Assembly: GCF_036639235.1 (NCBI RefSeq)
Contig: NZ_JAVWJB010000007.1
Coordinates: forward strand, 9,352-73,351
Direction: 5' to 3'
From: Clostridium sp.
GTDB taxonomy: Bacteria; Bacillota; Clostridia; Clostridiales; Caloramatoraceae
DNA length: 64,000 nt
In this document: positions 1-64,000 of the stretch, piece by piece
How positions within the stretch are numbered: the first letter of the stretch is position 1
Layout: every line of letters starts with the position of its first letter
Notes under the pieces: generated by a model
Databases searched by the model: none
The model's input: the letters and a program-made list of their open reading frames with translations, nothing else
Told to the model about the DNA's origin: nothing
Program-made: the position numbers and the translations under genes

Positions 1-143
1 ATGGATTTCAACTAAAAGGTTATGTAAAGGGGTTTGATAACTTTACAGTTATTCTTGAAGTAGATGAAAAGCAAACTATGGTTTATAAGCATGCTATTTC
101 AACTATTACACCGGCTAAGCCTGTTCTTTACAATAACCAATAG
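1..143 (+). CDS. hfq: RNA chaperone Hfq, 3' part (5' end outside window)
   Basis: Frame from nt 3 reads [46 protein letters not shown]; Sm2 motif YKHAIST; not in the supplied ORF track. Confidence 0.95.
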
Positions 144-184
144 ATATTAATAGAGAGTTATAAACTTTAGTATTAATAAATATT

Positions 185-217
185 CCCTTCTACATTTATT
201 GAGTGTAGAAGGGTTTT
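185..217 (+). terminator. Intrinsic terminator after hfq
   Basis: cccttctaca / tgtagaaggg 10-bp stem followed by tttt. Confidence 0.6.
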
Positions 218-267
218 AGCTTTTATGCTAAAATTATTTAGATAAAGCGTATTACTAGGAGGATAAA

Positions 268-1551
268 ATGTTATCAGTAACTAAGGACTTTTTAAAGACT
301 AATTTTAATATAAGCGATGAAGTACTAAATATTTCAGAGAAAGCTCTTAATGATATAGAGCCTGTATTTAAGGATATAGATGAAATAAGAGAATACAACC
401 AAAATAAGGTGTTAAAGGCAATGCAAAGTGTACGTCTAAGTGATAACCACTTTACCCATTCAACAGGATATGGATATGGTGATATAGGACGTGAAGCACT
501 TGAGGCTATTTATGCTAAGGTTTTTAATGCAGAGGATGCATTAGTTAGACCAAATGTTATATCAGGAACACATGCTATAACACTTGCTCTAACAGGTAAT
601 TTAAGACCTAATGATAAACTTATGTACATAACAGGTACTCCATATGACACACTACTTCAAGTAATTGGAGTTGAAGGTGAGAATTGTGGTTCACTTAAGG
701 AATTCGGTATTGGATATGAAGAGGTTGCACTTGTTAATAATAAGATAGATATTGAAAAAAGCGTTGAAATGCTTAAAAATGACCCTTCAATTAAAATTGT
801 AGGTATGCAAAGATCAACAGGCTATGGATATAGACCTTCATTTACTATTGAAGAAATTAAACAAGCAACTGAGGCTATAAAGGCTGTTCGTGAAGATGTT
901 ATAGTGTTTGTTGACAACTGCTATGGAGAATTCCTAGATGTTCTAGAGCCAACTGATGTTGGGGTAGACATGATTGCAGGTTCACTTATAAAAAACATAG
1001 GTGGCGGAATTGCACCAACAGGTGGATATATTGTAGGTAAGAGTAAGTATGTAGAGCAGGCTTCTTATAGACTAACTTCTCCAGGAATTGGGAAGGAAGC
1101 AGGGGCAACTCTTGGTGCTATAAGATATATGATTCAGGGATTATTCCATGCTCCACATGTAACAGCAGAGGCTCTTAAAACAGCAATATTCTGTGGAAGA
1201 GTTATGGAGATATGTGGCTATGAAGTATGTCCTGGTGCGTTTGACAAGAGAAGTGACATTATCCAGGCTATAAAGTTTGGTAATCCAAAGGATTTAATTA
1301 ACTTCTGTAAGGGAATCCAAAAAGGTTCCCCAGTAGATTCATTTGTTGAATGTGAACCATGGGAGATGCCAGGTTATACAAGTGAGGTTATAATGGCAGC
1401 AGGTGCCTTTAATCAAGGTTCTTCAATAGAACTTAGTGCAGATGGACCTATAAGAGAGCCTTATATAGCATATATGCAGGGTGGACTTACATTTGACCAT
1501 GGTAAAACAGGTGTTATGATAGGTCTTAGTAACGTACTTAATAATAAGTAA
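268..1551 (+). CDS. ynbB: YnbB-family PLP-dependent protein (methionine gamma-lyase/cystathionine beta-lyase-like, aluminium resistance family)
   Basis: TGYGYGDIGRE, VDNCYGEF, GSLIKNIGGG, AYMQGGLT motifs; RBS aggagg; position after hfq. Confidence 0.9.
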   Translation: MLSVTKDFLKTNFNISDEVLNISEKALNDIEPVFKDIDEIREYNQNKVLKAMQSVRLSDNHFTHSTGYGYGDIGREALEAIYAKVFNAEDALVRPNVISGTHAITLALTGNLRPNDKLMYITGTPYDTLLQVIGVEGENCGSLKEFGIGYEEVALVNNKIDIEKSVEMLKNDPSIKIVGMQRSTGYGYRPSFTIEEIKQATEAIKAVREDVIVFVDNCYGEFLDVLEPTDVGVDMIAGSLIKNIGGGIAPTGGYIVGKSKYVEQASYRLTSPGIGKEAGATLGAIRYMIQGLFHAPHVTAEALKTAIFCGRVMEICGYEVCPGAFDKRSDIIQAIKFGNPKDLINFCKGIQKGSPVDSFVECEPWEMPGYTSEVIMAAGAFNQGSSIELSADGPIREPYIAYMQGGLTFDHGKTGVMIGLSNVLNNK

Positions 1552-1555
1552 ATCT

Positions 1556-1592
1556 AAAGCCTAAGTGGAATAATTCTATTTAGGCTTTTTTC
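1556..1592 (+). terminator. Intrinsic terminator after ynbB
   Basis: aaagcctaa...ttaggcttt stem plus T-run. Confidence 0.75.
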
Positions 1593-1642
1593 TATGTAAC
1601 TATGGTAAATTTACCAAATATGTATTAGAATAATTAGTATTG

Positions 1643-1672
1643 AATATTAGATATGAAATCATAACTAATATT
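1643..1672. promoter_or_regulatory. 30-bp imperfect palindrome upstream of gshAB (possible operator)
   Basis: aatattagatatga-aa-tcataactaatatt: 13 of 14 arm positions pair. Confidence 0.4.
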
Positions 1673-1681
1673 AAGTAAACT
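1654..1681. other. Degenerate dif-like site
   Basis: TGAAATCATAA CTAATA TTAAGTAAACT; right arm 11/11 identical to the site at 7650-7677, 20/28 overall. Confidence 0.35.
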
Positions 1682-1708
1682 AGAAATTTAAAGTGTGGAA
1701 GGTGACGG

Positions 1709-4015
1709 ATGTTAAATATATATAAAAGTCTATTTAACAAGGAAGAATTATTAGAGGGAAACTTTGGAATAGAAAGGGAAGCACTTAGGGTTGATGGTAA
1801 TGGATACTTAGCACTAACTAAGCATCCAAAGGATTTTGGGGAGAAAATAGAAAATCCTTATATTACAACTGATTTTTCCGAGAGTCAAGTAGAGATGGTA
1901 ACTCCTATATTTTCATCATTAAAGGATACCCACGATTTTCTTGAAGTACTATATGATATAGTAGCTAATTCGCTTGAAGGTGAGTATTTATGGCCACAGT
2001 CAATGCCATGTTATATTAAAGATGAGGGAGCAATTCCAATTGCTGATTTTGGAGATAGTATTGATGGGACTGAAAGATATAACTATAGGGCATCACTACT
2101 AAAAAGATACGGCGGCAAAAAGCAGCTTATTTCTGGTATACATTATAATTTCTCATTTAAAGATGAGTTTATAAGAAAGATTTATAACCATTTAAATACA
2201 GGAGAGAGCTTTAAAGTATTTAAGAATAATTTTTATCTTAAGATAACAAGAAATTATTTAAGATATAGATGGTTTTTAATTTATCTACTTGGTGCAGCTC
2301 CTGTTATACATGAAAGCTATAAAAGCGTATGTAGTAATGACTTAAAGCTAATTAACAGTGAAGATTATTCAACAAAGGGAGCAATTTCTTTTAGGAATAC
2401 TGAATGTGGCTACGAAAATAAAGTAGATCTTTATCCAAGCTATAAAAGTGTAGAATCACACATTAAAAGCGTTATTAGCTTTATTGAGAAGGATTATATA
2501 GATAATAGCAAGGAGCTTTATAGTCAGATAAGACTTAAGGCAAAGGATAATACTAGGTTATTTGAATCTCTTCTTGAGGATGGAATAGATTATCTTGAGG
2601 TTAGAAGCATCGATATTAACCCATTTGAAAAAACAGGTATAAGCTATAATGACTTAAGACTTATACATTTATTTATTCTATATACTACAGTCAAAGAAGA
2701 AAAAAGCTACAAGATGTGGCAGGAAGAGGCTCTATACAACCAAAGGTTAATAGCAAGACATGGATGTAGTGATGTATTCCTTAAAAAGGACGGAGAAAAA
2801 ATCTTAGCTAAGGATTATCTACTTGAGGTAATAAGTGAAATTGAAGAGATGAATCAATATCTTGAACTTAAAGAGGACCTTGTTATAGATGAGGCTAAGA
2901 ACAAAATTATTAATCCATCTACATTGCCTTCTGTTAAGGTTATTGAAGAAAGTATAAATAAAGGGTATTTACATTCTAATATATCACTTGCTAAGGACTA
3001 TAAAGAAAGTAGTTATAAGAACCGTTTTAAAATGGTTGGATATGAGGACTTAGAACTTTCAACTCAAATTCTTATGAAGGAAGCTATAAAAAGGGGAATT
3101 AAGGTTGATATTATAGATAGAACTGAGAATTTTATTACACTTTCAGATAAGAATAAAATAGAATATGTAAAGCAGGCTACAGAAACATCACTTGATAGCT
3201 TTGCAACAATTCTTATGATGGAGAATAAGGTTGTAACTAAAAAGGTTCTTCGTAAGCATAATATTAGGGTTCCAGATGGATTTGAATATACATCAATTGA
3301 TGATGCATTAGGGTCTATTTATAAGTTTACTAGAAAGCCTATAGTTATAAAGCCAAAGGGAACTAATTTTGGAATAGGAATAAGTATTTTCCCAGATGGT
3401 GCTAATAAAGATGACATTAAAAAGGCTTTTGAAATTGCTTTTAGTAAGGATAATACTGTTCTTGTAGAGGAGTTCATTAAAGGGAAAGAATTTAGATTCC
3501 TAGTTGTTGAAGATGAGGCAATAGGGGTACTTAATAGGGTTCCTGCTAATGTAATAGGAAATGGAGTAGATAGTATTACTACCCTTGTAGAGGAGAAGAA
3601 TAAGAGTTATCTTCGCTCAAAGGGATATAAAACTCCACTTGAGAAAATTGAAATAGATAAGCATGTTGAATTATTTTTAGCCCAGTTTGGCAAAACACCG
3701 AACTATGTACCAGCTATGGATGAGGTTGTTTATTTACGAGAAAACTCTAATATAAGTACAGGTGGAGATAGTATTGACTATACAGATGAAATGCCTCAAA
3801 GGTTTAAAGATATAGCAGTTAAAGCATCTAAGGCAGTTGATGCTACTATATGTGGAGTAGATCTTATGATAGAGGATTTTAAAGACGAAAACTCAAATTA
3901 TGCAATTATTGAGCTTAATTTTAATCCTGCTATTCATATTCATTCATTCCCATATAAGGGAGTAGAGAGAAAAATCGCAGAAAAGGTACTTAAAGCCCTA
4001 GGCTTTATAAAATAA
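1709..4015 (+). CDS. gshAB: Bifunctional glutamate-cysteine ligase / glutathione synthetase (GshAB/GshF)
   Basis: 768 aa; N-terminal GCL domain (FGIERE, ITTDFSESQVEMVTP, ISGIHYNFS, YLEVRSIDINPF) plus C-terminal ATP-grasp (KPKGTNFGIGIS, SNISTGGDS, IELNFNP). Confidence 0.95.
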   Translation: MLNIYKSLFNKEELLEGNFGIEREALRVDGNGYLALTKHPKDFGEKIENPYITTDFSESQVEMVTPIFSSLKDTHDFLEVLYDIVANSLEGEYLWPQSMPCYIKDEGAIPIADFGDSIDGTERYNYRASLLKRYGGKKQLISGIHYNFSFKDEFIRKIYNHLNTGESFKVFKNNFYLKITRNYLRYRWFLIYLLGAAPVIHESYKSVCSNDLKLINSEDYSTKGAISFRNTECGYENKVDLYPSYKSVESHIKSVISFIEKDYIDNSKELYSQIRLKAKDNTRLFESLLEDGIDYLEVRSIDINPFEKTGISYNDLRLIHLFILYTTVKEEKSYKMWQEEALYNQRLIARHGCSDVFLKKDGEKILAKDYLLEVISEIEEMNQYLELKEDLVIDEAKNKIINPSTLPSVKVIEESINKGYLHSNISLAKDYKESSYKNRFKMVGYEDLELSTQILMKEAIKRGIKVDIIDRTENFITLSDKNKIEYVKQATETSLDSFATILMMENKVVTKKVLRKHNIRVPDGFEYTSIDDALGSIYKFTRKPIVIKPKGTNFGIGISIFPDGANKDDIKKAFEIAFSKDNTVLVEEFIKGKEFRFLVVEDEAIGVLNRVPANVIGNGVDSITTLVEEKNKSYLRSKGYKTPLEKIEIDKHVELFLAQFGKTPNYVPAMDEVVYLRENSNISTGGDSIDYTDEMPQRFKDIAVKASKAVDATICGVDLMIEDFKDENSNYAIIELNFNPAIHIHSFPYKGVERKIAEKVLKALGFIK

Positions 4016-4016
4016 A

Positions 4017-4056
4017 AATAAACGATAGTAATTTTTTACTATCGTTTATTTTTTTT
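4017..4056 (+). terminator. Intrinsic terminator after gshAB
   Basis: aataaacgatagtaa / ttactatcgtttatt perfect stem plus T-run. Confidence 0.85.
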
Positions 4057-4119
4057 AGAATTTTGGATAACCTATATATAGTTAAGTAATTATATATTTC
4101 TTAAAAGTAATAATATGGT

Positions 4120-4148
4120 TTGAACATTGTCGAATTATGTAGTAAAAT
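4120..4148 (+). promoter_or_regulatory. SigA-type promoter of the transporter gene, with a Spo0A-box match (TGTCGAA, 4128-4134) in the spacer
   Basis: TTGAAC-17 bp-TAAAAT. Confidence 0.5.
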
Positions 4149-4248
4149 GTTCGAGTGGCCAATAATAATTGTATACATGGGTTCTAAAATATATGTGTAT
4201 GTTCAAATACACATTTAAATAACTAGATTAGGTTTAGGAGGTACACAA

Positions 4249-5472
4249 ATGAAGAAAATGAGTTTTTCAGCTAGAATTTTCACAGGACTTATTCTTGGTG
4301 TTGTTCTAGGGTTAGTAATTAATACATTCCACTTCGATGGATTTTTAAGAAGTGTTATATCACCAATAGGAGCCATATTCCTTAACTTAATGAAGATGGT
4401 TATAGTTCCACTGATTCTTGCTACACTAATTAATAGTATTACAGGTGTAGGGGATATGAATAGACTTGGATTCCTTGGACGAAAGGCTCTTACATACTAT
4501 ATAGGGTCAACGTTAATAGCAGCTTCTATAGCTATTACACTTGCTATGCTTATTAAGCCAGGTGTTGGTATTAATATGCCTATACCACAGGGGCAAGTTA
4601 CTGAGGCATCATCTATTGCTAAACTTATAGTAGACATAGTCCCATCTAACCCTATTAAGGCACTAGCTGAAGGTAATACACTTCAAATTATTGTTTTTGG
4701 TGCTTTCATAGGAATAGCTATTAATATAATAGGTACTAAGGTAGATAACGTAAAGCAGCTATTTGTTTCATTTGCAGAAATCATGTATAGAATAGTTGGT
4801 ATTATAATGAGGGTTGCACCTATTGCTGTTTTTGCATTAATTACAGAAGTAGTAGCAACTAATGGGTCTGCTATCATTTTTACACTATTTAAACTTGTAA
4901 TGGTAATACTACTTGGATGTTTAATTCAGGTAATAGTAGTATTCTCAATAGCAATTAGAACCGTTGGAAAGATGAGTCCTGTTAAGTTCTTTAAAGAGAT
5001 ACTTCCAGCACAGATTTTTTCTTTCTCAACTGCAAGTAGTGCAGCAACACTTCCAATTTCAATGAAGTGTATTCAAGAGGGAATTGGTATAAGTAAGACA
5101 GTTTCTAACTTTGTACTTAATTTAGGTTCAACAGTTAATATGAACGGAGGAGCAATATATCAAGCAACTTGTGCTATTTTTATATCACAAATTTATGGTG
5201 TAGAGTTAAGCTTTCCACAGCTTATAATAGTTATGATTACAGCAGGTCTTGCATCAATTGGTGCAGCAGCAATACCTGGTACTGTTATTGTTATGATGAC
5301 AATGGTTCTATCAGCTGTAGGTCTTCCACTAGAAGCTATAGCATTAATTGCAGGTGTAGATAGAATTTTAGATATGATAACAACACCAGTTAATGTTACA
5401 GGAGATCTTGTTGCATGTGTAGTTGTTTCAGCTCAAGAGAAGAAAAAGAACCTTAAAAATGAAATTAAATAA
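4249..5472 (+). CDS. Dicarboxylate/amino acid:cation symporter (DAACS/SLC1 family), probably neutral amino acid specific
   Basis: Hydrophobic 407 aa; FSTASSAATLP serine-rich motif, NMNGG (TM7), DRILDMITTPVNVTGD (TM8). Confidence 0.9.
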   Translation: MKKMSFSARIFTGLILGVVLGLVINTFHFDGFLRSVISPIGAIFLNLMKMVIVPLILATLINSITGVGDMNRLGFLGRKALTYYIGSTLIAASIAITLAMLIKPGVGINMPIPQGQVTEASSIAKLIVDIVPSNPIKALAEGNTLQIIVFGAFIGIAINIIGTKVDNVKQLFVSFAEIMYRIVGIIMRVAPIAVFALITEVVATNGSAIIFTLFKLVMVILLGCLIQVIVVFSIAIRTVGKMSPVKFFKEILPAQIFSFSTASSAATLPISMKCIQEGIGISKTVSNFVLNLGSTVNMNGGAIYQATCAIFISQIYGVELSFPQLIIVMITAGLASIGAAAIPGTVIVMMTMVLSAVGLPLEAIALIAGVDRILDMITTPVNVTGDLVACVVVSAQEKKKNLKNEIK

Positions 5473-5483
5473 ATTTTTCCAAT

Positions 5484-5509
5484 AGTTCCAGTGCAAACTG
5501 GGACTTTTT
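5484..5509 (+). terminator. Intrinsic terminator
   Basis: agttccagt-gcaa-actgggact plus tttt. Confidence 0.7.
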
Positions 5510-5576
5510 CTATATATTATTCATATTTATGTACGATAACCAATATTAGATAGTATGATAATATTTAGATAAGGTT

Positions 5577-6284
5577 GTGGGAAAAATGAATGATGAGCAA
5601 ATAAGAGCTATAAAACAGATCACTTCAAAGAATCAAGAGTTTTTAGATACTATTGAAGAGTACTATAATAGCATAAAAAACTATTATAAAGACTATGAAA
5701 TATTAATTAAGGAATTCCAACAGGAAATGGAGAAAATGGAGCAGGCGAGTTCAAGAGAATATATAGAACCGTACTGTAATGCATACTATCTAGAAAATAA
5801 TGAATTTGCACCTTCAGTTGGAAAATGTATTAAGGACAGTGTATACATGACCTTAAATGAAGGATGGGGGTACTTAAAAGAACAATATCTTGAAACAATA
5901 AGACTTAGATACTACAACATCTTTTTAGAACTTGAAAAGATAGTTTTAGACAATAGTTATAAATTTCTTGATATATATAAGCAAATATATGCCTATAATA
6001 AGGTATGTAAGTATTTTGATGAAGTAGATGAACTATATATAAACCTTTTAAATCATGTTAATCTTGAATACAAGATATTAGATGATAGTATAGAGTACAC
6101 GGTTAATAAGCTCCGCGCAGGGCATAAAAGCATTAAAAAGTTTACACTTCCAGTTCATACAGAGCTTAAATTACAATATGAACCAATATTTATTCAAATG
6201 AGAATGCATATAGAGTCACTTCAAGCTATAAGGGACTTTTTAATTAATATTGTATGTATGTTACCTTTTGCAAATAAAAAATAA
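5577..6284 (+). CDS. Hypothetical helical protein (about 232-235 aa)
   Basis: Long ORF with its own downstream terminator; no motif recognised; start could be GTG 5577 or a nearby ATG. Confidence 0.6.
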   Translation: MGKMNDEQIRAIKQITSKNQEFLDTIEEYYNSIKNYYKDYEILIKEFQQEMEKMEQASSREYIEPYCNAYYLENNEFAPSVGKCIKDSVYMTLNEGWGYLKEQYLETIRLRYYNIFLELEKIVLDNSYKFLDIYKQIYAYNKVCKYFDEVDELYINLLNHVNLEYKILDDSIEYTVNKLRAGHKSIKKFTLPVHTELKLQYEPIFIQMRMHIESLQAIRDFLINIVCMLPFANKK

Positions 6285-6310
6285 CAACCAGCTTATGCTG
6301 GTTGTTTTTT
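6283..6310. terminator. Terminator between convergent hypothetical gene and lexA
   Basis: aacaaccagc-ttat-gctggttgtt plus tttt. Confidence 0.8.
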
Positions 6311-6339
6311 GTAGGAAAACTTATATATTGTAGATCTTA

Positions 6340-6954
6340 TTAATTCATGGTTCTAAAAAGTCCAATTGCCTTACCTAAAATAGCACAGTCTTTAACTATA
6401 ATGTTATCCATAGCTGAGTTCTCAGGCTTTAATACAATATGATCCTTTTCTTTGTAGAAGCGCTTAACTGTTGCACTATCTTCAATTAAAGCAACAACAA
6501 TTTCTCCGTTATTAGCAGTAGAAGTGGACTCAACAATTAAAAGGTCCCCATCATTAATACCAGCTTCTATCATACTAGAGCCTTTAACTTGAAGCATGAA
6601 GGTTTGCTTATTGCTCTTAATATACTCCATAGGTAATGGGAATGTATCTACTATATTCTCAACAGCAAGAATAGGTTCACCAGCAGCAACTTCGCCAACT
6701 ATAGGAACATGTACCATTTCTTTACGAAGCCTTGCATCTTCAACAATTTCAAGTGCACGAGTCTTTACAGGGTCTTTACGAACAACACCCTTTTTCTCAA
6801 GGGAATGTATAACTCCATGAGCAGAAGATGTACTCTTAAATCCGCAGGCAGCACAGATCTCTCTAACTGAAGGTGGGTAACCCCTATCCTGTATTGAATC
6901 TCTTATATAATCTAGAACTATTTGTTCCTTTTCGCTTAGACCTACATTAGACAT
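6340..6954 (-). CDS. lexA: SOS repressor LexA
   Basis: GYPPSVREI HTH; VGEVAAGEP Ala-Gly cleavage site; VKGSSMI catalytic Ser; ATVKR catalytic Lys. Confidence 0.98.
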   Translation of the reverse strand: MSNVGLSEKEQIVLDYIRDSIQDRGYPPSVREICAACGFKSTSSAHGVIHSLEKKGVVRKDPVKTRALEIVEDARLRKEMVHVPIVGEVAAGEPILAVENIVDTFPLPMEYIKSNKQTFMLQVKGSSMIEAGINDGDLLIVESTSTANNGEIVVALIEDSATVKRFYKEKDHIVLKPENSAMDNIIVKDCAILGKAIGLFRTMN

Positions 6955-7005
6955 AGAAGATCTCCTTTCTTTATTTTAAACTATGTACATTCAATTATTT
7001 AAGTA

Positions 7006-7046
7006 ATTATATCATAGATATAATTCTAAATCAAAACTTACGTTCT
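7006..7046 (-). promoter_or_regulatory. lexA SigA promoter with SOS box abutting the -35
   Basis: Minus strand TTGATT (7029-7034)-17 bp-TGaTATAAT (7006-7011); GAAC-GTAA-GTTT at 7034-7045. Confidence 0.75.
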
Positions 7047-7080
7047 TTTTTAGTGTAGTATAAATAGTTTAGAAAAAGTA

Positions 7081-7099
7081 TTTACACACACATTTTCAA
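7081..7099 (+). repeat. 19-bp direct repeat, copy 1 (copy 2 at 8481-8499)
   Basis: tttacacacacattttcaa occurs twice, 1400 bp apart. Confidence 0.7.
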
Positions 7100-7126
7100 A
7101 GTATAGCAATGACCAATCAGTATGTT

Positions 7127-7175
7127 TTATTAGAATATTAATAATATTCAAATATTATTAATATATTTCTAATAA
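7127..7175. repeat. Long AT-rich imperfect palindrome
   Basis: Inner arms 7136-7148 / 7151-7163 pair perfectly; outer arms ttattagaa / ttctaataa after a 3-nt bulge. Confidence 0.6.
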
Positions 7176-7193
7176 TTTTAATATTGTGAATAA

Positions 7194-7221
7194 TATTTAC
7201 ATAATAAATATTATGTAAATT
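7194..7221. other. dif-like Xer recombination site 1
   Basis: TATTTACATAA TAAATA TTATGTAAATT: 11-6-11 layout, perfect 10-bp inverted arms, right arm 10/11 to the B. subtilis dif arm TTATGTAAACT. Confidence 0.7.
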
Positions 7222-7256
7222 AATAAAATAAATATTATTTGGAAAAATAAAACTAG

Positions 7257-7285
7257 TAGACAATATACTTAACCTTTATTAAAAT
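7257..7285 (+). promoter_or_regulatory. SigA-type promoter of the small acidic ORF
   Basis: TAGACA-17 bp-TAAAAT, 33 bp before the ATG at 7319. Confidence 0.6.
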
Positions 7286-7318
7286 AGATGTATTGATTAT
7301 TTAAGGGGAGTGTGTACT

Positions 7319-7618
7319 ATGGAATTTAATAATGAGTTAGATATTTGCGACTTAGATCCATCTAAAATCTGTGATAGCTGCGAAAAATGTCTTGGAATAG
7401 ACACTAAAGACTATAGAGAAATTAGAATTGATGGGGTTGTAGATGAAGATACAGCAAGCCTTAACGAGTTTGATGAGTATAATATTTTTAACCTTGAAGA
7501 AGTGGAAGAAGAAGATACTGATGCAACAAATGAATATGAATTTATAGAGGATATTGAGGAAATTCGCGATATACTTTACGAGGAAAATGAAGAAAATTCA
7601 AATAACCAGGATGCTTAA
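7319..7618 (+). CDS. Small acidic Cys-motif protein (99 aa), function unknown
   Basis: RBS aaggggag 8 nt before ATG 7319 (track starts at GTG 7310); C-x7-C-x2-C-x2-C motif; 36 Asp/Glu versus 6 Lys/Arg. Confidence 0.8.
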   Translation: MEFNNELDICDLDPSKICDSCEKCLGIDTKDYREIRIDGVVDEDTASLNEFDEYNIFNLEEVEEEDTDATNEYEFIEDIEEIRDILYEENEENSNNQDA

Positions 7619-7640
7619 TTTGGCATACCTGGTTATTTTT
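7600..7640. terminator. Bidirectional terminator between small ORF and xer gene
   Basis: aaataaccagg-atgc...gcat-acctggttattt stem with flanking A/T runs. Confidence 0.7.
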
Positions 7641-7649
7641 ATGCTATGT

Positions 7650-7677
7650 AGTTTACATAATATATATTAAGTAAACT
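7650..7677. other. dif chromosome dimer resolution site (site 2), near-perfect palindrome
   Basis: Minus strand AGTTTACTTAA TATATA TTATGTAAACT; last 19 nt identical to B. subtilis dif (ACTTCCTAGAA TATATA TTATGTAAACT); located at the gene-orientation switch. Confidence 0.9.
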
Positions 7678-8665
7678 ACTTTTTTTCTATATTTATATTA
7701 AGATTAGCTAGTGGATTAGATTTAACTGCTGTACGTAATTGATCATCGTCAATATGGGTATATATTTGGGTTGTAGCAACACTTTCGTGACCAAGTATCT
7801 GTTGAAGCGCCCGTATATCAACCCCTCCATGTTTATACATAAGAGTTGCAGCAGTATGGCGAAGCTTATGTGGCGTATATTTATTTGAATCAAGTCCTGC
7901 GTACTCAGCATATTTTTTAACTAATAGTTCCACTGTTCTTTTGTTAATTCTCTTTCTTTGCTCACTTAAAAAAAGAGCATCCTCAAAGCCTGGAAGTGGC
8001 TTTAAACGTATAGATAGATATGCTGAAATCGAGTTTAGACATATAGGGGATAGGTATACTGTACGTTCCTTATTACCCTTTCCAATTACCGTAAGTATAT
8101 CACCTTTTATGCTGCTAATATTAATACCTACAAGCTCTGAAAGTCTTAAACCGCAGTTTAGAAATAGGGCTAAAATGCAAAAGTCACGTTCCTTATTTCT
8201 ACCTACAACAGTACCAAAAACAGATTCAAGTAGGTCCTTACTTTCATCTAAAGTAAGATAAATTGGATGTCTTTTCACACTTTTGGGAGACTCTAAATCC
8301 TTAGCAGGATTGTCTACTATAAGCCTTCTTTTGTTTTCTAAATAATTAAAGAACCCCCTAATAGAAGCTGTTTTTCTAGCTCTTGCAGCAGCAGAATTAT
8401 GACGGGTATTATTAACATACCCTATAAAGGAGTATATGTCTGATAATGTAATGCTTTTTATAAAGTTATCATCAACATTTTTTACACACACATTTTCAAG
8501 TGGAGTTTCTAGAGAATTTCTAAATTTATATACATACTTAATAAAAAGTCTTAAATCGGTTTTATAACCTTCAACAGTATTTGGAGACTTACCTTTAATA
8601 GTAGACAAATATCCTAAATACTCATTAAGTATATATGGAATTTCATTTGGATCATTGTTTTCCAT
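7676..8665 (-). CDS. xerC: Xer-family tyrosine recombinase
   Basis: Full catalytic set: GLRLSEL (R), GKGNKER (K), HKLRH (H-x-x-R), LGHES (H), TQIYTH (Y). Confidence 0.92.
   Translation of the reverse strand: MENNDPNEIPYILNEYLGYLSTIKGKSPNTVEGYKTDLRLFIKYVYKFRNSLETPLENVCVKNVDDNFIKSITLSDIYSFIGYVNNTRHNSAAARARKTASIRGFFNYLENKRRLIVDNPAKDLESPKSVKRHPIYLTLDESKDLLESVFGTVVGRNKERDFCILALFLNCGLRLSELVGINISSIKGDILTVIGKGNKERTVYLSPICLNSISAYLSIRLKPLPGFEDALFLSEQRKRINKRTVELLVKKYAEYAGLDSNKYTPHKLRHTAATLMYKHGGVDIRALQQILGHESVATTQIYTHIDDDQLRTAVKSNPLANLNINIEKK
8481..8499 (+). repeat. 19-bp direct repeat, copy 2 (inside xer CDS)
   Basis: Identical to 7081-7099. Confidence 0.7.
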
Positions 8666-8689
8666 GAAAATTATCCCTCCTTCATAGTA

Positions 8690-8733
8690 ATTTTACCAAA
8701 CATTTCGCTAAATATCAATTTAGCGAAATGTTT
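8690..8733 (-). promoter_or_regulatory. xer promoter overlapped by a perfect 16-bp-arm inverted repeat
   Basis: TTGATA (8713-8718)-17 bp-TAAAAT (8690-8695); aaacatttcgctaaat-atca-atttagcgaaatgttt at 8698-8733. Confidence 0.65.
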
Positions 8734-8994
8734 TATAGGCTTTTTAACGAATATATTTATGTTTTAATGTATTTGTATGTATAATAGGTAAATATAGAAT
8801 ACACCTTAAATATAAGCTTTTTACTTACATTAAGGTGTAATTACTCAATACATTATATCAACTTAAATAATATTAAGGTTTATATGTTTTTAAAGGTTAA
8901 TATTATAAGGTTAATTAAAAAATAATAACCAATGCTTCAATAGATTCTGGGAAATATTTTAGAAAATTCTGTTATGATTATTTCCCAAAATCAA

Positions 8995-9108
8995 TTACTT
9001 TTTCTTATTATTACGCACGTTGTCTTTACCTATGTTTTTAACAAGTAATAATAATCCCAAAAGAAATAATACTATAAATATTAAAAAGAAAATAAACCTT
9101 ACAATCAT
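8995..9108 (-). CDS. Small single-pass membrane protein, 37 aa (below the ORF-track cutoff)
   Basis: MIVRFIFFLIFIVLFLLGLLLLVKNIGKDNVRNNKKK*; starts 14 nt after the proC stop, preceded by aaggacgg. Confidence 0.6.
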   Translation of the reverse strand: MIVRFIFFLIFIVLFLLGLLLLVKNIGKDNVRNNKKK

Positions 9109-9122
9109 ATAAATTACCGTCC

Positions 9123-9920
9123 TTATCTTATGTTAGAAATATCAAGATTTTTCTTGTATGTATTAATAACACCTTCTATTACAGCGGATCTGAATCCTTT
9201 TTCCTCTAAGGTTCTTACCCCTTCAATAGTAGTCCCACCAGGTGAACACACCATATCCTTTAGGGTTCCTGGGTGCATAGAAGTATCTCTACAAAGCTTA
9301 CCACTACCAAGTACTGTTTGAGAAGCTATTAAATATGCTTCAGACCTAGGGATTCCTAGTAGTACAGCTGCATCTGCAAGTGATTCTATCATCATAGAAA
9401 CAAAGGCTGGGCCACTTCCTGAAATAGCGGAATAAGCATTAATAGTATCCTCTTTTTCCACTACACTACATCTACCAAAGCTATTAAGAATACTTAGGGT
9501 AAACTCCTTTTCTTCTGAGCTTATACATTCATTGAAGTAAACAGCGGTAAATCCTTCTGTACAAAGGGCTGGAGTGTTAGGCATAGTTCTAACAATTTTA
9601 CATTTACCTAGTATATTTTCTACATTTTCAACCCTATATCCTGCTGCAATTGTGATAATTACTGTGTCTGGTGTTATATAATTTTTAATCTCTTCAAGTA
9701 CTATATCGTACACATTAGGTTTAACTCCAATAATTATGTATTTACAGCTCTTTGCAACCTCTATTGCCGAGTCCTTAATTATAATATTTGTACCATTAAA
9801 TCTATCTTTTGTAGATGGATTTTTATCAAAAATATGTATAGATTCTTGGGAAATATTATTGTTTATCATACCTTGAATCATGGAAAAACCCATATTTCCC
9901 GCCCCAATAAAGCCTATCAT
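9123..9920 (-). CDS. proC: Pyrroline-5-carboxylate reductase
   Basis: IGFIGAGNMG, RTMPNTP, SGSGPAF, VCSPGGTTIEG. Confidence 0.97.
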   Translation of the reverse strand: MIGFIGAGNMGFSMIQGMINNNISQESIHIFDKNPSTKDRFNGTNIIIKDSAIEVAKSCKYIIIGVKPNVYDIVLEEIKNYITPDTVIITIAAGYRVENVENILGKCKIVRTMPNTPALCTEGFTAVYFNECISSEEKEFTLSILNSFGRCSVVEKEDTINAYSAISGSGPAFVSMMIESLADAAVLLGIPRSEAYLIASQTVLGSGKLCRDTSMHPGTLKDMVCSPGGTTIEGVRTLEEKGFRSAVIEGVINTYKKNLDISNIR

Positions 9921-10062
9921 AGTAAAACCTCCTAAAGTCTATTTATATTAATTATAGTATATTAAATGAAATTTACATAGTATTAATTGACCTTTTATAG
10001 GTATAATATACAATTAACCTTAAAAATTGGGATAATACTCCAAACATTTTTCTACTTTCATA

Positions 10063-10082
10063 TGATAATGATAATCATAAAA
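10063..10082. promoter_or_regulatory. Fur-box-like operator
   Basis: TGATAATGATAATCA: 1 mismatch to the 7-1-7 Fur repeat; 16/19 to GATAATGATAATCATTATC. Confidence 0.5.
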
Positions 10083-10206
10083 TAAGAATAATAATTTATA
10101 TATTATAGTTTAATTTTGTAGAATAATATTAAAATTATAAATATTTTGTAAAATCAAATTAATAAGTCATATTAATTTTTTCAAAAAGTGTGTGAAACAT
10201 AGAAAA

Positions 10207-10248
10207 AAGGTGTAGCAGAGAATATTATAAGATTTCCCTTCTACACCT
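10207..10248 (-). terminator. Terminator after purB
   Basis: Minus strand aggtgtag...ctacacct plus T-run. Confidence 0.6.
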
Positions 10249-10253
10249 AGTAT

Positions 10254-11681
10254 TTAAACCTCTATATTTACATTTATTTCAACATCGTTAGAATTTATAA
10301 TAGGGTTAATGCATTCTTCAATAAATCTTTCTACCTGATAAGGCGAAAGTCCTATATAACTTTCAGGCTTTAGAACTTCAAGCAACTCACTCTTAGTTAA
10401 ATTAAATTCCTTATCCATACATATCCTATCGATTAAATCATTCTCAAGACCATCAACTTTAACTACCTTAGCAGCTTCCATAGAATGGATTCTTATTTTT
10501 TCGTGAAGATACTGTCTATCACCCCCTTTTTTAACTGCATGCATTAATATGTCCTCGGTAGCCATAAAGGGAATTTCTTTCATTATATGATCTAAAATAA
10601 CTTTTTCGTAAACAACTAGTGATGAGGATACATTTATATATAGATTTAGTATTCCATCAAGTGTTAAAAAGCTTTCAGAGGTTGAAATTCTCTTGTTAGC
10701 AGAATCATCAAGAGTTCTCTCAAACCACTGGGTAGAAGCAGTTATAGCAGGATTAAGGGTATTAACTATAACAAGTCTTGAAAGTGCACCTATTCTCTCA
10801 CATCTCATTGGATTTCTCTTATATGCCATAGCAGATGATCCTATTTGATTTTTCTCAAATGGCTCTTCTACTTCCTTAAGGCTTTGAAGAAGTCTAATGT
10901 CATTGCTAAACTTATATGCACTTTGAGCAATACTACTTAATGCAGACAATACGTTGTAATCCTGTTTTCTAGGGTATGTTTGACCTGTAACTCTAAAGTA
11001 CTTATCTTTAAAGCCCATTTCTTCGCATATAATACTGTCAAGTTCCATAACCTTGTTAATATCTCCATCAAAAAGTGTAAGAAAACTTGCCTGGGTTCCT
11101 GTTGTTCCTTTTACTCCAAGCATCTTTAGATTATCTATAGTAAAGCATAAAGTTTCATAATCAATTAGAAGGTCCTGAAGCCAAAGTGTTGCCCTTTTAC
11201 CTACTGTGGTTAGCTGGGCAGCTTGAAAGTGTGTAAAGCCAAGTGTAGGCAGTGATTTATATTTAAGTGCAAAGTGGGAAAGGTTCTTCATTACTTGAAC
11301 TAGCTTGTTCTTAATGATTATTAAAGCTTCCTTCATAGCTATAACTTCTGCATTATCACCTACATAGCAGCTTGTAGCTCCAAGATGGATAATTCCTGCT
11401 GCACTAGGGCATTCAAGAGAATATGCATATACATGGGACATAACATCATGTCTTGTTTCTTTTTCTCTTTGCTTTGCAGCTTCAAAATTAATATTACTTA
11501 TATTATCTTCTAGTTCTTTAATTTGTTCTGGAGTAATATTAAGACCTAGCCTTGCTTCTGCCTTAGCAAGTGCAGTCCACAGCTTTCTCCAGTTAATAAT
11601 TTTATATTCTTCTGAAAATATGTAAGACATTTCAGGGCTTGAATACCTTGATATTAATGGGCTTTCATATCTATTGTACAT
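10254..11681 (-). CDS. purB: Adenylosuccinate lyase
   Basis: TRHDVM, IHLGATSCYV, GFTHFQAAQ, GSSAMAYKRNP fumarase-superfamily signature. Confidence 0.96.
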   Translation of the reverse strand: MYNRYESPLISRYSSPEMSYIFSEEYKIINWRKLWTALAKAEARLGLNITPEQIKELEDNISNINFEAAKQREKETRHDVMSHVYAYSLECPSAAGIIHLGATSCYVGDNAEVIAMKEALIIIKNKLVQVMKNLSHFALKYKSLPTLGFTHFQAAQLTTVGKRATLWLQDLLIDYETLCFTIDNLKMLGVKGTTGTQASFLTLFDGDINKVMELDSIICEEMGFKDKYFRVTGQTYPRKQDYNVLSALSSIAQSAYKFSNDIRLLQSLKEVEEPFEKNQIGSSAMAYKRNPMRCERIGALSRLVIVNTLNPAITASTQWFERTLDDSANKRISTSESFLTLDGILNLYINVSSSLVVYEKVILDHIMKEIPFMATEDILMHAVKKGGDRQYLHEKIRIHSMEAAKVVKVDGLENDLIDRICMDKEFNLTKSELLEVLKPESYIGLSPYQVERFIEECINPIINSNDVEINVNIEV

Positions 11682-11706
11682 AAAAATCTCCCTTCAAATA
11701 GAAATA

Positions 11707-11737
11707 AAAAAAGGCAGTGAAAGTTCACTACCTTTAG
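11707..11737 (-). terminator. Terminator after aminotransferase
   Basis: Minus strand aaaggtagtgaa-ctt-tcactgccttttttt. Confidence 0.7.
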
Positions 11738-11741
11738 TATT

Positions 11742-12926
11742 CTATTTTATAAAGTTTTCTATTCTATTAAGGCCTTCTTTTATGTTATCCATTGATGTTG
11801 CATATGAAAGTCTAATATAATCATCACTACCAAATCCAGCTCCTGGAATGGCTGCTACCTTAGCACCGTCAAGTAATGCATCACAGAAATCAACAGATGT
11901 TTTGATTTCAACGCCATTAATTACTCTTCCCTTAATTCCAGTAATATTAATCATAACGTAGAATGCACCCTTTGGCTTTCTACATGATAATCCTTCAATT
12001 GAATTAACCTTATCTACCATAAAGTCTCTTCTCTTTTCGAATTCACCCTTCATTCTATTAACTTCATCTTGGCTACCTGAAATAGCCTCAACACTAGCAT
12101 ACTGTGCAATTGAATTAGGGTTTGATGTTGCATGTGATTGGAAGTTAGACATTATCTTTGCTATGGTACTATTACAAGCAGTATAGCCAATTCTCCAACC
12201 AGTCATAGCATAGGATTTTGATACCCCATTTACAACAATAGTTCTATCCTTAATTTCATCTGATAATGATGCAATGCTTACATGTACTACATCTTCATAT
12301 ACTAGCTTTTCGTATATTTCATCTGATATTACAATTATATCATTTTCAATAGCAAGTGCAGCAATTTCTTGAAGCTCTTCAAGTGAATATACTGAACCTG
12401 TAGGGTTGTTTGGACTATTAAGTATAATAGCCTTAGTTTTAGATGTAATAGACTTCTTTAAGTCTTCTATTTTGTACTTAAATTCATTTTCTTCTGGTGT
12501 TTCAATATATACTGGTACTGCACCAACAAGCTTTACAAGCTCAGGATAGCTTACCCAGTAAGGAACAGGGATAATTACTTCATCACCTTCATTACATATT
12601 GCAAATAATGCATTATACAGTGAGTGTTTAGCTCCATTTGAAACAACTATTTCATCCTCTTTGTATGATAAGTTGTTGTCCTCTTTTAGCTTTTGGCAAA
12701 TTGCTGCTTTAAGCTCCCCTATACCTGATGCAGGTGTATATCTTGTTAATCCTGAATCAAGTGCCTTTTGAGCCGCATCTATTATATTAGGTGGTGTATT
12801 AAAGTCAGGTTCCCCCGCACCAAAACTTACAATATCAACACCTTCAGATTTTAACTTCTTAGCCTTTGCTGTTATTGCTAGAGTTACAGATGCAGATATA
12901 TCTTTTGCTCTTCTTGATAGTTCCAT
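11742..12926 (-). CDS. aspB: Class I PLP aminotransferase (aspartate aminotransferase-like)
   Basis: GAGEPDFNTP, NSPNNPTG, SDEIYE, SKSYAMTGWRIG. Confidence 0.88.
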   Translation of the reverse strand: MELSRRAKDISASVTLAITAKAKKLKSEGVDIVSFGAGEPDFNTPPNIIDAAQKALDSGLTRYTPASGIGELKAAICQKLKEDNNLSYKEDEIVVSNGAKHSLYNALFAICNEGDEVIIPVPYWVSYPELVKLVGAVPVYIETPEENEFKYKIEDLKKSITSKTKAIILNSPNNPTGSVYSLEELQEIAALAIENDIIVISDEIYEKLVYEDVVHVSIASLSDEIKDRTIVVNGVSKSYAMTGWRIGYTACNSTIAKIMSNFQSHATSNPNSIAQYASVEAISGSQDEVNRMKGEFEKRRDFMVDKVNSIEGLSCRKPKGAFYVMINITGIKGRVINGVEIKTSVDFCDALLDGAKVAAIPGAGFGSDDYIRLSYATSMDNIKEGLNRIENFIK

Positions 12927-12949
12927 AATAAAGCCAAACCTCCATAAAA

Positions 12950-13318
12950 TTATTTATATATTATATTTAATGTGTTCTGTATTATTGTAAGAGACTCTTC
13001 AAGCTGTGGCTTATATATTAACTTAAGCTTTTCGTAATGCTTTTGTCCATTTTCTGTAATCTTATAAAGCCTCTTAGTCTTCTTATCTGGTTCTAGCCAC
13101 CAACCCTCTATTAAAATATCTTCTTCCATATTTCTAAGAAGGGGGTACATCATACCAGGACTCGGTTTCCATTGATAGTTCAAACTTTCTTCTATATTAT
13201 CTATAAGTTCATTACCGTAGCATGATTTTTTAGATAAAAAGTGCAATGTAAAAAGCTTAACTAAGGTTGTTGTATTAACCTTATTAGGAAGAGGCCTATT
13301 TCTATCTCTACCTGTCAT
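12950..13318 (-). CDS. PadR-family transcriptional regulator
   Basis: YGNEL, PSPGMMYPLL, RLYKITENG winged-helix pattern. Confidence 0.85.
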   Translation of the reverse strand: MTGRDRNRPLPNKVNTTTLVKLFTLHFLSKKSCYGNELIDNIEESLNYQWKPSPGMMYPLLRNMEEDILIEGWWLEPDKKTKRLYKITENGQKHYEKLKLIYKPQLEESLTIIQNTLNIIYK

Positions 13319-13320
13319 AA

Positions 13321-14160
13321 TTATCTCCTTAAATTAAGTTTTTTAAAGTCTACTAAGGAAATTCCTTTAGTACCTATAATAAACTGTCCCTTATCGTCTG
13401 TTGATTCGTGACAGTCACTTCCACCTGTTACTACTAAATTATTCTTAATTGCTATGTTAAGTAGTATGCCCTCTTGAACTTTACTGTGAAGAGTATGATA
13501 AACCTCGATGCCTTCAATTCCCCATGAAATCATATCTTTGATCATTGTAGTAACTGATTCATTAGATAATCCTGTTTTACATACATAAGGGTGTGCAAGT
13601 ATTGGAATTCCACCTGATTTTTTAATAAGCTCAATACCATCCTTTGGATGAAGTTTGAATCTATCAATACAAGCTGGTTTACCATTACCAAGTAACTTTT
13701 CAAATACAGCATATGTATCTTTAAAGTAACCCTTTTTAACTAAACATCTTGCAATATGTGGTCTTCCAAATGAAGCATTTTCTTTAACCTCTTCCATAAC
13801 ATCTTCAATAGATATATTATAGTTCATTTCATTAAGGCGGTGAACCATTTTCTCTCCTCTGGTTAGACGAAATAGCTTAATTTCATCTAATGTTTTGTTA
13901 AGTTCTATATTATCATAGTCTAGAAAATACCCTAAAATATGAATCTCGGCTTTATTATAAATAGTACTTAACTCAATTCCTGGAATAATATTCAGTTCAT
14001 TTTCCTTTGAGAAAGCAGGATCTTTAAAAGCTGCAACTGTGTCATGATCAGTTATTGCAATTCCTGTAAGATTATTAAGTTTTGCTATATTAATTATTTC
14101 ACCAACACTTAAAACACCGTCTGAATAAGTAGAGTGAATGTGTAAATCATAATTTGGCAT
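13321..14160 (-). CDS. PHP-domain phosphoesterase (YciV/TrpH-like)
   Basis: DLHIHSTYSDG, AITDHD, GIELS, HILGY, GRPH, LAHP, GGSDCH. Confidence 0.92.
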   Translation of the reverse strand: MPNYDLHIHSTYSDGVLSVGEIINIAKLNNLTGIAITDHDTVAAFKDPAFSKENELNIIPGIELSTIYNKAEIHILGYFLDYDNIELNKTLDEIKLFRLTRGEKMVHRLNEMNYNISIEDVMEEVKENASFGRPHIARCLVKKGYFKDTYAVFEKLLGNGKPACIDRFKLHPKDGIELIKKSGGIPILAHPYVCKTGLSNESVTTMIKDMISWGIEGIEVYHTLHSKVQEGILLNIAIKNNLVVTGGSDCHESTDDKGQFIIGTKGISLVDFKKLNLRR

Positions 14161-14290
14161 ATTATCACCCTCTTTATATATTTAAAACACATAGTATAAT
14201 CATATACTAATTTTAAGTGCTAACATTCCCACTATATTCTATTTTCATCCATGAATCCTAGTATGTCAATATGAACTTTTATTTTTTATT

Positions 14291-14320
14291 AAAAAAGAGA
14301 AGGATAAACCTTCTCTTTTT
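14291..14320 (-). terminator. Terminator after spoVS
   Basis: aaaaagagaagg / ccttctcttttt perfect stem. Confidence 0.8.
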
Positions 14321-14324
14321 AAAA

Positions 14325-14585
14325 CTATCTCTCTGCAACAATAAACTTGATACCAGTTTTTTGTTCATTATCAATTATTATTTCAGTAAATGCAGGAATA
14401 CATACTAAGTTACTTCCCGTAGGTGCTAAAAACCCCCTAGCAATTGCAATAGCCTTAACTGCTTGATTAATAGCAGCAGCTCCTATTGCCTGTACTTCAG
14501 CGCTGCCTTGTTCACGTATTGAGGCTGCTAATGCTCCTGCGACTGAGTTTGGATTTGACTTTGATGATACCTTTAAAATTTCCAT
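14325..14585 (-). CDS. spoVS: Stage V sporulation protein S
   Basis: MEILKVSSKSNPNSVAGALA, QAIGAAAINQAVKAIAIARGF; 86 aa. Confidence 0.97.
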   Translation of the reverse strand: MEILKVSSKSNPNSVAGALAASIREQGSAEVQAIGAAAINQAVKAIAIARGFLAPTGSNLVCIPAFTEIIIDNEQKTGIKFIVAER

Positions 14586-14628
14586 GTATATTACCTCCTA
14601 GTTTATAAAAATACTGCCACCTAGAAGA

Positions 14629-14656
14629 TATTCGACATAATATAACTTTTTCCTTC
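14629..14656 (-). promoter_or_regulatory. SigH promoter of spoVS
   Basis: Minus strand AGGAAAA-11 nt-GTCGAAT; spoVS is SigH-dependent in B. subtilis. Confidence 0.75.
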
Positions 14657-14682
14657 TTTTTATTATAAAAAATGGCAAATAT

Positions 14683-14706
14683 AAAAACGGGACATAAGTC
14701 CCGTTT
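14683..14706 (-). terminator. Terminator after rny
   Basis: aaacgggac / gtcccgttt stem; T-run on minus strand. Confidence 0.75.
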
Positions 14707-14711
14707 GTTAT

Positions 14712-16253
14712 CTATTTTGCGTATTCAATTGCCCTAACTTCTCTAATTAGGTTAACCTTGATTTGTCCTGGATATTCAAGTTCACTTTCGATTCTCTTTA
14801 CAATATCTCTTGCCATTTGCATAGTTTCAAGATCAGTTATCTGTTCTGGCTTAACCATTATTCTAACTTCACGTCCTGCTTGTATAGCATAAGACTTTTC
14901 AACACCGTCAAATGAATCGGCAATTTCTTCAAGCTTTTGTAATCTCTTTATATATGCTTCAAGAGTTTCTCTTCTCGCACCAGGTCTAGCTGCGGAAATA
15001 GCGTCAGCTGCTTGAACTAGAACAGCTTCGATTGTTTGAGGTTCAACATCAGCATGATGTGCAGCAATTGCATGAACTATTGTAGATGACTCACCAAACT
15101 TCTTAGCAAGATCACTTCCAATAAGTGCGTGTGGTCCTTCCACCTCATGATCAACAGCTTTACCAATATCATGTAATAATCCAGCTCTTTTAGCTAGAGT
15201 AACGTCAGCTCCAATTTCAGCTGCCATAAGACCTGCTAAATTAGATACTTCGATTGAGTGCTTAAGAACATTTTGTCCGTAACTTGTTCTATACTTAAGT
15301 CTTCCAAGTAGTCTTATAAGTTCTGAATGAAGTCCGTGAACACCAGTTTCAAAGGTTGCTTGTTCACCTTGTTCTCTGATTTCGTTTTCTACTTCTTTTC
15401 TTGCCTTTTCAACCATTTCTTCAATTCTAGCAGGATGTATTCTTCCATCAGTGATAAGCTTTTCTAGAGCAATTCTAGCCACTTCTCTTCTAATAGGATC
15501 GAATCCTGATAGAATTACTGCTTCAGGAGTATCATCTATAATAAGATCTATTCCTGTTAAAGTCTCAAGTGTACGAATATTTCTTCCTTCACGACCAATG
15601 ATTCTTCCCTTCATCTCGTCGTTTGGAAGTGCTACTACAGATACTGTAGTTTCAGCTACGTGATCAGCAGCACATCTTTGAATAGCACAAGTAATAACTT
15701 CACGTGCCTTCTTATCTGCTTCCTCACGGGCCTTTGATTCAATATCTTTAATCATAATAGCTACTTCGTGTCTTACTTCTTTCTCAACGTTACTTAAAAG
15801 TATTTGTTTTGCCTCATCAACAGTTAATCCAGCAAGTTTCTCTAGTTCTTCTACTTGCTTTTTGTATACACCATTAACTTCTTCTTGAAGCTTCTGTACA
15901 TCTAACTGTTTCTTTGATAAATTTTCTTCTCTTTGTTCTAGTGATTCAACTTTCTTATCAAGAGTTTCCTCACGTTGAATTAATCTTCGTTCCATTCTTT
16001 GAAGTTCGTTTCTTCTTTCACGAACTTCTTTTTCGTATTCGACTCTAAGTTTATGAACTTCTTCCTTGGCTTCAATTATAGCTTCCTTCTTTTTAGAATC
16101 AGCTTCTTTCTCAGCATCAGTAACCATTCTCTTTGCAGTTGCTTCTGCATTGTTAAGCTTACCTTCAGCGATATTCTTTCTGATTATGTATCCAATAATA
16201 AGGCCTATAATAACTCCACCAGATATCATTAACCAAGTTGCTGCATTAGGAAT
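14712..16253 (-). CDS. rny: Ribonuclease Y
   Basis: N-terminal TM helix, coiled coil, KH ([12 protein letters not shown]), HD (LLHDIGK). Start placed at ATT 16253, 6 nt after SD GGGAGGTG; track start at 16325 has no SD. Confidence 0.95.
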
Positions 16254-16367
16254 AAAAAACACCTCCCTTAATTGAGCAGAAAATACCTGGGCTCTAGAAA
16301 CTCGTCTCTTATTCTTTAGAAGCATAAAATAATGAATTTAATCATAATTAAACCATTATTTGTATTT

Positions 16368-16396
16368 ATTTTATTATAGTTTTAATCTTATGTCAA
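16368..16396 (-). promoter_or_regulatory. SigA promoter of rny
   Basis: TTGACA-17 bp-TAAAAT. Confidence 0.65.
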
Positions 16397-16566
16397 GTTT
16401 ACAAATATTCTATTAACTAATTCAAAATCTTTAAAAGCCTAGATATATCAATTGATTTAAAATTTGTAAGAATTTTCTTTTTATTGTTATTTTCTATTTT
16501 AAAATAAAGAATATGTATGTAGTTAATAGTGAAACTTTATTCAGTATTAAACTAATTTTTACATTT

Positions 16567-17166
16567 CTAAATGTTTTTAATTAGATTTAGAATAATAGAA
16601 CTTGAAAATCCCCTTGAACACAAATATCTATATATTTTTTCCTTTTTCTTCGGATCATTTTCTAGGGTCTTAAGTTTTTTTTCTAATAGAGACTTAGCTG
16701 AATTATATTCTATCTCTTCATCAAAGTCTAAGTTATCAATAATGTTTTTTGAAATACCTTTTTGTTTAAGTGAATATATAATCTTATTCTTCCCTTGTTT
16801 TTTATATTTTTCAAGATATGTAGTTTGATTTTTTGCATATTTTTCGTCATTAATAAAGTTATAGTTATGAAGTTTTTCAATAACATATTCAATAACATCA
16901 TCACTATACCCTTTTTTAGAAAGCTTATTTTTTACTTCTTTAGAAGTAACATCTCGATAGCTAACTATATCAAGTGCCTTATTGTAGGCTTCAATCTTAG
17001 ATTCTTCCGTAATTATACTAAATAGCTCAGATGGATTAATATCCATCTCTGCTTTAAGCTTATTCTTTACAATTATATCAATTGAAACCTTTAATTTATT
17101 TCCATCTTCCATTTCAAGTATATATTTGTCGGTCCACTTATCCTTATTAATAGATAATATAATCAT
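16567..17166 (-). CDS. recX: RecA regulator RecX
   Basis: Directly after recA; EVKNKLSKKG, FINDEKYA, QGKNKIIYSLKQKGI, YLCSRGF. Confidence 0.9.
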   Translation of the reverse strand: MIILSINKDKWTDKYILEMEDGNKLKVSIDIIVKNKLKAEMDINPSELFSIITEESKIEAYNKALDIVSYRDVTSKEVKNKLSKKGYSDDVIEYVIEKLHNYNFINDEKYAKNQTTYLEKYKKQGKNKIIYSLKQKGISKNIIDNLDFDEEIEYNSAKSLLEKKLKTLENDPKKKEKIYRYLCSRGFSSSIILNLIKNI

Positions 17167-17184
17167 AATTACTCCTTAAAACAA

Positions 17185-17213
17185 AATTAAGCATTCAAAA
17201 TGAATGCTTAATT
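17185..17213 (-). terminator. Hairpin between recA and recX
   Basis: aattaagcattc / gaatgcttaatt 12-bp stem, U-rich tail just before the recX RBS. Confidence 0.65.
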
Positions 17214-17220
17214 AAAAATA

Positions 17221-18261
17221 TTACTTAGTTTCTGATTTAACATCTATTGTAGCTGCTACCTGTTGATCTGAAACTGGTAGGTTATGCTTTTGTCTAATCT
17301 TAGTATCTATTTCAATTGCAATAGCTGGATTTTCCTTAAGGAATACCTTAGCATTTTCTCTACCTTGACCAATCTTCTGGTCATTATATGAGAACCATGC
17401 ACCGCTTTTTTGAATTATTTCATTAGCTACACCAGCATCAAGAATTCCACCTACTCTTGAAATACCTTCACCATACATAATATCAAATTCTGCTATTTTA
17501 AATGGAGGTGCTACCTTGTTTTTAACTATCTTAACTCTTGTTCTATTACCAACAATTTCGTCACTTTGCTTAATAGAATCAATTCTTCTAACATCAAGTC
17601 TTACTGATGAGTAGAACTTAAGCGCACGTCCTCCAGTAGTAGTTTCAGGGTTACCAAACATAACTCCAACCTTCTCACGAAGCTGATTAATAAATATAGC
17701 AACACAGTTTGACTTATTAATAGCACCAGCAAGCTTTCTAAGAGCTTGTGACATAAGTCTAGCTTGAAGACCAATGTGTGAGTCACCCATCTCTCCTTCA
17801 ATTTCAGCTTTAGGAACAAGTGCTGCAACTGAGTCAACAACAATAACATCAACTGCTCCACTTCTAACAAGTGCTTCAGCAATCTCTAGAGCTTGCTCTC
17901 CAGTATCTGGCTGTGAGACTATAAGATCCTCAGTATTAACTCCAAGGTTTCTTGCATATTGTGGGTCTAGAGCGTGTTCTGCGTCAACAAAGGCTGCTGT
18001 TCCACCGTTCTTCTGTGACTCAGCTATAATATGTAGGGCCACAGTTGTCTTACCTGAACTTTCAGGTCCGTATATCTCAACGATTCTTCCCTTAGGTACT
18101 CCCCCTATTCCAAGAGCAATATCAAGGTCTAAAGATCCTGTAGAAATAGATTCAAGATTTAGTTTTGAATCCTGTCCAAGTTTCATAATAGAACCTTTAC
18201 CGAATTGTTTCTCTATCTGTCCAAGGGCAAGTTCAAGTGCTTTTTGTTTTTCTACGTTCAT
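17221..18261 (-). CDS. recA: Recombinase A
   Basis: GPESSGKTT Walker [25 protein letters not shown]; no intein. Confidence 0.99.
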
Positions 18262-18283
18262 CTAATCAATCCTTCCTATCAAC

Positions 18284-18334
18284 CGAACACTAGTTCTTTT
18301 TTTATATTATAATATGTATTACTAGAACTGTCAA
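18284..18334 (-). promoter_or_regulatory. recA promoter with SOS box
   Basis: Consensus TTGACA (18329-18334)-17 bp-TATAAT (18306-18311); GAAC-N4-GTTC at 18285-18296. Confidence 0.9.
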
Positions 18335-18433
18335 AGACTATTTTTAAAATTTTACCAATCTATTTAAAATCATAGCCATATTAAATTTATTTATACATTA
18401 CCCCCTATTTTTATATAAAATAGGGGGTAACGG

Positions 18434-18952
18434 TTAACTTTTAGTATTTAGTACTTGCTTATTTTTAATGATATAGTCTACACCAGAAATAACGGTAGTT
18501 ATTAATGCTATTACAACTAATACATTGTAATAAGGCATATTAACTAGTGAAGCTACCACCGCTACCATTTGGGTAACTGTTTTAAATTTTCCCCATTTGC
18601 TAGCTGCAATAACTATACCGTCACTTGCAGCAACAGCACGAAGCCCTGTTATAATAAGTTCTCTTGCTATAATAACCATAACAATCCAACCATCAACCCT
18701 ATTAAGCTCTACTAGTGATATTAGGGCTGCTATAACCATTAACTTGTCTGCTAGTGGGTCTAAAAACTTTCCGAACTTAGTAACCTGATTTCTACTTCTT
18801 GCTATATATCCATCGAGCCAATCCGTAAACGCTGCGAATATAAATATAGATGTAGCAACTAAAGTATGGTATTTAAAGTTACAGTAAATTAAAACTAAGA
18901 ATAATGGTATTAATATTATTCTAAAAGTTGTAATTTTATTTGCTAGATTCAT
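18434..18952 (-). CDS. pgsA: CDP-diacylglycerol--glycerol-3-phosphate 3-phosphatidyltransferase
   Basis: MNLANKIT start at 18952; TDWLDGYIAR...GKFLDPLADK CDP-alcohol motif. Confidence 0.96.
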   Translation of the reverse strand: MNLANKITTFRIILIPLFLVLIYCNFKYHTLVATSIFIFAAFTDWLDGYIARSRNQVTKFGKFLDPLADKLMVIAALISLVELNRVDGWIVMVIIARELIITGLRAVAASDGIVIAASKWGKFKTVTQMVAVVASLVNMPYYNVLVVIALITTVISGVDYIIKNKQVLNTKS

Positions 18953-20276
18953 TATCAACATCTCCTATTAAATCATAAGTATATGCTTTTTCTATTTTTA
19001 CACTTACAATATCTCCAGGATTAATTTCAATAGATGAATTTACATAAACATTTTGATCTATTGAAGGTGCATCCTGATATGTTCTACCATAATATTGATT
19101 ATTATCACTTTTTCCTTCAATTAATACCTTCATAACAGTTCCAACAAGCTTCTTGTTGTTTTCAAGAGAGTTAACTGATTGAAGTTGCATAAGTGTATTT
19201 TTACGCTTTTCTTTAGTTTCTTCATCAAGTTGATTATCAAGTGTAGCTGCATGTGTTCCATCTTCAGGTGAATAAGTAAATATACCTACTCTATCTAAAA
19301 GATTCATCTTAATAAGCTCCTTAAGCTCTTCAAAATCTTCTTGAGTTTCCCCAGGGAACCCAACTATTAATGATGTTCTAACCACAGCATCTGGCATCTT
19401 GGTTTTTATTTTGTTAAGAAGAGTTAATATCTCGTTCTTAGAGGTAGTTCTTCTCATTCCCTTTAGAACATTATCACTAATGTGCTGTATTGGAATATCA
19501 AAATATCTACAAACCTTTGAACTGTTTGCTATTGTATCTATAAGCTCATCAGTAACATCTTCAGGATAACTATATAGTATACGTACCCATTTAAGATCTT
19601 CTATTTTTTCAAGCTCTTTTAGAAGCTCTGGTAACTTTCTTTCTCCATAAATATCCTTACCATACTTTGTTGTATCTTGAGCAACTAATATGATTTCTTT
19701 TACGCCCTGCTCTGTTAAATCACGAACTTCCTGAATAATACCATCCATTTGTCTACTTCTAAATCTTCCACGTAGTCTAGGTATTATGCAGTAACTACAC
19801 TTATTATTACATCCCTCAGCTATCTTTACATATCCATAGTGTGAAGGAGTAGATAAAATTCTTTTCTCGTAGTCAAGATCATAATTAATGCTTCCTGTTG
19901 AAACAATTCCACTTTCCCCATTTAGAGTCTTGGTAACTATTTCAGCAATTTGACGATAAGTACCTGTTCCCACAATAGCGTCAATTTCAGGAATTTCACA
20001 CATAAGATCATCTTTATATCTTTCCGCCATACATCCTGTAACTATTACAGATTTACAACGTCCTGAATCCTTATTTTCAGACATTTCAAGTATAGTATTT
20101 ATAGATTCCTCCTTAGCAGAATCTATAAACCCACAAGTATTAACAATTATTACATCTGCTGTTTTAGGGTCAGTTACTAACTTGTGTCCTTCTTTTGCTA
20201 ATATGGAAAGCATTATTTCTGCATCTACTCTATTCTTATCACAGCCTAATGAAACCATACCTATATTATAGCCCAT
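18936..20276 (-). CDS. rimO: Ribosomal protein S12 methylthiotransferase
   Basis: SLGCDKN, VNTCGFI, CNNKCSYC radical-SAM motif, TRAM tail. Confidence 0.93.
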   Translation of the reverse strand: MGYNIGMVSLGCDKNRVDAEIMLSILAKEGHKLVTDPKTADVIIVNTCGFIDSAKEESINTILEMSENKDSGRCKSVIVTGCMAERYKDDLMCEIPEIDAIVGTGTYRQIAEIVTKTLNGESGIVSTGSINYDLDYEKRILSTPSHYGYVKIAEGCNNKCSYCIIPRLRGRFRSRQMDGIIQEVRDLTEQGVKEIILVAQDTTKYGKDIYGERKLPELLKELEKIEDLKWVRILYSYPEDVTDELIDTIANSSKVCRYFDIPIQHISDNVLKGMRRTTSKNEILTLLNKIKTKMPDAVVRTSLIVGFPGETQEDFEELKELIKMNLLDRVGIFTYSPEDGTHAATLDNQLDEETKEKRKNTLMQLQSVNSLENNKKLVGTVMKVLIEGKSDNNQYYGRTYQDAPSIDQNVYVNSSIEINPGDIVSVKIEKAYTYDLIGDVDNESSK

Positions 20277-20448
20277 GTCAAATCCTCCTAATGCTTATTT
20301 CCTTGGAAATATTCTGTTTTTCCATAAGATAACAAGCTCTTTCTTCTTTTTGCTTAATATTTTAAATACTAACAGTATATGATATTATGCGACAGTACAT
20401 CTTAATAAATAATATCAAATTTGCGATTTAACTACAACTATTAGAAGT

Positions 20449-22740
20449 CTATTCATCATAATTTGATAGGTCATCCTTTGAAATAAGCACCTGTCTTGGC
20501 TTACTTCCTTCCTGGGGACCTACTATTCCTCGTTGCTCCATTGACTCTATAAGTCTAGATGCTCTGTTAAATCCTATTCTGAGCCTTCTTTGCAGCATAG
20601 ATGCTGATGCTTGACCATAGTCAACAGCTACTTGAATTGCTTCATTAAGTAGCACGTCATCATCTTCATCTATATGCTTAGATTCAGGCTTAATCTTATC
20701 GATTTCTTCAATAGCTTCTTCTGAGTATTCTTCATCTGAGGATTCTTTAAGGAAGTTAACTATATTCTCAACATCCTCTTCAGATATAAATGCACCCTGT
20801 ACTCTAATTGGCTTATTTTCACCTATCGGAAGAAATAGCATATCCCCTCGTCCAAGAAGTTTTTCTGCACCGCCCATATCAAGGATTGTTCTAGAATCTG
20901 TCTGGCTTGATACTGCAAATGATATTCTACTTGGTATATTAGCTTTAATAACCCCTGTAATAACATCCACAGATGGTCTTTGCGTAGCTATAATTAGATG
21001 CAGACCTGCTGCTCTAGCCATCTGTGAAAGTCTACAAATTGAGTCTTCAACATCTGATGGAGATGCCATCATAAGATCAGCAAGCTCATCAATTATTATA
21101 ACTATTTTAGGCATTTTCTTACCTATGCCCTTTGTTTTAACTAAATTATTATATCCATCAATGTTTCTAACACTATTTTCAGCAAATATTTTGTATCTAT
21201 CATTCATTTCATTTACTGCCCAGTATAAAGCTGATGCAGCTTTTTTAGGATCAGTTACAACAGGAATTAGTAGGTGTGGAATTCCATTATAAATAGAAAG
21301 TTCAACAACCTTAGGATCAATCATTATCATTTTTACATCCTCAGGAGATGATTTATAAATAAGACTTGTTATAAGAGTATTTATACAAACACTCTTACCT
21401 GATCCTGTAGCACCTGCAATAAGTAAATGAGGCATCTTTCCTATATCAGTTACCATACACTTACCTGTAATATCTTTTCCTAGTGCAAAACTAAGATTTG
21501 AACCAAATTCAATAAATTCGTGTGATTCAATTACTTCTCTAAGGGATACCGGTGATACATTTTTGTTTGGAACCTCAATTCCAACTGCTGCCTTACCTGG
21601 TATTGGGGCTTCAATTCTAACTGATGAAGTTGCAAGTGACAATGCTAAGTCATCAGAAAGATTAACTATTTTACTAACCTTAACACCAGGACTTGGTTGA
21701 AGTTCATATCTTGTAACCGATGGTCCACGCCTAACTTGCATAACTTTTGCATCAACATTAAAACTTTGAAGAGTATCCTCAAGTAATTTAGCATTTTCAA
21801 GAAGACTTTTCTTATCATCCTGATTATTAGTTGAATTTATCTCACCAAGTAATTTAATATCAGGAAAAATATATTCCTTTTCTATTATTTCCGTATTAAT
21901 TGACTCAATAGAATCTATTATTGTTACTGCTGATTCCTTTTCTACTTTAGAAGTTTTAACTTCTTTCTTAGCTGAAACATTTGAATCCATAACAGTATAG
22001 AAAGGCTTACTTATATCCTCTTCCTTTTTATCCTTTTCAAATGAATCAAATATTTTAATATCCTCATCAATCGAGGCTGATTTTTCATCTTCATCAATTA
22101 TAATACTAGATGGCTTATCTTCAGTTTTATTAGGAACTTTTTCCTTAACCTTTTTAGCTGCTTCTGCACCATAATTAAATGTGTTTCTAATCTTATCTAT
22201 GATTATGTATAAAATATCTACTAATGATACCTCTGTAATTATAATTGTTAAAATAATTCCTATACATATAAGTATTATATATGTTCCAACACTACCAAAC
22301 ATTAAAATTAGTGGAAGAGCTATTAATTCAGATATTATACCTCCCCCCATTTTTTCCATTCCAAGCTGAGCTGAATATGTTAATTTTTCTATAAATCCTA
22401 CCTGACTTTCCCCTAGGGAATAACCAACATGTATCATTGTAATAATTGTTATTACAAACAAACTTATACATATAAATTTCTTTTCAATTAACATATATCC
22501 TTTTTTTAGTATAAATAAAATTGATGTACCTAGCATTACAATAGGTATTAAATAGGAAGTTATACCAAATAAGCTGAATATTAAATCTCTCATCCATACA
22601 CCAATAAGCCCTGATGGCTTTATATATATACTAAATCCTACTAATATTGAAAATGCAAACAGAAAAAGTCCATATATTTCTGTTTTATATCTTTCCGTAA
22701 TAGAATCCTTTTGTTTTTTATGTTTATTATTTCTTGGCAA
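20449..22740 (-). CDS. ftsK: DNA translocase FtsK/SpoIIIE
   Basis: N-terminal TM helices, HLLIAGATGSGKS, IDELADLM, gamma domain RIGFNRASRLI. Confidence 0.97.
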   Translation of the reverse strand: MPRNNKHKKQKDSITERYKTEIYGLFLFAFSILVGFSIYIKPSGLIGVWMRDLIFSLFGITSYLIPIVMLGTSILFILKKGYMLIEKKFICISLFVITIITMIHVGYSLGESQVGFIEKLTYSAQLGMEKMGGGIISELIALPLILMFGSVGTYIILICIGIILTIIITEVSLVDILYIIIDKIRNTFNYGAEAAKKVKEKVPNKTEDKPSSIIIDEDEKSASIDEDIKIFDSFEKDKKEEDISKPFYTVMDSNVSAKKEVKTSKVEKESAVTIIDSIESINTEIIEKEYIFPDIKLLGEINSTNNQDDKKSLLENAKLLEDTLQSFNVDAKVMQVRRGPSVTRYELQPSPGVKVSKIVNLSDDLALSLATSSVRIEAPIPGKAAVGIEVPNKNVSPVSLREVIESHEFIEFGSNLSFALGKDITGKCMVTDIGKMPHLLIAGATGSGKSVCINTLITSLIYKSSPEDVKMIMIDPKVVELSIYNGIPHLLIPVVTDPKKAASALYWAVNEMNDRYKIFAENSVRNIDGYNNLVKTKGIGKKMPKIVIIIDELADLMMASPSDVEDSICRLSQMARAAGLHLIIATQRPSVDVITGVIKANIPSRISFAVSSQTDSRTILDMGGAEKLLGRGDMLFLPIGENKPIRVQGAFISEEDVENIVNFLKESSDEEYSEEAIEEIDKIKPESKHIDEDDDVLLNEAIQVAVDYGQASASMLQRRLRIGFNRASRLIESMEQRGIVGPQEGSKPRQVLISKDDLSNYDE

Positions 22741-22821
22741 AACAACACCACCCTTAGCTTAATTCTTTAGTCAACTTGAAAACTCCTTTTATAGCTAAAT
22801 ATTTTATAAATAACATAAATA

Positions 22822-22860
22822 AAAAACTTTGTTAACATATTATATATTAACAAAGTTTTT
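22822..22860 (-). terminator. Hairpin after tepA
   Basis: aaaaactttgttaa / ttaacaaagttttt 14-bp arms. Confidence 0.65.
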
Positions 22861-22867
22861 GTAAAGT

Positions 22868-23593
22868 TTATACCTCTTTTTTTTCCTCTATTAATTCACG
22901 AAGCTTATTAAGTGCCTTGCCTATTCCTCCAACTTCTTTAATTATACCAAGTTCTGTGGCCTTCTCTCCAATAATAATAGTACCAACATCATTTAAAAGC
23001 TCATCTGTTTGCATCATAAGGTTATATAGCTTATCTTTAGATATATTTGAATTACGTGTAATAAAGCTAATAATTCTATCCTGCATCTTATTAAAGTACT
23101 CAAATGTTTGAGGGGCACCTATTACAAGCCCATTCATTCTTATTGGATGTATAATCATTGTGGCAGTAGGCGTAATATATGAATAATCTGTACATACTGC
23201 AAGAGGTACCCCTATACTATGACTACCTCCAACAACAAGTGATACTGTTGGCTTTGTTAATGAGTTTATCATCTCAGATATAGCAAGCCCAGCCTCTACA
23301 TCACCACCTACAGTATTAAGAACAACTAATACCCCTTTAACCTTAGGGTTTTGTTCAGCAGCTATAAGTTGAGGTATAACGTGCTCATATCTTGTAGCCT
23401 TAGTTTGTGGTGGAAGAACATTATGACCTTCTACTTGACCAATAATATTAATTGTAAATATATCATCACAGCCATCTGGTATAGCTGCATTTCCTAATTG
23501 CTTCAAATTTTCAAGCTTTTCGTTGTTTTCTGCCTGTTTGTCTACAGGATTTTTTTCCTGTTCATAATTATTTTTGTTTGAATCTAATACCAA
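22868..23593 (-). CDS. tepA: ClpP-like sporulation/germination protease TepA
   Basis: IIGQVEGH, LNTVGGDVEAGLAI, GGSHSIG, IHPIR; TTG start 6 nt after SD GAGGTG. Confidence 0.88.
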   Translation of the reverse strand: MVLDSNKNNYEQEKNPVDKQAENNEKLENLKQLGNAAIPDGCDDIFTINIIGQVEGHNVLPPQTKATRYEHVIPQLIAAEQNPKVKGVLVVLNTVGGDVEAGLAISEMINSLTKPTVSLVVGGSHSIGVPLAVCTDYSYITPTATMIIHPIRMNGLVIGAPQTFEYFNKMQDRIISFITRNSNISKDKLYNLMMQTDELLNDVGTIIIGEKATELGIIKEVGGIGKALNKLRELIEEKKEV

Positions 23594-23686
23594 GTAAAAC
23601 ACCTCATTTTATTTTTAGTATTAGTTTCTTTAATTTATAAAATAATATGCTAAAAAGGATAGGAAAATATTTTCCTATCCTGATTT

Positions 23687-24880
23687 TTATTTTTCTAGAT
23701 TAAATTCATTGTGAAGACTATTTATAGCACGGTGAGTATCTTCACCTTTAACTAGACACCATATTGTCATATGTGAGTCAGCTGTTTGAAGAACTTCAAT
23801 TCCGCCTTTATTAAGTGCCATAAGAATTCTAGACATAACACCTGGAATTCCCTTCATACCACTGCCTATAACTGATACCTTACTACAGTTTCTAATTATA
23901 TTGTAGTTAAGTCCTCTCTCTTTAAGAAGGTTATTTACTTTTTCCGTATCATTATCATCTATAGTAAATGCTTTATAGTTTGGAAATACATTAATAAGAT
24001 CAATACTTATTCCCATTTCTGCAAGGGTAAAGAATAGTTCGTTTGAGTTATCAGCTCCATTGTCAAATCTTATACTTACCTGTGTTCTACAAGGCATATG
24101 AGTAACACCAGTAATTATGTGACTTGAGTTAATTTCTTCCTTCGAAGATATTATTGTTCCCTTAGCATCGGACATAGTGTTTTTAATGTAAACAGGTATA
24201 TTGCCCCTCATAGCATATGAAACTGCCCTTGGGTGAATAACCTTAGCACCATGATCTGCTAACTGGAATACTTCGCTGTAGCTAATACTATCAATTATTT
24301 TAGCATCATTAACTATTCTAGGGTCTGCTGTCATGATTCCATCTACATCTGTATATATTTCTATTGCTTTAGCCTTTAAAGCCTCTCCTATAACAGTTGC
24401 AGAGGTATCACTTCCACCACGACCAATAGTAGTAAGTTCATTATTCATTGTAGCCCCTTGGAACCCAGTTATAATAGGTATGATTCCAGCAAGTAATAAG
24501 TCATATACTTTTACAGGGTCTACCTTAATGATTTCAGCGTTACCATAGTTATTATCTGTTATTATTCCTGCTTGCCCTCCAGTTAGAACGCGTGTTCTAA
24601 GACCCTTTTTATTAAGAGTATCTGATAGAACAACTGCAGAAATTATTTCACCACAGCACATTAAAAGGTCTTTTTCCTGAGCAGATGTAGATTCTTTAAC
24701 ATCTACTAAAGATAAAAGAGTGTCAGTTGCATAAGGATCTCCCTTCCTTCCAATTGCAGATACTACAACCACAGGTAAAAATCCATCATTTGAAGCCTTT
24801 TCTATTTTAGAAGCAACAAGTTCTCTAGTTTCAGCCGTTGCTACTGACGTACCTCCGAATTTCTGTACTAATATATTCAT
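23687..24880 (-). CDS. dapG: Aspartate kinase I
   Basis: VQKFGGTSV, GRGGSDTSA, YTDVDGIMTADP, C-terminal ACT domains. Confidence 0.92.
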   Translation of the reverse strand: MNILVQKFGGTSVATAETRELVASKIEKASNDGFLPVVVVSAIGRKGDPYATDTLLSLVDVKESTSAQEKDLLMCCGEIISAVVLSDTLNKKGLRTRVLTGGQAGIITDNNYGNAEIIKVDPVKVYDLLLAGIIPIITGFQGATMNNELTTIGRGGSDTSATVIGEALKAKAIEIYTDVDGIMTADPRIVNDAKIIDSISYSEVFQLADHGAKVIHPRAVSYAMRGNIPVYIKNTMSDAKGTIISSKEEINSSHIITGVTHMPCRTQVSIRFDNGADNSNELFFTLAEMGISIDLINVFPNYKAFTIDDNDTEKVNNLLKERGLNYNIIRNCSKVSVIGSGMKGIPGVMSRILMALNKGGIEVLQTADSHMTIWCLVKGEDTHRAINSLHNEFNLEK

Positions 24881-24960
24881 TTTTATCCCCCTTATTGCTA
24901 CATATATTTCTACATACTAATATATTATACCCTCTTATTGTAAAATTGTGAAAATAAATT

Positions 24961-25206
24961 TTATATTTTATGGTCAAAAATTAATGTTCTATCACAAACC
25001 TTCATTTTTGCTGTCCATGGAAGGAAAATATTCCCCGAATCTTTAAATGAGAAAAAAGATGATTTACTTTCATATGCTTCAAGTCCAATTAATTCTCCAT
25101 TATCTCTTGAGAATATCATATCGCATTCACCTATAAAACCATATTTTTCTCCGTTATATATGTTTATTATTTCAAGATTAGTTATTTCTGAAAGTCTTTT
25201 ACTCAT
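24961..25206 (-). CDS. ymxH: YlmC/YmxH-family PRC-barrel sporulation protein
   Basis: RLSEITNLEIINIYNGEKYG; position between dut and dapG. Confidence 0.85.
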   Translation of the reverse strand: MSKRLSEITNLEIINIYNGEKYGFIGECDMIFSRDNGELIGLEAYESKSSFFSFKDSGNIFLPWTAKMKVCDRTLIFDHKI

Positions 25207-25256
25207 AATATACCTCCTAAAAACAAATATAGTTATGTATATTAAAAAACAGGTGG

Positions 25257-25691
25257 TTATAGACCTGTTGATCCAAAACCACCTGCTGCTCTTTCAGTAT
25301 CATCTAGTTCTTCAACTTCAATGATATCTGGAGTCTTTATTTTATTAATAACCATTTGGGCAACTCTGTCCCCTCTTTTAATGGTAAAGTCTTCTGTTCC
25401 AAAGTTAATCATTATAAGGTTAATTTCACCTCTATAATCACTATCTATAGTTCCAGGAGAATTAACAAGTCCAAGTCCATTTTTAATTGCAAGACCACTT
25501 CTAGGTCTTACCTGTGCTTCATATCCACTTTCAATAGATATTGCTATTCCAGTTGGAATTAGTTTAATTTCACCCTTTTTAATAATAGTGTCACCTTCTA
25601 CTGCTGCATATAAGTCCATTCCTGCAGCACCTTCAGTCATGTACTTTGGAGTAGGTAAATCCTTTGATATTTTCTTAATATAAAGCTTCAT
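25257..25691 (-). CDS. dut: dUTP diphosphatase
   Basis: [34 protein letters not shown]. Confidence 0.97.
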
Positions 25692-25724
25692 AGTAATATA
25701 GCTATTAGATAGCTACCTCCTTTG

Positions 25725-26984
25725 TTAATTTAATATGTAAGATTCAAATTCATCTGTAGTAATATCTTTCCCAACTACCGCAGCAGATATTATGCCATCT
25801 TCAAATACATAGTCAATAACCTTATCTACATCTTCCTTAGTAATATTGTCTATTTTCTCAAGAGTTTCAGCAGGAGTTTTTGTTTTGCCAAGTGTAAGCT
25901 CTGCTTTACCCATGCCAAACATAAGATTTGAAACTCCTTCAAGGCCTAATATATAACTTCCCTTAAGTTGTTCTTTAATCTTGCTTATTTCTTCTTCACT
26001 CATTTTGTTTTTGTGTAAAGACTTAATCTCTTCTCTAATAAGTTTCATAGCATCTTCGAGATAAGCTGGATTACATGCAAAGTATATACTAAATATTCCA
26101 CAGTTTTTGTAAGATGATGGGTATGAATAAATAGTATACACATATCCCTTTTCTTCTCTTATAATTTGGAATAACTTAGAACTAGTTCCACTTCCAAAGA
26201 AGCTATTAACAGCAAGTAGGCTATATAGTCCCTCATCTCCTGATTTAAGCCCTTTAAGTGTTAATGTAACATGTACCTGCTCTATAGGCTTATTCTTAAC
26301 TAGAATGTGATTTGAGTAGCTAGGTGTATCATCACATTGTAATGCATTGTTAGATTTTCTGAAATTATTAAATTTCTCTTCAAGTTCACTAATTAATTCA
26401 TCTTCTTTAAAGTTACCAGCTACTGAAATAATTGTATTATCTGTAGTATATCTTTCATTATAATAATCAAGTATACTTTCACGAGTAAATCCTGAAACTG
26501 TTTCATATGTACCAAGTATAGGATATGCAAGTGGATTTTCTCCCCATATACCCTTTGACTGAAGATCTGAAACAACATCCTCTGCAAGATCTTCATACAT
26601 ACTTATTTCTTCAATAACTACAGATTTTTCTTTCTCAATATCTTCCTCTGTAAATAAAGGATTTATAACTATATCCGATAAAACATCTATTCCATTTTTA
26701 AAGTGATTATCTAATAACTTAACATAGTAGCATGTAGACTCTTTAGCTGTAAAAGCGTTAAGCTGTCCACCTAAAAATTCTATTTCTTCAGATATTTGTT
26801 TTGAGGATCTATTTTTACTTCCTTTAAAAAGCATATGTTCTATAAAATGTGATATTCCGTTATTAACCTTATTTTCATATCTTGAACCACTTTTAATCCA
26901 TACTCCGATACTAATTGAATTAACATATGGTATATGTTCAAATATTACCTTAATTCCGTTGCTTAATATATGTCTTTTGTACAT
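25725..26984 (-). CDS. M16 family zinc peptidase (YmxG-like)
   Basis: HFIEH inverted zinc motif, LNAFTAKE. Confidence 0.93.
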   Translation of the reverse strand: MYKRHILSNGIKVIFEHIPYVNSISIGVWIKSGSRYENKVNNGISHFIEHMLFKGSKNRSSKQISEEIEFLGGQLNAFTAKESTCYYVKLLDNHFKNGIDVLSDIVINPLFTEEDIEKEKSVVIEEISMYEDLAEDVVSDLQSKGIWGENPLAYPILGTYETVSGFTRESILDYYNERYTTDNTIISVAGNFKEDELISELEEKFNNFRKSNNALQCDDTPSYSNHILVKNKPIEQVHVTLTLKGLKSGDEGLYSLLAVNSFFGSGTSSKLFQIIREEKGYVYTIYSYPSSYKNCGIFSIYFACNPAYLEDAMKLIREEIKSLHKNKMSEEEISKIKEQLKGSYILGLEGVSNLMFGMGKAELTLGKTKTPAETLEKIDNITKEDVDKVIDYVFEDGIISAAVVGKDITTDEFESYILN

Positions 26985-27055
26985 ACGTACCTCCTAAGCG
27001 TTATATTGCATAAATCGATTATAAAATAAGTACCTACTTAAATCAACAATTATTA

Positions 27056-27763
27056 TTACTTAATATTAAGCAATTCAGTTACTGTTATTATCTCATAACC
27101 CTGTGATTTTATGTATTTCACAATAGAATCTAAAGACTTTTCTGTTATATCCTTTGGATGCATTAATATTATACCGCCTTCAGTAAGCTTTTTTGAAACT
27201 CTTTTTAGTATAAGGTCTGTTGATGCATCTTTCCTCCAGTCAATAGTATCAATATTAAATGTTACTAGTTTATGGTCCGCTTTTTGAATTACCTTTTGAG
27301 TATTTTCATCAAAATCACCAAATGGTGGTTCAAAAAGTGTAGTTTTAATACCAAGTTCCCTATTTAAAAGGTCTTCAGTTAGTTTTATTTCCTTAATATT
27401 ATCCTCTAGACTAAGCTGTGTAGGCCTTTTGTGATAATAACCATGATTTTGTATATCATGTCCATTATCAAGTATTTCTTTAACTACAGGTATGTTTTTC
27501 TTAGCCCATACTCCACCAATAAAAAAACTTATCTTAATGTTATTTTCTTTTAGAGTTTCAAGCATTGATGGAAGTAAGTCTTCCCCCTCATATACGTTAC
27601 ATGCAATGGCTACAACCTTCTTATCAGTATCCACCTTATCTATAGGTGTTATTGTGCTTTTGAAAACACTTTTACTATCTCCGTATATAATCCCTAAAAA
27701 TAGCATAAGAGCCATACCTAAAGCTAGGAACATAGTCTTTTGTAATATCCATTTTTTTATCAT
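27056..27763 (-). CDS. Polysaccharide deacetylase (YlxY-like sporulation protein)
   Basis: N-terminal TM helix, NHGYYH, LFEPPFG, TIDW, ILMHP. Confidence 0.88.
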   Translation of the reverse strand: MIKKWILQKTMFLALGMALMLFLGIIYGDSKSVFKSTITPIDKVDTDKKVVAIACNVYEGEDLLPSMLETLKENNIKISFFIGGVWAKKNIPVVKEILDNGHDIQNHGYYHKRPTQLSLEDNIKEIKLTEDLLNRELGIKTTLFEPPFGDFDENTQKVIQKADHKLVTFNIDTIDWRKDASTDLILKRVSKKLTEGGIILMHPKDITEKSLDSIVKYIKSQGYEIITVTELLNIK

Positions 27764-27827
27764 TTTACACCCTTATTTAAAATGCTATACATGTTATTTT
27801 ATTAATAACTTACCTATAAAAGAACAT

Positions 27828-27856
27828 AAAAAAAAGGCTTTTAAAAGCCCTTTTAG
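27828..27856 (-). terminator. Terminator after pnp
   Basis: Minus strand aaaagggcttttaaaagcctttttttt. Confidence 0.7.
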
Positions 27857-27858
27857 GA

Positions 27859-29973
27859 TTATTCCGTAGTTTCCTTTTCTTCTGTTGTTTCTTTCTTAAT
27901 AGCATCTTTTCTTGAAAGGTTAATTCTTCCTTGACCATCAATTTCAGTAACCTTAACAAGTATTTCGTCGCCAATGCTAACAACATCTTCAACCTTATTT
28001 ACTCTTTCATGAGCAAGCTTAGATATATGAACAAGTCCTTCCTTACCAGGTAGAACTTCAACAAAAGCACCAAATGCAGTTATTCTGTTTACCTTTCCAA
28101 GGTATATTTCACCTGCTTCTACTTCCTTAACTATTCCTTCAACAATTGCTTTAGCACTGTTTCCAGCTTCAGTATTAGGAGCACAGATAAATAATCTTCC
28201 GTCATCTTCAATATCGATTTTAACGCCTGTTTCAGCTATTATCTTATTAATAGTCTTACCACCTGGCCCTATAATATCTCTAATCTTATCTGGGTGGATG
28301 TTCATTGAGATAATTCTAGGTGCGTATGGTGAAAGATCACTCTTATGAACCGGAATAGCCTCAAGCATGTTATCAAGAATTGTAAGTCTAGCAATTCTTG
28401 CCTTCTCTACAGTTTCCTTAATAATATCTTCTGGAATTCCCTTAATCTTTGTATCAACTTGGATTGCAGTAATACCCTTAGTAGTTCCTGCTACCTTAAA
28501 GTCCATATCTCCAAAGAAATCTTCAATACCTTGAATATCAGTTAATACTTCATATTCACTAGCATCATCATTAGTTACAAGCCCCATTGCTATACCAGCA
28601 ACTGGTCTCTTAATAGGAACACCAGCATCCATAAGTGCTAGAGTACTTGCACAAACACTTGCCTGTGAAGTTGAACCGTTTGAGCTTATTACCTCTGATA
28701 CAAGTCTTATAGTATATGGGAATTCTGATTCATTTGGGATAACTGGCTCAAGCGCTTTTTCAGCAAGTGCTCCGTGACCAATTTCACGTCTACCAGGTCC
28801 TCTCATAAATCTTACTTCACCAACACTATATGGTGGGAAGTTGTAATGATGCATGTATCTCTTTGATTCTTCTTCACTAAGTCCATCAATAACCTGTACA
28901 TCACCTAATGCTCCAAGAGTAGCAACAGTCATAACTTGAGTTTGACCTCTTTGGAATACACCTGACCCATGAGTTCTTGGAAGTATGCTAACATCACTTA
29001 TAAGTTCTCTTATTTGATCAAATTCTCTTCCATCTGGTCTAGTCTTTTCCTTAATAACCATAGTTCTAACCTGCTTCTTCTGCATGTTATAAATTACGTT
29101 ATCTATATCTTTAAGGTTATCTGGATAAATTTCTTCAAACTTAGTGAAGATCTTATCTTTAATAGCATCAACCTTTTCTTGTCTTTCTTCCTTATTTGAA
29201 CATCTCATTGCATCAAATAATTCATCATATGCAAAGTTCATTACAGCTTCTTCAATTTCCTCTGGAACCTTGTATAGATTTGGTATGTTCTTTTCCTTAC
29301 CAACAGCAGCTATAACTTCTTCTTGGAATGCAATTGATTCTTTACATCCTTCAAATCCAATCATAATAGCTTCATACATAACATCCTCTGGGATTTCGTC
29401 TCCGCTAGCTTCAATCATCATTACTCTTTCTTTAGTAGCACAAACAGTTAAGTGAAGGTCACTTTTTTCTCTTTGCTCAAGTGTTGGGTTAACAACTATT
29501 TCCCCATCAACTCTTCCTACAAGTACGGCACCAAGTGGTCCCTCAAAAGGAATGTCTGATATTGATAGAGCAAGTGATGCTCCATTAATAGCTAGAATTT
29601 CAGGTGAGTTGTCTGAATCTACTGAAAGAACAGTACAAACTACCTGTACATCGTTAAAATATCCCTTAGGGAAAAGTGGTCTAATAGGTCTATCTATTGC
29701 TCTTGCTGATAGAATAGCCTTTTCTGAAGGTCTACCTTCACGCTTTATAAAACCTCCTGGGATCTTACCAACAGCGTATAGTCTTTCCTCGTAGTCAACA
29801 CTTAAAGGAAAGAAGTCTATTCCATCCTTTGGCTTTGCAGAAGAATTAGCATTTACAAGTAAATATGTTTCACCATAGCTTATAAGTACAGAACCATTTG
29901 ATAACAGGGCATACTTACCAACTTCAGCCTTAAGCTTTCTATTCACAAAATTAGTTTCGAATATTTGGTGCAT
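27859..29973 (-). CDS. pnp: Polyribonucleotide nucleotidyltransferase
   Basis: [30 protein letters not shown] and S1 domains; ATG 29973 after SD ggagg. Confidence 0.98.
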
Positions 29974-30119
29974 TAAGCAGCCTCCTTTCATTAACGAATT
30001 AAAGTATCATTATTATTATGAATACTTTTTATAGATTTTAACACTATGTATAAAAATATTATATCATATCATCTTTGTCTAATGACTAAATATTTTGCTG
30101 AAATAAAAAAAGATAAAAT

Positions 30120-30144
30120 AATAGAGCGGATTAACCGCCCTATT
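30120..30144 (-). terminator. Terminator after rpsO
   Basis: Minus strand aatagggcgg-ttaat-ccgctctatt plus T-rich tail. Confidence 0.7.
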
Positions 30145-30146
30145 AA

Positions 30147-30410
30147 TTACTTTCTTATTCCTAGTTCAGCTATGATAGCACGATATCTTTCAATATCAAT
30201 CTTCTTAAGGTAGTTAAGAAGACCTCTTCTAGCTCCAACCATCTTTAAAAGACCTCTTCTTGAGTGGTGGTCCTTCATATGACCCTTAAGGTGACCAGTT
30301 AAATCGTTGATTCTTCTTGTAAGAATAGCGATTTGAACTTCTGGTGAACCAGTGTCTCCTTCGTGTCTTTGGTGCTTAAGAATAATTTCTTGCTTAATTG
30401 CTTTTTCCAT
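30147..30410 (-). CDS. rpsO: 30S ribosomal protein S15
   Basis: [20 protein letters not shown]; ATG 30410 after SD ggagg. Confidence 0.98.
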
Positions 30411-30419
30411 TGTTGTAAC

Positions 30420-30492
30420 CTCCATTAATTTAAAGTATCCCCTTATGCCATGAAATTCGTTTGGAGAGTCGAATAACTTAGCATAGGTTCTA
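30420..30492 (-). ncRNA. Probable S15-binding autoregulatory leader
   Basis: TG-TATAAT upstream; cctatgc/gcataagg outer helix with inner ttcg/cgaa helix ahead of the SD. Confidence 0.5.
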
Positions 30493-30511
30493 AAATATTA
30501 TACCAAAGACA

Positions 30512-31447
30512 TTAGTTATTGTAAATATTATTTTTAAAGTACTCCTTAGCAGTTTCAATATCTATTGTAACTCTATCTATAAGGTCTCCAACAGAAGCGA
30601 ATTTAGTCTCATCACGTAGATACTCTAAAAACTCCACTTTAATCTCTTTACCATAAATATCTTTGTTAAAATCAAATATATTTGTTTCCATAACCCTAAA
30701 CTTACTTTCAACAGTAGGTGTATAACCTATATTGGTAATAGATGGATATATACTATTATCTACATGTGCAAGGGTTATGTAAACGCCATTTTTAAATGAT
30801 AATTTATCATCTATTATAACATTAGCAGTAGGAAAACCAATAGTATGTGCTAGACCCTTTCCACATACAACCTTTCCAGATTGGAAAAGATTATACCCAA
30901 GTAGTCTATTAGCCTCTTTAATGTTTCCAGTACTGATTTTTTCACGAATAATTGTACTTGATATCTTTTGGGATACAAATGAAACCCTTTCAACAACATT
31001 AAGGTCGTAATCAAGCACATCTTTTGATTGATGAAGAAGTAGAGAATTACCACGTCCTTCTTTTCCAAAAGTATAGTTATAACCACAAACAATAACCTTA
31101 GCCTTAAGATTATTAACAAGCCCCTTTAAAAAGTCCTTATCTTCAAGGTCCCTAAATTCACTATTAAAATTAACAAAGTACAAATAATCTACTCCTAAGG
31201 TTTCAATTATAGATGCCTTCGAATTGTTATCAGTAATAATCTTAGGTCCACCTGTCTCAAACAGTATACTTCTTGGGTGTTTGTTAAATGTTAGTACTGC
31301 ACTTTTTATACCTTTTTTCTTAGCTATATCAACAGCTTCACGTATTATGGCTTGATGGCCTCTATGTACTCCATCAAAGGTTCCAAGTGCAACACATATT
31401 GGTTCACTAGAACTTAATTTTTGAAAATCTCCGTTAATTATCTTCAT
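30512..31447 (-). CDS. ribF: Bifunctional riboflavin kinase / FAD synthetase
   Basis: GTFDGVHRGHQ, GYNYTFG, ISSTIIR, IGFPTAN, NIGYTPT. Confidence 0.97.
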   Translation of the reverse strand: MKIINGDFQKLSSSEPICVALGTFDGVHRGHQAIIREAVDIAKKKGIKSAVLTFNKHPRSILFETGGPKIITDNNSKASIIETLGVDYLYFVNFNSEFRDLEDKDFLKGLVNNLKAKVIVCGYNYTFGKEGRGNSLLLHQSKDVLDYDLNVVERVSFVSQKISSTIIREKISTGNIKEANRLLGYNLFQSGKVVCGKGLAHTIGFPTANVIIDDKLSFKNGVYITLAHVDNSIYPSITNIGYTPTVESKFRVMETNIFDFNKDIYGKEIKVEFLEYLRDETKFASVGDLIDRVTIDIETAKEYFKNNIYNN

Positions 31448-31466
31448 CTTATTACCCTACCCAGAT

Positions 31467-32339
31467 CTAAAACATTAGTTTATCAATTTTAAATGTACTC
31501 CCTTTAACATGTCCAATACCTAAAAAAGTATTTGGCATTAAAAATCCTTTAACCTTCTCACCTTCTTTTATAGGTGAATCTAAAGTAATCTTAACAGGAT
31601 TTCCATTTAAAACTTTATCCCTATGTTTATTATCAATAAAAACCGAGTCCATTTCAAGTCCATATTCTATAGGATATAAAATATTTTCTATATTCTCTAG
31701 AGAAATGTCCTTAAGATTCACTGCACTTTCAATGGTAAAAGGTCCTGTTTGACTTCTAAGTAAAAAACTCATATACCCGTAGCATCCAAGCATATCACCA
31801 AGATCCTTACATATACTTCTAATATAAGTTCCCTTAGAGCATTTTATTTTAAGAGATATACGAGGAAGTGAAAAATCTAAAACTTCAATAGAGTGAATTA
31901 TTACCTTTCTAGTTGGAACAACAAACTCTTCACCCTCTCTTGCTAAGTCATAGGCTCTTTTACCATTAATTTTAATAGCTGAATACTTAGGGGGAATCTG
32001 AGTAATTTCCCCTTTAAAGTTATTAAGCTTATCCATAAACATATCATATGTTACATGTGAATAATCACTAAAATCTTCATGTAAAAACTCACCATACTTA
32101 TCATAGGTATCTGTTTCATTGCCAAGTGTAAGTTCACAAATATACTCTTTACTTTGGTCTGTTAGGTACTGGGCAATTTTAGTTCCTTGACCAAGACAAA
32201 TTGGTAAAACCCCAGCTGCTCCAGGATCAAGTGTACCAGTATGTCCAACCTTTTTCATTTTAAGAGTTCTTCTGACATATGAAACAACATCATGTGAGGT
32301 CATTCCAGGTGGCTTTAATATGTTAAGTATTCCATTCAT
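31467..32339 (-). CDS. truB: tRNA pseudouridine(55) synthase
   Basis: KPPGMTSHD, GHTGTLDP, CSKGTYIRS. Confidence 0.98.
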   Translation of the reverse strand: MNGILNILKPPGMTSHDVVSYVRRTLKMKKVGHTGTLDPGAAGVLPICLGQGTKIAQYLTDQSKEYICELTLGNETDTYDKYGEFLHEDFSDYSHVTYDMFMDKLNNFKGEITQIPPKYSAIKINGKRAYDLAREGEEFVVPTRKVIIHSIEVLDFSLPRISLKIKCSKGTYIRSICKDLGDMLGCYGYMSFLLRSQTGPFTIESAVNLKDISLENIENILYPIEYGLEMDSVFIDNKHRDKVLNGNPVKITLDSPIKEGEKVKGFLMPNTFLGIGHVKGSTFKIDKLMF

Positions 32340-32342
32340 CCT

Positions 32343-33296
32343 TTAAATGATCTCCTTTATCTTAGAAAGTAAACTATCTATTACAAAATCAATATCTCCA
32401 CTTATAGCACAGCCGGCAGCTCTTATATGACCACCACCACTAAAGCTTTCCGCAACAAATCTAACATCAGCATAGTTTTTTGAACGTATACTTATTTTAT
32501 ATAGATTATCAGACTTTTTCTTAATTAAGACTGATACTTCAACAGTATCAATATCTCTACCTATATTAACAATATCTCCAGTTTCATTTTCATCCACACC
32601 TGACTCTTTAATAATTTCATCAGATAAATAGATAATTGCTAGCTTATCATCAAAGTAAAACTTAAGCTCATTAGTAGCTAGTGCCGTAAGCTTAAGCTGC
32701 TGCTTTGTTTTCTCATCTAAAAGCCTATTATATATCTTTGAATGATCTATATTAAATTCCATAAGATTAGCTGCTGAAATTAAAGTTGATGGAGAGGTAT
32801 TGGAATATTTAAAACCCCCTGTATCAGAAACAATTGATGTATAAAGACATATTGCAACGTTTCTGTCTATTGGAAGTTCCCCCTCTTTCATAATACTAAA
32901 AAGCATTTCACCAACACTTGATATTTCAGGACACACATAATTATGTGTTCCATAATAGTCATTTGACTTATGATGGTCTATATTAATTACAGTTGTTTCT
33001 TTAAGTAAAATATCTGAAAAACTAAGTCTTTTAGTGTCTCCACAATCAAGTGCAAAAACTACATCATACTTAACACTCGGAGCCTCTGTAATAATATTAC
33101 TTGCACCCTCTAAAAAGCTAAGTCTTTTTGGAACCACATCATTTAAATACACATTAACGTTTTTGTTAAGAAGTTTAAGACAGTTATATAGACCTAACAT
33201 AGAACCCATACAATCTCCATCTGGAGACGTATGGGATACTATTGCAAAGTTATTATTTAATTTAATAAGGTCTATAATGGTTTTTACACTAGTCAT
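32343..33296 (-). CDS. nrnA: DHH/DHHA1 phosphoesterase (nanoRNase/pAp phosphatase)
   Basis: HTSPDGDCMGS, IDHH, SDTGGF, GGGHIRAAG. Confidence 0.9.
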   Translation of the reverse strand: MTSVKTIIDLIKLNNNFAIVSHTSPDGDCMGSMLGLYNCLKLLNKNVNVYLNDVVPKRLSFLEGASNIITEAPSVKYDVVFALDCGDTKRLSFSDILLKETTVINIDHHKSNDYYGTHNYVCPEISSVGEMLFSIMKEGELPIDRNVAICLYTSIVSDTGGFKYSNTSPSTLISAANLMEFNIDHSKIYNRLLDEKTKQQLKLTALATNELKFYFDDKLAIIYLSDEIIKESGVDENETGDIVNIGRDIDTVEVSVLIKKKSDNLYKISIRSKNYADVRFVAESFSGGGHIRAAGCAISGDIDFVIDSLLSKIKEII

Positions 33297-33639
33297 TCTT
33301 CTTTATATCAGAAAGAATTTTATTAATGTGTAAACCATGTTCTAAAGACTCGTCTATTTCAAACAGAATTTCAGGTGTATATCTAACCTTAATCTTGCTT
33401 GCAACTTCACGTCTAATGAATCCAGCAGCACTTCTTAAGCCTTGTATACACTTAACCTTAGCTTCCTTATCACCAAATACACTAATATATGCCTTAGCAT
33501 ATCGTAAGTCTTTTGTTACATCAACCCTAGTTACTGTTGTAAGCATTGGTACTCTAGGATCCTTAATATTGTTTTGTATAATATCACTTAGAATCTTTCT
33601 GATTTCCTCAGAAAGTCTAACTGTTCTATTAAATGCCAT
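33289..33639 (-). CDS. rbfA: Ribosome-binding factor A
   Basis: IKDPRV, VTKDLRYAK, RYTPEILFEID. Confidence 0.96.
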   Translation of the reverse strand: MAFNRTVRLSEEIRKILSDIIQNNIKDPRVPMLTTVTRVDVTKDLRYAKAYISVFGDKEAKVKCIQGLRSAAGFIRREVASKIKVRYTPEILFEIDESLEHGLHINKILSDIKKND

Positions 33640-33654
33640 ATACTACTTCACCTC

Positions 33655-35751
33655 TTATTTTCTTTCAATTTCTTCCATAGTATATCCTTCAATAACATCG
33701 TCTTCCTTAAGGTCATTAAACTTTTCTATTGTTATACCACATTCGAATCCAGTAGCAACTTCCTTCGCATCATCCTTAAATCTCTTAAGTGATGAAAGCT
33801 TACCTTCAAATATAACAATACCATCTCTAATAACTCTAACGCTGTTATTTCTATTTATCTTACCATCTTCTACATAGCATCCAGCAATTGTTCCAACACT
33901 TGATACCTTAAATGTAGTTCTAACGTTAAGTTTTGCTGTAATAACTTCCTTATATATAGGGTCTAGCATCCCCTTCATAGCAGCAGTTACATCGTCAATA
34001 GCATGGTAGATAACTCTATACGTTTTGATTTCAACCTTTTCTTTTTCAGCGAGTACTCTAGCAAGTGAATCAGGTCTTACATTAAATCCTATAATAATAG
34101 CATTTGATGCTGAAGCTAGTGTAACGTCTGTTTCAGAAATAGCTCCCACTCCACCGTGGATAACTCTAACTCTAACCTCATCATTTGATAGCTTAACAAG
34201 TGATTGTCTTACTGCCTCAACAGAACCTTGAACGTCTGCCTTAATAATAATGTTAAGATCCTTAACTTTACCCTCTTGTATTTGGCTAAATAGCTCTTCA
34301 AGTGAAAGCTTAGCAGTGCTTGCATAGAACTTTTCCTTGTTCTTGTTTTCAACAATTGTAGCTACTTGTCTAGCAGTCTTTTCGTCTTGAACTGCATAAA
34401 TAATATCTCCACCGCTTGGAGCATGTGAAAGTCCTAGTACCTCAACTGGCATTGAAGGTCCTGCTGATTTAACATTCTTACCCTTGTCGTTAATCATAGC
34501 TCTAACTTTACCGTAAGCTGAGTCAACAACAATTGAGTCTCCAACCTTAAGAGTTCCATTTTGTACAAGAATAGTAGCAACAGGTCCTCTTCCCTTATCT
34601 AGTTGAGCCTCAACAACAATACCCTTAGCAAGTCTGTTAGGATTTGCCTTAAGGTCCTGCATTTCTGACATTAGAACTATCATTTCAAGTAGGTTATCAA
34701 TACCATCTCCTGTTTTAGCTGAAACAGGTACACAAACAGTATCTCCACCCCAATCTTCTGAAACAAGCTCATGCTCTGTAAGTTCTTGTTTAACTCTCTC
34801 TGGGTTAGCAGCTGGTTTATCCATTTTGTTAATAGCAACAATTATAGGTACTCCTGCCGCCTTAGCATGGTTAATAGCCTCAGCAGTTTGTGGCATTACA
34901 CCATCATCTGCAGCAACAACTAGTATTGCGATGTCAGTAGCCTGAGCTCCTCTAGCTCTCATTGATGTAAACGCAGCGTGTCCTGGAGTATCAAGGAATG
35001 TTACCTTTTCCCCATTAACGTCTACTGTATATGCACCAATGTGCTGAGTGATTCCACCTGCTTCTGTTGAAGTAACCTTAGCACTTCTAATATAGTCAAG
35101 TAGAGATGTTTTACCGTGGTCAACGTGTCCCATTACTGTAACTACTGGTGGTCTTTTTACAAGATCCTTCTCATCGTCTTCAAAGTCATTTACAAGAATT
35201 TCTTCTTTTTCTTTGACTTCTTCTATTTCTAATAATAAATCATATTCTTCTGCTATTTTTTCAGCAACTTCAAAACTAATTTCATTATTTACATTTGCCA
35301 TTACGCCCATAAACATAAGCTTCTTAATAACTTCAGCTGTTGGCTTGTTGATTCTTTCACAAAAATCCTTAACTCTTATGCTTTCTGGAATGGTAATTAT
35401 TCCTATATCCATCTTATCCTCATCCTTACTTGAGGGATATTCATCCCTCTTATTTTTTCCCTTGTTTTTCTTTTTAGAAAATGATTTTTCTTCTAATTCA
35501 TGCTGTTCGTATTTTTCATGTTCTTCGAATTTACTAGCTGGTTCAGCTGAATCTTGTGAGTCAGTTGAATCCTTATCTTTTGATTTTTGAAGTTCCTCTA
35601 AGAACTCAGTAACTATTGAAGCCTCATCGCCTTCGATAACACTCATATGATTCTTAACTTCAATACCAAACTCTTTATTTAAAAGCTCGATAAGTTCTTT
35701 ACTACTCATTTCACTTTGCTTTGCCAGTTCATATATTCTAATTTTTGACAA
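33655..35751 (-). CDS. infB: Translation initiation factor IF-2
   Basis: [20 protein letters not shown]; TTG start 35751 after SD gggggtg. Confidence 0.98.
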
Positions 35752-36070
35752 TACATTCACCCCCATTTTTTATGTGAGAAGCTTTCTCTTTAAACGCTTT
35801 TGCAAAACCAGCATTTTTTATACCGAGTACACTTCTTGGAGACTTTCCTATAGCATAACCTAGATCATCTTTATCACCAATAATAAGATATTCAAGGTTT
35901 TTTCTAGATGCAAGTGCTGTAAACCTATTCTTAGTGTTATTACTTGCATCCGCTGAAATAATCAGAAAAACAACGTTATTTTTTTTGATCTCAATTTCTA
36001 CAGTATCATCACCTGAACAAAGATTTCCTGATTTTTGCATAAGACCTAAAAAGCTATAAATCTTATTCAT
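35738..36070 (-). CDS. ylxQ: L7Ae/L30e-family RNA-binding protein (YlxQ)
   Basis: [21 protein letters not shown]; conserved position before infB. Confidence 0.88.
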
Positions 36071-36329
36071 TAGAAATCTCGCCCATTAATTGTTCATAAA
36101 TCTCAGGTGATATACTAATTCCAAGTGCTCTTTCAAATTTTTTTGCTTTAAAAGCCTTATCAAAACACTCAGTACATTTACATATATATGACCCTCTACC
36201 AGGAGCTTTCCCAACTAGGTCAATTTTAATTTCATTTTCTTTATTCTTAACAACTCTAATAAGATCCTTCTTAGCCTTCATTTCTTGACAGCCAAGACAC
36301 ATTCTTGTAGGAGTCTTTTTTATCTTCAC
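36063..36329 (-). CDS. rnpM: YlxR/RnpM RNA-binding protein
   Basis: PTRMCLGC, GKAPGRGSYIC; position after nusA. Confidence 0.92.
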   Translation of the reverse strand: MKIKKTPTRMCLGCQEMKAKKDLIRVVKNKENEIKIDLVGKAPGRGSYICKCTECFDKAFKAKKFERALGISISPEIYEQLMGEISNE

Positions 36330-37453
36330 TATATATCCTCTCCTTCAATAACTGGAACTTCAACTTCTTGAGATTCAGTCATAGAAACAACCTGATCATT
36401 AGTAAAGTTTTGACATTCTGCTGCCTGTGATTCACTCTTAATATCAATCTTCCAACCTGTAAGCTTAGCTGATAGTCTAGCATTTTGTCCTTCTTTACCT
36501 ATAGCAAGTGATAATTGGTAATCAGGTACTATAACCTTAGCACTCTTCTCTTCCTCATTAACACTAACACTTACAACCTTTGATGGGCTAAGTGCATTTG
36601 CAATAAATTCAGCAGGGTCTTTGCTCCACTTAACAATATCGATTTTTTCACCCTTAAGCTCTGAAACTATGTTTTGAACTCTCATTCCACTTGGTCCAAC
36701 ACATGCACCAGTAGCATCAACATTCTCATCCTTTGAGAAAACTGCAATTTTAGTTCTTGATCCAGCTTCTCTTGCTATGCTTTTGATTTCAACTATTCCA
36801 TCAAATATCTCTGGAACTTCAATTTCAAATAGTCTCTTAATTATTCCAGGATGTGTTCTTGAAATAACTATATTAGGTCCCTTTGAAGTCTTCTTAACTT
36901 CAACAACATAAAACTTAAGAATATCTCCGTGTTTATATATCTCTGATGGCATTTGCTCAGTTGGAGTTAGGAAAGTTTCAAGTCTTCCTATATCAACTAG
37001 TATATTTTGCTTTTCTTTCTTTTGAACTATACCAGTTATAATATCATTTTCCTTTTCAACTAACTCTTTGTATATTACGTCTCTTTCAGCTTCTTTAATC
37101 TCTTGGATAACTCTTTGTCTAGCGTTTTGGGCTGCAACTCTTCCGAATTCTCTAGGATTAACTTCTATATCAACTACATCATCTAGTTCATATGTAAGAT
37201 TAATTGCCTTAGCGTCCTCTAAACTAATCTCAAGCAGGTTATCATAAACATCTTCAACAACCTTCTTTTGAGCGTAAACATGTGTTTCTCCAGTTTCTTT
37301 GTTAATTGTAACCTTAGCATTTTGTGAAGTTCCGTAGTTCTTCTTATATGCTGAGATTAGTGATGATTCTAGTGATTCGAATATTATATCCTTTTCAATT
37401 CCTTTAAGGCTTGCTATTTCAAGTAGTGAGTCTATAAACTCATTGTTAATCAT
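36329..37453 (-). CDS. nusA: Transcription termination factor NusA
   Basis: FGRVAAQ, S1 domain, [28 protein letters not shown]. Confidence 0.98.
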
Positions 37454-37474
37454 TTTTAAATTCCTCCCAAAATT

Positions 37475-37933
37475 TTAAAAATCATTTAGTCGTACAGAAG
37501 CTACTAAACTTTTATCTATTTCGATGTTATTATTATCGATTGTAATTATTATATTATTGTCAGTGTATCCATTTAGAATACCGTCAACAAACTTCTTATC
37601 CATAAACGGTTTGTAGAATTTTATTTTAATTTTCTTACCATTATATTTGATAAAGTCGCTTTCTTTTTTAAGTGGTCTATCAAGTCCTGGTGAAGAAACT
37701 TCAAGATAGTAAGACTCTTTAATTGGGTCTACTTCATCTAATTTATCGCCTACTGCTCTACTTACAGCTGCACAATCTTCAATTTGAATACCGTTTTCTG
37801 AATCTATATAAAATCTTAAATACCATTCGCCATCTTCTTTAATATATTCTATATCAACTAATTCATATCCAAGTGATTCAACTAATGGTGCTGTAAATTC
37901 TTCTATAGTTAGTTCTAAAGATTTCTTGCTCAT
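37475..37933 (-). CDS. rimP: Ribosome maturation factor RimP
   Basis: YYLEVSSPGLDRPL. Confidence 0.96.
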   Translation of the reverse strand: MSKKSLELTIEEFTAPLVESLGYELVDIEYIKEDGEWYLRFYIDSENGIQIEDCAAVSRAVGDKLDEVDPIKESYYLEVSSPGLDRPLKKESDFIKYNGKKIKIKFYKPFMDKKFVDGILNGYTDNNIIITIDNNNIEIDKSLVASVRLNDF

Positions 37934-38001
37934 TTTGGCCCTCCCATCTTATATTTATTATTTGTATAAACACATAGCTTATATTCATGAAAACATAAAT
38001 G

Positions 38002-38025
38002 AAAGAGTGGGTTTCCCCACTCTTT
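38002..38025 (-). ncRNA. rimP-leader attenuator hairpin
   Basis: AAAGAGTGGG-gaaa-CCCACTCTTT lying between a SigA promoter and rimP; matches the conserved Firmicute rimP leader stem. Confidence 0.7.
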
Positions 38026-38054
38026 ATTCATTAAGTATATATGCTGTTTATAAC

Positions 38055-38083
38055 ATTATAACATTAAGTGTTTTTTTTTACAA
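38055..38083 (-). promoter_or_regulatory. SigA promoter of the rimP-nusA-infB operon
   Basis: TTGTAA-17 bp-TGtTATAAT. Confidence 0.7.
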
Positions 38084-38084
38084 G

Positions 38085-41000
38085 TTAAAATAAAGATAGC
38101 TGGCTTGTGTCAGGAAGTCCCTCAAGACATCCATGCTCGTTCATTATCTCTATAACTGTTTTAGATATCTTAGTTCTAACTCTTAAATCTTCTTTAGAAA
38201 TAAATTCACCATTACCGCGAGCCTCTACAATACTCTTTGCAGCAGTTTCTCCAACTCCTTGTAGAGCCCTAAATGGTGGTAGTATTCCCTCATCAGTTAT
38301 TTTGAATCTAATACTATCCGATTTATATAAATCTACCTTAAGCATTTTAATTCCCCTTGCAAACATTTCATTTGCAATTTCCATAACAGTTAAATACCCC
38401 TTCTCTTTTTGGGTTAGGTTATTACCCTTAGCTTCAACTTCGCGAATAGCCTGAAGTACTGCATCCTGTCCCTTAGATACTATGCTTGCATCAAAGTCTT
38501 CAAGTCCACGTACACTAAAGTATGTAGCATAATAAGCCTGTGGATAATACACTTTAAAATAGGCTATTCTTATAGCCATCATAACGTAGGCAACTGCGTG
38601 TCCCTTAGGGAACATATACTTAATTGTATTACATGAATTAATATACCACTCAGGCACATTATTCTCCTTCATTTCCTCTATATCCCCGTCACGAAGTCCT
38701 TTTCCCTTTCTAACTCTCTCCATTATGGTAAATGCATTTTTAGGCTTAACACCCATAAGCATTAAATAGTTCATAATATCATCTCTGGTACAAATTACTT
38801 CTTTAAGTGTTGCATACCCATCACGAATAAGATCCTGTGCATTATTTAGCCAAACATCGGTACCATGTGATAATCCTGAAATTCTAACTAATTCTGCAAA
38901 GGTATGTGGCTGTGTATCAACAAGCATCTGACGAACGAACTTCGTACCAAACTCAGGTAGGCCTAAGGTTCCAACTTCACATGTAAAATTATCCTTGTTA
39001 ACATTAAGAGCCTCTGGAGAAGTAAATAAGCTAAGTACCTTCTCATCTCCAAGGGGAATCTTTGTTGGGTCAAGTCCTGTTAAATCTTGAAGCATTCTAA
39101 TTACAGTAGGATCGTCGTGTCCTAGTATATCTAGCTTCAGTAATCTACCACTTATAGAATGATAATCAAAATGTGTAGTTATAATATCACTATTAACATC
39201 ATCAGCAGGCCTTTGTATTGGGCAGAAATTGTATATATCATTATCCCTTGGAACAACCATTACACCTCCTGGATGCTGACCGGATGTTCTTTTAACTCCA
39301 GTACATCCCTTAACAAGCCTTTCAATTTCAGCTGCTGTAGATGGAATTTCTCTTTCGTCTAAGTAATTCTTAACATATCCAAATGCTGTTTTTTCAGCTA
39401 TTGTTCCAATAGTACCTGCCCTAAACACATATCCTTCACCAAATAATTCTTCAGTGTATTTATGTGCATTTGGCTGGTATTCACCTGAAAAGTTAAGGTC
39501 TATATCAGGTTCCTTATCACCCTCAAAACCAAGGAAAACCTCAAAAGGTATTTCAAATCCATCCTTAGTAAGTGCTGTTCCACATTTAGGACAGTCCCTA
39601 TCCTTAAGGTCAGCACCTGAACCTATAGAACCATCAGTATAGAACTCAGACCATTTACAATTACTACATACATAGTGTGGTGCTAATGGGTTAACCTCTG
39701 TAATATCTGTCATTGTTGCAACTAATGATGATCCAACCGACCCTCTTGATCCAACTAGGTATCCATCATCAAGTGATTTCTTAACAATTTTATGAGATAT
39801 AAGATAAAGAACCGCATATCCATTACTTATAATAGAGTTAAGCTCCTTATCAAGCCTTTTTTGAACTATTTCAGGTAGAGGTTTTCCATAAATGCTATAT
39901 GCCTTATTTAAAGTCATATCTCGTATCTCTTCATCTGCCCCATCTATTTTAGGAGGAAACGTTCCATCTGGAATTGGCTTTATGCTCTCTACCATATCTG
40001 CTATTAAATTAGGGTTTTTTATAACAACATCATAACAGGTTTCATGACCTAAATAACTAAATTCATCAAGCATTTCCCCTGTTGATTTATAGTACAGTGG
40101 GGGCTGAGAATCTGCATCATTAAATCCCTTACCTGCCATAAGTATTCGTCTATAATACTCATCATGTTTATTAAGGAAATGTACATCTCCTGTTGCTACA
40201 ACCAACTTATTAAGACTTTTTGCTATACTTACAACTTTTTTGTTTAATTCCTGCAGACCCCTTTGATTTGGTACTATACCTTTTTCAATAAGGAACTGAT
40301 TATTTCCAACTGGTTGTATTTCAAGGTAATCATAAAACTCTGCAATTTTCTTAACAATATCCTCAGGCGTATTATTAAGAACAGCCTTATATACCTGACC
40401 TGCTTCACATGCTGATCCTATAATTAAGCCATTTCTATTTTCTATAAGAAGACTTTTAGGTATACGGGGTCTTTTATGGAAATACTTCAGATGACTTTCA
40501 GAAACCATTTTATATAAGTTATAAAGTCCTTCATAATTCTTAACAAGAATTATAGCATGGTGTGTTTCTGCCTTTTTAATATCAAACTCACTTAAGTATA
40601 TATTGTTTACTTCACCAATAGTGTTTATATTCATCTCTTTAAGCATATCTATAAACTTAAAGAAAATACCAGCAGTAGCTACTGCATCATCAACTGCTCT
40701 ATGATGATTTTCAAGACTAATGTTAAAGTATTCTGCTAATATATTAAGCTTATGCTTTTTAAGGTCTTTTAATAGCCACCTTGAAATTGTTAGTGTATCA
40801 ACAACAGTATTTTTAAATTCTAAATTAAGTCTGTTACACTTTTCTATAATAAAACCTGTATCAAACTTCGCATTGTGTGCAACTACAGGACTATTTCCTA
40901 TAAATTCAAGAAACCTTGGCATAACCTTATCTATACTTTCTTTATCCCTAACCATTTCATTTGTAATACCTGTTAGCTTTGTTATTTCAAATGGTATAGG

Positions 41001-42404
41001 CTTTAGTGGATTAATCAAAGCTGAAAAGGTATCTATAATCTCTTTATTTTTAATCTTAACAGCTCCAATTTCAGTAATCTCCTCTGTTGCCTTGTTAAGC
41101 CCAGTTGTTTCTATATCAAATACTATATACTCATCATTAAGAGAATATTCTCTTGGACCACATATTAATGGTTCACCATCATCAACTAAATATGCCTCTA
41201 CACCATAAATAACCTTTATGTCTCCAGAGCTTGATGCATCCATAGCCTCTGGGAATGCTTGAACAACGCCATGATCTGTTATTGCAATTGCTTTATGACC
41301 ATATTCCTTAGCTCTTTTAATAAGCATAGATGCTGAACATACCCCATCCATAGAACTCATTTGTGTATGAGCGTGAAGTTCCACTCTTTTTTCTTCACTT
41401 CCATCATCTACCTTAGGTTTTTCTTCCTTTGATACAAAATTAGCCATAATAATAGTTTCCTTAGAGAATGTATCAAATGTAACTCTACCATGTACAAGTA
41501 CCATTTGTGCTCCCTTAATATTACTTATAACATCACTTGCAACCTCTGGTTTTAAGAAGGCTTTTATGTTAACTGAACTTGTATAATCTGTTACGTTAAA
41601 CATAAGTAGCACCTTGCCACTTTTCAGTTCCTTAGTATCAATTCCAAAAATTTCGCCGCGAACAGTTACTACATCCTCTTCATTTAATGCATCTGAAATA
41701 CTTGTTTTAAAGTATTCCTTCGGGGATCTACCGTAAATAATATTATCTGAAGCTACCTTAGCAGCTGAAGCTACCCTAACAGTTTTAGGCTTTTGAATCT
41801 TTTCATCAGAAGTTTTTTCTTCTTTAACAATTGGAGCCTTAATAGATTCTATTTTACTATCTTCAATAGCTTTAAATTCTTCATAATTAAAGCCAGAGTT
41901 AATAACCTGAAAATCTATATAAGTAAGCTCTCCAAATATTTTTTGAATATGCTCTTTAATTTGTTTGTCTACTCCCCTATCCTTTAAAAGCTTAGTTACA
42001 AATTCACTTTCTACATAAATAGTAATATTTTTATCCTTAAGCTTAAATTCAGATACTTGAAGAAAACATAATATGGTTGGATTTTGTTTAAATATTTCGT
42101 GTATAAAGTGTTTAAATCTATTATTATCACTAACTATTTCCTCAAGTGTAACATTTGGTTTTTCATTACTTTCAATATGAACGTTAATGTTACCATTAAT
42201 AGATAGTGAATACTTAAGTGCTTCCTTAATAGTCAGTAAAATATCCTCATTAAGATTACAAAGAGTGGAAAGAACAACATTCCACTCTTTGTTTGATTTA
42301 CTTATATATATCTTTTTAATGAAAATATCTTCTATAATATCCTTTAAGGATGCATCATTAAAATTATAATCCTTAGTAATTATAGTACTTAATGACTTTT
42401 CCAT
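38085..42404 (-). CDS. polC: DNA polymerase III PolC
   Basis: 1439 aa; PHP (ELHAHT), exonuclease (FDIETTG), GSRGSVGSS, PDIDLNF, GQHPGG; no intein. Confidence 0.98.
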   Translation of the reverse strand: MEKSLSTIITKDYNFNDASLKDIIEDIFIKKIYISKSNKEWNVVLSTLCNLNEDILLTIKEALKYSLSINGNINVHIESNEKPNVTLEEIVSDNNRFKHFIHEIFKQNPTILCFLQVSEFKLKDKNITIYVESEFVTKLLKDRGVDKQIKEHIQKIFGELTYIDFQVINSGFNYEEFKAIEDSKIESIKAPIVKEEKTSDEKIQKPKTVRVASAAKVASDNIIYGRSPKEYFKTSISDALNEEDVVTVRGEIFGIDTKELKSGKVLLMFNVTDYTSSVNIKAFLKPEVASDVISNIKGAQMVLVHGRVTFDTFSKETIIMANFVSKEEKPKVDDGSEEKRVELHAHTQMSSMDGVCSASMLIKRAKEYGHKAIAITDHGVVQAFPEAMDASSSGDIKVIYGVEAYLVDDGEPLICGPREYSLNDEYIVFDIETTGLNKATEEITEIGAVKIKNKEIIDTFSALINPLKPIPFEITKLTGITNEMVRDKESIDKVMPRFLEFIGNSPVVAHNAKFDTGFIIEKCNRLNLEFKNTVVDTLTISRWLLKDLKKHKLNILAEYFNISLENHHRAVDDAVATAGIFFKFIDMLKEMNINTIGEVNNIYLSEFDIKKAETHHAIILVKNYEGLYNLYKMVSESHLKYFHKRPRIPKSLLIENRNGLIIGSACEAGQVYKAVLNNTPEDIVKKIAEFYDYLEIQPVGNNQFLIEKGIVPNQRGLQELNKKVVSIAKSLNKLVVATGDVHFLNKHDEYYRRILMAGKGFNDADSQPPLYYKSTGEMLDEFSYLGHETCYDVVIKNPNLIADMVESIKPIPDGTFPPKIDGADEEIRDMTLNKAYSIYGKPLPEIVQKRLDKELNSIISNGYAVLYLISHKIVKKSLDDGYLVGSRGSVGSSLVATMTDITEVNPLAPHYVCSNCKWSEFYTDGSIGSGADLKDRDCPKCGTALTKDGFEIPFEVFLGFEGDKEPDIDLNFSGEYQPNAHKYTEELFGEGYVFRAGTIGTIAEKTAFGYVKNYLDEREIPSTAAEIERLVKGCTGVKRTSGQHPGGVMVVPRDNDIYNFCPIQRPADDVNSDIITTHFDYHSISGRLLKLDILGHDDPTVIRMLQDLTGLDPTKIPLGDEKVLSLFTSPEALNVNKDNFTCEVGTLGLPEFGTKFVRQMLVDTQPHTFAELVRISGLSHGTDVWLNNAQDLIRDGYATLKEVICTRDDIMNYLMLMGVKPKNAFTIMERVRKGKGLRDGDIEEMKENNVPEWYINSCNTIKYMFPKGHAVAYVMMAIRIAYFKVYYPQAYYATYFSVRGLEDFDASIVSKGQDAVLQAIREVEAKGNNLTQKEKGYLTVMEIANEMFARGIKMLKVDLYKSDSIRFKITDEGILPPFRALQGVGETAAKSIVEARGNGEFISKEDLRVRTKISKTVIEIMNEHGCLEGLPDTSQLSLF

Positions 42405-42417
42405 ATCCTCCTCCAGA

Positions 42418-43464
42418 TTATAAAAGGTTAATTTCTTCTATAAGGGTTTCAAGTAGCTTATTCTCAGGAACCTTTTTAATTATCTTTCCTTTTTTGAATA
42501 ATAAACCCTCTCCCTTTCCTCCTGCAATTCCTATGTCAGCTTCACGTGCCTCACCAGGTCCGTTAACTGCGCATCCCATAATTGCAACCTTAATATCCTT
42601 ATCTATACCTGCTAAATACTTTTCAGCTTCCTTAGCAATTCCTATAAGATCTATTTGGGTTCTCCCACATGTTGGGCAAGATACTATTTCAAGACCTCTT
42701 TTTCTAAGTCCTAATGATTTAAGTATCTCTATTCCCACTTTAATTTCTTCTACCGGGTTATCAGTTAAAGACACACGTATAGTATCTCCAATTCCCTGTG
42801 AAAGCAAATGCCCAAGTGCCACTGAAGACTTAATTGTTCCTGAAAAAATAGTTCCAGCCTCCGTTAGCCCAAGGTGTAATGGATAATCAGTTTTGCTTGC
42901 TAATAACTCATAGCTTTTAATGTTATCAACTACATTTGATGACTTAACAGAAATAACCGTATCATAAAAGCCTTCCTCTTCAAGTAGCGCAGCATTTTTA
43001 AGTGCGCTTTCAACTAATCCTTCTGGAGTAGGTTTTTTATATTTTTCAAGAATTTCTTTCTCAAGTGATCCTGCATTAACTCCAATTCTTATAGGTAGAT
43101 TACTATGCTTAGCACTACTTACTACTTCTTGAATTTTTGTCTTTGAACCAATATTACCTGGGTTTATTCTAAGTGCGTCAATTCCATTTTCTATAGATTT
43201 TAGTGCAAGTCTATAGTCAAAATGAATATCAGCAACAAGTGGAATATGAATTCTTGGTTTTATAAGTTTAATAGCATCTGCTGCCTGAGCATCTGGAACA
43301 GCAACTCTAATAATTTCACAACCTGCATCTTCAAGTTCTAAAATCTGACTAACTGTAGCTTCAACATCTCGAGTATCAGTATTAGTCATTGACTGGACAG
43401 TTATTCTTTCATCTGCCCCCATGTATATATTACCAACTCTTATCCTACGTGAGTTTCTTCTCAA
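42418..43464 (-). CDS. ispG: HMB-PP synthase (MEP pathway)
   Basis: [38 protein letters not shown]; TTG start after SD gaaggtg. Confidence 0.96.
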
Positions 43465-43476
43465 TTTTATCACCTT

Positions 43477-44496
43477 CTATTTAAAGAATCTAACTATATC
43501 GTTGTAGGTTACAAAAACTATAAATGTCATCAGGAGTGCAAATCCTATGATATTTAATATACCAATTTTGTTTTGATCTATTTTCTTACCTGTAAGTGCC
43601 TCAATCAGTAATATTATAACCCAGCCTCCATCTAATGCAGGGAAAGGTATTAGATTAAGTACTCCAAGATTTATACTTAAAAAGGCCATAAATGAAAGGA
43701 AAGTCCATATTCCAGCCTGGGCTGCTTTACCTGATAAGTCAACTATAGCAACCGGCCCTCCAAATGAATCCATAGATGCATTCCCTTGAACTAAAGTTCC
43801 TAGGAATCCTATCATCTGCTTAATAGATGCAAACGTTTCAACTGTTCCATCCTTTATAGACTCTATTAGATTACCTTTTTCAAGTGTTGGTGCTATACCT
43901 ATTAGATGCCTTTTTGCCTTTTCATCGTATTTTGGAGTAACTGATATTTTTTTCTCAGTTCCATCTCTTAATACTACTAGGTCTAAAGGATTCCCCTTAT
44001 TTTCACTAATTTCAGCTACAACTTCATTCCATGTTTTTATTTTTCTATCATTAATTTGGATTATCTTATCATTTTCTCTAACTCCTGCTTCATATGCAGG
44101 AGATGATATTTCAACTTTTTCGATTGTCGGCTTAACCGTACCTTGATTAAAAAATACTATTGAAAATAATACAATAGCAGTTACTATATTAAATGCAGCA
44201 CCAGCTACTATAATTAACAATCTCTTCCATGGATTTTGATTACAAAATGCTCTTGGGTCATCTGACCCTTCTTCTTCCCCTAGCATTTTAACATATCCTC
44301 CAATAGGAAGGAGTCTTAATGTATAGTCTGTTTCCTTTTTTCTAAATGAGAAAAGTTTAGGTCCCATACCTATGGCAAATTCTAAAACTTTAACACCTGA
44401 TAACTTAGCTGTTAAAAAATGTCCAAGTTCATGGGTTGCAATAAGTATTCCAAATACCAATATTGCTGCTATCATTGTTGTCAATATATCCACCAC
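43477..44496 (-). CDS. rseP: RIP intramembrane metalloprotease RseP/RasP
   Basis: HELGH, PDZ domain, NLIPFPALDGG. Confidence 0.95.
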   Translation of the reverse strand: MVDILTTMIAAILVFGILIATHELGHFLTAKLSGVKVLEFAIGMGPKLFSFRKKETDYTLRLLPIGGYVKMLGEEEGSDDPRAFCNQNPWKRLLIIVAGAAFNIVTAIVLFSIVFFNQGTVKPTIEKVEISSPAYEAGVRENDKIIQINDRKIKTWNEVVAEISENKGNPLDLVVLRDGTEKKISVTPKYDEKAKRHLIGIAPTLEKGNLIESIKDGTVETFASIKQMIGFLGTLVQGNASMDSFGGPVAIVDLSGKAAQAGIWTFLSFMAFLSINLGVLNLIPFPALDGGWVIILLIEALTGKKIDQNKIGILNIIGFALLMTFIVFVTYNDIVRFFK

Positions 44497-44504
44497 CTAA
44501 GAAA

Positions 44505-45650
44505 TTATTTAATTGAATTTACATATGCCCTAGTTTCTTTTTCAATTTGAAGAATATCTTCAACTGTATACTTATGTATAGTCTTATGACTCATCATTGC
44601 CCTTTCAACAAGTTCAGTTATCTTTAAAAATGAAATCTTCTCATCTAAAAATAGTTGAACAGCCTCTTCGTTAGCTGAGTTAAATACAGTTGTCATGGTT
44701 CCCCCTTCAATTCCTGCCTCATATCCAAGCTTTAATCCTCTAAAAACCTTAGTGTCTGGCTTTTCAAAGGTTAACCCTGACAACTTAAATAAATCAAGCT
44801 TTTCAGATGAAGCAAGTTTCCGATTTGGGTAGTCAAATGCATACTGTATAGGGTGCTTCATACTTGGAACACCAAGCTGTGCAATAATTGAAGAATCTCT
44901 GTATTCAACCATTGAATGAATAATGCTTTGTGGATGAACTGCAACATCTATTTTGTCATATGAAACATTAAAAAGAAAATGTGCTTCAATAACTTCTAAA
45001 GCCTTATTAATTAGGGTTGATGAATCTATAGTAATCTTTCTTCCCATACTCCAGTTAGGGTGTTTTAGTGCATCCTTAAGAGTTACACTCTTTAAAAATT
45101 CCTTGTCACGTCCTCTAAAAGGACCTCCTGAAGCTGTTAGAATAATTTTCTCTATATCCTCTACTTTATTACCATTTAAACATTGAAAAATAGCACAGTG
45201 CTCACTGTCAACAGGTATAATCTTAGAACTTGATGATTTCATAAGCTCTGTAATTATCTCTCCACCAACTACAAGTGTTTCCTTGTTAGCTAGAGCAATA
45301 TCCTTTGAAGCTTTAATTGCTTCAATAGTTGGAACAAGTCCAATCATACCCATAATAGATGTTAAAACTATATCTGCCTCTTTAAGTGTTGATACTTCAA
45401 CTAAACCTTCTACTCCATATAGAATCTTAACACTTTCACTTTTTAGATTCTTCCTTAGAACATCATAGGCATCCTTATTATTAACAACTATATAAGGCGG
45501 CCTAAACTCCATGTACTGATCCATTAAAGCATCTAGATTTGAGTTAGCCGATATAGCTAAAAGGTTATATTCCTCTTTTTTATTTCTAATTATATCTAGC
45601 GCCTGAGTTCCTATTGAACCTGTTGACCCTAAAATTACGATATTTTTCAT
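44505..45650 (-). CDS. dxr: 1-deoxy-D-xylulose-5-phosphate reductoisomerase
   Basis: LGSTGSIG, LANKE, PVDSEH, HPNWSMG. Confidence 0.98.
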   Translation of the reverse strand: MKNIVILGSTGSIGTQALDIIRNKKEEYNLLAISANSNLDALMDQYMEFRPPYIVVNNKDAYDVLRKNLKSESVKILYGVEGLVEVSTLKEADIVLTSIMGMIGLVPTIEAIKASKDIALANKETLVVGGEIITELMKSSSSKIIPVDSEHCAIFQCLNGNKVEDIEKIILTASGGPFRGRDKEFLKSVTLKDALKHPNWSMGRKITIDSSTLINKALEVIEAHFLFNVSYDKIDVAVHPQSIIHSMVEYRDSSIIAQLGVPSMKHPIQYAFDYPNRKLASSEKLDLFKLSGLTFEKPDTKVFRGLKLGYEAGIEGGTMTTVFNSANEEAVQLFLDEKISFLKITELVERAMMSHKTIHKYTVEDILQIEKETRAYVNSIK

Positions 45651-46630
45651 CTGTATGTTAGGTCTCCTTTCTCAATGCCCTTATAAATTTCTTTAAACAT
45701 TACCAGAATTAAAGGTCCAAATAAAACTCCCATTGTACCGAATAAAGTTACTCCTATATAAAGTGAAAATAACACAAAAATAGGCTTAAGGACTAAATTT
45801 CCTTGCATAAGTTTTATTTCTGCAACTTGCCTTACAATTATAAGTAATAGTATTGTTACTACTAATCCAAAACAGATAAAGTACTGCTTTGATATAAATG
45901 TATACAATACTATCGGTAAGAAAATAAACAAAGGTCCTACAATAGGTAGTAAATCAAGTATACCACAAATTATTCCTATTGATAAAGGGTCTTGAAAGCC
46001 TAGTATCATAAGAGAGATTGAGGTAATTGCTATTGTTATTGCTACAAGACGAATTTCTATAGTTATTAGGGTATTTATATTATATACAGACTTTCTTATA
46101 ACACTATATATACTATTCCCAAGTATGCCTTTTACCTTAAATGCTAAATAAGGTAAGTCTAGACTCATTAAAAATGACGCTAGGGCTAATATGAATACAT
46201 AAATAGACCCTCCAAGTGCTGTCATTACAGTATGTAAAATTTTCTCCTTATATTGTAATATAATATTTTTTGCTTCAAGTATAATTTTTTCATAATTATC
46301 GTTAAAAGAGCTTATTAGGGGGTAATCCTTATATGTATCTAAAAGTCTTGGCATTATATCTGTAACTTGCACTATTTTTGTAGCTACATACTGCCATATG
46401 TATGCTCCAAATACAAATACTAATATACCTCCTAATGCAAAAGTTAAAATAACAGCTGTTTTCCTATCAACCTTAAACCGCATTAAGTACACTATTACTG
46501 GTTCAATTGAAAGGGTAAGTATTAATGCAAATAAAAAAGGCCACAAAAAAACAAGACTTAATTTAAGTATTAATATTACAATTATAGTTAATAATATACC
46601 CTTAAAAAATGTCTTGTTTATGCTTATCAT
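45647..46630 (-). CDS. ytvI: AI-2E family membrane protein (YtvI-like)
   Basis: Hydrophobic; LDLLPIVGP, GVLFGPL. Confidence 0.8.
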   Translation of the reverse strand: MISINKTFFKGILLTIIVILILKLSLVFLWPFLFALILTLSIEPVIVYLMRFKVDRKTAVILTFALGGILVFVFGAYIWQYVATKIVQVTDIMPRLLDTYKDYPLISSFNDNYEKIILEAKNIILQYKEKILHTVMTALGGSIYVFILALASFLMSLDLPYLAFKVKGILGNSIYSVIRKSVYNINTLITIEIRLVAITIAITSISLMILGFQDPLSIGIICGILDLLPIVGPLFIFLPIVLYTFISKQYFICFGLVVTILLLIIVRQVAEIKLMQGNLVLKPIFVLFSLYIGVTLFGTMGVLFGPLILVMFKEIYKGIEKGDLTYR

Positions 46631-46635
46631 CTAAA

Positions 46636-47424
46636 TCATCCTATAAAAAATATTATATAACAGTATACTACTGGTGTAGTAAAAAGTATGCTATCAAATC
46701 TATCTAAAATTCCACCATGACCTGGCATAATTCTACCGTAATCCTTTACAGATGAGTATCTTTTTATAAGTGATGCTGATAAATCTCCTATTTGAGATAT
46801 AATAGATGCAACAATTGCTAGTATTATAATTCCTATCCATGTAAAAGGTACATTAGGACTAAAGTATCCCCAAAGTGTAACCCCTACAATACTTCCTAAT
46901 ATTCCACCTATAGATCCCTCAATAGTTTTCTTCGGACTAACTCTTTCACAAAGCTTATGTTTTCCAAATGATCTACCTGTATAATAGGCAAATGTATCAC
47001 AGAAAAATGATATTAAAAGAACTAGCCAAATAAGGCTACTACCATATTCATGGCCTCTTATAGGAATTAGTAGAACGAAGAAATTTACAATATATACAAA
47101 GCCTGTTATTGTAACTGCTGATGAAATAACATCATACTTTTCGAGAAAAATAGGAAGTGCCATTGAAGCAATCACAACTAGATAAACTACTAAATAACTA
47201 TATTCTATAAGATTTAAAAATACTAAACTAAATGTTATAACATAACCAATTCCAAGAATTGGCCACATAACATGTATATTAGATGGTTTATATACCCTTG
47301 TATATTCATAAATTGCAATACAAGTAATAATAGCTATAGATATATCAAAAATATATCCTCCACTTATTACTACAAAGAACAGTATAGGAAGTGCTAACAG
47401 CGCACTAATTAATCTTGTATTCAT
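46636..47424 (-). CDS. cdsA: Phosphatidate cytidylyltransferase
   Basis: DTFAYYTG, SPKKTIEG, KDYGRIMPGHGGILDRFDS. Confidence 0.97.
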   Translation of the reverse strand: MNTRLISALLALPILFFVVISGGYIFDISIAIITCIAIYEYTRVYKPSNIHVMWPILGIGYVITFSLVFLNLIEYSYLVVYLVVIASMALPIFLEKYDVISSAVTITGFVYIVNFFVLLIPIRGHEYGSSLIWLVLLISFFCDTFAYYTGRSFGKHKLCERVSPKKTIEGSIGGILGSIVGVTLWGYFSPNVPFTWIGIIILAIVASIISQIGDLSASLIKRYSSVKDYGRIMPGHGGILDRFDSILFTTPVVYCYIIFFIG

Positions 47425-47436
47425 AGTATCCCTCTT

Positions 47437-48198
47437 TTATTTTTTTATTCCGCCAAATCTTCTATCCCTTTTTTGGTAGTCATAAATAGCATGATATAGG
47501 TCTGAAGATGTAAAATCTGGCCAATATATATTAGAAAACCAAAATTCACTATATGCAGATTGCCATAATAGGAAATTACTAAGTCTATATTCCCCACTTG
47601 GTCTTATTATTATGTCTGGGTCTACCATATTTTTTGTGTATAACCTACTTGAAAACTCTTCTTCAGTAATTTTGTCAGATAAAAGCTTACCATCCTTATA
47701 GTCATCTATAATACTATTAACAGCAGATAGAATTTCATGTCTTGAACCATAATTAAGTGCTAAATTAAGTGTAAGACCAGTGTTATTAGCAGTAATAGCC
47801 TTTGCATTAACAAGCTCGTCTTGACATACCTTAGGTAGCGCTGTTATATCACCAATAAAATTAACCACAACATTGTTTGAATTAAGCTCCTTAACTTCCT
47901 TTTTTAAGTATTCTACTAAAAGCTTCATCAAACTATTAACCTCCTCAGGAGGTCTCTTCCAGTTTTCAGTTGAAAATGCATATAAAGTTAAGTATTTAAT
48001 TCCTATATTTGAAGAGGTTTTAACAATTTCTCTTATTGTTTCAACACCAGCTTTATGTCCCATACTTCTCGGAAGGCCTTTTCTTTTAGCCCATCTGCCA
48101 TTTCCATCCATTATTATAGCTATGTGCTTTGGTATATTATTCATATCTAAATCTTCAACTTTTATATCTGAATTTTTCTTGAATAAATTGAAAAACAT
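47437..48198 (-). CDS. uppS: Undecaprenyl diphosphate synthase
   Basis: IIMDGNGRW, FSTENW, RPSGEYRLSNFLLWQ. Confidence 0.98.
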   Translation of the reverse strand: MFFNLFKKNSDIKVEDLDMNNIPKHIAIIMDGNGRWAKRKGLPRSMGHKAGVETIREIVKTSSNIGIKYLTLYAFSTENWKRPPEEVNSLMKLLVEYLKKEVKELNSNNVVVNFIGDITALPKVCQDELVNAKAITANNTGLTLNLALNYGSRHEILSAVNSIIDDYKDGKLLSDKITEEEFSSRLYTKNMVDPDIIIRPSGEYRLSNFLLWQSAYSEFWFSNIYWPDFTSSDLYHAIYDYQKRDRRFGGIKK

Positions 48199-48256
48199 AA
48201 ACTTTAGCCTCCGCGTAAATGTTAATATATAGTCAAAAACCCCTTATATAAGGGGT

Positions 48257-48439
48257 TTAAAATAACGAATAATATATAATTAATTCATCCTTTTTTTCAA
48301 CCTTAATTACTCTCTTATCATCGCCTAATATATCTTCCTTAGGACTAAGAATCTTAATAAAAGAGGCATTAGGGTATGTATCTTGTATAAGGCCCTTAGC
48401 TTTATCTAAAGTTAACCCTAAAAGGTTAGATACCTCCAT
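48257..48439 (-). CDS. 60-aa protein resembling a single PASTA domain
   Basis: TAATG overlap with the frr stop; VSNLLGLTLDKAKGLI resembles the PASTA N-terminal pattern; terminator at 48237-48259. Confidence 0.65.
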   Translation of the reverse strand: MEVSNLLGLTLDKAKGLIQDTYPNASFIKILSPKEDILGDDKRVIKVEKKDELIIYYSLF

Positions 48440-48993
48440 TATACTGTAAGTATCTCCTTTTCTTTAGCTTCAACAAGCTTATCAATTTCCTTAACAAAGT
48501 TGTCAGTTTTCTTTTGAACTGTTTCTTCAGCTGACTTAACTTCGTCTTCTGATGCACCATCTTTCTTAAGTGACTTAAGTTTGTCATTTGCATCACGTCT
48601 AATTGATCTTATAGCAACCTTAGCATCTTCTCCATGCTTTTTAACAACCTTAACAAGGTTCTTTCTTGTTTCTTCAGTAAGTTCAGGAACTAGTAGTCTT
48701 ATAACTGTTCCATCATTTGTTGGATTAAGTCCTAGATCAGACTTTTGTATAGCCTTTTCTATTTCCTTCATAGCTCCCTTATCCCATGGCTGAATAACGA
48801 TCATTCTTGCTTCTGGAGTTGAAACAGACGCAAGTCCTGCAACTGGAGTTGGTGTTCCGTAGTAATCTACTACAACTTTATCAAGCATTGAAGGGTTTGC
48901 TCTACCAGCCTTAAGACCTTGCAGTTCTCTAACAAGGGCGTCAATTGATTTTTTCATCTTATTTTCTGTTGAAGTTAAAACTTCCTTAATCAT
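48439..48993 (-). CDS. frr: Ribosome recycling factor
   Basis: AGRANP, DYYGTPTP, PELTEE, AIRSIRRD. Confidence 0.98.
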   Translation of the reverse strand: MIKEVLTSTENKMKKSIDALVRELQGLKAGRANPSMLDKVVVDYYGTPTPVAGLASVSTPEARMIVIQPWDKGAMKEIEKAIQKSDLGLNPTNDGTVIRLLVPELTEETRKNLVKVVKKHGEDAKVAIRSIRRDANDKLKSLKKDGASEDEVKSAEETVQKKTDNFVKEIDKLVEAKEKEILTV

Positions 48994-49010
48994 ATGGATA
49001 ACCTCCTAAA

Positions 49011-49724
49011 TTAATCGTTGTTTACTATTGTTCCTAAAACTTCACCAGTAATAGCCTTAAGGATATTGTTTGGCTCATCTAGGGAAAATACTATAATCGG
49101 AATATTGTTTTCCTTACATAGGGCTGTTGCTGTAGCATCCATAACCTTAAGATCCTTCTCTAACACTTCCTTAAAAGTAAGCTTATCAAACTTCTTAGCA
49201 TCCTTATTTATGTTAGGGTCAGAATCATAAACTCCGTCTACCTTTTTAGCAAGTAGTATAACCTCTGCCTCTGTTTCAGCAGCTCTAAGTGCAGCAGCTG
49301 TATCAGTAGAAAAATATGGATTACCTGAACCAGCAGCAAAAATAACTACTCTCCCCTTTTGTAGGTGTCTAACTGCTCTTCTTCTTATAAATGGTTCCGC
49401 CACTTCTTTCATTTCGATAGCAGTTTGCACTCTAGTATGAACTCCCATTCTCTCAAGAGAATCTTGTAGTGCTAGTGAGTTTATACATGTTGCTAGCATT
49501 CCCATATGGTCTGAAGTAGTTCTGTCCATATTTACTCCATTTCTACCTCTCCATATATTTCCGCCACCAACAACAACTGTTACTTCAATACCCAGCTCTA
49601 CTAGATCTTTTACTTCACCTGATATTCTATCTACAACTTCAAAATCAAAACCATGACCTTTTTTTCCAGCTAGTGATTCACCACTTAACTTTAGCATTAC
49701 TCTCTTATATCTTGGAGAATTCAT
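49011..49724 (-). CDS. pyrH: UMP kinase
   Basis: [29 protein letters not shown]. Confidence 0.98.
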
Positions 49725-49758
49725 AGTTATTTAACCTCCGATTATAATTTAATATTTA

Positions 49759-49786
49759 TATTCTACATTCTTTAGTAATTTCCTTT
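49759..49786 (-). promoter_or_regulatory. SigH-like promoter upstream of pyrH
   Basis: Minus strand AGGAAAT-11 nt-GTAGAAT, same geometry as the spoVS promoter. Confidence 0.55.
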
Positions 49787-49788
49787 TC

Positions 49789-49819
49789 AAAAAAAGAGAA
49801 CACAGGTGTGTTCTCTTTT
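49789..49819 (-). terminator. Terminator after tsf
   Basis: aaaagagaacac / gtgttctctttt 12-bp stem. Confidence 0.8.
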
Positions 49820-49846
49820 AAGTTACATAATTAAGTATAAGAAAGA

Positions 49847-50767
49847 TTATTTCTTAAGACCTGCTTGCTTCATTACTTCTTCAGCAAAATCTTCTTCCTT
49901 CTTTTCGATTCCTTCACCCTTTTCAAGTCTTGCGAATCTAACAACCTTTATATCTGAACCTTGCTCTTTAGCCTTACTTTCAACAAACTTAGTGATTGTG
50001 AAGTCTTGATCTCTGATCCAAAGTTGCTCTAGAAGACATACTTCCTTGAAGTACTTGTTAATTCTTCCTTCAACCATCTTCTCAACAACCTTTTCTGGCT
50101 TTCCATCATTAAGGGCTTGTTGTCTGTATATTTCTCTTTCCTTGTCAAGAACGTCTTCTGATACAACTTCTCTGTTAAGGAATAGAGGGTTTGAAGCTGC
50201 AACTTGAAGTGCAACTTGCTTAGCTACGTCAGCAGCAATTTCTGTCTTAGCTGAATCAACTTCAACCATAACAGCAATTCTTCCACCACCGTGAATGTAT
50301 TGAGCAAGAACACCTTCAGTTTCGAATCTTTCGAATCTTCTAACTGACATGTTTTCTCCAAGCTTAGCAATAAGTGCTGTAACTGCATCTTGAACTGTAA
50401 TGTTCTCGTCTGCAATGTACTTTTCAGCTAAAAGTTCTTCTACTGTAGCACAAGTTGATATAGCAGCTTGCTTAGCAACATTCTTAGTAAGCGCCATAAA
50501 CTCATCATTCTTAGCAACGAAGTCAGTTTCACAGTTTACTTCAGCAACTGCACCTCTTTTTCCGTCTTCAGTAATGAATGTTTCTACAAGTCCTTCAGCA
50601 GCAACTCTTCCAGCCTTCTTAGCCGCAGCAGCTAGACCCTTTTCTCTTAGGAATTCGATAGCTTTTTCCATATCTCCTTCAGTTTGAACAAGAGCCTTCT
50701 TACAGTCCATCATTCCTGCTCCAGTTCTTTCTCTTAGTTCGCTAACCATTTTTGCAGTAATTGCCAT
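49847..50767 (-). CDS. tsf: Elongation factor Ts
   Basis: [26 protein letters not shown]. Confidence 0.98.
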
Positions 50768-50835
50768 GTTAATTTCCTCCCTTATGTTAACAAAGGTAAG
50801 GGAAGGAAAACCCTTTACCCTTACCCATTATATTA

Positions 50836-51534
50836 TTATTCAGCTACTTGCTCGCCTTGTCTTCCTTCGATGATCGCATCAGCAATCTTTCCAGCGATAA
50901 GCTTTACAGCTCTAATAGCGTCGTCATTTCCAGGAATTACATAATCAACTTCATCTGGGTCACAGTTTGTATCTACTATACCAACAACTGGGATTCCAAG
51001 AATCTTAGCTTCTGAAACAGCGTTCTTCTCTTTTCTTGGGTCAACAACGAATAGTACGTCTGGCGTTCTAGTCATGTTCTTGATACCACCAAGGTTCTTT
51101 TCAAGCTTTTCCATTTCAAGCTTAAGCTTGATAACTTCTTTCTTAGGTAGAAGATCAAAAGTTCCATCTTCTTGCATTTTTTCAAGATCAGTTAGTCTCT
51201 TGATTCTGTTTCTGATTGTCTTGAAGTTTGTTAGCATTCCTCCAAGCCATCTTTCGCTTACAAAGTGCATTCCGCATCTTACAGCTTCTTCCTTAACTGA
51301 ATCTTGAGCTTGCTTCTTAGTACCAACAAATAGTACTTCGCATCCATCTACTGATGAATCCTTTACGAAATCATAAGCTTCTTCCATTTTCTTAACTGTC
51401 TTTTGAAGATCGATGATATAGATACCATTTCTCTCTGTAAAGATGTATTCTCCCATCTTAGGGTTCCATCTTCTTGTTTGGTGTCCAAAGTGTACACCTG
51501 CTTCTAGTAATTGTTTCATTGATATTACTGACAT
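50836..51534 (-). CDS. rpsB: 30S ribosomal protein S2
   Basis: [26 protein letters not shown]; ATG 51534 after SD ggaggtg. Confidence 0.98.
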
Positions 51535-51544
51535 TTTTTGCACC

Positions 51545-51622
51545 TCCAGGTTATTCCTCCGTCACAGTCATTTTCCTCCAAAAACCTTACGGCACCTTCG
51601 AAGAAATTATGTAACGTGTGTA
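51545..51622 (-). ncRNA. rpsB leader (t44 / S2 leader RNA)
   Basis: Begins ACACACG just after a TTGCCT-17 bp-TATACT promoter; contains GGTGC and GGAGG elements typical of this leader. Confidence 0.7.
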
Positions 51623-51677
51623 ATTTTCCTTACAAAGTATAACACATATTTTTTTGCAAGGCAATAAAAACTCTATT

Positions 51678-52457
51678 TTAGTTTTTTAGTTTTTCTAGTT
51701 CTTCTAATAATTTGTCATTAAGTATCTTAATATGAGTTCCCTTCATTCCAAGAGATCTTGACTCAATAACACCAGCACTTTCAAATTTTCTAAGTGCATT
51801 AACGATAACAGATCTTGTAATACCTACTTTATCTGCAATCTTACTTGCTACTAATAATCCCTCGTTACCATCTAACTCACTAAAAATACGTTCAACAGCT
51901 TCAAGTTCTGAGTATGAAAGAGTTCCTAGTGCTAACTGTACAACAGCTTTCTTTCTAGCTTGCTCTTCTATCTCTTCATTTCTTGATCTAATAATTTCCA
52001 TACTTACGATTGCTGCACTATATTCTGCTAAAACAACATCTTCATCTGTAAAGTCTTTTGAGTATCTTGCTAAGATTAATGTTCCTAATCTTTCACGGTT
52101 ACCTATAATCGGAATAATAGTAATTGTTTTATTACTATTAATATCTTCTTCATATGAATTAAATACTGTATATTCTTTATCTTTAATATTAGCCTTTGTT
52201 TCTGTTAATTGTAATAACATTCCATTATACTCTTCATGGAACTTGTTGTCGCTTAATAATTTGTCTCTAACTAATTCTGCCTCATATTCATCATTAATAC
52301 CATGACCTAATATTTTACCTTTTCTACTTGATACATATACGTTGCATTCAAGTACATCACTTAATGTATCACATATATCTGAAAATAATACTGGCTCCAT
52401 AGCCGTTTTTTGCAGTATTTTATTTAGTCTTCTTGTTTTTTCTAAAAGAGTCGTCAT
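51678..52457 (-). CDS. codY: Global regulator CodY
   Basis: [44 protein letters not shown]. Confidence 0.98.
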
Positions 52458-52711
52458 AACTTAATTACCTCCCTATAAACAAAATATTGTTTCTTATATT
52501 TATAAATTGACGAAATTCTAACACTTAATTGTTATTTTGCTGCCTAGTAATTCTTAATACATTTTAATAGTAATTGCTAAAACGTTCCCAAAACATTTAA
52601 TATTTCAATTAGTAATTATAACAAGTCCTATTAAACTTATCACATTAACTTAAAATTATCAATAACAATCCTTCAGTAATATTTAAATTCATAAGAGAGT
52701 CAATTTAAAGT

Positions 52712-54805
52712 TTATTCAGAAACTTTATCACTAGCAACTTCTTCTTTAACAACTTCTTCATAATCTTTGTTATTACAAATAAGTTTAGTTTCCTTTTTTG
52801 TTGTCTTTTCATATAGCACTTCACCACAAACTGGGCATTTCTTAGCTGTTGGTTTATTCCAGCTAACAAAGTCACAGTCTGGATATCCACTACATCCGTA
52901 GAATACTCTACCCTTCTTGCTTCTTCTAACAACCACCGGGTTTTCACACTTAGGACATGGAACATCAATTTCTTCAAGTATTGCTTTAGTGTTTTTACAC
53001 TCTGGATAATTCGGACAAGCTAAAAACTTTCCAAATCTACCTTTTTTAATAACCATATTTTCACCGCATTTATCACATAGAACATCACTAACCTCAACAG
53101 GCTCTTCAAGACTTATTTTAGCTATTTGTTCCTCAGCTGTTTTAATAAGTTCTTCAAGTGGTGAGTAGAAATTACCTACAACCTCTCTCCACTGCTCTTC
53201 ACCTGCTTCAATTTCATCAAGCTTTCTTTCCATGTTTGCAGTAAACTCTACATTTACTATGTTATTAAAATACTCGATCAATAATTCTGTTACAATTTCT
53301 CCTAGTTCTGTAGGAGCTAATGTTTTTTTCTCTCTTTGTACATATCCTCTATCAGTAATTGTACTAATAATTGGTGCATAAGTACTTGGTCTTCCTATTC
53401 CATTTTCCTCAAGTGTCTTAACAAGGCTTGCTTCAGTATATCTAGCTGGAGGTTGAGTAAAGTGCTGCTTTTTATCAACATCTTTTTGACTAAGAGTTTC
53501 ACCCTTTTCTATATTTGGAAGCTTTTTAGCCTCATCATCCTCTTCAACTTTATAGGTACTTAAGAACCCTTGGAACTTCAGTGTACTTCCTGTTGATTTA
53601 AATGAGTATTCTCCTACTGTAATATCAACAGAAACTGCACTAAATATCGCATCACTCATTTGACTTGCTATGAATCTACTCCAAATTAAGTTATAAAGTT
53701 TATATTGATCATTGGTTAATGATTCTTTTATTTTATCAGGACTTCTCATTGCTGAAGTTGGACGTACAGCTTCATGGGCATCCTGTGAACCACCCTTTGA
53801 CTTATAAACCCTTTCTCCCTTGTAAAGATAATCTTCTCCAAGTTCTTCAAGTATAAATGCTTTAGCTGCCTCTTTAGCTTCATCTGAAAGTCTAGTTGAG
53901 TCTGTTCTCATATATGTAATAAGACCCACAGTTCCTTCACCTTTAATATCTATACCTTCGTAAAGCTGCTGTGCAACTGACATTGTTTTTTTAGTTGTAA
54001 AGTTAATCTTCTTATATGCCTCTTGCTGAAGTGTACTTGTTGTAAAAGGAGCTGGTGGCGTTCTTTTTCTTTCACTATGTTTAACTTCTTCAACAACAAA
54101 ATCTTTGCCATTAATAGCTGTCAGTACCTTATTAACATCTTCCTCACTATCAAGTGGCATTTTAGTCTTGCCTATTCCATGAAATTTAGATTCAAAGCTT
54201 CCACCTTTTGATTTTAGGTTTGCAGTTAACGACCAGTATTCCTTAGGAATAAATTCATTAATCTCTTTTTCCCTATCTGAAATAAGTTTAACCGCAACTG
54301 ACTGAACTCTTCCTGCACTTAATCCCCATTTTACTTTTCTCCATAAAATAGGACTTATTTGATATCCAACCAGTCTATCAACTATTCTTCTTGCTTGCTG
54401 TGCATATACAAGATTAGTATTTATCTTTCTTGGATTTTTTATTGCAGCTTTTACAGCTGTTTTAGTAATTTCGTTAAATTCTATTCTTATATTATCATCA
54501 TCACTAAGTCCTAGTGCATGTGCTAAATGCCATGATATCGCTTCCCCTTCCCTATCAGGGTCGGTAGCTAGATAAACCTTAGTGCTTTTCTTGGCTTCCT
54601 TCTTTAAAGTACTAAGGATTTCTCCCTTTCCTCTAATTGTAATATATTTTGGTTCATAGTTATTCTCAATATCAACGCCAATTTGACTCTTTGGAAGGTC
54701 CCTTACATGTCCCATAGACGCATGGACTTTAAAGTTTTTCCCTAAAAACTTTGCTATGGTTTTAGCCTTGGCTGGTGATTCAACTATAACTAGGGACTGA
54801 GCCAT
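52712..54805 (-). CDS. topA: DNA topoisomerase I
   Basis: IVESPAKAK, ATDPDREGE, SAGRVQS, ITYMRTDS, C-terminal zinc ribbons. Confidence 0.98.
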   Translation of the reverse strand: MAQSLVIVESPAKAKTIAKFLGKNFKVHASMGHVRDLPKSQIGVDIENNYEPKYITIRGKGEILSTLKKEAKKSTKVYLATDPDREGEAISWHLAHALGLSDDDNIRIEFNEITKTAVKAAIKNPRKINTNLVYAQQARRIVDRLVGYQISPILWRKVKWGLSAGRVQSVAVKLISDREKEINEFIPKEYWSLTANLKSKGGSFESKFHGIGKTKMPLDSEEDVNKVLTAINGKDFVVEEVKHSERKRTPPAPFTTSTLQQEAYKKINFTTKKTMSVAQQLYEGIDIKGEGTVGLITYMRTDSTRLSDEAKEAAKAFILEELGEDYLYKGERVYKSKGGSQDAHEAVRPTSAMRSPDKIKESLTNDQYKLYNLIWSRFIASQMSDAIFSAVSVDITVGEYSFKSTGSTLKFQGFLSTYKVEEDDEAKKLPNIEKGETLSQKDVDKKQHFTQPPARYTEASLVKTLEENGIGRPSTYAPIISTITDRGYVQREKKTLAPTELGEIVTELLIEYFNNIVNVEFTANMERKLDEIEAGEEQWREVVGNFYSPLEELIKTAEEQIAKISLEEPVEVSDVLCDKCGENMVIKKGRFGKFLACPNYPECKNTKAILEEIDVPCPKCENPVVVRRSKKGRVFYGCSGYPDCDFVSWNKPTAKKCPVCGEVLYEKTTKKETKLICNNKDYEEVVKEEVASDKVSE

Positions 54806-54839
54806 ATTAACACCTCCGAATTTTCAATATAATAAGTGT

Positions 54840-54868
54840 ATTATAATGAAAGAAATATATAAAATCAA
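54840..54868 (-). promoter_or_regulatory. SigA promoter of topA
   Basis: TTGATT-17 bp-TATAAT. Confidence 0.65.
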
Positions 54869-54869
54869 G

Positions 54870-55931
54870 TTAACACACACTATATGTGTTACCATACACC
54901 CTTTTTATAAGTCTTGTACATTCCATTTTAGTAAGTATACTTATAAGTTTATGTCTTTCCATTGAAGACTTTAAAAACAGATCTTCAAAGCTTAATTCTT
55001 CAATAGTAAGTACACTTAGAATTCGCTTTTCTTCTGTTGACAAATTCATATCATAGGAAACAGGTTTATTTAATTCAATATCGAAATCTTCTAATATATC
55101 TCCTGGGTCTAAAACAACCTTTGCACCTTCTCTAATTAAACTATTAGTTCCACAGCTATTCTTAGATGTAATATTACCTGGTACTGCATATACTTCCCTT
55201 CCTTCTTGAAGTGAAAGTGCCGCAGTAATTAGAGATCCACTCTTTTGCGCAGCTTCAACAACAACAGTTCCTTTACTTAACCCACTAATAATTCTGTTTC
55301 TTTCAGGAAAGTGTGTTTTAAATGGTATTACCTCCGGAAAGTACTCACTAATAACAGCTCCATTTGATTCTATCTGATCATATATGTGACTATTAGTTGA
55401 TGGATATCTATGCATATGGCCACTTCCAATTACTCCAATTGTTTTTCCGCCACCTTCAATTGCACCAATATGTGATGCTGCATCTATTCCTAAAGCTATA
55501 CCTGAAACCACTGTTAGTCCGTGTTCACTTAAAGTTTTGGATATACTACGAGCAGTATTTTTCCCATATTCACTAGCACGCCTAGCTCCAACAACTGCAA
55601 TGCAGTTGTTAAAGTTAACTTCTTGCCCTTTAATAAACAGCCCAGTTGGAGGATTAAATGTATTTCTCAAATATTCAGGGTATTCTTTATCCCCAATAAA
55701 TATAAATCTAATCTTCTCCTTCTCTAAATACTTAGCAACATTATTATAATAGTCAGGATTTTTACTAGTTTCTATAGCCTCTATATCCTTACTACTAAGG
55801 CAGAGCTTTAATAGCTTTTCGTAACTGTAGCCATATAGTGAATTTAAGTTAACTCCTTCATCTATAAGTTGCAGCTTAACATTCTTATCAACATTAACAT
55901 TAGTAAACCATAGTTTCCTTAATAAATCCAT
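54870..55931 (-). CDS. dprA: DNA-processing protein DprA
   Basis: AVVGAR, VSGIALGIDAASH, FPERNRIISGLS, VEAAQKSGSLITA. Confidence 0.96.
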   Translation of the reverse strand: MDLLRKLWFTNVNVDKNVKLQLIDEGVNLNSLYGYSYEKLLKLCLSSKDIEAIETSKNPDYYNNVAKYLEKEKIRFIFIGDKEYPEYLRNTFNPPTGLFIKGQEVNFNNCIAVVGARRASEYGKNTARSISKTLSEHGLTVVSGIALGIDAASHIGAIEGGGKTIGVIGSGHMHRYPSTNSHIYDQIESNGAVISEYFPEVIPFKTHFPERNRIISGLSKGTVVVEAAQKSGSLITAALSLQEGREVYAVPGNITSKNSCGTNSLIREGAKVVLDPGDILEDFDIELNKPVSYDMNLSTEEKRILSVLTIEELSFEDLFLKSSMERHKLISILTKMECTRLIKRVYGNTYSVC

Positions 55932-55993
55932 ACCAATTCTCCTTAAAGATTATTAGTATGATTCTTATCATAATTAAATGTTTTTATACAATC

Positions 55994-57229
55994 TTATGAA
56001 TTTGTTGCATTTAGTGCAGCAACATATGCTGAGGACCATGCCCACTGAAGATTAAATCCTCCACAATCTCCGTCAATGTCAAGAACCTCACCTGCAAAAT
56101 ATAACCCTTCTTGAATCTTTGACTCCATTGTCTTTGGATTTATATCACGAACATTTACTCCACCAGCTGTTACCTGAGAAAATTCCCACCCTGTTGAGCC
56201 TGTTACCTTAAATGTCCATTTCTTTAGTAGTGAACACATTTCATCTATTTGTTTATTTGATAACTCATTAGATGGTCTAGTAATACCTTCAATTTTTAGG
56301 TCTTTCAATATTGTAGGTATTAGCTTCTTATTAATAAGACCTACAAGTGAAAACTCTATTGATTTATTATGTGAATTCTTAATTCGCTTTTTAAGAATTT
56401 CACTTAATTCAGCATGACTTATGTCCTTAAACATATCTACCTCAATATTACACTGGCCACTTTCATCTAAAACTTTTAGAGCATCTCTACTTAAATTCAA
56501 AATAGGTGGACCTGATATACCATAGTCTGTAAAGAGTATTTCTCCGTTTGAAGTGTTAATTTTTTTCCCATTTGATATTACACTAGCACTTCCTTGGAAC
56601 TTAACTCCTTTAATTGACTTAAGATTGCTATAATCTAGTTTAATTTGTACAAGTGCTGGGAAGGGTTCTACTAAAGAGTGACCTAATTCCCTAGCTAATT
56701 TATATCCTAAACCAGTAGAACCAAGCTTTTGACAAGACTTCCCACCTGTACAAATAATAACTTTATCAACAGAATAACTTCCTTCATCGGTTATTACTTT
56801 AAATCCATCCTTAATACTTTTAATATTTGTGACCTTTGAGTTAATCCTCTCACTAACACCTAAATACTCCAGTTCATGTCTTAAAACGTCAAGTATACTT
56901 GATGCCTGATCGCTATAAGGAAACACTTTTCCCATGTCTTCAACTTTACAATGAACACCAAGATCTTCAAAAAAATCAATTACCTTCTTTGAAGAAAACT
57001 CTCTTAAGGCTGATAGTGCAAACTTAGGGCTTTGTCCATGATATCTTGAAATATCTATATTAATATTAGTAATATTACATCTTCCATTACCTGTTGCAAG
57101 TATTTTCTTGCCAACCCTATCAAGCTGTTCAAACATAAAAATACTTGCACCAAATCTTGCTCCGTATATAGCTGCAGTTAATCCTGCTGCACCTGCACCT
57201 ATAATACCTATTTTAACTTTTCTATCCAT
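55994..57229 (-). CDS. HI0933/YhiN-family flavoprotein oxidoreductase
   Basis: GAGAAG, KILATGNGRCN, LFTDYGISGP, VTAGGV, FAGEVLDIDGDCGGFNLQWAWSS. Confidence 0.92.
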   Translation of the reverse strand: MDRKVKIGIIGAGAAGLTAAIYGARFGASIFMFEQLDRVGKKILATGNGRCNITNINIDISRYHGQSPKFALSALREFSSKKVIDFFEDLGVHCKVEDMGKVFPYSDQASSILDVLRHELEYLGVSERINSKVTNIKSIKDGFKVITDEGSYSVDKVIICTGGKSCQKLGSTGLGYKLARELGHSLVEPFPALVQIKLDYSNLKSIKGVKFQGSASVISNGKKINTSNGEILFTDYGISGPPILNLSRDALKVLDESGQCNIEVDMFKDISHAELSEILKKRIKNSHNKSIEFSLVGLINKKLIPTILKDLKIEGITRPSNELSNKQIDEMCSLLKKWTFKVTGSTGWEFSQVTAGGVNVRDINPKTMESKIQEGLYFAGEVLDIDGDCGGFNLQWAWSSAYVAALNATNS

Positions 57230-57391
57230 TCATACACCTCATAAGCTTTGTTCATTATGCTTCATTATACTAGTATGTTTTTAATATCGTCAACAAATTG
57301 TAGAAAAATCAAGACTATTAATAACTTTAATAATACTAAATGTTATAAATAAAAATTTTATGACTATACTCTAAACTAAGGAGTTGTTGTT

Positions 57392-58921
57392 ATGATTAGT
57401 TCAATTAATTCAATATCACTTCATGGCATTGACGGATATACAATCTCAGTAGAATCAGATGTTCAAAATGGTATCCCTATATTTAATATGGTAGGATTAC
57501 CGGATGCTGCTGTTAAAGAATCTAAGGAAAGGGTCCGCGTTGCTATTAAGAACTCTGGATACGACTTTCCACTTGCTAAAATTCTAATAAACTTTGCACC
57601 TGCCCACCTTAAAAAAGAAGGTTCACATTTTGACTTATCTATTGCTATTGGAATCCTCCACAATATAGGAACTATTAAAGATTTTAACTCAAAAGAATCC
57701 GCCTTTATTGGAGAGTTATCATTAGATGGTTCTATTAAACCTATAATTGGAGTGCTTGCAATGGTGCTCTCAGCTAAGAATCTAAATATTAAAAATATAT
57801 TTATTCCATATGATAACTTAAAAGAAGTGGAATATGTAGAAGGTATTAATATATTTCCATGTAAAAAGCTAATAAATGTTATTGAACACCTTAATGATAC
57901 AGAATATATCTCAAAGCTAACCTCTAATGACTTTAACCTTATAAACAGTGAATTATTTAATGACTTTGCTGATGTTAAAGGGCAAACCTTTGCAAAGCGT
58001 GCCTGTGAAATAAGTGCTAGTGGCAACCACAATATACTTTTTATAGGGCCACCTGGAACAGGTAAAACAATGCTTAGTAAATGTATGCCTTCTATAATAC
58101 CCCCTTTAAGTAAGGACGAAGCTATTGAAGTTAACAGTGTGCACAGCATAACCGGTGCATTTTTAGACAGCAAATCCCTTCATAAGGCTATACCATTTAG
58201 AAGTCCACATCATACTGCTTCTATTAGTTCAATTATAGGTGGAGGTGTATCCCCTATACCTGGAGAGGTTTCTCTTGCACATCTTGGTATATTATATCTT
58301 GATGAAATGCCTGAATTCAAAAGGGAGGTAATAGAGGCCCTTAGAGACCCTATCGAGTCTAAAACTGTCACAATATCCAGGGTTAAAGGAAAATATACCT
58401 ATCCCTGTAGATTCTTGCTTATTGGATCTATGAATCCCTGTAAGTGTGGATTCTACGGATATCCTTCAGAGCAAAAATCCTGTAGGTGTAATGACTATGA
58501 GATCAAAAAATATCTATCTAAAATCTCAGGTCCTATTTTAGATAGAATAGATTTGCATATATCAGTTGAAAATATTAAATACAAAGAAATTATGTCTATT
58601 AAACCCGAAGAGTCCTCATCTGAAATCTTAAAAAGAGTAACAAAATGTAGAGAAATACAGATAGATAGATTTAAAAACGATGGGATACAGTATAATTCTC
58701 AAATGCAAAGCCACCATATTAGAAAGTACTGTAATTTATCCAAAGAAACAAATTCATTCCTAGAATCCGCATATAATAGCCTCTCACTAAGTAGTAGATC
58801 CATTAATAAAATAATAAAAATCGCTAGAACTATAGCAGACCTTGAAGAGGGTCTCGATGTTACAATCGATAATATTGCAGAGGCTCTTCAGTATAGATAC
58901 TTAGATAGGAATATAATTTAA
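57392..58921 (+). CDS. comM: ComM/YifB Mg-chelatase-like AAA+ ATPase
   Basis: VGLPDAAVKESKER, KKEGSHFDL, GPPGTGKT, LDEMPEF, ISGPILDRID. Confidence 0.93.
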   Translation: MISSINSISLHGIDGYTISVESDVQNGIPIFNMVGLPDAAVKESKERVRVAIKNSGYDFPLAKILINFAPAHLKKEGSHFDLSIAIGILHNIGTIKDFNSKESAFIGELSLDGSIKPIIGVLAMVLSAKNLNIKNIFIPYDNLKEVEYVEGINIFPCKKLINVIEHLNDTEYISKLTSNDFNLINSELFNDFADVKGQTFAKRACEISASGNHNILFIGPPGTGKTMLSKCMPSIIPPLSKDEAIEVNSVHSITGAFLDSKSLHKAIPFRSPHHTASISSIIGGGVSPIPGEVSLAHLGILYLDEMPEFKREVIEALRDPIESKTVTISRVKGKYTYPCRFLLIGSMNPCKCGFYGYPSEQKSCRCNDYEIKKYLSKISGPILDRIDLHISVENIKYKEIMSIKPEESSSEILKRVTKCREIQIDRFKNDGIQYNSQMQSHHIRKYCNLSKETNSFLESAYNSLSLSSRSINKIIKIARTIADLEEGLDVTIDNIAEALQYRYLDRNII

Positions 58922-58950
58922 GCCTAGGGCGTTGCCCTAGGCTTTATTTT
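58920..58950. terminator. Bidirectional terminator between comM and aminopeptidase gene
   Basis: aagcctagggc-gtt-gccctaggctt. Confidence 0.85.
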
Positions 58951-60334
58951 AAGCTTCTATTAAGAAAGCTTTATATGCACGGTAAGTTTCATAAACATCT
59001 GCCTTACTTGATATTTCAAATGGAGCATGCATACTTAAAAGTGCTACTCCGCAGTCTATAACTTCCATACCATATTGAGCTAGTATGTAAGCAATAGTAC
59101 CTCCGCCTCCTTGGTCAACCTTACCAAGTTCAGCTGTTTGCCAAGTAATATTGTTTGAATTAAATATTCTACGTAGCTTTGCTACAAATTCTGCATTAGC
59201 ATCATTACATCCGCTTTTTCCTCTTGAGCCAGTGTACTTTGTTAAAACTACGCCCTTACCCATAAATGCAGCATTGTTTCTTTCAAGCACTGACTTATAC
59301 ATAGGATCCATAGCAGCTGTTACATCTGCTGAAAGCATACTTGAATTTGCAAGTGATTTTCTTAGATTAAGCTCTGAATATACTGAAAGTTTATCCATAA
59401 CCTCTGCAACGATATTCTCAAAGAATTTTGATTCCATACCAGTTGCACCAACACTTCCAATCTCCTCTTTATCAACAAATAATGAAACTACAGTCTTAGC
59501 TGGAGCTTCTATTTCAAGAATAGCCTTAAGTGAAGTAAATGCGCATATTCTGTCATCTTGACCATATCCCATAACCATACTTCTATCAAGCCCAACATCT
59601 CTTGACTTTCCAGCTGGTACTATTTCGATTTCAGCACTTACAAAATCTTCTTCAACTATTCCATACTTCTCATTAAGTATCTTTAAAATATTTGCCTTAA
59701 CCTTGTGTTTTGATTCACTATCTTTTAGTGGAATACTTCCAACTAGAATATTTAAATCTTCTCCCTCAATACCCTTTGCTAGTTTTTTCTCCATTTGATT
59801 AGATGATAGGTGAATTAAAAGATCTGTAATATAAACAACAGGATCTGATTCATCTTCCCCAATAACTATGTTAACTTTTTCGCCATTTTCTTTAATAAAT
59901 ACACCATGTATAGCTAGCGGTATAGTAACCCATTGGTATTTTTTAATTCCACCATAATAATGTGTTTCAAATAAAGCAAGCTCTTCATCTTGATATAATG
60001 CATTAGGCTTAAGATCTATTCTTGGAGAATCAATATGTGAACCTAATATGTTCATACCATCTACAATTGATTCACATCCAATAGTAAATAATACAACTCC
60101 TTTATGCTTATTAATTGCATAAACCTTATCTCCAGCTTTTAATGAATCATATTCATTAAGCTCTTTATATCCTGATGTTTTAGCTAAAGATACAATTGTA
60201 TCAACTGATTCTCTTTCAGTTTTAGATGTGTCTAAAAACACCTTATATTCTTCATTTAAGTTCATTACTTCTTTAATTTGCTCCTCAGTTGCATTTGCAT
60301 AGAAGCTTTCATATGTTTTTTCTAGTTTATTCAT
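58949..60334 (-). CDS. apeA: M18 family aminopeptidase 1
   Basis: GSHIDSPR, YGGIKKYQW, GYGQDDR, DKEEIGS, LSMHAPFE. Confidence 0.92.
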   Translation of the reverse strand: MNKLEKTYESFYANATEEQIKEVMNLNEEYKVFLDTSKTERESVDTIVSLAKTSGYKELNEYDSLKAGDKVYAINKHKGVVLFTIGCESIVDGMNILGSHIDSPRIDLKPNALYQDEELALFETHYYGGIKKYQWVTIPLAIHGVFIKENGEKVNIVIGEDESDPVVYITDLLIHLSSNQMEKKLAKGIEGEDLNILVGSIPLKDSESKHKVKANILKILNEKYGIVEEDFVSAEIEIVPAGKSRDVGLDRSMVMGYGQDDRICAFTSLKAILEIEAPAKTVVSLFVDKEEIGSVGATGMESKFFENIVAEVMDKLSVYSELNLRKSLANSSMLSADVTAAMDPMYKSVLERNNAAFMGKGVVLTKYTGSRGKSGCNDANAEFVAKLRRIFNSNNITWQTAELGKVDQGGGGTIAYILAQYGMEVIDCGVALLSMHAPFEISSKADVYETYRAYKAFLIEA

Positions 60335-60346
60335 TACGGCACCACC

Positions 60347-61288
60347 TTAATCCATCCAGTTTTTATTCTTAAAATATATAAATAATACAATAGATACTAA
60401 AACCATAACTATAATTACGTAAAGATAACCATAATCCCATCTATACTCAGGAATTTTAAAGTTCATACCATATATTCCTGTTATTAAAGTTAGAGGGGAA
60501 AATATCATTGCGATTATAGTAAATAGCTTCATAAGTTCATTTGTCTTATTAGCCATTTCGGTTTCAAAAGCTTCCCTAACAAGGGCTGTATATTGTACTA
60601 GACTCTCAAGTGAAAGCATTAATTTATCTATTTTAGAGTTTATATTCTTAAAGTTTCCTAATACATCCTCATCAAATATATTGTTTTCATTTGTAATTAA
60701 GTCATCTCCAACATATCTTAACGGTGCAACACTACGCCTTAAGGTATGAATTTGATGTCTTAAATGTATTAATGCATTAAGAAACTGTTTATTTGCATTT
60801 TTTAGTATATGTAATTCTAAATTATCTGCTATTTTTTCTAGTTTGGTTATTATTTCATAATCAGTTAGTATTATTTTATCTAGAATGTAGTAAAGCAGCT
60901 TTGATGGAGAACTTTTCGAGAAAAATGCACTGTTTTTACATGTTGTAAGATCATTCTCAAGCCTTGTTAAAACCTTAGCTTCATGTTCTGTAATTGTAAC
61001 TATAAACTTATTGTTTAAGAACACAACTAAATTATCTGAAGAAAGCTTACCTGCATCATAGTTCATAGATAAAAGAGACACTAGTGTGTATCTATCAAAA
61101 AACTCTACCTTTGCATTTTCAAGTTTCTTAATACACTCCTCATGTGTACAGATGCTTATATCCATGTATTTTTTAAGAATATCACATTCATCAAATGTAA
61201 TATTAAACCAATAAAAACAGTCTAAATTTAGATTAATTTCTTCTTCACTTATTAACTTACATTCTCCATCTAGGGCATATATATTCAT
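60347..61288 (-). CDS. corA: CorA-family Mg/Co transporter
   Basis: TNELMK, GIYGMNF signature, two C-terminal TM helices. Confidence 0.93.
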   Translation of the reverse strand: MNIYALDGECKLISEEEINLNLDCFYWFNITFDECDILKKYMDISICTHEECIKKLENAKVEFFDRYTLVSLLSMNYDAGKLSSDNLVVFLNNKFIVTITEHEAKVLTRLENDLTTCKNSAFFSKSSPSKLLYYILDKIILTDYEIITKLEKIADNLELHILKNANKQFLNALIHLRHQIHTLRRSVAPLRYVGDDLITNENNIFDEDVLGNFKNINSKIDKLMLSLESLVQYTALVREAFETEMANKTNELMKLFTIIAMIFSPLTLITGIYGMNFKIPEYRWDYGYLYVIIVMVLVSIVLFIYFKNKNWMD

Positions 61289-61848
61289 TATTCATCACCA
61301 GTTTTTATTATACCCCTTTCAGTGATAATATAATCCATAGCAATATCATGACTATCTGGATATGCATTATCTGTTACCTGAACTTCAAAGCAAACTCCTA
61401 CTTTTATTCCTTTATAATCCTTTAAAAATCTATCATAGTATCCTGCACCATAACCGATTCTAAATCCATTTCTATCAAATCCAACCCCTGGTACAAATAC
61501 AATATCAAGTTGATTTTTCTCAGCTAAATTATCAGGTTTCGGCTCTAGTATACCGTAATTTCCCTCTACAAGATCACCAAGACTCTTTATTATACAAGGT
61601 AGAATTACACTTCCATCTTTTATTGACTTTGGAAGCACAACCATCTTACCTTTTTCAAATCCATTATTAATAACATCATCTGTTAAAACTTCATTTCTAA
61701 ATGCGTAATAGGTCATAAACGTTTTACTGTTTATATACTTGTCCCATTTTAAAATATGACTATTAATAAGGCTGCTTAATGATTCTACCTCATTAATTGT
61801 TAAACTACTCCTATCTTCAAGTAGTTTTTTTCTAACTTCCTTTTTCAT
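61288..61848 (-). CDS. 5-formyltetrahydrofolate cyclo-ligase
   Basis: VPGVGFDRNGFRIGYGAGYYDRFL; ATG 61848 after SD gaggtg. Confidence 0.95.
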   Translation of the reverse strand: MKKEVRKKLLEDRSSLTINEVESLSSLINSHILKWDKYINSKTFMTYYAFRNEVLTDDVINNGFEKGKMVVLPKSIKDGSVILPCIIKSLGDLVEGNYGILEPKPDNLAEKNQLDIVFVPGVGFDRNGFRIGYGAGYYDRFLKDYKGIKVGVCFEVQVTDNAYPDSHDIAMDYIITERGIIKTGDE

Positions 61849-61856
61849 ATTGCACC

Positions 61857-63140
61857 TCACATTAACGCTAAAACTATAAGTCCAATAATTAAAGGTATTG
61901 TAATTACCTTTAATGAGGTTATTGTATAGTCTTTAAAGCTTATATTAATACCCCTTTGTTTTAGAATATTAAGCCACATTATAGTCGCAAGTGAACCAAT
62001 AGGTGTTATCTTTGCACCTACATCACTTCCTATAACATTTGCATAGGAAATAATCTCCTTAGTTGATTCAAGTAAGTTACTATTATCTATTGCAATAGAA
62101 CCTACCATAACCGATGGCAAATTATTCATAAAACAAGCTGTTATTGTTGATATTATACCATATATTAATGAAATTATAATGGATGATTTTGTATTTAAAT
62201 ATTGAAGTACTCCCTCCATTACATGGTTTAACCCATTATTATATAACCCATATACAATAAGGTACATTGAACATACAAAAATTAAAATACTCCAAGGTGC
62301 CTTTGAAAATACGCCCTTTAAGTTAATAGTCTTTCTTATTTTACAATGAATATATAAGGCTATAGCTCCAAGTGACGATATTATAGACACCTCTATATTA
62401 TAAATTGACCCTATAAAATACCCACATACAACTAAGAATAGTATTAATACCCCTGAATTAAATAATGTCCAATCTTTAACCTCATCATCAGGATTTAATA
62501 TTTTTATTTGTGTAAATTTACCCGTAAGTTCTTTTTTAAAATTAATATACATTGTTATTGAAACAGCAATTATAATTACTATTCCAGGTATTATCATCTT
62601 ACTGAAATACTCTGAAAATCCAATCGATAGAGTATCTACAGCAACAATATTTGCTAAGTTACTAACAACAAGTGGTACACTTGCAGTGTCCGCTATATAA
62701 CCACATGCAAATAAAAATGGTATAGTCTCCTTATATGAAAACCCGATACTTTTCATAGCTTCATATATAATTGGAGTTAATATTAGTATTGCACCGTCGT
62801 TATTAAAAAATATACTTATTAAAGATCCAAGGAAAATAATATTAATAAAAAGTTTAACCCTACTTCCCTCTGATGTAAACACAACAGTGAGGGCAGCCCA
62901 TCTAAAAAATCCTATTTCATCAAGTAAAATCGATATTATCATAATAGAGATTAATGAAAGTCCTGCATTCCATGTATTTAAAAACACATACTTAATATCA
63001 TCTAAACTAACTAACCCTAAAAAAAGTGAGACTATAGCAAGTATTAATGGATATATCCATTCCTTTTGGTTAAATGGTCTAATAAATATACAAATAATGC
63101 AAACAGCTAAAATTATGCTTGAAAGTAAAAATCCGTCCAT
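61857..63140 (-). CDS. arsB: ArsB-family (ion transporter superfamily) membrane pump
   Basis: FFNNDGAILILTP, VVSNLANIV, MNNLPSV, GSDVGAKITPIGSLATIMW closely follow ArsB motifs. Confidence 0.82.
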   Translation of the reverse strand: MDGFLLSSIILAVCIICIFIRPFNQKEWIYPLILAIVSLFLGLVSLDDIKYVFLNTWNAGLSLISIMIISILLDEIGFFRWAALTVVFTSEGSRVKLFINIIFLGSLISIFFNNDGAILILTPIIYEAMKSIGFSYKETIPFLFACGYIADTASVPLVVSNLANIVAVDTLSIGFSEYFSKMIIPGIVIIIAVSITMYINFKKELTGKFTQIKILNPDDEVKDWTLFNSGVLILFLVVCGYFIGSIYNIEVSIISSLGAIALYIHCKIRKTINLKGVFSKAPWSILIFVCSMYLIVYGLYNNGLNHVMEGVLQYLNTKSSIIISLIYGIISTITACFMNNLPSVMVGSIAIDNSNLLESTKEIISYANVIGSDVGAKITPIGSLATIMWLNILKQRGINISFKDYTITSLKVITIPLIIGLIVLALM

Positions 63141-63156
63141 TATTTTCTCCTAAATT

Positions 63157-64000
63157 CTAGTCAAGTTTCAACATAGTCTTATCAAGATTATGTGTTGCCT
63201 CAACAAATCTTATAGTACCGTTAAGTGATCTCATAACAAGGGATTGAGTTATAGCCTTATGCTCTTCATACCTAACTCCTTTTAATACCTCACAACTTGT
63301 AATTGCAGTTGCTGCAAAATACACATTATCTGATAATATTAAATCATCTTGAGTTAATACCTTATTAATATCAGTTATCCCTGCTCTTTTACATATATTA
63401 ATTTCATTCTCATCTTGTGGAAGTAACTTACATTGAAGTCCGCCACCAATACACTTAAGAGCAGCAGCCGCTAATATCCCCTCTGGTGCGCCACCTGAAC
63501 CTACTAACATATCTATACCTGTAAACTCAAAAGCAGTTGCAAGTGCTGCTGCTATATCACCCTCAGCAAATACCTTAACCCTAACCCCTGCGTCTCTAGC
63601 TTCTTTTATAATATCTTCATGCCTAGGTCTATCTAGAATCATTATAGTAATTTCTGAAACATCTTTATCAAGTGCTTTAGAAACTCTACTTATATTCTCT
63701 GTTAGAGATAAGTTTATATCAATTGCATCCTTTGCCATAGGACCTACTGCAATTTTTTTCATATATACCTTTGGCAGCTTTATTATTCCACCTGTTTCAG
63801 TTAAAGCAATAGCTGATATAGCATTCTCTCTCCCTTTAGCAACAAGCTGTGGTCCGTCAACAGGATCAATAATTACATCTACTTTTTCTTGTCCGTCATC
63901 CCACATTCCAACCTTTTCACCACTATAAATTATTGGGAGTTTTTTCATATCACATTCCCCTATTACAATCTTCCCCTTTAGTGGTAATAAGTTAAATGCA
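63157..64000 (-). CDS. glpX: Class II fructose-1,6-bisphosphatase (GlpX) homologue, 5' end outside window, degenerate active site
   Basis: Frame is open to the window edge (AFNLLPLKGKIVIGECD precedes the track's Met); YMKKIAVGP, RPRH, GGAPEG; DPVDGP in place of DPxEGT. Confidence 0.85.
   Translation of the reverse strand, partial: AFNLLPLKGKIVIGECDMKKLPIIYSGEKVGMWDDGQEKVDVIIDPVDGPQLVAKGRENAISAIALTETGGIIKLPKVYMKKIAVGPMAKDAIDINLSLTENISRVSKALDKDVSEITIMILDRPRHEDIIKEARDAGVRVKVFAEGDIAAALATAFEFTGIDMLVGSGGAPEGILAAAALKCIGGGLQCKLLPQDENEINICKRAGITDINKVLTQDDLILSDNVYFAATAITSCEVLKGVRYEEHKAITQSLVMRSLNGTIRFVEATHNLDKTMLKLD

Follow-up and report, generated by a model that had tools for sequence, protein, structure and literature searches.

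The dif site of the Firmicutes XerC/XerD (CodV/RipX-type) system is a unique 28-bp sequence at the skew switch of the chromosome, with the canonical XerD arm TTATGTAAACT. The terminus of B. subtilis and S. aureus also contains XDS (XerD-specific binding sites), dif-like sites reported by Karaboja et al. 2021 (Mol Cell 81:756). According to papers that cite this study, XerD binds these extra terminus loci independently of XerC and, when bound there, unloads SMC (PMC9226527, PMC11840125, PMC10945525). Recombinase genes located beside their own sites are found in the XerS/difSL and XerH/difH systems (PMC1914069), while paired Xer sites around a short gene-bearing segment are known from Acinetobacter plasmid pdif modules and from IMEX (CTX-phi, TLC-phi and the gonococcal genetic island, GGI). 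In the GGI attP, the second site departs from dif in outer XerD-arm positions, and with such deviations FtsK is reported to remove Xer rather than activate it (PMC9226527).

The window analysed here, a 64,000-nt stretch of a Clostridium sp. genome, harbors two dif-like sites, both read directly from the sequence and present exactly as the original prediction had written them: an accessory site, site 1 (7194-7221; TATTTACATAA TAAATA TTATGTAAATT), and site 2 (7650-7677; AGTTTACATAA TATATA TTAAGTAAACT). They are 456 bp apart, start to start, and their 6-bp spacers differ by one base, that of site 2 (TATATA) being palindromic. A 24-nt consensus with up to three mismatches matched only these two sites in the window (four strand-hits; 0.04 expected from shuffles), and the 2.18-Mb genome (109 contigs) contains no other close matches. 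Scoring of the arms alone with a weight matrix over the whole genome yielded 27.3 for site 2 and 21.8 for site 1, the next best score being 17.3. Direct sequence comparison found the likeness between the two sites to be confined to the 28 bp, with none in the flanks. The sign of the GC skew switches between 6 and 8 kb of the window and cumulative G-C peaks at 7776, ~100 bp from site 2; the region is therefore the replication terminus, as had been predicted.

Site 2 is the dif of the chromosome. Its 28 bp divide into two arms around a 6-bp centre; it has the highest arms-only score of any dif-like site in the genome, coincides with the skew switch and is conserved. The TAG stop codon of the adjacent xer gene shares 2 nt with it. 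The xer-distal arm, AGTTTACATAA, is the reverse complement of the canonical arm TTATGTAAACT, the xer-proximal arm is TTAAGTAAACT, and the spacer equals the centre of the B. subtilis dif as that sequence is cited in PMC3025954. Dif-like sites right behind the xer stop codon recur in six genera (g1, g3, g5, g6, g7 and g8), always with TTATGTAAAC or TTATGTTAAC as the xer-distal arm, which identifies site 2 as the chromosomal dif and its distal arm as the XerD arm. More distant Clostridia Xer proteins (43-59% identity) are mostly encoded without a dif beside the gene and without synteny. Across same-species assemblies, site 2 does not vary. Its XerD-type arm and spacer are also unchanged in two sister species, whose dif sequences read AGTTTACATAA TATATA TTACGTAAACC and AGTTTACATAA TATATA TTAAGTAAACT; the XerC-side arm of the true dif thus differs between them. 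Unlike the usual Firmicutes dif, site 2 adjoins the recombinase gene and is almost perfectly palindromic: with its flanks included (7648-7679), 32 bp are palindromic but for one pair (7657 A / 7670 A). With the spacer palindromic as well, almost nothing in this dif fixes a direction. The xer-side dif arms of relatives are more asymmetric than in this species.

The xer gene (7676-8665, minus strand) encodes a XerC-like tyrosine recombinase of 329 aa with the Pfam domains Phage_integrase and SAM-like N; its NCBIfam scores were 216 bits for XerC and 201 bits for XerD, each under the cut-off. Orthologues with 54-75% identity, adjoining the small ORF and lexA described below, occur across the family and order. 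The adjacency of dif and recombinase gene is shared with XerS/difSL and XerH/difH, but a separate, canonical XerD exists in this genome, encoded beside spoIIM (G000:C8; L158:2268-3173, minus strand) and scoring 365 bits for TIGR02225 against a cut-off of 329.6. This XerD runs counter to a single-recombinase reading of the present dif; rather, site 2 would be used by the adjacent XerC-like recombinase together with the XerD encoded elsewhere. Genes for SMC and for a single gamma-domain FtsK are likewise present. Examination of the xerD promoter for an array of XerD half-sites revealed none.

Between the two sites lies a small ORF (7319-7618, plus strand) for a highly acidic protein with four cysteines, 99 aa long as predicted when read from the ATG at 7319 (102 aa from an alternative GTG at 7310). 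The protein has no Pfam or NCBIfam match, and its nearest homologues (76-78% identity) are annotated as hypothetical. The proposed SigA promoter (7257-7285, plus strand; TAGACA-17-TAAAAT) is the region's best consensus match (10/12) and is kept in the sister species; its -35 hexamer and the block CTTTATTAAAATA are invariant over three species. Between the end of site 1 and the -35 hexamer downstream of it lie 35 bp in this species and 26 bp in both sister species. Likewise in keeping with the original prediction, the convergent small ORF and xer are separated by a hairpin (7600-7638) with a U-rich tail on each side, likely a bidirectional terminator (-21 kcal/mol and z -4.5 on the plus strand, -19.4 kcal/mol and z -5.0 on the minus strand); it is identical in one sister species and was not flagged by a simple terminator scan. 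On the far side of site 1, lexA (6340-6954, minus strand; Pfam LexA_DNA_bind and Peptidase_S24) has a promoter TTGATT-17-TATAAT with TG. A LexA box, GAACGTAAGTTT (7034-7045), abuts this promoter next to the -35 element and is kept in relatives; promoter and box together span 7006-7045 (minus strand). An exact 18-nt direct repeat, TTACACACACATTTTCAA (0.01 expected by chance), occurs at 7082-7099 in the lexA/small-ORF intergenic region and at 8482-8499 inside xer. One sister species retains its core ACACATTTT(C/A)AA at both places, and another member species of the genus has a pair resembling it; coding constraint may account for retention of the xer-internal copy.

Homologues of the small ORF are convergent with xer in nearly all loci of the family and in several order-level loci (f3), and the arrangement xer / convergent small ORF / lexA recurs family-wide and in related families, mostly at loci without a second site. 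Because it is present in relatives that mostly lack a second dif-like site, the small ORF is, to judge from this distribution, an ancestral resident of the xer-lexA interval and not cargo. In genus g6 the gene ahead of it, transcribed divergently from lexA and equipped with LexA boxes, encodes a YneA-like LysM protein. In other genera, at L140:11215-11484 (minus strand) and at homologous places in L012, L017 and L020, a gene with LexA boxes for an 89-aa membrane-anchored LysM protein resembling the SOS division inhibitor YneA is located between lexA and the small ORF. The window's genus has no such gene, and the small ORF there has its own promoter and no LexA box. The LysM gene with its LexA boxes between small ORF and lexA in other genera therefore suggests that the small ORF is ancestrally the distal gene of an SOS operon divergent from lexA.

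Site 1 has a narrower distribution than its neighbour. Two sister species, reached via their small-ORF homologues (76-78% identity), carry a site at the same place (TATTTACATAA AAAATA TTATGTAAATA in species 2 and AAGTAACATAA ATAATA TTATGTAAATA in species 3), and none was found in the other two species of the genus. Conservation of both sites around orthologous xer genes, as raised by the original prediction, is thus borne out for site 2 in six genera and for site 1 in two sister species, but not for site 1 in the rest of the genus. The arm facing the small ORF, TTATGTAAATT (7211-7221), is of XerD type and equals the dif XerD arm TTATGTAAACT at 10/11 positions. Its position 10 is T, compared with C in every main dif of the family, and its outer end reads AAAT in place of AAAC. 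Within this arm, TTATGTAAAT is invariant over the three species. Of the lexA-side arm, TATTTACATAA, mainly the inner ACATAA is kept, and about CATAA over the three species; in species 2, the left arm of L240 and L242 reads TATTTATATAA, with TATAA replacing CATAA. The weight matrix made no call on orientation from the arms alone (21.8 vs 21.6); the orientation was resolved because one arm is the one conserved in the sister species, the sole deciding evidence.

In a four-sequence alignment of the intergenic region, covering three species and with 53.7% of columns invariant overall, invariant positions amounted to 10/11 in the right arm of site 1, 4/6 in the spacer and 7/11 in the left arm, compared with 14/44 and 16/35 (32-46%) in the flanks. 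The stretch AATATTATGTAAAT (7207-7220) is the second-longest invariant intergenic block, shorter only than a 15-nt block at the ribosome-binding-site end of lexA; third is a 13-nt block at the -10 element of the small ORF. Spacers of site 1 (TAAATA, AAAATA and ATAATA) are one, two and three bases off the constant dif spacer TATATA in the three species and never equal to it. Among strains, the single variant in site 1 is 7205 T>C, yielding the spacer CAAATA; the arms are constant, while the flanks are rich in SNPs. Conserved arms around a drifting spacer therefore indicate that selection maintains one XerD-type arm in full and its partner in the inner part. Such a free spacer, never matching that of dif, reads as the signature of a protein-binding site and not of a recombination partner of dif.

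We therefore lean, with slight preference, towards site 1 being an accessory XerD/Xer-binding site of the XDS type that does not recombine with dif. According to the descriptions in citing papers, the features expected of an XDS are a XerD-type arm, a degenerate 5-6 bp centre, an inner CATAA opposite and a terminus locus other than dif. Site 1 has such an arm (10/11, with TTATGTAAAT invariant), a centre that reads TAAATA, CAAATA, AAAATA or ATAATA, and the inner CATAA in species 1, 2 and 3 (TATAA in L240 and L242), and lies 456 bp off dif. The genome further encodes XerD and an SMC of the SMC-ScpAB type, and the assemblies hold no sign of recombination. Unlike the XDS of B. subtilis and S. aureus, site 1 is only 456 bp from dif and within the lexA/small-ORF control region, has a second arm that is almost a full palindromic copy, carries T instead of C at position 10, and belongs to an uncultured Clostridium-like bacterium. 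At this site XerD would dock next to dif without recombination between the two, because the centres differ and the outer XerD arm reads AAAT, not AAAC. The reported behaviour of the GGI attP would agree with a site 1 that FtsK does not drive into recombination. Since the second arm is a nearly complete copy in this species, a pair of XerD monomers could occupy the site. Judging from B. subtilis, the most likely job of site 1 would be to unload or stop SMC-ScpAB at the terminus, and the small ORF, its promoter and the terminator may merely happen to occupy the nearest non-coding neighbourhood of dif. XerD binding, the absence of recombination and the SMC link are what we infer for this site. 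The fallback offered by the original prediction, a Xer-bound site 1, comes close to what the conservation pattern supports, although its operator version is only a rival (see below).

Several observations sit less easily with an XDS-type site. XDS have been demonstrated experimentally only in B. subtilis and S. aureus, the T at XerD-arm position 10 departs from every main dif of the family, and the two nearly complete arms in this species may allow binding by a XerC-like protein and recombination. Site 1 is not essential, as it is missing from the other two species of the genus. SMC unloading hardly seems to call for a site as close to dif as 456 bp, and a regulatory role would be just as good a fit for a place immediately ahead of a promoter. 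If correct, the XDS-type interpretation would extend XerD-type accessory sites from Bacillus and Staphylococcus to uncultured Clostridia. It would also provide a very compact natural test case, in which 1.5 kb hold dif, the recombinase gene and an XDS-like site, and for which there are sister species with a different spacer and outer arm.

The original prediction had favored an active mini-module between sites 1 and 2, excised or inverted by Xer and linking xer to lexA. Indeed, two full dif-like sites with only one spacer base different in this species lie 456 bp apart beside xer, their XerD-type arms face each other in the inverted arrangement of pdif modules, and in the unrelated lineage L036 direct repeats with identical spacers surround a homologous ORF. 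The predicted geometry of a deletion is also correct, if hypothetical: the shared terminator would be lost and xer put upstream of lexA. As the conserved arms of the two sites face each other, any recombination between them would be an inversion, and this would be without effect on expression because promoter, ORF and terminator are all inside the segment; a fim/hin-type invertible switch is thereby not what this segment resembles. Nor does the segment resemble pdif modules or IMEX in content, being chromosomal and without foreign genes: rather than being mobile, the bracketed gene is vertically inherited at the same place, also in relatives without the second site. The centres are incompatible, with spacers two or three bases apart in the sister species, and even the single spacer heterology of this species would presumably block this Xer. 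Same-species contigs (seven MAGs and four Logan contigs, 99.4-100% identity) were retrieved by exact-protein look-up, in which some similar places were merged; scans of metagenomes and genome collections with Xer yielded no same-species DNA. All 11 same-species contigs spanning both sites were colinear with the window, as were 3/3 contigs of sister species, and no deleted, empty or inverted allele was seen among these 14 consensus assemblies, in which rare events are invisible. In SRR25820371, two Logan contigs share exactly 30 nt (7640-7669), that is, the assembly graph branches at 7670. A circle, a fold-back or an inversion junction was considered for this branch and discarded, since the breaks expected at 7651/7652, 7202/7208 and 7219 do not match. 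One sister species is identical over 7602-7669 and then has C at 7670, so its co-assembly would best account for the branch at 7669/7670. Other Logan contig ends coincide with strain SNPs (7096, 7189 and 7225) or fall at no known SNP (7144 and 7118). With an ancestral ORF, colinear assemblies and a drifting spacer all speaking against it, we regard the mini-module as very unlikely. For annotation, paired dif-like sites around a terminus gene are in themselves not evidence of a mobile or switchable cassette.

Three further readings concern site 1 itself, of which a backup dif and an operator, like the XDS-type site, involve Xer binding, so that these do not exclude each other. As a backup or second dif, site 1 would recombine with site 1 of the sister chromosome, whose spacer is always identical, and thereby resolve dimers, while the spacer mismatch with site 2 would prevent intramolecular deletion or inversion. 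Its location at the terminus, the full 28-bp length with both arms, and the closeness of TATTTACATAA to AATTTACATAA, the XerC-side arm of the main dif in the family member G003 (within one base), accord with this, and a variable arm is compatible with recombination, given that the XerC-side arm of the true dif varies among the sisters too. We nevertheless consider a backup dif unlikely: the spacer drifts between close species while that of dif is invariant, position 10 of the XerD arm is unlike that of all main dif sites in the family, outer XerD-arm deviations reportedly let FtsK strip Xer (as for the GGI attP, PMC9226527), and one dif is enough in the other two species of the genus. Site 1 also occupies the divergent control region of lexA and the small ORF, just upstream of the -35 element, and L036, an unrelated lineage, has independently placed a dif-like site in the same intergenic region. 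In this genus, moreover, the ORF has lost the LexA-controlled LysM gene found upstream of it in other genera. XerD or the XerC-like protein bound there might tune lexA or the small-ORF promoter 26-35 bp downstream and so couple terminus status to an SOS-related gene. This operator is quite unlikely in our view, as the distance to the -35 element varies (35 vs 26 bp), the L036 site differs in orientation and in position relative to the promoter, and the secondary sites of other relatives are in unrelated places. To our knowledge, no Xer protein is established as a transcription factor.

An equally slim chance attaches to the head-to-head dif and palindromic XerD site, 456 bp apart, forming a functional unit in which terminus or dimer status feeds into an SOS-linked gene. 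XerD at site 1 might synapse with Xer at dif and trap the acidic four-cysteine gene in a loop, or XerD might act as a transcription factor on the small-ORF/lexA control region; in a rarer variant, Xer might invert or excise the 456-bp segment at low frequency. That L036 has independently placed a dif copy in this intergenic region too hints at more than coincidence. Lower still do we rate a relic with no present function, left either by duplication of dif and subsequent decay or by an earlier Xer-dependent integration and loss. Confinement to a clade of three species would suit a relic, and L036 demonstrates that duplications of ~55 bp of the dif region arise. Yet in an intergenic region that evolves fast, only one block is better conserved over three species than the right arm, strains share the same arms despite many SNPs in the flanks, and the similarity of sites 1 and 2 stops at the 28 bp.

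A survey of 20-kb stretches around xer in 20 genomes revealed two or three dif-like sites in 9/20 relatives, at positions not conserved between genera, whereas a shuffled control gave 0 matches in 382 kb. Matches to the core motif concentrate on xer contigs, and within most pairs the spacers are unequal. Extra dif-like sites at the terminus therefore appear to be common in this group and flexible in position. Pair spacings reached 19.4 kb in three species of genus g4 and were 3.7, 15.7 and 16.5 kb in other genomes. A general palindrome scan downstream of xer was set aside, as it mostly found terminators. Within the window, a weak third dif-like site (1654-1681; TGAAATCATAA CTAATA TTAAGTAAACT) lies just upstream of gshAB. 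Its right arm repeats the xer-proximal arm of dif exactly, but the site is not kept in the sister species, where that arm reads TTCAATTAACT, and is probably due to chance.

The g4 pair (L149, L151 and L152, from G005, G012 and G016) consists of two dif-like sites in direct orientation that bracket xer, lexA and housekeeping genes, neither of them adjoining xer. In L036, a metagenome contig (UOOE01008705.1, ~4x coverage), direct repeats of ~55 bp at +18..+80 and +540..+600 from the xer stop codon flank the small-ORF homologue. Each repeat contains a dif-like site with the spacer TATTTA, so the pair could, by sequence, recombine; a third, inverted dif-like site lies 190 bp upstream of xer. In two order-level genomes (L025 and L027, from G020 and G027), the interval from xer to the small ORF contains an inserted lipoprotein gene, in the same orientation in both, with two inverted dif-like sites around it (+81..+770 from the xer stop codon). 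The two sites have identical spacers in G027, and this lipoprotein segment is a candidate for inversion by Xer or for an insertion.

Follow-up and report, generated by a model that had tools for sequence, protein, structure and literature searches.

A dif-type site with XerD arms overlaps the stop codon of a divergent xer gene at the predicted replication terminus of a Clostridium

Little has been mapped of how dimers are resolved in Clostridia. The single comprehensive survey of dif sites was limited to organisms that have XerC as well as XerD, and its predictions for Clostridium failed or were doubtful. The locus that we describe here poses a question that can be tested on a pair of proteins and a pair of short sites, namely whether XerD can act at a terminus dif with a partner that is not XerC, or alone. 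It lies in a stretch of 64,000 nucleotides (the window; positions 9,352 to 73,351 of contig NZ_JAVWJB010000007.1) from a Clostridium sp. whose genome is available as a draft of 109 contigs, 2.18 Mb and 93.9% complete. The only long open reading frame over the region of interest, at 7676-8665 on the minus strand, encodes an Xer-family tyrosine recombinase of 329 amino acids that we call dXer, and all of its catalytic residues are present (R174, K199, H266, R269, H293 and Y302). A palindrome overlaps the stop codon of this gene, and the initial annotation had proposed that one Xer binds both of its arms.

The sequence and a palindrome scan of the window place a 32-bp inverted repeat, GTAGTTTACATAATATATATTAAGTAAACTAC, at 7648-7679, with 16+16 nt, zero spacer and one mismatch pair, exactly as had been annotated. 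Within it lies a 28-bp dif-type core at 7650-7677, which reads AGTTTACATAA / TATATA / TTAAGTAAACT. The gene-distal arm (7650-7660, AGTTTACATAA) reads TTATGTAAACT on the xer sense strand and is a perfect XerD arm, the centre (7661-7666) is the palindromic hexamer TATATA, and the gene-proximal arm (7667-7677, TTAAGTAAACT) reads AGTTTACTTAA on the xer sense strand, so that the site in the direction of the gene is AGTTTACTTAA TATATA TTATGTAAACT, with both arms of the XerD type. An A/T mismatch at arm position 4 is the sole asymmetry and the remaining 10 of the 11 positions are symmetric; the centre being palindromic, the site is predicted to take its polarity from this single mismatch alone. The TAG of xer is the complement of 7676-7678, and the overlap of 2 nt with the stop codon that had been reported holds for the 28-bp core, while the 32-bp palindrome spans the entire stop codon.

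Symmetry by itself is not the signal, because the 2.18-Mb assembly has 46 such 32-bp repeats in which no more than one pair is mismatched, most of them terminator-like. The dif of Bacillus, Staphylococcus and Listeria has been given as ACTTCCTA[G/T]AA TATATA TTATGTAAACT (Kono 2011, supplement; PMC3025954), and our site has in common with the XerC/XerD-dif of Firmicutes (CodV/RipX-dif in Bacillus subtilis) the 28-bp 11-6-11 layout, the XerD arm TTATGTAAACT and the TATATA centre. The core and this comparison bear out the canonical 11-6-11 site that the initial annotation had recognised, and show both of its arms to be of the XerD type. When we scanned the whole assembly with a dif weight matrix made from the sites of 14 relatives, with the source genome itself left out, the top match was the site at 7650-7677 (30.4 bits). 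The second-best match in the genome (29.5 bits) is another dif-like palindrome in the window, at 7194-7221 (TATTTACATAA TAAATA TTATGTAAATT), 456 bp from the 3' dif, and apart from these two nothing scores above 17.4 bits, which gives two high scorers for the chromosome as represented by the 109-contig draft. The 7194-7221 palindrome has no counterpart in the sister species.

The position of the site also agrees with that of a terminus dif. The cumulative GC skew of its contig (C7) peaks at window position 7776, about 110 bp from the centre of the dif site, with a skew near +0.25 to the left of the site and -0.2 to the right and with genes converging there, and this is the only terminus-type inversion among all contigs of the assembly. 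The orthologous xer lies at 45-53% of the chromosome from dnaA in six closed relatives, and a local skew maximum is found roughly 0-2 kb from the xer 3' end in nearly all of 33 relatives. Sequence and place thus mark the 3' palindrome as a true terminus dif with XerD-type arms and an 11-6-11 layout; which protein sits on which arm, and recombination itself, we infer.

It is very unlikely, in our estimate, that the 3' palindrome is inactive in recombination, either as a terminator hairpin or as the decaying remnant of a XerC/XerD dif that an ancestor had. Such an origin would fit the RNA fold of the palindrome (-11 to -12 kcal/mol) with a T-run after it on the plus strand, the 46 palindromes of similar size and the missing XerC (see below), but the T-run falls within the xer coding sequence, and a far stronger dedicated hairpin lies next door. 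This GC-containing hairpin at 7600-7638 folds with -21 and -19 kcal/mol on the plus and minus strands, respectively, and is likely the bidirectional terminator of xer and of an acidic open reading frame of 102 amino acids (7310-7618, plus strand) that converges on xer at the dif site, a feature distinct from the dif site. Mere pairing, moreover, does not account for the bases of the distal arm, which are the same across genera and as in the Bacillus dif, and an identity of 11 out of 11 arm positions in nine genera is unexpected of a relic.

Which recombinases could act at this dif? The assembly carries four tyrosine recombinases, namely dXer, an XerD on contig C8 (C8:13770-14627) and two integrase-like genes on contig C13, and there is no canonical XerC among the four. 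The XerD has intact catalytic residues and matches TIGR02225 with 365.5 bits against a cut-off of 329.6, and this model is also exceeded in 29 of the 40 relatives that were scored. The paralogue count therefore removes the assumption that no second Xer exists, as an intact XerD above the NCBIfam cut-off is present. The identity of dXer itself is less familiar. It remains under the cut-off of every NCBIfam Xer model tried: it scores 216.4 bits with the XerC model TIGR02224 (cut-off 335), 201 bits with the XerD model (cut-off 330), 194.2 bits with the XerA model NF040815 (cut-off 220) and 154.9 bits with the XerS model NF003462 (cut-off 267), the last through its C-terminal half alone. A search of the PDB returned Escherichia coli XerD with 122 bits, XerA with 120 bits and XerH with 63 bits. 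Among other members of the phylum canonical XerC is common, with 75 of 121 genomes encoding one above the cut-off.

In trees with the XerC and XerD of the phylum and those of E. coli, dXer and its homologues form a clade of their own (SH-aLRT 95-99), while XerC and XerD join each other (support 96) with the dXer clade outside; the dXer clade groups in turn with further proteins each of which is the only Xer in its genome (support 94). These are quick trees with long branches, whose reference sequences are XerC and XerD only. Four of the sole-Xer proteins (G147, G057, G084 and G043) were considered as XerS, an assignment that the NCBIfam check rejected. Taken by model scores and tree position, dXer is not XerC, XerD, XerS, XerH or XerA, and is placed in a Clostridia-wide clade outside XerC+XerD. 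The name that NCBI gives to the orthologous protein is 'tyrosine recombinase XerC', a widespread database name that the analysis of this locus corrects.

To follow the 3' dif in relatives (Clostridium cylindrosporum, Fervidicella, Fonticella, Caloramator and Thermobrachium among them by name), we scored fetched flanks, a loose dif pattern search in 41 relatives being too noisy in these AT-rich genomes. A dif-type site touches or overlaps the stop codon of the orthologous xer, at most 35 bp from its 3' end, in eight genomes from six genera of the family (G000, G001, G002, G004, G006, G007, G008 and G009). Three additional genera have the site farther off, with a distance to the xer 3' end of about 0.74 kb in two Clostridium genomes, 1.3 kb in G003 and 2.75 kb in the Caloramator/Thermobrachium genus, and two more genera have candidate dif-type sites 5-13 kb away. 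The gene-plus-site arrangement that had been proposed is in this respect conserved.

The two arms of these sites differ in how they vary. Read along the xer sense strand, every distal arm is TTATGT[A/T]AAC[T/A], while the proximal arm is nnnnnACATAA with a variable outer half (AGTTTAC, AATAAAC, TAATTAC, AATATAC, GAATAAC), inside which a TAA stop codon falls in several genera; every relative's site is asymmetric, either in the centre or in one arm. A conserved XerD arm next to a variable partner arm is also what XerC/XerD-dif sites show. The reading of the 3' site as the target of a single recombinase loses ground here, as a conserved distal and a varying proximal arm make up the classical two-recombinase pattern. 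Within the same comparison, both arms have changed symmetrically in G006 (AGTTAAC/GTTAACT) and G039 (AGTATAC/GTATACT), and in the 7194-7221 site AAAT replaces AAAC in both arms.

XerD very probably binds the 3' dif, because the distal arm is identical to that of distant XerD-using Firmicutes and an intact XerD is conserved. The best explanation that we can offer for the other arm, which we hold with somewhat less than even confidence, is that dXer stands in for the missing XerC as the partner of XerD at the terminus dif. XerD from contig C8 would bind the gene-distal arm TTATGTAAACT and dXer would fill the XerC position on the gene-proximal arm, a position that we assign to it because the genome has no canonical XerC. 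At the terminus this complex would depend on an FtsK with a gamma domain for its delivery and activation. Such a translocase is encoded in the window, 13 kb from the dif site, by an FtsK/SpoIIIE gene at 20449-22740 on the minus strand with alpha, motor and gamma domains, the gamma domain matching PF09397 with 96.7 bits. The reading frame of xer may have shifted into the outer half of the proximal arm, where constraint is weak, and the stop codon would therefore have come to lie inside the dif site. The points that count for dXer as the partner of XerD are the variable proximal arm, the lack of XerC, the intact XerD, the FtsK gamma domain and the terminus position.

The symmetric changes in both arms in G006, G039 and the 7194-7221 site count against this partnership, as they favour one protein on both arms. 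That protein could be XerD itself, acting alone as a homotetramer on both dif arms with dXer confined to its own palindrome at the 5' end of the gene (described below), which would make two single-recombinase systems adjacent at the terminus. We regard this as somewhat unlikely. Both dif arms are of the XerD type with 10 of 11 positions symmetric, a XerD-type protein is the only Xer in 21 of 150 Clostridia genomes, dXer has a different cognate palindrome, and a shared need for the terminus explains the adjacency without functional coupling; on the other hand, XerD requires XerC in the characterised systems, and most genera show a degeneracy in the proximal arm's outer half (AATAAAC, TAATTAC, GAATAAC) that the distal arm does not share.

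The second palindrome that bears on the partnership of dXer with XerD lies in front of the xer gene and had not been seen in the initial annotation. It is a perfect 16+4+16 palindrome at 8698-8733, AAACATTTCGCTAAAT ATCA ATTTAGCGAAATGTTT, which stands 33-68 nt 5' of the xer ATG and is present in a single copy in the genome. A xer promoter is predicted by consensus match at 8690-8718 on the minus strand (TTGATA, 17 nt, TAAAAT, with a TG extension), and its -35 hexamer is the centre of the palindrome. Because of this position over the promoter, the palindrome may have an autoregulatory operator role, whether or not it recombines.

The same element stands 40-100 nt 5' of dXer at no fewer than 23 of the 30 loci from the order; beyond these, 13 of 20 genomes that encode XerD have the 5' palindrome, as do about 10 of 20 that lack XerD. 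Between lineages its arms co-vary symmetrically, as in CGCTAAAT/ATTTAGCG, ATGCTAAAT/ATTTAGCAT and CGTGAAAT/ATTTCACG, with further pairs in CACAAAAT/ATTTTGTG and TACAAAAT/ATTTTGTA, while the 4-nt centre is freely variable. Symmetric change of the arms around a free centre is the signature expected of one protein on both arms. The half-site TTTCGCTAAAT differs from the dif arm AGTTTACATAA at 4-5 of 11 positions.

Elements without a xer gene of their own appear to make use of the same palindrome. The motif TTCGCTAAAT-N4-ATTTAGCGAA occurs in 91 viral contigs, against 0 with a reversed control pattern, and 88 of these loci are without a xer gene; the short viral contigs that we examined are tailed-phage fragments in which the motif lies between primase and terminase. 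In another genome (locus L303) an element of 5.8 kb with Zot-like and rolling-circle Rep genes adjoins the dXer homologue and is flanked by one degenerate and one intact copy of the 5' palindrome, and a further genome (L262) similarly has inovirus-like genes directly beside the dXer homologue. No integrase was found among the open reading frames searched at L303 and L262. Viral contigs show no such excess of the 3' dif motif (47 against 43 with the reversed control), so we see no sign of integrase-less elements using the 3' dif. Since it is conserved with dXer throughout the class, has symmetric arms and is associated with viral and inovirus-like elements, the 5' palindrome is likely the best candidate for the own recombination site of dXer. 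Hence the module of gene and site that had been proposed keeps its arrangement, and the best-supported site for dXer is the 5' and not the 3' palindrome, the 5' one being also the more strongly conserved of the two. That dXer is no orthologue of XerC and has a symmetric site of its own with different half-sites counts against its standing in for XerC at the 3' dif.

The distribution of the two proteins shows that dXer does not depend on XerD everywhere. We ran the dXer protein and the XerD model against one set of 150 Clostridia genomes with a completeness of 95% or more, using E-value thresholds and reading the tables by hand. dXer occurs together with a XerD-type protein in 63 genomes and together with a weak second match in 9, and is the only Xer in 36 (36 of the 108 dXer carriers); 21 genomes have the XerD type only and 21 have neither. 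In two genomes (G190 and G291) the dXer-family protein is the only tyrosine recombinase. The dXer family is evidently able to serve alone, though it need not do so in the source genome, and the claim of a single-Xer system stands in this sense for other Clostridia and falls for the genome analysed here, where XerD is present.

The sole-Xer genomes also bear on the hypothesis of the initial annotation, that dXer alone occupies both arms of the 3' dif and resolves dimers without XerD. Besides these genomes and the grouping of dXer with other sole-Xer proteins in the tree, it would accommodate the linkage of gene and site, as in XerS and XerH, and the near-palindromic arms. We consider it highly improbable for the 3' dif, as the genome has an intact XerD, the distal arm is the canonical XerD arm, and what accompanies dXer in genomes lacking XerD is the 5' palindrome with its different half-site (TTTCGCTAAAT against AGTTTACATAA). 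In genomes without XerD we found no XerD-arm dif near dXer, and a de novo search for dif downstream of dXer in 20 of them returned terminator hairpins only. In other Clostridia families that have dXer as well as XerD, searching up to 6 kb from dXer gave no XerD-arm dif, which for its part counts against dXer as the partner of XerD. Among 151 Clostridia genomes 10 match the exact canonical dif motif, no more than with a reversed-pattern control; the link between XerD and the motif is not demonstrable by co-occurrence, because the exact motif is at background frequency in the class.

Two sites side by side are no proof of coupling, since any dimer-resolution sites are drawn to the terminus. It is conceivable, if unlikely, that one terminus gene is bracketed by two independent single-recombinase sites, with dXer on the 5' palindrome and XerD alone on the 3' dif. 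If this were true, the dXer/5'-palindrome system would be a Clostridia-wide one that phages exploit and of which the literature searched has no description.

In comparison with known systems, the 3' site largely qualifies as a XerC/XerD-type dif, the exception being XerC. It shares with XerC/XerD-dif the terminus position, the XerD orthologue and the FtsK gamma domain. It differs in that there is no XerC orthologue, that the partner arm is XerD-like and not ACTTCCTATAA (ACTTCC-like), that site and xer stop codon are fused whereas classical xer genes are far from dif, and that a second strong dif-like site is found 456 bp away. The XerS/difSL system of streptococci and lactococci resembles our locus in having the xer gene linked to the site as a terminus module (PMC1914069, PMC2965235), and the dXer family, for its part, works without XerC/XerD in many genomes. 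However, difSL is a site of 31 bp with an 11-bp centre upstream of xerS (PMC1914069, PMC2965235), whereas the site here has an 11-6-11 layout at the 3' end of the gene, the protein fails the XerS model and XerD co-occurs. XerH/difH of Helicobacter and Campylobacter (PMC3325230, PMC5241119) and XerL/dif of Legionellales (PMC9765430) follow a single-recombinase logic with partly palindromic sites, and resemble our locus in the terminus position and in the use by integrative elements without an integrase; they belong to other phyla, XerH has low sequence similarity, and here XerD is kept. The distinction from difSL and difH that had been drawn at the outset agrees with the 6-bp centre, the failed XerS model and the 63 bits of XerH in the PDB search.

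The literature that we searched yielded no account of a clostridial Xer of the dXer family, of a dif fused to a xer stop codon, or of two different palindromic sites bracketing one xer gene. The locus shows an order of Clostridia in which the canonical XerC has been lost while XerD and the Bacillus-type XerD arm have been kept. The 'XerC' of these genomes is a separate lineage that can be the sole tyrosine recombinase, with its own symmetric site that appears to be exploited by phages. The two sites can fit into 1.1 kb of the terminus region, with a fusion to the stop codon in the case of one.

The genes around the locus are those of a stable chromosomal neighbourhood. The order lexA (minus strand, 6340-6954 in the window), acidic open reading frame (plus strand), xer (minus strand), proC and purB is kept across the order, and lexA is a conserved neighbour of the Xer/dif locus. 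We rejected xer as the integrase of a mobile element in view of its conserved housekeeping flanks lexA, proC and purB, and the acidic open reading frame as a mobile cassette between the two dif-like sites, as its position is kept across the order and the second site is missing in the sister species. Elsewhere in the window codY (51678-52457) adjoins topA (52712-54805); the two genes are adjacent with none of trmFO, codV and clpQY between them, as the initial annotation had stated, and dprA, rpsB and the usual downstream genes come next.

Besides dif, the window contains another strong dif-like palindrome at positions 7194-7221 (TATTTACATAA TAAATA TTATGTAAATT, 29.5 bits). It is intergenic, falling between lexA and the acidic ORF at a distance of 456 bp from dif. 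Both of its arms carry the identical deviation, AAAT replacing AAAC. Neither sister species (G001, G002) has the palindrome at the corresponding position, and a site of the same type is found in genome G004, 6.6 kb away from xer. G004 and genome G039 also carry perfectly symmetric dif-like 28-mers at distances of 10-19 kb from xer (ACTCTACATAA TATATA TTATGTAGAGT in G004, contig C6, 6683-6710; AGTATACATAA TATTTA TTATGTATACT in G039, contig C12, 106335-106362), and in several relatives two or three dif-like sites are distributed around the terminus. The arrangement of dif itself also varies. In genome G003 (contig C59), approximately 1.3 kb of extra DNA separates dif, at 2843, from the stop codon of xer (605-1540), and in the Caloramator/Thermobrachium genus dif is located past lexA. 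These two cases imply that insertions or rearrangements occur right at the dif-xer junction.

Mobile elements are found beside homologues of dXer, the product of xer. Two inovirus-like elements, each with a Zot-like ATPase and a rolling-circle Rep, directly adjoin dXer homologues in other contigs (L303, 116-5970; L262, 2130-7467), and no integrase was found among the ORFs searched in either element. The L303 element is flanked by a degenerate copy of the promoter palindrome, the candidate own site of dXer 5' of xer, on one side and by an intact copy on the other. The motif of this promoter palindrome was searched as TTCGCTAAAT-N4-ATTTAGCGAA and occurs in 91 IMG/VR viral contigs (loci L248-L338) representing 72 distinct sequence contexts, whereas its reversed control matched 0 viral contigs. 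In the tailed-phage fragments examined, the motif has primase/HNH genes on one side and the gene for the small terminase on the other, a position in which it could serve Xer-dependent integration, multimer resolution or regulation.

The Xer complement of the Clostridia is a mosaic, as seen in a class-level sample (G160-G302). A XerD-type protein alone is found in 21 of 150 genomes, and another 21 carry neither dXer nor XerD, many of which have other Xer-like proteins of 350-376 aa. Elsewhere in the phylum, other families have further sole-Xer proteins (G147, G063, G057, G084 and G043) that fit no curated Xer model. The source assembly's remaining two tyrosine recombinase genes are at opposite ends of contig C13 (81-1322 and 46343-47160), one of them truncated by the contig end, and the pair may mark an integrated element.

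The ORF between lexA and xer (7310-7618, plus strand) encodes a very acidic product of 102 aa with a Cys cluster at the N-terminus and has no family match in Pfam or NCBIfam; its position is kept across the order, with identities of 33-63%. Upstream of lexA, a Cheo-box-like sequence (AAACTTACGTTC) accompanies a promoter predicted on the minus strand (TTGATT, 17 nt, TATAAT) at 7006-7046. This sequence is probably a site of LexA autoregulation, and it is separate from both palindromes.
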